From an uncultured Lentisphaeraceae bacterium (GTDB taxonomy: Bacteria; Verrucomicrobiota; Kiritimatiellia; RFP12; UBA1067): a stretch of 14,258 nucleotides of DNA. A program made the translations under genes and the position numbers. A model generated the notes under the pieces. It made no database searches. It was not told the origin of the DNA and worked only from the letters and a program-made list of their open reading frames with translations. The stretch is from the NCBI GenBank assembly GCA_964434815.1, contig CAYSXF010000018.1:1-14258 (forward strand), in the 5' to 3' direction. Shown here one piece after another: positions 1-14,258 of the stretch (its first letter is position 1; each line of letters starts with the position of its first letter).

Positions 1-50
1 TACGAGATAGCTTCAGGTGACTGGAGTTCAGACTTGTGCTCTTCCGATCT
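1..50. other. Illumina library adapter (end of P7 'TACGAGAT' + 8-nt index 'AGCTTCAG' + TruSeq read-2 adapter GTGACTGGAGTTCAGAC[T]TGTGCTCTTCCGATCT, 1 mismatch); non-biological contig-end contamination
   Basis: Nt 1-8 tacgagat, 9-16 agcttcag, 17-50 match the 34-nt TruSeq adapter with a single G>T. From memory the index corresponds to TruSeq HT i7 D707 (CTGAAGCT). Confidence 0.93.
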
Positions 51-1179
51 GCTCGAACTTCTTCGAATCTTGGGCTGCAAGCTCGCGGTCGCGGATAATG
101 CTGGCGATCTCTTGGGGCGCGAGGATATCGCGAATCAGCACCGAATTGAGCGAGATACCCCAAGGCTGGCAGATGGCCTTCAAATAGGTTTCGAGGCTAT
201 CTTGGAAGGCTTGGCGGGACTCGCCCACAATTAACTCGGTGGCGCATTTCTTGCTGCCTTCGATGCGGAAGAAGCCGCGTGCGCTGGGCAATATCAGCTT
301 CTGCATAATATCGTCCATGTCGCCCACCTCATGGGTGGGCTGCGCGACCTTCTCGCGGCTGAGGTTGAACTCCAGCGTGCCTTCGACCGTGACTGGGAAG
401 CCGTCGAGGGTCAGGAACATGATGGCGTCATCGCCGTTGAACTCGAAGCGCTGGCTTTGGATAGTGACGATCGAAACGGCGTACAGGAAGGGGTTGAGGC
501 GGTGTGTGCCCTCTTTGAGCACCTCGCTCTGAACACCCTTGAAACCGGGTGCGGCGAGAAAGCCCTTATCCGCAGAAGGCGCTGCGGCGCTGCCGGTGAG
601 GATGTCGGTGCCACATAATAAGGTGACAACGCCCACATGGCCGGGAGCGATTTTGATGTCGTCGAAGAGCTTCACTTCGTAGGCGTAGGGGTTGATGCGG
701 TGCTTGCCTGTGCCGAGCACGTCGCGCACGATGCCTTTGTAGTTTTCGTCTGGCGCGATGATCTGGCCGCCGGGCAGGTCCTTGCCGTATTTCCGAACCA
801 GCACGCCGAACTTGCCGGCCGGGATATCTGTGGCCTTGATGATCGTCCAGCTCCAGGTATAGGGGTTGCGGAAGAAGCGGCCTTCGGGCAGCACGTCGGG
901 CTGGATGCCCTTGTACTCGGGCGAATCGGCGAGGATGCGCTCGACCGGCAGGTTCTTGCCGGTCTTTTTGACGAGCACGGCTATCTCGCCGCTGTCGGGC
1001 TCGATGCGCCAGCAGAACCACCACCACAGCGTGCCTAGAATGAAAGCGGCCACAAGCAGGAAAGGCAGCAAGGCAATGGCGGGCAGGGATGGCATGGGCG
1101 GCAGGGGCGAGCGCTGGGGCGGCGTGGCCGGGCGGCGCGGCTGGAGCGGCGGCGGGACGGGATTTGATTCGTCGTTCAT
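51..1179 (-). CDS. SPFH/band-7 (stomatin/HflK-like) membrane protein, 3'-truncated at the contig end. The ORF-track stop at 28-30 and the last ~7 codons lie in adapter sequence.
   Basis: Pro-rich N-terminus, then a TM helix (LPAIALLPFLLVAAFILGTLWWWF). C-terminal part carries typical SPFH motifs (ISLNSVLIRDILAPQEIASIIRDRELAAQ). Strong SD GGAGGU 7 nt upstream of the ATG at 1179. Tandem internal ~57-aa duplication (VLVKKTGKNLP.. / VLVRKYGKDLP..). Confidence 0.75.
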
Positions 1180-1295
1180 AAAAGTGACCTCCGAATGATG
1201 CTGTCAGTTTACCGGACTATATGCAGACCTGTCTATGGCAAAACACAAAAGCGCAGGCTCGCGTATTGACGGGTTTTGCGGGGACGTGATACCGT
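1180..1295. promoter_or_regulatory. Divergent intergenic/promoter region between the SPFH gene and fkp; sigma70-like TTGACG (1267-1272) with TGATAC ~15-16 nt downstream
   Basis: 116-bp non-coding gap between divergently oriented start codons. The -35/-10 assignment is by eye only. Confidence 0.3.
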
Positions 1296-4200
1296 TTGCG
1301 CATGACACCTTTTGATATTCTTGTTCTGACGGCGGCGAACGAAGCGCAGGCGGACGGCTACCGGGCACAGTTGGCGTGGCGGCAGGCGAACGGCTTGCTC
1401 GACCCGGCCACGCGCGTGCTCGTGATCACGGATCCCGGCGGGCGGCGAGTGGGGTCCCTCGGCGCGACGCTGAACGTGCTGGCCGTGTTGGCGGATGAGA
1501 ACGGAGGCCGGAGATCAGAGGCCAGAAGCCGGAGAGAAAAGTCCGACCTCCGACCTCCGACCTCCGACTTTCAATCTCTGTTCGAAGGCAAGCGCATCCT
1601 GATTTGCCACTCGGGCGGCGACAGCCGCCGCACGCCGGCTTACGCGGCGCAGGGCAAAGTCTTCACGCCCGTGCCGACGGTCGCGGCGAACGGTGTACCG
1701 CTGGCGCTCTTCGATCTCATTCTGCGCACGGTGCAGGAGCTGCCCGTGCCTGCGGCGGGGCATGTGCTGGTCACATCCGGCGACGTGCTGCTGACCTTCG
1801 ACCATGCGTCGGTCGATCTCTCGCGGCCGGGTGTCACAGGCGTGGCGTACTTCGGGCCGGTCGAGCGGGGGTCGCGCCACGGCGTGTATGTGCCTGAGAA
1901 TTTCCGCTCAAACCCGCTGGGGACGGAGTGCGTGCCGGTGATCGATTTTCTTCAGAAGCCCTCGGAGACCGAGGCGCGAGCATGCGGCGCGGTTGACCCC
2001 TTTGGCCACGTGGCGGTGGATACTGGACTGGTGAGCTTCGATCCTGCGACCTGCGCGAAGTTGCTGGAGGTGGCGGGATGGAAGGGGAGGAACGCCCAAC
2101 GCTCAACGAATAAAGGGATAACAAAAAAAGGCCTGCTGGCGGAAATCATCGACGGCTCCTGCCCTGCGTTGGACCTCTATGAGGAGCTGACCATGGCGGT
2201 GACGCCGCGCTTCGACGAGGCGCGTTTCCTCGAACGTTTCGTGGGCGGGCGCGGGCGCGACGCTGCGCACGGCCGCCGGATGAGCGCTTTCTACCGCGCG
2301 ATGCGCTCGGTTCCGTTCCAGGTGAACATCGTGCCGTACTGCGAGTTCTTCCACATCGGCAGCAGCCGCGAGCTGCTCTCCGGTTTCTCCGGACTCTCGC
2401 GCACGGCGCAGGAGTACCGCTTCGCCAACGGCAGCGGCGCGTGCGTGACAAGCGGCGGCGAGACTGGCCGCGCGTTCGTATTCAACGCACGCATCGCCTG
2501 TGCGCTCAAGACCGGCACCGCGCTCATCGAGGCGGTGCATGCCGCCGAGTGCCCGAAACTGGAGTTGGAGGGCGATAACATTCTGACGGGCCTGCCGCCC
2601 GAAGCCAAAGTGGCCATATGGTTGGCTAAAGGAATCGGGCTGGTATGTCTGCCGATCGGCAAAGCAGAATGGGCGGTCATCGCATATGGGATCGACGACG
2701 ATTTCAAGACGCCGTTCGGCGGCGGCAAGCCGTGCCTTTTCCTGAACCAACCGATCGAGTCCTGGATGGCTCGCAACGGTGTGGCCGAGGAGAAGCTTTG
2801 GCAGGGCGACCAGAAGGACGGCCTGTGGCGCGCGCGGCTGTGGCGCGTCGGCGCGCTGGACGACGTGTTGGCCGAGGCGGTCGTTGTGGGGCGCGGCGAC
2901 GGGTGGACCGACGGCGTGCGGGAACGCCGGGCCAGCATCGCCGAGCTGCTGCCGCGCGTGAACCACGACCGGCTGCTGGCGGTGCGACAGGAGATCCGGC
3001 GGCAGGTGAATCTGATGCGCGTCACGGAGCGGCTGCTGGCCGACGACGCGTTGCCCGCTGCGACCGTCTGCGGCGAGATCCAAACGCCGGACGAGGCCGC
3101 GCTTGTTCTGAGGCAGCTTGCGCTTCTGCTCGAAGGGGTGGCTTTCGACAAGCCGCTGTTGCGCGCGCGCGTTCTGCGCCTCGCGGCCATGATCCAGAAT
3201 GGAAAGCAGAAGCCGGAGGGCGGAAGTCGGAAGTCGGAACGGGGGACAAAGATTGCTGAGTTGCCGATCTCCGACCTCCGGTCTCTGACGTCTGATCCCC
3301 AGGCGGCAGCGTTCGCGGCCGTGTCTGAAGCGGTGGCCGTGAGCTTCGAACCGGCGGATAAGCCGCGCCCGGCGGCGATCCTGCACGATCAGGTGGTCTG
3401 GGTGACCACGCCCGTGCGCATCGACTTCGCGGGCGGCTGGTCGGACACGCCGCCGATCTGCACCGAACAGGGCGGCACGGTGCTGAACGCGGCGGTGACG
3501 CTCAACGGGCTCTATCCCATCCAAGTGATTGCCAAGCTCAACACGTCGGGGTGCATCCGCCTCTCCAGCATCGATCTGGGCGAGCGCAAAGAAATCCGCA
3601 CCACGGCGGAGCTGCTCGACCACCGCGATCCGCACGACTGGGCGGCGCTGGCTAAGGCGGCGCTGATCCTCGCGGGCGTCGGTCCGTCGCGCAAGGATGA
3701 GCTGCTCGGCAAGTGGCTGGAAGTATTGGGCGGCGGGCTTGATCTGACCATTTTCTCTTCGCTGCCCAAAGGCTCGGGCATGGGCACGAGTTCGATTCTC
3801 GGCGCGGCGGTGATCGCCTGTCTCGACCGCGTGTTCGGCGTGCCGTTCAACACGGACCGGCTGATCCGCATGACGTCGATTCTGGAGCAGCGCATGTGCA
3901 CGGGCGGCGGGTGGCAGGATCAGGTGGGCGGCATCATGCCGGGCGTGAAGCTGATCCGCACCCAGCCGGGAACCGACCAGACGGTGGCGTTGCGCTGGAC
4001 GGTTTTCGACATGTCCGAGGCGAGCGAGCTGAAGCGGCGCTGCCTGCTCTATTTCACAGGGCAGAAGCGCATGGCGCGCAACATCCTCCAGAACGTCGTG
4101 AACGGCTATCTGGCGCGCGACCCGCTCGTGCTGCAGACCGTGCGCGATCTGAAGGTGTCGGCGGTCGAGACCAAAGAGGCGCTCGACGCGCAGGATATCG

Positions 4201-4484
4201 ACGGGTTCGCGCGGGGCATCGCGCGGTATTGGGAACTCAAGAAGCAGATCGATCCGGGATCGACCAATGCGCCGATCGAAAAATTGCTGAAGTCGGTCGC
4301 GCAGGAGACGCAGGCGGCGCTGCTGCCCGGCGCAGGCGGCGGCGGCTTTATTTTCATGCTTGCAAAGAGTGCGGCGGCGGCCGCGCGCATCCGGCGCACG
4401 TTCGAGGCGAACCCGCCCAACGCCCACGCTCGGTTCTTCGACTTCGGCGTGGATCAGCAGGGGCTGAAGGTAACTGTACTGTAG
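1296..4484 (+). CDS. fkp: Bifunctional L-fucokinase / L-fucose-1-phosphate guanylyltransferase (Fkp-like). N-terminal fucokinase-family nucleotidyltransferase domain, C-terminal GHMP-kinase domain.
   Basis: N-terminus DILVLTAANEAQADGYRAQLAWRQ...RRVGSLGATLNVLAV resembles the fucokinase-family N-domain (cf. human FCSK IVLTCQHKDS.../VGSGGATLNALLV). C-terminal GHMP motif LPKGSGMGTSSILGAAVIACL and VRIDFAGGWSDTPP. Long, gap-free ORF of 1062 aa. Confidence 0.8.
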   Translation: MRMTPFDILVLTAANEAQADGYRAQLAWRQANGLLDPATRVLVITDPGGRRVGSLGATLNVLAVLADENGGRRSEARSRREKSDLRPPTSDFQSLFEGKRILICHSGGDSRRTPAYAAQGKVFTPVPTVAANGVPLALFDLILRTVQELPVPAAGHVLVTSGDVLLTFDHASVDLSRPGVTGVAYFGPVERGSRHGVYVPENFRSNPLGTECVPVIDFLQKPSETEARACGAVDPFGHVAVDTGLVSFDPATCAKLLEVAGWKGRNAQRSTNKGITKKGLLAEIIDGSCPALDLYEELTMAVTPRFDEARFLERFVGGRGRDAAHGRRMSAFYRAMRSVPFQVNIVPYCEFFHIGSSRELLSGFSGLSRTAQEYRFANGSGACVTSGGETGRAFVFNARIACALKTGTALIEAVHAAECPKLELEGDNILTGLPPEAKVAIWLAKGIGLVCLPIGKAEWAVIAYGIDDDFKTPFGGGKPCLFLNQPIESWMARNGVAEEKLWQGDQKDGLWRARLWRVGALDDVLAEAVVVGRGDGWTDGVRERRASIAELLPRVNHDRLLAVRQEIRRQVNLMRVTERLLADDALPAATVCGEIQTPDEAALVLRQLALLLEGVAFDKPLLRARVLRLAAMIQNGKQKPEGGSRKSERGTKIAELPISDLRSLTSDPQAAAFAAVSEAVAVSFEPADKPRPAAILHDQVVWVTTPVRIDFAGGWSDTPPICTEQGGTVLNAAVTLNGLYPIQVIAKLNTSGCIRLSSIDLGERKEIRTTAELLDHRDPHDWAALAKAALILAGVGPSRKDELLGKWLEVLGGGLDLTIFSSLPKGSGMGTSSILGAAVIACLDRVFGVPFNTDRLIRMTSILEQRMCTGGGWQDQVGGIMPGVKLIRTQPGTDQTVALRWTVFDMSEASELKRRCLLYFTGQKRMARNILQNVVNGYLARDPLVLQTVRDLKVSAVETKEALDAQDIDGFARGIARYWELKKQIDPGSTNAPIEKLLKSVAQETQAALLPGAGGGGFIFMLAKSAAAAARIRRTFEANPPNAHARFFDFGVDQQGLKVTVL
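1542..1569 (+). repeat. Heptanucleotide tandem repeat (TCCGACC)x4 inside the fkp CDS; encodes the low-complexity linker SDLRPPTSDF
   Basis: tccgacc tccgacc tccgacc tccgact read directly. The repeat unit is 7 bp, so it is not a multiple of 3. Confidence 0.9.
3207..3283 (+). repeat. Second low-complexity insert in fkp. Same 12-mer CAGAAGCCGGAG as at 1523-1534, followed by (CGGAAGT)x2+CGGAAC (3221-3240) and the inverted partner TCCGACC TCCGGTC (3270-3283)
   Basis: cggaagtcgga and tccgacctccg are near reverse complements (1 mismatch), giving an imperfect hairpin with a ~30-nt loop. 12-nt identity with segment 1523-1534. Confidence 0.8.
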
Positions 4485-4504
4485 AAGCTACTCGAACGTC
4501 TGCC

Positions 4505-4696
4505 TTAGCAACGGGCGAGTTGCGGCAGGTGGTCGAAATGCGCGTCGCGTGAACAGAGTGGCAGGTCATGCTGGACGCACAGGGCGGCGATCCAGAGATC
4601 GTTTGTGGGGATCGGAGTCCCTTGCATCCGCAGTTGTGCGAACAACCCCGCATAGGCGTGCGTGGTCTGTTCGCTGAGGAGGATTCTCATTTCCAC
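4505..4696 (-). pseudogene. vapC: Truncated PIN-domain toxin VapC (C-terminal half only, ~63 aa; N-terminal catalytic Asp/Glu region missing)
   Basis: RILLSEQTTHAYAGLFAQLRMQGTPIPTNDLWIAA...SRDAHFD matches the distal half of VapC PIN domains (AA.AYA.I.A.LR..G.PI..ND.IAA ... D..F). The ORF starts with GTG at 4696 and overlaps the vapB stop, leaving no room for the first ~65 aa of a PIN domain. Confidence 0.6.
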
Positions 4697-4938
4697 AGGG
4701 CCTTGTCCACCTTGTCCATGCTCTTCAGGGCGGCGTCAAACGCCGGATCTTCGATCCATGACCCGGCAACAGGGTCGAGATCATGGCTGCACGGCGGTTC
4801 TCCGCTCATGCCCAACCCAACGGCCAGAATGTTTAGCGCAACGGAGTTGAGACTCTGTCGCTCGCGTATCGCACGCGACCTCAGTTCATGATCGACGGCT
4901 TCTGGCACGTCCCGCAAGGTATACCGTATGCTTTTCAT
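4687..4938 (-). CDS. vapB: Ribbon-helix-helix antitoxin of the VapB/FitA (StbC) family
   Basis: MKSIRYTLRDVPEAVDHELRSRAIRERQSLNSVALNILA resembles FitA/VapB RHH antitoxins. 83 aa. Sits immediately upstream of, and overlapping, the PIN fragment. Confidence 0.65.
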   Translation of the reverse strand: MKSIRYTLRDVPEAVDHELRSRAIRERQSLNSVALNILAVGLGMSGEPPCSHDLDPVAGSWIEDPAFDAALKSMDKVDKALWK

Positions 4939-4989
4939 GCATCCAGTATTGGCGAATTCTGCCTACATTGTCAATGGTTGGTCACACCG

Positions 4990-5787
4990 TTACACATGCA
5001 CAGCGGCAGGCGTGCGGCGCGCGAACTCGGCGGCGAAGGCGCGGTAAGCCTCCGCGCCCTTGCTGGACGGATCGTAGAAAACGACCGGCTTGCCGAAGCT
5101 CGGTGCCTCGCTGATGCGCACGTTGCGCGGAATCACGGTTTCGTACACCTTGTCGCCGAAGTGGGAGCGGACCTCCGTCACCACGTCAGCAGCGAGGCGC
5201 GTGCGCCCGTCGAACATGGTCATGAGGATGCCCTCTAGTTGCAAGCCGGGGTTGACGCCGTTGTCGTGCAACTGGTTGATCAGCGAGGTAATCACGCTCA
5301 GCCCCTCCATGGCGTAGTACTCGCACTGCATGGGCACCACGACGGCGTCGGCCGCCGCGAGCGAGGAGGTCATGAGGATGCCGAGCGAGGGCGGGCAGTC
5401 CATGAGCACGTAGTCGAACACGCCTGCGGTGAGCACGCGGTCAAGCACGTTGCGCACCACCGCGAGGTGGTTCTCCGTCCGGGCGATCTCGATTTCCGCG
5501 CCCGCAAGGTCGAGTTCTGAGGGGATGATGTTGATGCCCTCGTACGGCGTGGCCTGGATGATGTCAGCCACGTCGGCGGCACCGGTGAGCACGGGATACA
5601 GGCTGACGCCGGGCTGGCGCTGCAGGCCGAGGCCGCTGGTGGCGTTCGCCTGCGGGTCGAGGTCGATGACCAGCACCGTCTTCTTCAGCTCCGACAAAGC
5701 GGCAGCCAGATTGACCACCGTGGTCGTTTTGCCGACTCCGCCTTTCTGGTTGGCGATGGCGATGACGCGCGAACTCCGTGTGCTCAT
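4990..5787 (-). CDS. parA: ParA/Soj-family partition ATPase (deviant Walker A KGGVGKTTT). No parB follows.
   Basis: VIAIANQKGGVGKTTTVVNLAAAL, DLDPQANATSGLG and C-terminal EAPSFGKPVVFYDPSSKGAEAYRAFA are typical Soj/ParA. Start ATG (5787-5785) overlaps the leuD stop TGA (5786-5784) as ATGA. Confidence 0.9.
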   Translation of the reverse strand: MSTRSSRVIAIANQKGGVGKTTTVVNLAAALSELKKTVLVIDLDPQANATSGLGLQRQPGVSLYPVLTGAADVADIIQATPYEGINIIPSELDLAGAEIEIARTENHLAVVRNVLDRVLTAGVFDYVLMDCPPSLGILMTSSLAAADAVVVPMQCEYYAMEGLSVITSLINQLHDNGVNPGLQLEGILMTMFDGRTRLAADVVTEVRSHFGDKVYETVIPRNVRISEAPSFGKPVVFYDPSSKGAEAYRAFAAEFARRTPAAVHV

Positions 5788-6332
5788 TTCTTAATCATCC
5801 CTATTTCGCGGGCGTAGGCGAACATGCCGCCTGCGGCGATGACCGGCGCGACCGCGCCGACCGGTTTAAGTGCGAAGACGGCGCCGTCCGACAGGCGGGT
5901 GATCGTATTTTTCGCAATGTTCACTTCGGCCAGGTCGCCGGTCTTGAACGCGCCGCACAGGCGCTTTTCCGATTCGAGCGGGAAAATCTCGCCGGTGGCC
6001 ACCGAATTGCGGAAGAAGATGCGCGCGTAGCTCTCCGCCACGACTGCCTTGGCGCCGGCCGCGCCCAAGGCGATCGGCGCGTGTTCGCGCGACGAGCCGC
6101 AGCCGAAGTTGCGCCCGCCAATGACGATCGGGTAGGGCGTGGTGCCGTCGGGGTTCGACGCGTATTTCGGGAAGGTCTCGGGAAGCCCGGCCAGCGCGTA
6201 CGAGCCGAGCTTACGGTACTCTTCCGGAATCGTCGGAACCAGGTTCAGGTAACAGGCCGGGATAAGCAGGTCGGTGTCGATGTTGTCTTCGAGCACGTAG
6301 ACCGGGCCGCGGATCAGGGTGTCTTTTGGCAT
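5784..6332 (-). CDS. leuD: 3-isopropylmalate dehydratase small subunit (LeuD, short type 2). True start is MPKDTLIRG at 6332, not the upstream GTG-extended ORF to 6521.
   Basis: MPKDTLIRGPVYVLEDNIDTD...GGRNFGCGSSREHAP is an aconitase swivel-domain small subunit. SD GGAGAA 5 nt upstream of the ATG at 6332. The upstream extension (MKWWSARPTATSS...) is Arg/Pro-rich junk that overlaps the terminator hairpin. Confidence 0.85.
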   Translation of the reverse strand: MPKDTLIRGPVYVLEDNIDTDLLIPACYLNLVPTIPEEYRKLGSYALAGLPETFPKYASNPDGTTPYPIVIGGRNFGCGSSREHAPIALGAAGAKAVVAESYARIFFRNSVATGEIFPLESEKRLCGAFKTGDLAEVNIAKNTITRLSDGAVFALKPVGAVAPVIAAGGMFAYAREIGMIKK

Positions 6333-6344
6333 AACGGTTCTCCG

Positions 6345-6377
6345 AAAAAAGGGAGGGCGGGCACGGAGACCCGCCCC
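6345..6377 (-). terminator. Intrinsic-terminator-like hairpin between leuC stop and leuD start. On the minus-strand RNA: GGGCGGG-UCUCCGUG-CCCGCCC then UCCC-UUUUUU.
   Basis: Perfect 7-bp GC stem (6355-6361 / 6370-6376), 8-nt loop, and an A6 run at 6345-6350 that is a U6 tract on the transcribed strand. It is immediately followed by the leuD RBS and ATG. Confidence 0.5.
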
Positions 6378-6381
6378 AACG

Positions 6382-7671
6382 TCACACATCGCGGGGATCG
6401 GTGATATGGCCGGTGAGGGCTGACGCCGCTGCCGTGTAGGGCGAGGCGAGGTAGATCTGCGAATCCTTTGAACCCATGCGTCCGATGAAGTTGCGGTTGG
6501 TCGTGCTGACCACCACTTCATTCCCGTGCGTGCGTCCGAAAGTGTCGATCGGCCCGCCCAAACAGGCCGCGCAGGAAGGCGGGGCGATGGGCTCGACGCC
6601 CGCCGCCTCGAAGATCGCGCGCAGGCTCTGGCCGTCGATCTTCGTGTCGACGAGGCCCTGCTCGACCTGCCGCGTGGCAGGCACCAGCAGCGTGCGCACG
6701 GCCACTTTGCGGCCCTTCATGATCTTCGCCGCCATGACGAAGTCCTCCAGCTTGCCGCCGGTGCAGGAGCCGATGTAGACGTGGTCGATCTTCACATCGC
6801 GGCACGTGCGCGCCAGCGCCTTGTTGTCCGGCAGGTGAGGCTTGGCCACGACTGGCTCGAGCTTGGAGACGTCGTAGCGGTACTCGCTCGCCACCTTGGC
6901 GTCCGGGTCGCTGTACAGCGGCTCGAACGGCTTCCGCGTGCGGGCTTTGACGTAGGCGAGCGTCTTCAGGTCAGGAGCGATGATGCCGTTCTTGGCCCCG
7001 GCCTCGACCGCCATGTTGCAGATCGTGCAGCGCTCCTCGATGCTCAGGGCCTCGATGGCCGAGCCGGTGAACTCCATGGCGCAGTAAGTCGCGCCGTCCA
7101 CGCCGATGTCGCCGATGATGTGCAGGATCAGGTCCTTGGCGGAAAGGTACGGGGGCATCTCGCCGTCCAGCACGAAGCGGATCGTCTGCGGCACCTTGAT
7201 CAGCAGCTTGCCGGTGCCCATGATGAAGCCCGCGTCGGTGTTGCCGATGCCGGTCGCGAACGCGCCGAGCGCGCCGTGCGTGCAGGTGTGGGAGTCCGTG
7301 CCGAAGATCGTCTCGCCGGGCCGCACGTGCCCGAGTTCCGGCAGGGCCACGTGGCAGACGCCGCAGTAGCTCGCCGTGCCCGGATCGTAGAAGTAGGGCA
7401 GGTGCTGCTCTTTGACAAACGCGCGCAGCGTGTCGACGTTGCGGTGGGCCTTCACGTCCTCGGTGTAGATGTAGTGGTCCGGCAGGATGACGATCATCTC
7501 GGGGTCGAAGACCTTGGCGTCCTTGCCGAACTCGCGCTGGAAGATGCCGATGGTCCCCGGCCCGCAGACGTCGTGCGTCAGCAGGATGCCGCAGTTGACC
7601 CAGATGTTATCTCCGGGGGAGATCAACTTCGCGCCCGACTCGCGGGCTAGGATTTTTTCAGTGATTGTCAT
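6382..7671 (-). CDS. leuC: 3-isopropylmalate dehydratase large subunit (LeuC, ~430-aa archaeal/type-2 LeuC/homoaconitase family)
   Basis: MTITEKIL..., aconitase-family motifs (GIFQREFG, DSHTCTHGALGAFATGIG, GSCTGG, STTNRNFIGRMG). Directly upstream of leuD on the same strand. Confidence 0.88.
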   Translation of the reverse strand: MTITEKILARESGAKLISPGDNIWVNCGILLTHDVCGPGTIGIFQREFGKDAKVFDPEMIVILPDHYIYTEDVKAHRNVDTLRAFVKEQHLPYFYDPGTASYCGVCHVALPELGHVRPGETIFGTDSHTCTHGALGAFATGIGNTDAGFIMGTGKLLIKVPQTIRFVLDGEMPPYLSAKDLILHIIGDIGVDGATYCAMEFTGSAIEALSIEERCTICNMAVEAGAKNGIIAPDLKTLAYVKARTRKPFEPLYSDPDAKVASEYRYDVSKLEPVVAKPHLPDNKALARTCRDVKIDHVYIGSCTGGKLEDFVMAAKIMKGRKVAVRTLLVPATRQVEQGLVDTKIDGQSLRAIFEAAGVEPIAPPSCAACLGGPIDTFGRTHGNEVVVSTTNRNFIGRMGSKDSQIYLASPYTAAASALTGHITDPRDV

Positions 7672-7704
7672 CGTTCGTGTTCTCCAAAAGAATCAGTTGT
7701 CGCT

Positions 7705-7775
7705 CTACGGCTCGAGGGGACGCTCTCCAAAGGACTTGCCCGGCCTAGGAGGGCGAGCGTCCCCGCGAGCCGTAG
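7705..7775 (-). promoter_or_regulatory. Long GC-rich hairpin (21-nt arms, 20/21 paired, ~29-nt loop with an internal GCCC/GGGC sub-stem) between the hypothetical gene and leuC. Candidate terminator of the dtd/hypothetical transcript or leuC leader structure.
   Basis: ctacggctcgaggggacgctc (7705-7725) against gagcgtccccgcgagccgtag (7755-7775). On minus-strand RNA it is followed ~12 nt later by UUCUUUU and then the leuC SD GGAGA. Confidence 0.45.
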
Positions 7776-7778
7776 GGG

Positions 7779-8495
7779 TTATCCCCGTCCTTGCACCAAT
7801 TTAAAAAAACGGTCTTGGTAATGCTCGAAAAGCCCGTTGTCTTGCAGCAGCTTGCCGAGCGACTTGACCAACCCCGGGTCCTTCGCGGCGGCTTGGAAGC
7901 CTTTCTCGATCTCTTCGCGCAGCCCAACGGGAATCCCATCCTGCATCTCGAACATGCGGCGCTCGTGCAGCTCGCGGATGTTGGCCTGGGCCGAGTTCTG
8001 GATCACCGTCCAAAAGAGCCGCACCAGGCAGACGTCCCACGGGTCGTCCACGCCCTTGATCACGGCGGCGAACGGGTCCTGCTTGGTGGTCACTTCCAGT
8101 TTGACGCGCTCCAGCACGGCTTCTGCGGTGTCGGTGAGCACCTGCTCGCTGAACGCCTCCTGCTTGAGCGTGTAGCCGTAGCGCAGGATGCGCACCGTGT
8201 CCTCGTGCTCCTTCAGCCATTCAAGGTACTGCTGGGCCTGTTCGCCGAAGCCCTCCAGCATCAGCGTCGAATAGGATGAGGGCGTGATGATCTGCGGCCG
8301 CAGCGCCTGCATGCGGCCCTCGCGGACGCGCACCTTCCCGATGGAGTCCATCAGCTCGCTCACCATGTGGTAGTTGATGATCGTGTTGCCGAAGGTCTCG
8401 ATATGGCGCTTGGGCGGCACCACGATCTCCGTGTTGTTGACGGCGAACCAGAAATCGAATTGTGAGGGTCTCTTACTCATGTCAAAGGCAAACAC
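7779..8495 (-). CDS. Conserved hypothetical protein (238 aa, no family recognised). Start is GTG at 8495 or ATG at 8480.
   Basis: Uninterrupted ORF with non-repetitive, acidic/aromatic composition unlike the Arg/Ala-rich antisense artefacts. Packed between dtd and leuC on the same strand. No convincing SD for either start. Confidence 0.55.
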   Translation of the reverse strand: MFAFDMSKRPSQFDFWFAVNNTEIVVPPKRHIETFGNTIINYHMVSELMDSIGKVRVREGRMQALRPQIITPSSYSTLMLEGFGEQAQQYLEWLKEHEDTVRILRYGYTLKQEAFSEQVLTDTAEAVLERVKLEVTTKQDPFAAVIKGVDDPWDVCLVRLFWTVIQNSAQANIRELHERRMFEMQDGIPVGLREEIEKGFQAAAKDPGLVKSLGKLLQDNGLFEHYQDRFFKLVQGRG

Positions 8496-8519
8496 TATAA
8501 CATGAAAGGCGGCCGCTTG

Positions 8520-8987
8520 TCACGATGGCGCGGAAGGCGAATTATCGGTCCGCAACTCGACCGTCACCGGGCCGTCGTTGAGCAGGCGGACCTTCATCTC
8601 TGCTCCGAAGACGCCGGTGCCGACGCGGCCCTCTCCGAGCGTCTGGCGGAGCTGGCGCACCAGTTCGTTGTAGAGCGGTTCGGCGTGTTCGGGCCGCGAG
8701 GCCTCGATGAAGCTCGGCCGGTTGCCCTTCTTGGTATCGGCATAAAGCGTGAACTGCGAGACCACGATCACCGACCCGCCGATGTCCGCGACCGACTTGT
8801 TCATCAGCCCCTGCTCGTCCTCGAAGATCCGCAGGGCCGGGATCTTGCGCGCCAGTTTTTCAACGTCTGCCAAACCGTCGCTATGCGTGATGCCGAGCAG
8901 GATCAGGAGCCCGCGGCCGATCTCCGAGATGATCTGTCCGTCGACTTCGACCGAGGCTTCGGAGACTCTCTGAATTAGCGCTTTCAT
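8520..8987 (-). CDS. dtd: D-aminoacyl-tRNA (D-Tyr-tRNA(Tyr)) deacylase
   Basis: [17 protein letters not shown]..., SQFTLYAD and NDGPVT motifs. ~150 aa, as expected for Dtd. Confidence 0.9.
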
Positions 8988-9004
8988 GGTAGGTTATGAG
9001 TCAA

Positions 9005-9186
9005 TAGTCACTGGTCACTAGTCATTGGTCATTGGGAAGTAGTCATTGGTCAACACACGTGAATGCTCCATTTCCGATCAGGTGTACCAGTGACCAATGA
9101 CCACTGACTCCTACTACTGACCAGTGACCAATGACCACTGACTCCTACTACTGACCAGTGACCCGTGCCTACTGACTACTGACCTT
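9005..9186. repeat. Complex intergenic repeat. Left arm has three direct GTCAYTGGTCA words (9007-9017, 9021-9031, 9042-9052). Right arm has a 34-bp tandem repeat x2.6 (9087-9120, 9121-9154, degenerate 9155-9186) built from the reverse-complement words TGACCAATGAC / TGACCAGTGAC. The last unit extends into the final 5 codons of the upstream CDS.
   Basis: Read directly. There are 11-bp perfect inverted repeats, GTCACTGGTCA (9007-9017) against TGACCAGTGAC (9118-9128, 9152-9162). Period between tandem copies is 34 bp. Confidence 0.85.
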
Positions 9187-12100
9187 CTTCCACACGCGCA
9201 GCAGCTCCGATACGCCCCACGCCTGCGCGCCGCAGCCGCGCGATACGTGCGGCTCGTCGCCGTCGCAGATCTCTGGCGTGTGACCTAAGCAGCCGGTGTT
9301 CACGAGCTCTACCGCCGACCCGAGCAGCGAGAGACCGGTTGAACGCGCGGCCTTGCCGTACACCTTGGCCAATGCCTCAACATACAAAGGGAACTGCCAC
9401 GTCCACGCTGTGCCGTTGTGGTAGGCGGGCTTGCGCCGCGTATCCTCGTCGCCCAGATAATGCGCCTGATACGGCCGGTGCGGGTCGTTCAGCAACACGC
9501 CGTCGCGCCACACGCCCATGTCCGCCAGCACCGGACGGTCGGCCAGACTGCGGATCGCGCCCGGCACGAGCAGGCATTCGCAGGCTCGGATAATCGACAC
9601 CTCCAGATCGCGGTCGGTCAGCACGCCGAGCGTGACGGCCAGCAATTGGTTCGGGCGCAGCGCGTCCTCTTGTTCGGCCTTCTCGGCGGGAACGCCCGGT
9701 GCCGCGCGCAGGCAGTCGGCGAGCCAGCCTTCCTTGACGATGAAGTAACGCGCCAGCGAATCTGACGCCTGGTCGGCCAGCGCGCCCCACGAAGCGTCGA
9801 TTTTGCGTGCCACGAGCCGCAGGCTGGCGATCCACAGCGCCTGAATCTCCACAGGATAACCTTCGCGCGGTGTCGCGGCTGGATAGTTGGTGTCCATCCA
9901 TGTGAAGTGCGGCGGGCTGTAGATGAGCCCGCTCTGGACATCCATATGGATCCCGTTGGGAGTGCCGTCGCGGTAGTGCGTGACGATCGAAACCAGCACT
10001 TCGCGTAACGTCCGCTTGCCGCAGGTCGCGTTGAGCACCGTATCGTCGTCGCCCGCCGCCATCAAGTCGCCTGCCGCCACGCAGAACCAGAGCGGCGCGT
10101 CCGACGTGTCGCGGTTGGCGTCGTCGTTGCCGCGGATCATATTGGGGAGCGTGCCTTGATGCTCGAAACGCCCGAATTCATTGAGAATCGCCAGCGACTC
10201 GCTGAACCGCCGGTCCGCGATCAGCCCGCGCAGAACGATGAGCGTGTCGCGTCCCCAGTCCAAAAACCATGGATAGCCCGCGATCACGGTGCGCAGCGCG
10301 TCGCGCCGCACCACGTAGAGCGACAAGGCCTGCGACAGCGCCTCGGGCAAGGCCAGAAAACCCTCCGCACTTCGCTCCCCCGAGGGTCGAGTGTCGAGCG
10401 TCGAGCGTCCGTCCTCCTTCGCCCAGCAGTCCTTCCGTGCCGCGGTCAGCGCAACTTTCTGCGTGCCCTCCAGCGGCAGTTCGAACCAGCCGGGACTGAA
10501 GAGGTCGCCAGCGCTGTCGAGGCCGCGCTCTTTCTCTTCGGGGTGGGCGACCATATAGGCCCAGTTCGGCTCGTGGTGGTAGCGGCCGCAGTCGGTCTCA
10601 AGGCTGAGGGTCTCTCCGCCTGCAGGCGTGAAAGTGAAACCGGCATCCGCAGCACACGTCGCCTCGGGCCACGCCCGTTCAGGGCCGAGGAAGGCTTTGG
10701 TTTTCTGATGGAAGCTGCGCCATTCGATGTCGGGCCGGACGATCACGGTCACCGCGTCATGCGGGTCAAGCCCGCCCGGTCTTTGATGGCGCGCGATGAC
10801 AAGACGCACGCGGTTGACGCCTTCTGCGATCTCGAGCCGGAACGTGAGCGGCACCCAGCAGCCCATGCCGCACGGCACTTTGAAAGACCACTCGGCGAAG
10901 CTCCCTCCGGGATCGGCCTCGAACGACGCGAGGCAGGCGGCGTTGATCTCCTGAGAATAGCCGCGGTGACGCAGCCAGGCGCGGCAGCGCGTCCAGAAGA
11001 TCATTTTTTCGACCGGCACCTTCGCGTCGGGATTGACGGCCAGCAGGCAGTCGTACTGGCTGCGGATCTCGCCCCAGGCCGCACGCACCTGCGCCATGGC
11101 GCCCGCGCCGTTCGACAGCACGGCATACGGACTGCCTTCCTTTCGCACCTGCACGCCGCTGACGCGCGTCAGGATGCGCGCGGCGCCGGCGGGAGGCAGC
11201 ACCAGAAGCGGCGTGGAGTCTCGCCGGATACCCTGCGGCGTGTAGATCGTGGTGACCAGCGAGCGGTGTTCGGCGCGGGTACCGCCTAACGACGGATCGT
11301 ATGGGTCGACCACGAGGAAGGCACCCCACTGGCCGTCGTCGAACAACACGGACGTTTCGGTCGTCAGCGTCCGCTCGCCCACCGTCATCGAAGCGTCGAA
11401 AGGATGTTCGGCACGCACCAGCAGCAGGTGACCCTCGGGAACCATCACCTGTCGGCGGGTGTCGGTCGGCCATGTCCAAACCGTGCGTGCGGGAAGCCCG
11501 CCGTCCTCACGTACGCAGAACGCGTCGGGATCGGCAACCATTGCAGCGCCCAGCGTGTCGGGGTCGCCCTCGAACGGCAACCGAGTATCGGGGTTGCCGG
11601 ATGCGAGTGCAAGCCTGACGCGCATGGACATCAGGTTGCGGCGGCGGAGAGCGATGGCGGCGGGCTCGCGTTCGGCTGAAAGAGGTGTCGCGGCGAAGCG
11701 CGTCCGATCCGTGCGCTCGATGTCGTCCGAGTCGCGCGTGAGGCAGCAGACGCGGCCGGGGCGCAGGCGCAACTGGCCGCGGGGGGAGAGCGCGAACGCT
11801 TCGCCGGACAGCAGGTCCCACGCCACAGGCGCGTCGAAGGCCTCGGTGTTCCAGTGTACCGTCTGGCTGTGGTCGCAGTCGAAATTCACCAGCACGAGCA
11901 GGGCTGTGCCGTTCGGGGCCTCGCGCCGCACCGCGATCACCGCGCCCTCGCCGTGCTGCACGAGGCGCAGGTGCGTGCCGGGCCCGAAGGCCGGGTGGCT
12001 GGCCAGTAGCGCATTCAGCCGCGCGATCTCGCCCACCTGGTTGCGCTCAGCGTCCCAGTTCAGCCCTGACGCGCCGTGCACTTCGATCTTCTCGGTGGCG

Positions 12101-13446
12101 AACCACTCCACGCCGTTGGAGATGCCGAAGCCGCCCTGGTGCGACAGCAGGGCTGAGAGCGCCACCCGCATGCGGGCGTAGGTCTCGCCGCGTGCGGCGA
12201 GGCGGTTGTTGTCGTGCGTCTCGGCGAAGTGGACCAGCGGGCCGCAGCGCTCTGCCAGCGGGATGGCGCGCGGCAGATACCACTCCATCGCACCGCGGTC
12301 CTCGGTCTGGAAAAGCTCGGAATAGGCCCAGTCGAGGTTGGCCTCGGTCAGCAGCGCCTCGGTCACTTCGACTTTGCCGCCCAGGCCTTCGAGCAGAAAG
12401 ACAGTGTCAGGATATTCCTCGCGCACGCGGGCCACAATATACGTCCAGATCTCGGCGGGGATCATGTAGCCCGCGTCGCAGCGGAAGCCGTCCACGCCTT
12501 GGCGGCACCAGAAAAGGAAGACGTCGGCCATGTAGGCGCGCAGGCGCGGGTCGCGGTAGTCCAGCTCCACCAAGTCGGCCCAGGTCACGCCCCACGCGCC
12601 GGGCGAGACGAACTGGCCGTCCGGCTTGCGGCGGTACCAGTCGGGGTGGTGCGTCTGCAGCGTGGCAGCCCAGCCGGTATGGTTGGCTGGCAGGTCCATG
12701 AAGAGGTAGCCGGCGCGGCTGTGGACTGCGTCGATCAGCTCGCGGAACTGGTCCAGCGGCGTGGCGCGCGAGTCGAACTCCGCCAGCGCGGGATCGACCG
12801 AGAGAAAGTCCAGCGCCGCAAACGCCGAGCCGAAGCGACCCATGCGCGCGAAAGTGACGGGCGTAGGGTGGACCGGCAGGAGCTGAACGATGCGGAAGCC
12901 CAAGGTCCCCATGATGTGGCCCAGCTTGCGGACCACGTCGCGGAACGAGCCGGAGGGCGGCAGCACGGTGTAGCCCAGATGGTCCAGCTCGCGCTCCTTG
13001 TCGCGGATCGCGTCCGTGCGCGGGTTGTGATGCAGCGACGCGCCGAACTGGCGCACGAAAGCGGTGTACATCGTGTTTGCGCACGCGGTGTGGGCCGGCT
13101 CGACCTTGATGCGCAGGTTATCGCCCTCCGGCCATTCGGGGACGCCGGAGCCGTGGGCGAAGAAGCAGGCCTTGCCCGCGAAGATGCCCACCTGCGTGAG
13201 CGGGATGCGCACGCTGAAAAGGCCCGGCGCGGTCTCGCGCATCGGCACGTCGTGCCAGTCGCGCGCCAGCGCCGGCTCGCCGGACTCGGTGCAGGCGATG
13301 ATCTCCTGGCGGCGGATAGGGGCCTGGCCCAGATTGGTGCGGAACACGGCGCGGCCTTTGCGCAGCACGCCAAGGCGCAGGCTGACCTCGAACAGATCGC
13401 CTGCCCATTTCAGATGAAAACTGCCGGGCTGTGGGGTATGGTGCAT
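9169..13446 (-). CDS. Giant alpha-glucan-active fusion protein. N-terminal GlgE-like (GH13) maltosyl/glucanotransferase domain, plus a central beta-sandwich, plus a C-terminal amylo-alpha-1,6-glucosidase (GDE_C, GH133-like) domain. Probable start is ATG at 13446; the ORF track extends to ATG at 13521 through AT-rich promoter-like sequence.
   Basis: GH13 regions present: DLPANHTG (I), GVDGFRCDAGYMIP (II), VFLLEGLGG (III), FAETHDN (IV). Overall pattern closely parallels GlgE (VQLLPVHPTP.., HPDWYRRKPDG vs HPEWFHHRPDG, the NALLASHPAF...LVLVNFDCDHSQ tail). C-terminal GYPWFLDWGRDT, HNGTAWTWQFP and GCGAQAWGVSELLRVW are hallmark GDE_C motifs. Nt 13447-13563 is ~43% GC against ~65% in the CDS. Confidence 0.8.
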   Translation of the reverse strand: MHHTPQPGSFHLKWAGDLFEVSLRLGVLRKGRAVFRTNLGQAPIRRQEIIACTESGEPALARDWHDVPMRETAPGLFSVRIPLTQVGIFAGKACFFAHGSGVPEWPEGDNLRIKVEPAHTACANTMYTAFVRQFGASLHHNPRTDAIRDKERELDHLGYTVLPPSGSFRDVVRKLGHIMGTLGFRIVQLLPVHPTPVTFARMGRFGSAFAALDFLSVDPALAEFDSRATPLDQFRELIDAVHSRAGYLFMDLPANHTGWAATLQTHHPDWYRRKPDGQFVSPGAWGVTWADLVELDYRDPRLRAYMADVFLFWCRQGVDGFRCDAGYMIPAEIWTYIVARVREEYPDTVFLLEGLGGKVEVTEALLTEANLDWAYSELFQTEDRGAMEWYLPRAIPLAERCGPLVHFAETHDNNRLAARGETYARMRVALSALLSHQGGFGISNGVEWFATEKIEVHGASGLNWDAERNQVGEIARLNALLASHPAFGPGTHLRLVQHGEGAVIAVRREAPNGTALLVLVNFDCDHSQTVHWNTEAFDAPVAWDLLSGEAFALSPRGQLRLRPGRVCCLTRDSDDIERTDRTRFAATPLSAEREPAAIALRRRNLMSMRVRLALASGNPDTRLPFEGDPDTLGAAMVADPDAFCVREDGGLPARTVWTWPTDTRRQVMVPEGHLLLVRAEHPFDASMTVGERTLTTETSVLFDDGQWGAFLVVDPYDPSLGGTRAEHRSLVTTIYTPQGIRRDSTPLLVLPPAGAARILTRVSGVQVRKEGSPYAVLSNGAGAMAQVRAAWGEIRSQYDCLLAVNPDAKVPVEKMIFWTRCRAWLRHRGYSQEINAACLASFEADPGGSFAEWSFKVPCGMGCWVPLTFRLEIAEGVNRVRLVIARHQRPGGLDPHDAVTVIVRPDIEWRSFHQKTKAFLGPERAWPEATCAADAGFTFTPAGGETLSLETDCGRYHHEPNWAYMVAHPEEKERGLDSAGDLFSPGWFELPLEGTQKVALTAARKDCWAKEDGRSTLDTRPSGERSAEGFLALPEALSQALSLYVVRRDALRTVIAGYPWFLDWGRDTLIVLRGLIADRRFSESLAILNEFGRFEHQGTLPNMIRGNDDANRDTSDAPLWFCVAAGDLMAAGDDDTVLNATCGKRTLREVLVSIVTHYRDGTPNGIHMDVQSGLIYSPPHFTWMDTNYPAATPREGYPVEIQALWIASLRLVARKIDASWGALADQASDSLARYFIVKEGWLADCLRAAPGVPAEKAEQEDALRPNQLLAVTLGVLTDRDLEVSIIRACECLLVPGAIRSLADRPVLADMGVWRDGVLLNDPHRPYQAHYLGDEDTRRKPAYHNGTAWTWQFPLYVEALAKVYGKAARSTGLSLLGSAVELVNTGCLGHTPEICDGDEPHVSRGCGAQAWGVSELLRVWKKVSSQ
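10386..10410 (-). repeat. Heptanucleotide tandem repeat (GTCGAGY)x3 within the giant CDS; encodes the low-complexity segment TLDTRPS
   Basis: gtcgagt gtcgagc gtcgagc gtcc read directly. Confidence 0.85.
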
Positions 13447-13563
13447 AATTTGCTGCTCGATAAATTCGAGCGATTCGAGTCTCGATTCCATCGATTGAAT
13501 CGATTTGTTCGACTTTACCATATCCCTTAGAGCGCGTATACTGGCACTTTTACAGGAAAAAGC
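13447..13563. promoter_or_regulatory. AT-rich divergent control region between the glucan-enzyme gene and metF. Three TCGATT motifs at exact 9-bp spacing (13482, 13491, 13500) plus GCGATT at 13470. Candidate metF promoter TTTACC (13514-13519), N17, TATACT (13537-13542). metF SD is AGGAAA.
   Basis: GC drops to ~43%. The periodic motif is tcgattcca tcgattgaa tcgatttgt tcgac. The -35/-10 spacing was counted by hand. Confidence 0.4.
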
Positions 13564-14258
13564 ATGATCTTTTACGAAAAATTACAAAACCATACGCCGA
13601 CGGTCTCTTTCGAGTTCTTTCCGCCCAAGACGCCGGAGGGCTGGGCCAAACTCTACGCCACCATTGCTGAGACCGCACGGCTGAATGTGGATCTTGTCTC
13701 CGTCACCTACGGGGCTGGCGGCAGCACGCGCGAGAACACGGTCGACCTGGTCGCCTCGCTGCAGAACAACCTCGCCCTTCACGCTATGGCGCACCTCACC
13801 TGCCTGGGACACTCGCAGGTGGATATCTCCAAGATCCTCGACAAATTGGCCGCGAAGCAGGTGCCGGCCGTCATGGCGCTGCGCGGCGACCCGCCCCAGG
13901 GCGAGACCGCCTTCCGGCCGCACCCCTATGGCTTCGCCCACGCCAGCGACCTGATCGGCTTCATCCGGGACGGCTGGCCGCAGTTCAAGATCGGCTGCGC
14001 GGCATATCCCGAAGGCCACCCCGAGGCGTTCGCACCCGGCGAAACCCGCACGCCCGACCGCGACATTGCGTTCCTCAAGCTGAAACAGGACAACGGCGCG
14101 GACTATGCGGTGACGCAGCTCTTCTTCGACAACGCCGTCTACTTCGCGTTCGTGGAAAAGGCGCGCGCGGCCGGCGTGACGCTTCCGCTCTTGCCGGGCA
14201 TCATGCCTCTGACGTCGGCTAAGCAAATCGAGCGCTTCATCGCGCTCTCCGGCTGCTC
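13564..14258 (+). CDS. metF: 5,10-methylenetetrahydrofolate reductase (MetF), 3'-partial because it runs off the window end. It is missing from the ORF track because it has no in-window stop.
   Basis: My own translation from ATG 13564 gives MIFYEKLQNHTPTVSFEFFPPKT...SVTYGAGGSTRE...HLTCLGHS...ALRGDPPQGE...AAYPEGHPEA...VTQLFFD, classic MetF motifs with no stops to 14258. SD AGGAAA sits 5 nt upstream. Confidence 0.88.
   Translation, partial: MIFYEKLQNHTPTVSFEFFPPKTPEGWAKLYATIAETARLNVDLVSVTYGAGGSTRENTVDLVASLQNNLALHAMAHLTCLGHSQVDISKILDKLAAKQVPAVMALRGDPPQGETAFRPHPYGFAHASDLIGFIRDGWPQFKIGCAAYPEGHPEAFAPGETRTPDRDIAFLKLKQDNGADYAVTQLFFDNAVYFAFVEKARAAGVTLPLLPGIMPLTSAKQIERFIALSGC

Follow-up and report, generated by a model that had tools for sequence, protein, structure and literature searches.

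Textbook bacterial glycogen breakdown proceeds through GlgP, direct debranching by GlgX, and MalQ, and the glycogen operon of E. coli is glgBXCAP. Two-step debranching on one polypeptide is regarded as specific to eukaryotes, with the bifunctional archaeal TreX as the one exception (PMC11046441). The prokaryotic archaeal-type GDE was described only as a short two-domain form, and there was "no direct experimental evidence" of function for prokaryotic GH133 proteins as of the same publication (PMC4236520). Knockout of an archaeal GH133 gene caused the accumulation of excess glycogen (review PMC11046441). Two groups of GH13 enzymes are also relevant here. The exo-acting GH13_48 enzymes release maltose; they are marked by the cysteine of GxRCD and a CSR-V ending in L-[DN], and they typically have a CSR-VII ending in G-Q and a bare A-B-C architecture, with exceptions to both of the latter within the group (PMC11239784). 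GlgE (GH13_3, EC 2.4.99.16) holds a maltosyl unit in subsites -2/-1 and binds phosphate through N352, K355, Y357 and N395 in S. coelicolor numbering (PMC4526890). A bacterial fusion protein is described below which is, somewhat more likely than not, a cytosolic bifunctional two-step debranching enzyme for glycogen (alpha-glucan) on a single polypeptide.

The window, i.e., the whole stretch of DNA that was analysed, comprised 14,258 nt from an uncultured Lentisphaeraceae bacterium. One ATG-to-stop frame of 1450 aa was located at 9169–13521 on the minus strand (coordinates include the stop codon), and all features given below lie on this strand. Met26 (codon 13444–13446) may be the true start, which would give 1425 aa, because the homologue alignments mostly opened at residues 20–30. 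Neither a signal peptide nor a membrane segment was found in the 1450-aa sequence. The first-pass annotation had proposed a single polypeptide in which a GH13 module is fused to a complete debranching module, and the domain searches bore this out. Three Pfam domains exceeded their gathering scores: Alpha-amylase (PF00128, aa 191–354, E 2.5e-9, 37 bits against a cut-off of 22), GDE_N (PF12439, aa 802–1023, E 7e-21, 75 bits against 27) and GDE_C (PF06202, aa 1070–1442, E 1.7e-62, 212 bits against 21). The N-domain (aa 21–190) and the linker region (aa 590–810) had no usable Pfam match even at E ≤ 10.

The two halves of the protein were modelled separately with AF2, and both enzyme folds were obtained with confidence, the pLDDT being 84.6 for the N-terminal half with the GH13 barrel and 89.8 for the C-terminal half with the beta-sandwich and (alpha/alpha)6 barrel. 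An N-terminal beta-sandwich precedes the GH13 module. The catalytic (beta/alpha)8 barrel with a short domain B was placed at aa ~186–510 (11992–12966) according to Pfam, the alignments and AF2, and it is followed by the domain C beta-sandwich at aa ~515–597 (11731–11979; AF2 strands at 517–595). Domain C showed a weak Amylosucrase_C-like match at aa 525–592, and the GlgE alignment extended to residue 591. A helical linker between the enzyme modules (aa ~598–678, 11488–11730; AF2) leads to a large beta-sandwich that includes the Pfam GDE_N domain (aa ~679–1030, 10432–11487), which lies ahead of the GDE_C/GH133 (alpha/alpha)6-barrel amylo-alpha-1,6-glucosidase module (aa ~1055–1450, 9172–10359). 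The last two were delimited by Pfam, AF2 and Foldseek. In the Foldseek search, the C-terminal half matched the C. glabrata GDE (CgGDE, E ~1e-13 to 3e-14) and other (alpha/alpha)6 enzymes.

The frame could have arisen as an assembly chimera, or from two adjacent genes read through, joined near nt 11700. The mis-join that had been raised as a possible objection was examined and rejected, and the chance of an artefact of either kind is negligible. The identical 1450-aa protein was present on three contigs, two of which were read and came from separate ENA and JGI samples, and the G+C content was even on either side of the supposed join. The linker was predicted as confident helices (599–610, 621–639 and 654–668) in both AF2 models. 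Moreover, species-representative genomes contain at least 590 stretches coding for relatives, and in 79 of the best 80 the alignment covers almost the entire query. Clustering at 90% identity gave at least 120 clusters, nearly all full-length with the three Pfam domains, and among the best ~80 representatives of a 50%-identity library, 53 were at least 1300 aa long. No point in support of an artefact was found.

By these counts the fusion is not a rarity; it belongs to a large family that is already in public databases and auto-named. Hundreds of anaerobic bacterial species carry the fusion, and the hosts of the relatives are Kiritimatiellia, Lentisphaerae, Verrucomicrobiota and Desulfobacterales. 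A literature search, in which "GH133" queries were mixed with GH13_3x, found no paper on Alpha-amylase–GDE_N–GDE_C proteins. When the GH13 module alone was searched against a library of 1.84 billion proteins, all 150 matches listed were the fusion family or its fragments. Four matches of ~570–700 aa were considered as stand-alone relatives of the module and were rejected, as they look truncated or frameshifted. Among the matches listed, the GH13 module thus appears to occur essentially only within the fusion, which suggests a mutual dependence of the two modules.

The GH13 module shows the hallmarks of clan GH-H, namely the (beta/alpha)8 barrel, regions I–IV and an Asp/Glu/Asp triad. Residue conservation was evaluated across 40 aligned homologues with 47–95% identity. 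The predicted nucleophile D349 (codon 12475–12477), acid/base E378 (12388–12390) and transition-state stabiliser D437 (12211–12213) were aligned to the GlgE catalytic residues D394, E423 and D480 (PMC5076824), respectively. All three were invariant in 40/40 sequences, in agreement with the earlier observation that the D/E/D positions are retained (FRCD, LLEG, ETHD). The motifs were DLPANH(281) in CSR-I, DLVELDY in CSR-V, GFRCD(349)AGYMIP in CSR-II, FLLE(378)GLGG in CSR-III, FAETHD(437) in CSR-IV and NGVEW in CSR-VII. Of these, FRCD, LLEG, ETHD and the DAGY that starts at the nucleophile, like the GDE_C motifs given below, were invariant or nearly so in the 40 homologues.

The first-pass annotation had assigned aa ~170–590 to the GlgE-like group (GH13_3), and this assignment was not upheld. 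The family profile scored 115 bits for 3DHU (L. plantarum) and 87 bits for 4GKL (T. neapolitana AmyB), both GH13_48, against 77 bits for GlgE. The single-sequence (phmmer) E-values were 1e-26 and 1e-21 for the GH13_48 structures against 2e-13 for GlgE. Judged by sequence, the module is nearer to the GH13_48 exo-maltogenic amylases than to GlgE. The GH13_48 cysteine was found as GFRC(348)D(349) in 40/40 sequences, and CSR-V ends in L-D. In contrast to the GH13_48 logos, CSR-II (DAGYM) continues as AGYM where GH13_48 has VAxL, and CSR-VII reads N-G-V-E, with V471 in 39/40 sequences in place of G-Q. The bare A-B-C architecture was also not found, since the fusion has an extra, GlgE-like N-terminal domain and its GH13 module was always joined to GH133 among the matches listed. 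The identity to 3DHU and 4GKL was only ~17–22%. The module is best explained, from its sequence, as a lineage between the GH13_48 exo-maltogenic amylases and GlgE, and it is likely a GH13 subgroup without a CAZy subfamily.

This position bears on an alternative in which a GH13_48-style exo-maltogenic amylase would yield maltose and the GH133 module would remove the branch glucose with no transfer step, such that glycogen or maltodextrin would be broken down fully by hydrolysis. The best sequence matches, 3DHU and 4GKL, are characterised exo-acting maltogenic amylases (PMC11239784), and the GxRCD cysteine and CSR-V L-D are common to the module and GH13_48. The low identity, the departures in CSR-II and CSR-VII and the extra N-domain argue against it. 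Both the purely hydrolytic chemistry and the complete hydrolysis of the polymer are fairly unlikely. Maltose release from four-glucose stubs would leave two-glucose stubs, and cleavage of these by a GH133 glucosidase is not to be expected from what is known of GDE.

The overall fold and domain order of the fusion, i.e., N-domain + A/B + C, resemble those of GlgE (3ZSS, 4U33). In the phmmer alignment to 3ZSS, FRVDNPH of GlgE was paired with FRCDAGY of the fusion, so the exchange of DNPH for DAGY noted earlier was seen. Its reading as an altered GlgE did not stand: because GH13_48 is closer than GlgE and the GxRCD and CSR-V features are shared, the exchange is a subfamily difference and not a mutation of GlgE. 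The phosphate-binding residues N352, K355, Y357 and N395 aligned to A309, V312, W314 and A350, of which A309, W314 and A350 were invariant in the fusion family. The loop 308–314 was modelled with low confidence, whereas the pairing of N395 with A350, which adjoins the nucleophile, was secure. Moreover, K264 and N268 of the GlgE -2 subsite aligned to M227 and G231. No Pfam match to GlgE_dom_N_S or the GlgE C-domain was obtained, with the N-terminus searched to E ≤ 10, and none of the NCBIfam GlgE models matched the protein. The suggestion that the donor may not be maltose-1-phosphate was strengthened by the replacement of all four phosphate-binding residues, and maltose-1-phosphate is an unlikely donor on this alignment.

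Some members of the family are labelled GlgE or "starch synthase (maltosyl-transferring)", and others only "amylo-alpha-1,6-glucosidase", which amounts to mis-annotation. The second of these names, used in some JGI annotations, implies a true GH13_3 maltosyltransferase that depends on maltose-1-phosphate and is fused to a debranching enzyme, thereby coupling elongation with trimming. Such an activity is highly improbable: the residues at the four phosphate-coordinating positions cannot serve that role, and the changed -2 subsite, the missing GlgE domain and NCBIfam matches and the higher scores of GH13_48 proteins also stand against it.

In the C-terminal module, the GDE_C signature motifs GYPWFLDWGRDT (D1092) and HNGTAWTWQFP, which had been recognised at first reading, were both confirmed. 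The candidate active-site residues D1092 (10246–10248) and D1210 (9892–9894) were invariant and aligned to D1078 and D1241 of CgGDE, mutation of which abolishes glucosidase activity (PMC4837477). A third candidate, E1417 (9271–9273), was also invariant and would correspond to CgGDE E1492; a comparison of the last 89 aa with eukaryotic GDE for this equivalent gave only spurious zinc-finger matches. The C-terminal ~770 aa have the architecture (GDE_N–GDE_C) and motifs of the archaeal-type GDE, to which the fusion adds ~680 aa consisting of the N-domain, the GH13 module and the helical linker. The TIGR01561 (gde_arch) model scored 142.7 bits against a cut-off of 364.15 and matched only aa 962–1383. 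A phmmer search of aa 708–1450 against the PDB returned nothing at E ≤ 1e-3, whereas a family profile and shorter queries did match.

The fusion also resembles eukaryotic GDE/AGL/Gdb1 (GH13_25 + GH133; C. glabrata 5D06). An N-terminal GH13 module and a C-terminal GH133 (alpha/alpha)6 module are carried on one chain, the active-site aspartates of WGRD and TWMD are kept, and a phosphorylase is the partner. Unlike in the eukaryotic enzyme, the GH13 module comes from a different lineage and the barrel is preceded by a prokaryotic GDE_N sandwich. No Pfam match to hGDE_N, hGDE_amylase or hGDE_central was found at E ≤ 0.01, the family-profile match to GDE spanned only ~100 residues, and the eukaryotic GDE model TIGR01531 scored 18.3 bits against a cut-off of 1399.55. 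The fusion arose independently of eukaryotic GDE, as had been supposed, because the GH13 lineages differ, the hGDE domains are absent and the TIGR01531 score lies far below its cut-off.

For the gene context, 59 loci from species-representative genomes were evaluated, each with a downstream flank of 3 kb or more. In 17/59 loci, the fusion gene was followed downstream on its own strand by a gene for an alpha-glucan phosphorylase (TIGR02094, 784 bits); a GlgA-type synthase and a branching-enzyme homologue were found in this position in 19/59 loci each. The order in these 17–19 loci was the fusion first, then alpha-glucan phosphorylase, GlgA and branching enzyme, and the clustered loci belong to Desulfobacterales, Kiritimatiellales/Pontiella and Lentisphaerae. 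Across 88 loci, the recurrent neighbours within ±10 kb were glgP, a GlgA-type synthase and glgB, with treS and pep2/mak not among them, and these three were the only neighbours that recurred across phyla. Four clusters were annotated at their edges; unrelated genes bordered each, and glgX, malQ, treS and mak were not seen in them. The GlgA-type synthase in the clusters and the lack of treS and mak in these four further disfavour a true GlgE. Furthermore, the phosphorylase that follows the clustered gene indicates that chains are shortened by phosphorolysis and not by hydrolysis, which counts against the purely hydrolytic alternative.

The cluster was present in only ~30% of the assessable loci, and the gene of the window's own clade sits among the housekeeping genes metF, dtd, leuCD-like and parA and not beside glycogen genes. 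Both observations weigh against the two-step reading. In the P0096 lineage, the fusion gene overlaps the end of an upstream GT4 glycosyltransferase pair; as a general partner this pair was discarded, since it did not recur across loci. Many polysaccharide-degrading genes, e.g., sulfatases, are found nearby at Kiritimatiellia loci. The context in the window's own clade, the GT4 overlap and these degradative genes would suit an alpha-glucoside or alpha-glucan other than storage glycogen, such as imported maltodextrin, pullulan fragments or a GT4 product. Such a substrate is quite improbable, considering the lack of a signal peptide, the restriction of cross-phylum neighbours to glgP, glgA and glgB, and the action on glycogen of those GDE_C members for which functional data exist.

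In the two-step debranching reading, both sites would act on glycogen and would be functionally coupled. The GH13 module would work as a retaining enzyme with D349 as nucleophile, E378 as acid/base and D437 as stabiliser, and would cut alpha-1,4 bonds in the short outer stubs left by alpha-glucan phosphorylase at branch points until a single alpha-1,6-linked glucose remained. The outer malto-oligosyl unit would most likely be transferred to another chain end, with its hydrolytic release being less likely. The remaining alpha-1,6 glucose would then be hydrolysed by the GDE_N/GDE_C (GH133) module through D1092, D1210 and probably E1417. Both of the nearest characterised GH13 groups bind maltosyl at a chain end, and the module therefore fits a short-stub enzyme. 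The reading is also favoured by the three domain families on one frame with both catalytic sets invariant in the 40 homologues, the confident models, the glycogen genes downstream in 17–19 of the 59 loci, the lack of a signal peptide or membrane segment, the glycogen excess in the archaeal GH133 knockout, and the near-restriction of the GH13 module to the fusion. Against this reading, the characterised GH13 enzymes nearest in sequence are hydrolases and not transferases, and how a maltosyl pocket would convert a four-glucose phosphorylase stub to a single-glucose stub is not obvious. The fusion would perform the job of eukaryotic GDE/AGL and would occupy the slot of GlgX in bacterial glycogen operons; like GlgX/TreX (GH13_11), it has the same presumed role and lies beside glgB, glgA and glgP.

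Since the GH13 parts of the two enzymes are not orthologous, the fusion leaves the origin of eukaryotic GDE unexplained. It is possible, and we put it forward tentatively, that anaerobic bacteria of the PVC group and Desulfobacterales invented eukaryote-style "indirect" debranching (transferase + alpha-1,6-glucosidase) independently, from an unclassified GH13 lineage that occurs only in the fusion, and that this took the place of GlgX, perhaps together with that of MalQ, in the glycogen operons of these bacteria. If true, two-step debranching on a single chain would have been solved a second time by an independently assembled enzyme, carried by hundreds of species that are important in anoxic sediments, the rumen and the gut. 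It would also provide, one archaeal knockout aside, the first access to the function of prokaryotic GH133 proteins.

The fusion gene was one uninterrupted ATG-to-stop ORF of 1450 aa (9169–13521, minus strand) in the ORF listing of the window. The encoded protein matched three Pfam families, Alpha-amylase (aa 191–354, E = 2.5e-9), GDE_N (aa 802–1023, E = 7.4e-21) and GDE_C (aa 1070–1442, E = 1.7e-62), which bore out the first-pass annotation of a single polypeptide with both modules. The motifs named there (FRCD, LLEG, ETHD, DAGY, GYPWFLDWGRDT and HNGTAWTWQFP) were all found in the protein, and a signal peptide and membrane segments were absent. The ORF opened at ATG 13521, 42 nt from the start of the divergent metF at 13564. 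Residues 1–25 were covered by few homologues (protein P0032, locus L031); since most alignments began only at residues 20–30, Met26 (13444–13446, minus strand) may be the true start.

An assembly artefact was ruled out. The G+C content was level on both sides of the mis-join suggested earlier near nt 11700, and the linker between the modules formed confident helices in two independent structure models. The identical protein was recorded on three contigs, two of them from separate ENA and JGI samples, and full-length relatives were many. A 5.8-billion-protein index, clustered at 90% identity, listed at least 120 such clusters, nearly all full-length with the three Pfam domains (50–92% identity). 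With each GTDB species represented by a single genome, a scan gave at least 590 stretches encoding a relative; 79 of the best 80 aligned over almost the whole protein at 45–80% identity. The hosts of these 80 were Kiritimatiellia, Lentisphaerae/Victivallales, other Verrucomicrobiota and Desulfobacterales (Desulfosarcina, Desulfonema, Desulfatitalea), and included a Pontiellaceae isolate. Public databases also contain thousands of family proteins, and the fusion is no rarity. Two fusion loci were on contigs labelled Nitrospirales and Faecalibacterium MAGs (L015, CAZOMH010000654.1; L039, CAVAHB010000074.1), remote from the other hosts, and these short contigs may be mis-binned.

The N-terminal half had been described as GlgE-like. 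In sequence, its nearest solved proteins were the GH13_48 exo-maltogenic amylases 3DHU of L. plantarum (phmmer E = 1.3e-26; family profile, 115 bits) and 4GKL of T. neapolitana (1.4e-21; 87 bits), followed by GlgE (3ZSS; 2e-13; 77 bits). GH13_48 is a recently created subfamily defined by these two proteins; its hallmarks are a Cys directly before the nucleophile, a CSR-V ending in L-[DN] and a CSR-VII ending in G-Q (PMC11239784). The fusion's module had the Cys (GFRCD) and a CSR-V of VELDY, whereas its CSR-VII ended in G-V and its CSR-II ran on as AGYM, unlike both GH13_48 and GH13_49. From these matches and mixed hallmarks, the best description of the module is a GH13 lineage of its own, placed between GH13_48 and GlgE. 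A search of a 1.84-billion-protein representative library gave 199 representatives matching it at E ≤ 1e-30. All 150 listed were fusions or fusion fragments, and four matches of ~570–700 aa that were inspected looked truncated or frameshifted; among the matches listed, the module seems to be found only within the fusion.

GlgE binds the phosphate of maltose-1-phosphate via N352, K355, Y357 and N395 (PMC4526890). In the alignment to 3ZSS, these corresponded to A309, V312, W314 and A350, of which A309, W314 and A350 were invariant throughout the family; the loop part of this mapping (aa 308–314, low pLDDT) was less certain, as was that of the −2 subsite residues K264 and N268 to M227 and G231. 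These replacements indicate that the module is not a GlgE, and maltose-1-phosphate is probably not its donor. The first-pass annotation was therefore right about the change from DNPH to DAGY and about a different donor; the cause was subfamily identity, not a drifted GlgE. The JGI label ‘starch synthase (maltosyl-transferring)’, i.e., GlgE, on some members (P0043, P0096 and P0099) is probably a mis-annotation. Two loops near the active site, aa 221–237 (12811–12861) and aa 308–314 (12580–12600), had pLDDT < 50 and held many invariant residues (SPGAWG.xW; G228, G231); they may act as a mobile lid, as domain B does in GlgE.

The model of aa 608–1450 (pLDDT 89.8) showed a large beta-sandwich (aa ~679–1030) that included GDE_N, with a short helical linker before it and an (alpha/alpha)6 barrel after it. 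Its Foldseek matches were GH94 phosphorylases, C. glabrata GDE (CgGDE), and GH15-like, GH116 and GH63 enzymes, all of which share the (alpha/alpha)6 plan. CgGDE requires D1078, D1241 and E1492 for glucosidase activity (PMC4837477). The first two corresponded by phmmer to D1092 (WGRD) and D1210 (TWMD); no counterpart of E1492 could be aligned, and E1417 (PEICDGD) is proposed by inference as the candidate third residue. D1092, D1210 and E1417 were invariant among the fusion protein and 39 full-length homologues (47–95% identity), as were H281, R347, C348, D349, A350, E378, H436 and D437 of the GH13 module. Unlike eukaryotic GDE, the protein had no Pfam match to hGDE_N, hGDE_amylase or hGDE_central, and it scored 18 bits against the TIGR01531 cut-off of 1399. 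These differences bear out the proposed independent origin.

In the window and close relatives, the fusion gene was flanked by divergent metF and by dtd, a conserved 233-aa ORF, leuCD-like genes of the aconitase family, and parA; these neighbours say nothing about the fusion's function. The metF gene (MTHFR; 13564–14258, plus strand, running past the window end) is missing from the ORF listing because the window edge truncates it; it was identified by gene callers and by Pfam in the syntenic L086. On the minus strand, dtd (D-tyrosyl-tRNA deacylase, 8520–8987) lay directly downstream, followed by the ~233-aa ORF (7779–8495), which had no Pfam match; both were syntenic in L081, L082 and L086. 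The aconitase-family large- and small-subunit genes (LeuC/LeuD-like) occupied 5784–7671 on the same strand. The small-subunit ORF was listed as 245 aa (5784–6521), overlapping the large subunit, and its start is internal because gene callers give 182 aa. Elsewhere in the window, a 1062-aa ORF (1296–4484, plus strand, listed TTG start) with a fucose pyrophosphorylase domain and both the N and the C domain of GHMP kinases resembles a bifunctional L-fucokinase/GDP-fucose pyrophosphorylase of the Fkp type.

Recurrent neighbours were sought by clustering ORFs from 88 related loci, and downstream genes were counted in the 59 species-representative loci whose downstream flank was 3 kb or longer. An alpha-glucan phosphorylase (TIGR02094, 784 bits) lay downstream on the same strand in 17 of the 59, in most of which no other large ORF came between it and the fusion gene; a GlgA-type synthase and a branching-enzyme homologue were each present in 19. 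The hosts were Desulfobacterales, Kiritimatiellales/Pontiella and Lentisphaerae. The genes flanking the four clusters with annotated borders were unrelated, and none of glgX, malQ, treS and mak appeared there. In the Kiritimatiellia lineage of P0096 (L083, 7666–10004; also L084 and L085), two GT4 glycosyltransferase genes lay directly upstream, the second sharing 4 nt with the start of the fusion gene. In NCBIfam they matched best to the MSMEG_0565 family and Corynebacterium-type GT4 glycogen synthase, both far under cut-off, and the arrangement was seen at no other loci beyond this lineage.

Given the architecture, the conservation of the catalytic residues, the distribution and the operon context that were observed, the best-supported reading, with activities and coupling inferred, is that phosphorylase-limit glycogen is debranched in two steps: the GH13 module would shorten the stub, with transfer favoured, and the GH133 module would then take off the alpha-1,6 glucose. 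The main rival is that the stub is shortened by hydrolysis without transfer, and the nearest characterised GH13 relatives are indeed hydrolases. This kinship is a weak point of the two-step reading, along with glycogen linkage in only ~30% of assessable loci and a maltosyl-type pocket that is hard to square with single-glucose stubs.

NCBI automatic names for the family were ‘amylo-alpha-1,6-glucosidase’ or ‘glycogen debranching enzyme N-terminal domain-containing protein’. The literature search found no paper on the three-part Alpha-amylase/GDE_N/GDE_C architecture; a 2014 phylogenomic survey gave prokaryotic GDEs only as GDE_N-GDE_C, without experimental evidence (PMC4236520), and the searched portion of a 2024 Chem Rev review did not mention it. 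The fusion would be a further form of bifunctional debranching enzyme, itself a known kind, and in glycogen-linked genomes it fills the debranching-enzyme position of the glycogen operon.

What the first reader, a model, noticed from the sequence alone, without database searches (positions are those of the whole stretch)
9005..9186. 180-bp composite inverted + tandem repeat (GTCAYTGGTCA words; 34-bp unit x2.6) between the glucan-enzyme gene and dtd, overlapping the CDS 3' end
Three direct copies of GTCAYTGGTCA sit on the left. On the right their reverse complements are embedded in a 34-bp tandem array whose last degenerate unit encodes the C-terminal KVSSQ of the upstream protein. Read from the minus strand this RNA could fold into a very long imperfect hairpin right after the stop codon, but there is no U-tract, so it is not a canonical terminator. 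The architecture (11-bp perfect terminal inverted repeats GTCACTGGTCA/TGACCAGTGAC, internal tandem units, ~180 bp, intergenic) is also what a MITE/REP-like element or a multi-site operator array for a dimeric regulator would look like. The GTCAYTG GTCAYTG sub-periodicity is again 7 bp, as in the intragenic repeats.
Basis: seen in the sequence. Interest (0 to 1): 0.55.

Follow-up and report, generated by a model that had tools for sequence, protein, structure and literature searches.

The report
Heptamer-repeat hairpin between two operon genes
The spacer between a glycogen-debranching-type gene and dtd in a freshwater Kiritimatiellia bacterium is filled by a strain-variable palindrome of 7-base GTCAnTG repeats, a common kind of bacterial simple-sequence repeat best known from cyanobacteria, and it is neither a conserved regulatory site nor a terminator.

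Summary
Window 8991-9187 is an imperfect palindrome. It has about 7 GTCAnTR heptamers on the left, a 33-nt unique core, and reverse-complement heptamers on the right arranged as a 34-nt unit x2 exact plus 1 degenerate. All 12 near-matches to GTCANTGGTCA in the 14-kb contig lie here (0.59 expected).

The element fills the 181-nt gap between the GDE-like gene and dtd (both minus strand). It also supplies GDE's last codons and its stop codon.

It is lineage-specific. In the 12 other lineages examined, this junction is a 4-nt overlap or a gap of 2-62 nt (191 nt in one), and none carries these words. Several carry unrelated hairpin or repeat sequences at the same spot. Independent assemblies carry an allele with exactly one 34-nt unit fewer.

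Runs of four or more GTCAnTR units occur in more than 120 genomes, about 55% cyanobacteria and the rest from many phyla. They lie almost always outside genes. In all eight cases where inverted arrays pair up, they bracket the spacer between two co-directional genes.

Best reading: an STRR-like heptanucleotide repeat palindrome that grows by slippage and is transcribed inside the operon as a long stem-loop acting like a REP or ERIC element. This function is inferred. The operator and canonical-terminator readings are rejected. A MITE cannot be excluded. Ordinary in kind, new for this phylum.

The parts
8991..9187 (-). Whole imperfect palindrome. It fills the GDE-dtd intercistronic gap (8988-9168) and reaches 19 nt into the GDE coding sequence.
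   Evidence: Inverted pair I1 has arms 8991-9029 and 9147-9185. Folds give z -5.5 to -6.2.
9000..9052 (+). Promoter-distal array: about 7.5 heptamers GTCAnTR, one of them degenerate. It forms the 3' arm of the hairpin in the minus-strand transcript and ends 12 nt before the dtd ATG.
   Evidence: (TRF periods 7, 14 and 21).
9053..9085 (.). Unique 33-nt core, the loop region. It has its own short inverted symmetry (ACACGTG...CAGGTGT).
   Evidence: inner 5+3 bp stem. The core plus 11 flanking nt was found only at this locus in about 2 Mb of loci and not in IMG/VR.
9086..9187 (-). Stop-proximal array: a 34-nt higher-order unit made of five heptamer-like words (one is 6 nt), x2 identical plus 1 degenerate. 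It forms the 5' arm of the hairpin.
   Evidence: family D1; period 34, 2.7 copies, 93% matches, score 156.
9120..9153 (-). The polymorphic 34-nt unit. One of the two identical copies is absent from the short allele.
   Evidence: L001, L003 and L221 lack exactly 34 nt. L001 and L003 each show 4 mismatches to the window in overlapping aligned stretches, and L221 comes from another study.
9169..9186 (-). Last five codons (KVSSQ) and the TAG stop of the GDE-like gene, built from heptamers GGTCAGTAGTCAGTAG.
   Evidence: Relatives share ...LLRVWKKV and then diverge (VE.., MVKALN..).
9169..13521 (-). Upstream gene: 1450-aa alpha-amylase / GDE_N / GDE_C (amylo-alpha-1,6-glucosidase type) protein.
8520..8987 (-). 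Downstream gene dtd (D-Tyr-tRNA deacylase). In the predicted fold its start region pairs at the base of the hairpin.

Best explanation
The element is a lineage-specific palindrome built from heptanucleotide simple-sequence repeats. The words are GGTCAnT / TTGGTCA-type, the same as cyanobacterial STRR2.

Shown:
- It replaced the normally minimal junction of the GDE-dtd operon in one freshwater Kiritimatiellia lineage. In the 12 other lineages examined the junction is a 4-nt overlap or a gap of 2-62 nt (191 nt in one).
- It overwrote the last codons of GDE and donated a TAG stop.
- It is still changing copy number in 34-nt steps.

Inferred mechanism of origin: slipped-strand mispairing or unequal recombination of heptamer arrays, combined with an inverted duplication.

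Inferred mechanism of action: the element lies inside a co-transcribed gene pair, so it is transcribed and folds into a stem-loop with a roughly 27-bp outer helix and a 15-bp inner helix, with no U-tract. It would then behave like a REP or ERIC type intercistronic stem-loop. It could be a barrier to 3'-to-5' exonucleases, or a double-strand-specific processing site, that uncouples GDE and dtd mRNA levels. The GDE stop codon sits in the outer 5' arm and the dtd start region pairs at the helix base, so dtd initiation would depend on ribosomes terminating on GDE and opening the base of the stem. That would preserve the translational coupling that relatives achieve by overlap.

The net effect is probably small. 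The element is best seen as a tolerated, largely selfish or neutral repeat at a site that readily accepts hairpins.
For: Anatomy and significance.

Folding. The short allele folds into a cleaner full-length hairpin, -73.7 kcal/mol, z -5.2.

Operon context: in relatives the two genes overlap by 4 nt (L146 and a contig from sample ERZ1426829) or are 2-62 nt apart.

Lineage specificity: none of the 12 other lineages at this junction has the words.

Turnover of unrelated hairpins and repeats at the same spot:
- A GC-rich 20-bp-stem palindrome in L217-L220, L015 and L137 (z -6 to -12.8). It was found only at this junction in all 221 loci.
- A 36-nt tandem plus inverted repeat in L009 (-92 kcal/mol, z -3.7).
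- An 8-mer repeat in L141.

Copy-number polymorphism.

By my count of the record titles, 66 are cyanobacteria, 14 Bacteroidota, 13 Acidobacteriota, 6 Planctomycetota, 6 Chloroflexota, 3 Verrucomicrobiota or Victivallales, and 12 others. 96 of 103 arrays lie outside long ORFs.

Recurrent layout: in all 7 other cases with an inverted partner (L018, L021, L022, L061, L105, L108, L132), the two arrays bracket the spacer between co-directional genes. In L105 and L061 an array overlaps the upstream stop, as here.

Other heptamer arrays and hairpins occur in the same contig.

Literature:
- Heptanucleotide repeats are the most abundant long simple-sequence-repeat class in most prokaryotic genomes (Mrazek 2007, as summarised in PMC4679880).
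- GAC(C/T)AAT x8 lies upstream of Nostoc recO, and deleting it changed regulation by LexA and NtcA in reporter assays (bioRxiv 10.1101/2022.06.06.494920).
Against: No expression data exist. Co-transcription, folding in vivo, processing and coupling are all inferred.

Every copy of the element is identical apart from the 34-nt indel, so covariation cannot support the RNA structure.

The two arms are not mirror copies, and the recent 34-nt duplication is not mirrored on the other side. That argues against selection for a precise structure.

Five related lineages do without a clearly significant hairpin here: L138, L139, L140 and the two with overlapping genes (L141 and L142 fold only weakly). 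A hairpin is therefore not required.

The unique 33-nt core cannot be produced by slippage alone and has no counterpart in relatives. That fits insertion of a pre-formed element better than growth in place.
Confidence: 0.55

Rival explanations
1. It is a non-autonomous mobile foldback element (MITE-like). Its long terminal inverted repeats are made of heptamer sub-repeats, and it inserted as a unit between GDE and dtd.
For: The entire 181 nt, including a unique palindromic core, is absent from all relatives. The size and lack of coding capacity fit. Inverted symmetry runs to the centre. Related heptamer hairpins sit in-frame inside the fucokinase gene of the same contig and vary between relatives. 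This recalls the in-frame insertions of Rickettsia palindromic elements (PMC10969869).
Against: No target-site duplication is visible at the boundaries. No second copy of the core or of the unit linker was found in the window, in about 2 Mb of fetched loci, or in IMG/VR. The arms are only 77-94% complementary and unequal in length. Analogous bracketing arrays in other phyla have unrelated cores. No transposase lies nearby.
Confidence: 0.2
2. It is a transcription stop or 3'-end-defining stem-loop for the GDE gene (U-tract-less or Rho-associated), and dtd is transcribed from its own promoter.
For: A very stable stem-loop starts at the stop codon. Stem-loops mark transcript 3' ends whatever the termination factor in four phyla (PMC13613805). 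Strong hairpins recur at this junction in several relatives.
Against: There is no U-tract and no promoter-like site between the stem and dtd. The 3' arm ends 4-12 nt from the dtd ATG, which leaves no room for a promoter. Relatives have overlapping or 2-nt-spaced genes, which implies one transcript. In L015, L137 and L217 the ribosome must read into the hairpin before stopping.
Confidence: 0.1
3. It is a contingency (phase-variable) locus. Repeat-number changes switch or tune dtd expression.
For: Copy number of the 34-nt unit differs between strains. Simple-sequence repeats in 5' UTRs can tune expression (PMC4679880 introduction; PMC12721329).
Against: Only two alleles were seen, each linked to its own SNP background, so there is no sign of rapid switching. 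The indel lies after the GDE stop and away from any recognisable promoter or ribosome-binding site. dtd is a housekeeping proofreading enzyme with no obvious benefit from switching.
Confidence: 0.05
4. It is an array of operator sites for a dimeric DNA-binding regulator of dtd or GDE.
For: It contains repeated 11-nt words in both orientations.
Against: The words are absent from all 12 other lineages at this junction. The same words form arrays beside unrelated genes in many phyla. The arrays lie between two translationally linked genes, not at a promoter. Strict 7-nt phasing puts successive sites on different helix faces.
Confidence: 0.03

Closest known systems
Cyanobacterial STRR sequences (short tandemly repeated repetitive heptamers; STRR2 = TTGGTCA; Mazel et al. 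1990, cited from memory), and more generally the heptanucleotide long simple-sequence repeats of prokaryotes (Mrazek 2007, as summarised in PMC4679880)
   Same: Tandem 7-nt units with the same word: TTGGTCA or TGACCAA occurs exactly 4 times here. The position is intergenic, point variants are mixed within an array, and copy number varies. The same GAC(C/T)AAT array is described upstream of Nostoc recO (bioRxiv 10.1101/2022.06.06.494920). 66 of the 120 sampled genomes with such runs are cyanobacteria.
   Different: The host is a roughly 65% GC Kiritimatiellia bacterium, not a heterocystous cyanobacterium. The arrays are short and paired in inverted orientation around a unique core, a layout seen in only about 6% of arrays elsewhere. 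There is a 34-nt higher-order unit. Genome-wide abundance is unknown.
REP/BIME and ERIC intergenic palindromes of enterobacteria
   Same: Imperfect palindromes lying in transcribed intergenic regions of operons, directly after stop codons, and present or absent between close relatives. Their known effects are on mRNA stability and on ribosomes at the upstream stop codon (PMC12306157). That is the working model proposed here.
   Different: There is no sequence relationship. The element is built of 7-nt sub-repeats and is 195 nt long, not 35 or 127. It is less GC-rich than its genome (50% against about 65%). Multi-copy status and a RAYT-type transposase were not shown.
Heptamer-repeat P6b stem-loop of the Nostoc tRNA-Leu(UAA) intron
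   Same: A hairpin whose two arms are built from complementary 7-nt repeat motifs. It varies in length by repeat number and has been replaced independently by a different repeat class at the same site (PMC4476775). This parallels the turnover of unrelated hairpins at the GDE-dtd junction.
   Different: That hairpin lies inside a group I intron rather than between two cistrons, uses different motifs, and is found in a different phylum.
Prokaryotic MITEs, including Rickettsia palindromic elements
   Same: Small, non-coding, with inverted ends. Related heptamer hairpins in this contig are read in-frame inside a gene, as RPEs are (PMC10969869).
   Different: No target-site duplication, no second copy found, and no cognate transposase.
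TAACTGA intergenic heptamer repeats of marine Beggiatoaceae (PMC4679880)
   Same: Heptamer direct repeats concentrated just upstream of start codons and scattered across distant phyla, with a proposed post-transcriptional role.
   Different: The word is different, and those repeats are almost exclusively direct (one inverted set out of 170).

Membership tests
Heptanucleotide long simple-sequence repeat (LSSR, sense of Mrazek 2007) | Tandem copies of a 1-11 nt unit, longer than expected by chance in that sequence | tested here: met
   TRF reports period-7, 14, 21 and 34 arrays. There are 12 word matches against 0.59 expected, and 0 of 200 shuffles reach 12.
STRR (cyanobacterial short tandemly repeated repetitive sequences) | Unit is one of the STRR heptamers (STRR2 TTGGTCA) | tested here: met
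   TTGGTCA is at 9025-9031 and 9046-9052. TGACCAA is at 9091-9097 and 9125-9131. The other units are one-base variants GTCA[C/G]TG and GTCAnTA.
STRR (cyanobacterial short tandemly repeated repetitive sequences) | Host is a (heterocystous) cyanobacterium | tested here: not met
   The named homologues of the window's proteins are mostly labelled Kiritimatiellia or Kiritimatiellae. GC is about 62-70% in the flanks.
STRR (cyanobacterial short tandemly repeated repetitive sequences) | Many dispersed arrays per genome | not testable with these tools
   Only this 14-kb contig of the genome is available. The GTCAnTR words occur at this one site. Other heptamer words occur at 1542, 2088, 3209 and 10381.
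MITE | Terminal inverted repeats, small size, no coding capacity | tested here: met
   The arms are 8991-9029 and 9147-9185 at 77% complementarity, and the element is 195 nt in all.
MITE | Target-site duplication flanking the element | tested here: inconclusive
   No direct repeat is seen at ...AAGAAGGT|CAGTAG... and ...CATAACCTACC|ATG. The boundaries cannot be fixed because the ancestral spacer is not conserved.
MITE | Multiple near-identical copies in the genome | tested here: inconclusive
   There is no second copy in the window, in about 2 Mb of loci, or in IMG/VR.
REP/BIME | Short (about 20-40 nt) GC-rich imperfect palindrome present in very many copies, with an associated RAYT transposase | tested here: not met
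   The element is 195 nt, has 50% GC in a roughly 65% GC contig, and is made of sub-repeats. Copy number and RAYT were not testable.
REP/BIME | Located in a transcribed intergenic region, after a stop codon within an operon | tested here: met
   It lies between the GDE stop and the dtd start. In relatives the two genes overlap or are 2-62 nt apart.
Intrinsic (Rho-independent) terminator | GC-rich stem followed by a U-tract | tested here: not met
   The scan finds none in 8988-9168. The 3' arm is followed by CAUAACCUACCAUG.
Operator array of a transcription factor | Sites conserved at the orthologous position in relatives and placed at a promoter | tested here: not met
   The words are absent from all 12 other lineages at this junction. 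There is no promoter consensus.
Known structured RNA family (Rfam 15) | Match reaching a family's gathering score | tested here: not met
   The only hit is a chance-level one to a plant microRNA hairpin model: 27 bits against a threshold of 65, E 0.18.

The most novel reading that the evidence does not exclude
Inverted GGTCAnT-type heptamer arrays may be a cross-phylum device, or a cross-phylum mobile foldback element, that brackets whole intercistronic spacers. Pairing of the arrays would loop out the spacer and bring the upstream stop codon next to the downstream start, so that translation and mRNA processing of neighbouring genes stay linked. In Kiritimatiellia the same repeat system may also colonise coding regions in-frame at surface hot spots, producing 7-residue-periodic peptides such as SDLRPPT and STLNAQR, much as Rickettsia palindromic elements do.
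Probability: 0.1. Interest if true: 0.6.

Novelty: new member of a known kind. Interest (0 to 1): 0.3.

Why it matters
This is mainly a clean negative. The striking repeat is not a conserved regulatory site, a riboswitch or a terminator, so it should not be annotated as one.

It does extend the STRR-type heptamer repeat phenomenon, usually treated as cyanobacterial, to Kiritimatiellia and many other phyla.

It also gives a well-documented natural experiment. One operon junction carries, in closely related lineages, no spacer, a GC-rich palindrome, a 36-nt tandem/inverted repeat, an 8-mer repeat or the heptamer palindrome. That series could be used to test what intercistronic hairpins do to coupled genes.

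The 34-nt copy-number polymorphism is a potential strain marker for this population in lake metagenomes.

Tried and rejected
- Rfam search of the whole window at permissive E-value. It returned only chance-level microRNA-hairpin hits.
- Promoter and terminator consensus scan. Nothing was found in the element.
- Attempts to obtain more of the source genome. Looking up the SPFH-domain ORF at window 28-1179 and the 100%-identical fucokinase P0121 found no record. The two contigs from sample ERZ1426829 that encode the closest relatives of the hypothetical protein next to dtd (98-99% identical) have no DNA on file. Genome-wide copy number therefore could not be measured.
- Literature search by short sequence words (TTGGTCA and similar) returned only irrelevant primer and motif hits. 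One search failed on term length.
- The GC-rich palindrome in relatives was tested as a dispersed REP. It occurs only at this junction in all fetched loci, so that idea was rejected.
- Covariation analysis and an RNA model were not attempted, because all copies of the element are identical apart from the indel.
- Assembly artefact was rejected. There are eight independent contigs from three assembly sources, and the short allele appears in two unrelated studies with linked SNPs.

Full report
**1. What is there**

The window is a complete 14,258-nt contig of an NCBI metagenome-assembled genome (a 100%-identical fucokinase whose longest contig is 14,258 nt). Named homologues of its proteins are mostly labelled Kiritimatiellia or Kiritimatiellae.

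The minus strand carries, in order:
- a 1450-aa alpha-amylase/GDE_N/GDE_C protein (13521 to 9169),
- a 181-nt gap,
- dtd (8987 to 8520),
- a conserved hypothetical gene, a LeuC/LeuD-like pair and a ParA-like gene.

The gap is filled by the reported repeat:
- On the + strand, 9000-9052 holds GTCAATA, GTCACTG, GTCACTA, GTCATTG, GTCATTG, GGAAGTA, GTCATTG, GTCA.
- 9053-9085 is a unique 33-nt core with its own short inverted symmetry.
- 9086-9187 holds the reverse-complement words as a 34-nt unit, twice identical and once at 68% (TRF score 156). The 34-nt unit is itself five heptamer-like words (GTCACTG GTCAGTA GTAGGA GTCAGTG GTCATTG on the minus strand), one of which has lost a base.

All 12 matches to GTCANTGGTCA (at most 1 mismatch) in the contig lie here. 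Shuffles give 0.59 expected, and 0 of 200 reach 12. Inverted symmetry runs from 8991 to 9185.

The last five codons and the TAG stop of the GDE gene are made of heptamers: AAG GTC AGT AGT CAG TAG, 9186 to 9169.

Predicted folds are long hairpins on either strand:
- minus-strand RNA, -88.3 kcal/mol, z -5.5;
- plus-strand RNA, -81.0 kcal/mol, z -6.0;
- ssDNA, -45.1 kcal/mol, z -6.2.

No Rfam family matches. No sigma-70-type promoter or U-tract terminator is found in the gap.

**2. It is real and it is polymorphic**

The locus occurs in seven other contigs from JGI, ENA and Logan assemblies. L002, L004, L005 and L006 are 100% identical to the window.

L001 and L003 lack exactly one 34-nt unit, giving a 147-nt gap. 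Each shows four mismatches to the window in overlapping aligned stretches. L221, from an unrelated study, has the same short allele with a further SNP.

The indel is therefore a strain-level polymorphism, not an assembly collapse. The short allele folds into a more symmetrical end-to-end hairpin (-73.7 kcal/mol, z -5.2). It is probably the older state, and the window allele a recent duplication that the other arm does not mirror.

**3. It is not conserved, and the junction is a hot spot**

I recovered the GDE-dtd junction from 12 other lineages. None carries a GTCAnTG word. Protein homology runs to ...LLRVWKKV and then stops. The window's heptamers begin exactly there.

| Lineage | Junction | Content | Fold |
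|---|---|---|---|
| L146; a contig from sample ERZ1426829 | genes overlap by 4 nt | – | – |
| L139 | 23-nt gap | no repeat seen | no significant fold |
| L140 | 28-nt gap | no repeat seen | no significant fold |
| L138 | 32-nt gap | no repeat seen | no significant fold |
| L142 | 41-nt gap | no repeat noted | -13 kcal/mol, z -2.5 |
| L141 | 62-nt gap | 8-mer repeat (GTGCATTA x4) starting at the GDE 3' end | -23.4 kcal/mol, z -1.7 |
| L217-L220 (one lineage) | 29-nt gap | GC-rich palindrome GGGCGACCCGCCGGTCGCCC-loop-GGGCGACCGGCGGGTCGCCC; the stop codon lies in the loop | -53.8 kcal/mol, z -8.5 |
| L137 | 44-nt gap | near-identical GC-rich palindrome, stop codon in the loop | -56.3 kcal/mol, z -6.0 |
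| L015 | 2-nt gap | same palindrome, read through by the ORF | -65.3 kcal/mol, z -12.8 |
| L009 | 191-nt gap | unrelated 36-nt tandem plus inverted repeat | -92.2 kcal/mol, z -3.7 |

The GC-rich palindrome is not a dispersed REP. It occurs only at this junction in all 221 loci.

Three conclusions follow:
- (a) The two genes belong to one translationally linked unit.
- (b) The ancestral spacer was minimal.
- (c) At least four unrelated repeat or hairpin sequences have colonised this one junction.

**4. What kind of thing it is**

About 0.5 chance hits were expected by my arithmetic from the pattern's information content and the collection size.

By record titles (my count) the 120 loci are:
- 66 cyanobacteria (Nostoc, Microcoleus, Scytonema and others),
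- 14 Bacteroidota,
- 13 Acidobacteriota,
- 6 Planctomycetota,
- 6 Chloroflexota,
- 3 Verrucomicrobiota or Victivallales,
- 12 others.

Arrays drift between one-base variants along their length: GGTCAGA to GGTCAGT to GGTCGGT in Luteolibacter L019, and GGTCGGA to GGTCATT in Victivallales L047.

Of 103 arrays with at least 4 units, 96 lie outside long ORFs, and 6 have an inverted partner within 300 nt. L061 has one at about 340 nt.

In all seven of those cases (L018, L021, L022, L061, L105, L108, L132), as in the window, the two arrays bracket the spacer between two co-directional genes. In L105 and L061 an array overlaps the upstream stop codon. Their cores are unrelated to the window's core.

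The word TTGGTCA is STRR2 of heterocystous cyanobacteria (Mazel et al. 1990, from my own memory). The same GAC(C/T)AAT x8 array is described upstream of Nostoc recO, where deleting it changed regulation by LexA and NtcA in reporter assays and the mechanism is unknown (bioRxiv 10.1101/2022.06.06.494920). Heptanucleotide repeats are reported as the most abundant long simple-sequence-repeat class in most prokaryotic genomes, with polymerase slippage as the proposed cause (Mrazek 2007, summarised in PMC4679880).

The element is thus a member of a known, widespread kind of repeat, here in a phylum where it has not, to my knowledge, been described.

**5. Same contig, same phenomenon**

The fucokinase/fucose-pyrophosphorylase gene (1302-4484, +) contains two in-frame inverted heptamer hairpins:
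- 1497-1570: CGGAGGC-like x5 facing TCCGACC x4, -38 kcal/mol, z -1.7.
- About 3201-3295: CGGAAGT-like facing TCCGACC-like, -48 kcal/mol, z -3.1.

It also contains an AACGCCC/AACGCTC/AACGAAT patch near 2088.

An alignment of 25 close homologues shows three hypervariable hot spots exactly there. The inserts are 0-40 residues long and show 7-residue periodicity. STLNAQR corresponds to (TCAACGC)x3, and SDLRPPT to (TCCGACC)x3. The near relative L217 lacks the third insert and has fewer units in the first.

Arrays of period 7, 14, 21, 28 or 34 number 28 per 168 kb in the close Kiritimatiellia loci, against 64 per 815 kb in the other dtd loci.

Heptamer repeats of the GGTCnnn type are therefore a dispersed, active feature of this lineage. 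That favours a genomic repeat process over a locus-specific function. The exact GTCAnTR element itself is single-copy in everything I could search.

**6. How it most likely works**

Shown:
- the position inside a coupled gene pair,
- the overwriting of the GDE tail and stop codon,
- the copy-number change in 34-nt steps,
- the strong predicted fold,
- the absence of terminator and promoter consensus.

Inferred: the arrays expand and contract by slipped-strand mispairing. The inverted layout with a unique palindromic core arose by an inverted duplication or came in as a pre-formed foldback unit.

Once transcribed, the stem would act like REP or ERIC stem-loops. The minimum-free-energy fold has a roughly 27-bp outer helix and a 15-bp inner helix. 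[quoted passage not shown] The long near-perfect duplex is also a plausible substrate for a double-strand-specific RNase. This last point rests on general knowledge and was not tested.

The GDE stop lies in the outer 5' arm, and the sequence just upstream of the dtd AUG pairs at the base of the helix. A terminating ribosome would open the very segment that masks the dtd start. Coupling could therefore survive a 181-nt insertion.

I put about 0.55 on this package. Most of that rests on the descriptive part. The functional part is perhaps one chance in three, with 'tolerated and nearly neutral' as the default.

**7. Rivals**

- MITE-like foldback element (0.2). This is favoured by the unique core and by the wholesale novelty of the 181 nt. 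It is weakened by the lack of a target-site duplication, of a second copy and of a transposase.
- U-tract-less 3'-end stem-loop with a separate dtd promoter (0.1).
- Contingency locus (0.05).
- Operator array (0.03).
- Assembly artefact, excluded.

**8. Verdict**

Interest is modest (0.3). The points worth keeping are:
- the serial replacement of unrelated hairpins at one operon junction,
- the recurrent stop-array-core-inverted-array-start layout across phyla,
- the in-frame heptamer inserts in the fucokinase gene.

Noticed in passing
window 1497-1570: An inverted heptamer hairpin lies inside the fucokinase/fucose-pyrophosphorylase CDS. CGGAGGC-like x5 faces TCCGACC x4, read in-frame as ...GGRRSEARSRREKSDLRPPTSD... 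It sits at a hot spot that is hypervariable in length among homologues (18-56 residues).
   Followed up: partly
window 3201-3295: A second in-frame inverted heptamer hairpin lies in the same gene, in the linker between the pyrophosphorylase and kinase halves: GGAAGTC x2-3 facing TCCGACC/TCCGGTC/TCTGACG. The fold is -48 kcal/mol, z -3.1. The insert is absent from the near relative L217.
   Followed up: partly
window 2088-2108; homologues P0122-P0160: A third hot spot in the fucokinase. The window has AACGCCC AACGCTC AACGAAT. Relatives carry 1-3 copies of the 7-residue peptide STLNAQR/STLNVQR, which is the translation of a (TCAACGC)n heptamer array. An AACGCTC x5.3 array is also seen in L143 at 2787-2823.
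   Followed up: partly
window 10381-10409: A period-7 array (GTCGAGC-like x4.1) lies inside the GDE coding sequence. No inverted partner was seen nearby.
   Followed up: no
L217 9944-9991 (also L218-L220, L015 7815-7862, L137 about 228-275): A GC-rich perfect palindrome (20-27 bp stem, up to -65 kcal/mol) sits at the GDE-dtd junction of sister lineages. The GDE stop codon lies in its loop, or the ORF reads through it. It occurs only at this junction in all fetched loci, so it is a conserved local hairpin rather than a dispersed REP.
   Followed up: partly
L009 9330-9470: An unrelated 36-nt tandem repeat (x2 plus a degenerate copy) with an inverted partner fills a 191-nt GDE-dtd gap in another relative (GCA_023269675.1). 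The architecture matches the window's element but the sequence is different.
   Followed up: partly
L141 about 9945-9985: An 8-nt simple repeat (GTGCATTA/GTTCATTA x4) starts at the 3' end of GDE in yet another relative.
   Followed up: no
L015 8411-9936; contig from sample ERZ1426829 (no DNA held): The dtd-hypothetical gene junction is also plastic. One relative has an HTH/HipA-type toxin-antitoxin module inserted there. Another has about 7.5 kb encoding Sel1-repeat and CsgG-like proteins.
   Followed up: no
window 8494-8523 (minus strand): The only good sigma-70-like promoter match in 8400-9700 (GTGACA-18-TATAGT, with an extended TG) lies at the 3' end of dtd, just upstream of the conserved hypothetical gene (start 8495). 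That gene may have its own promoter.
   Followed up: no
L019 1026-1150; L047 5404-5530: In Luteolibacter and Victivallales genomes, long arrays change word along their length (GGTCAGA to GGTCAGT to GGTCGGT; GGTCGGA to GGTCATT to CGTCCAC). This shows how heptamer families diversify by point change followed by spread.
   Followed up: no
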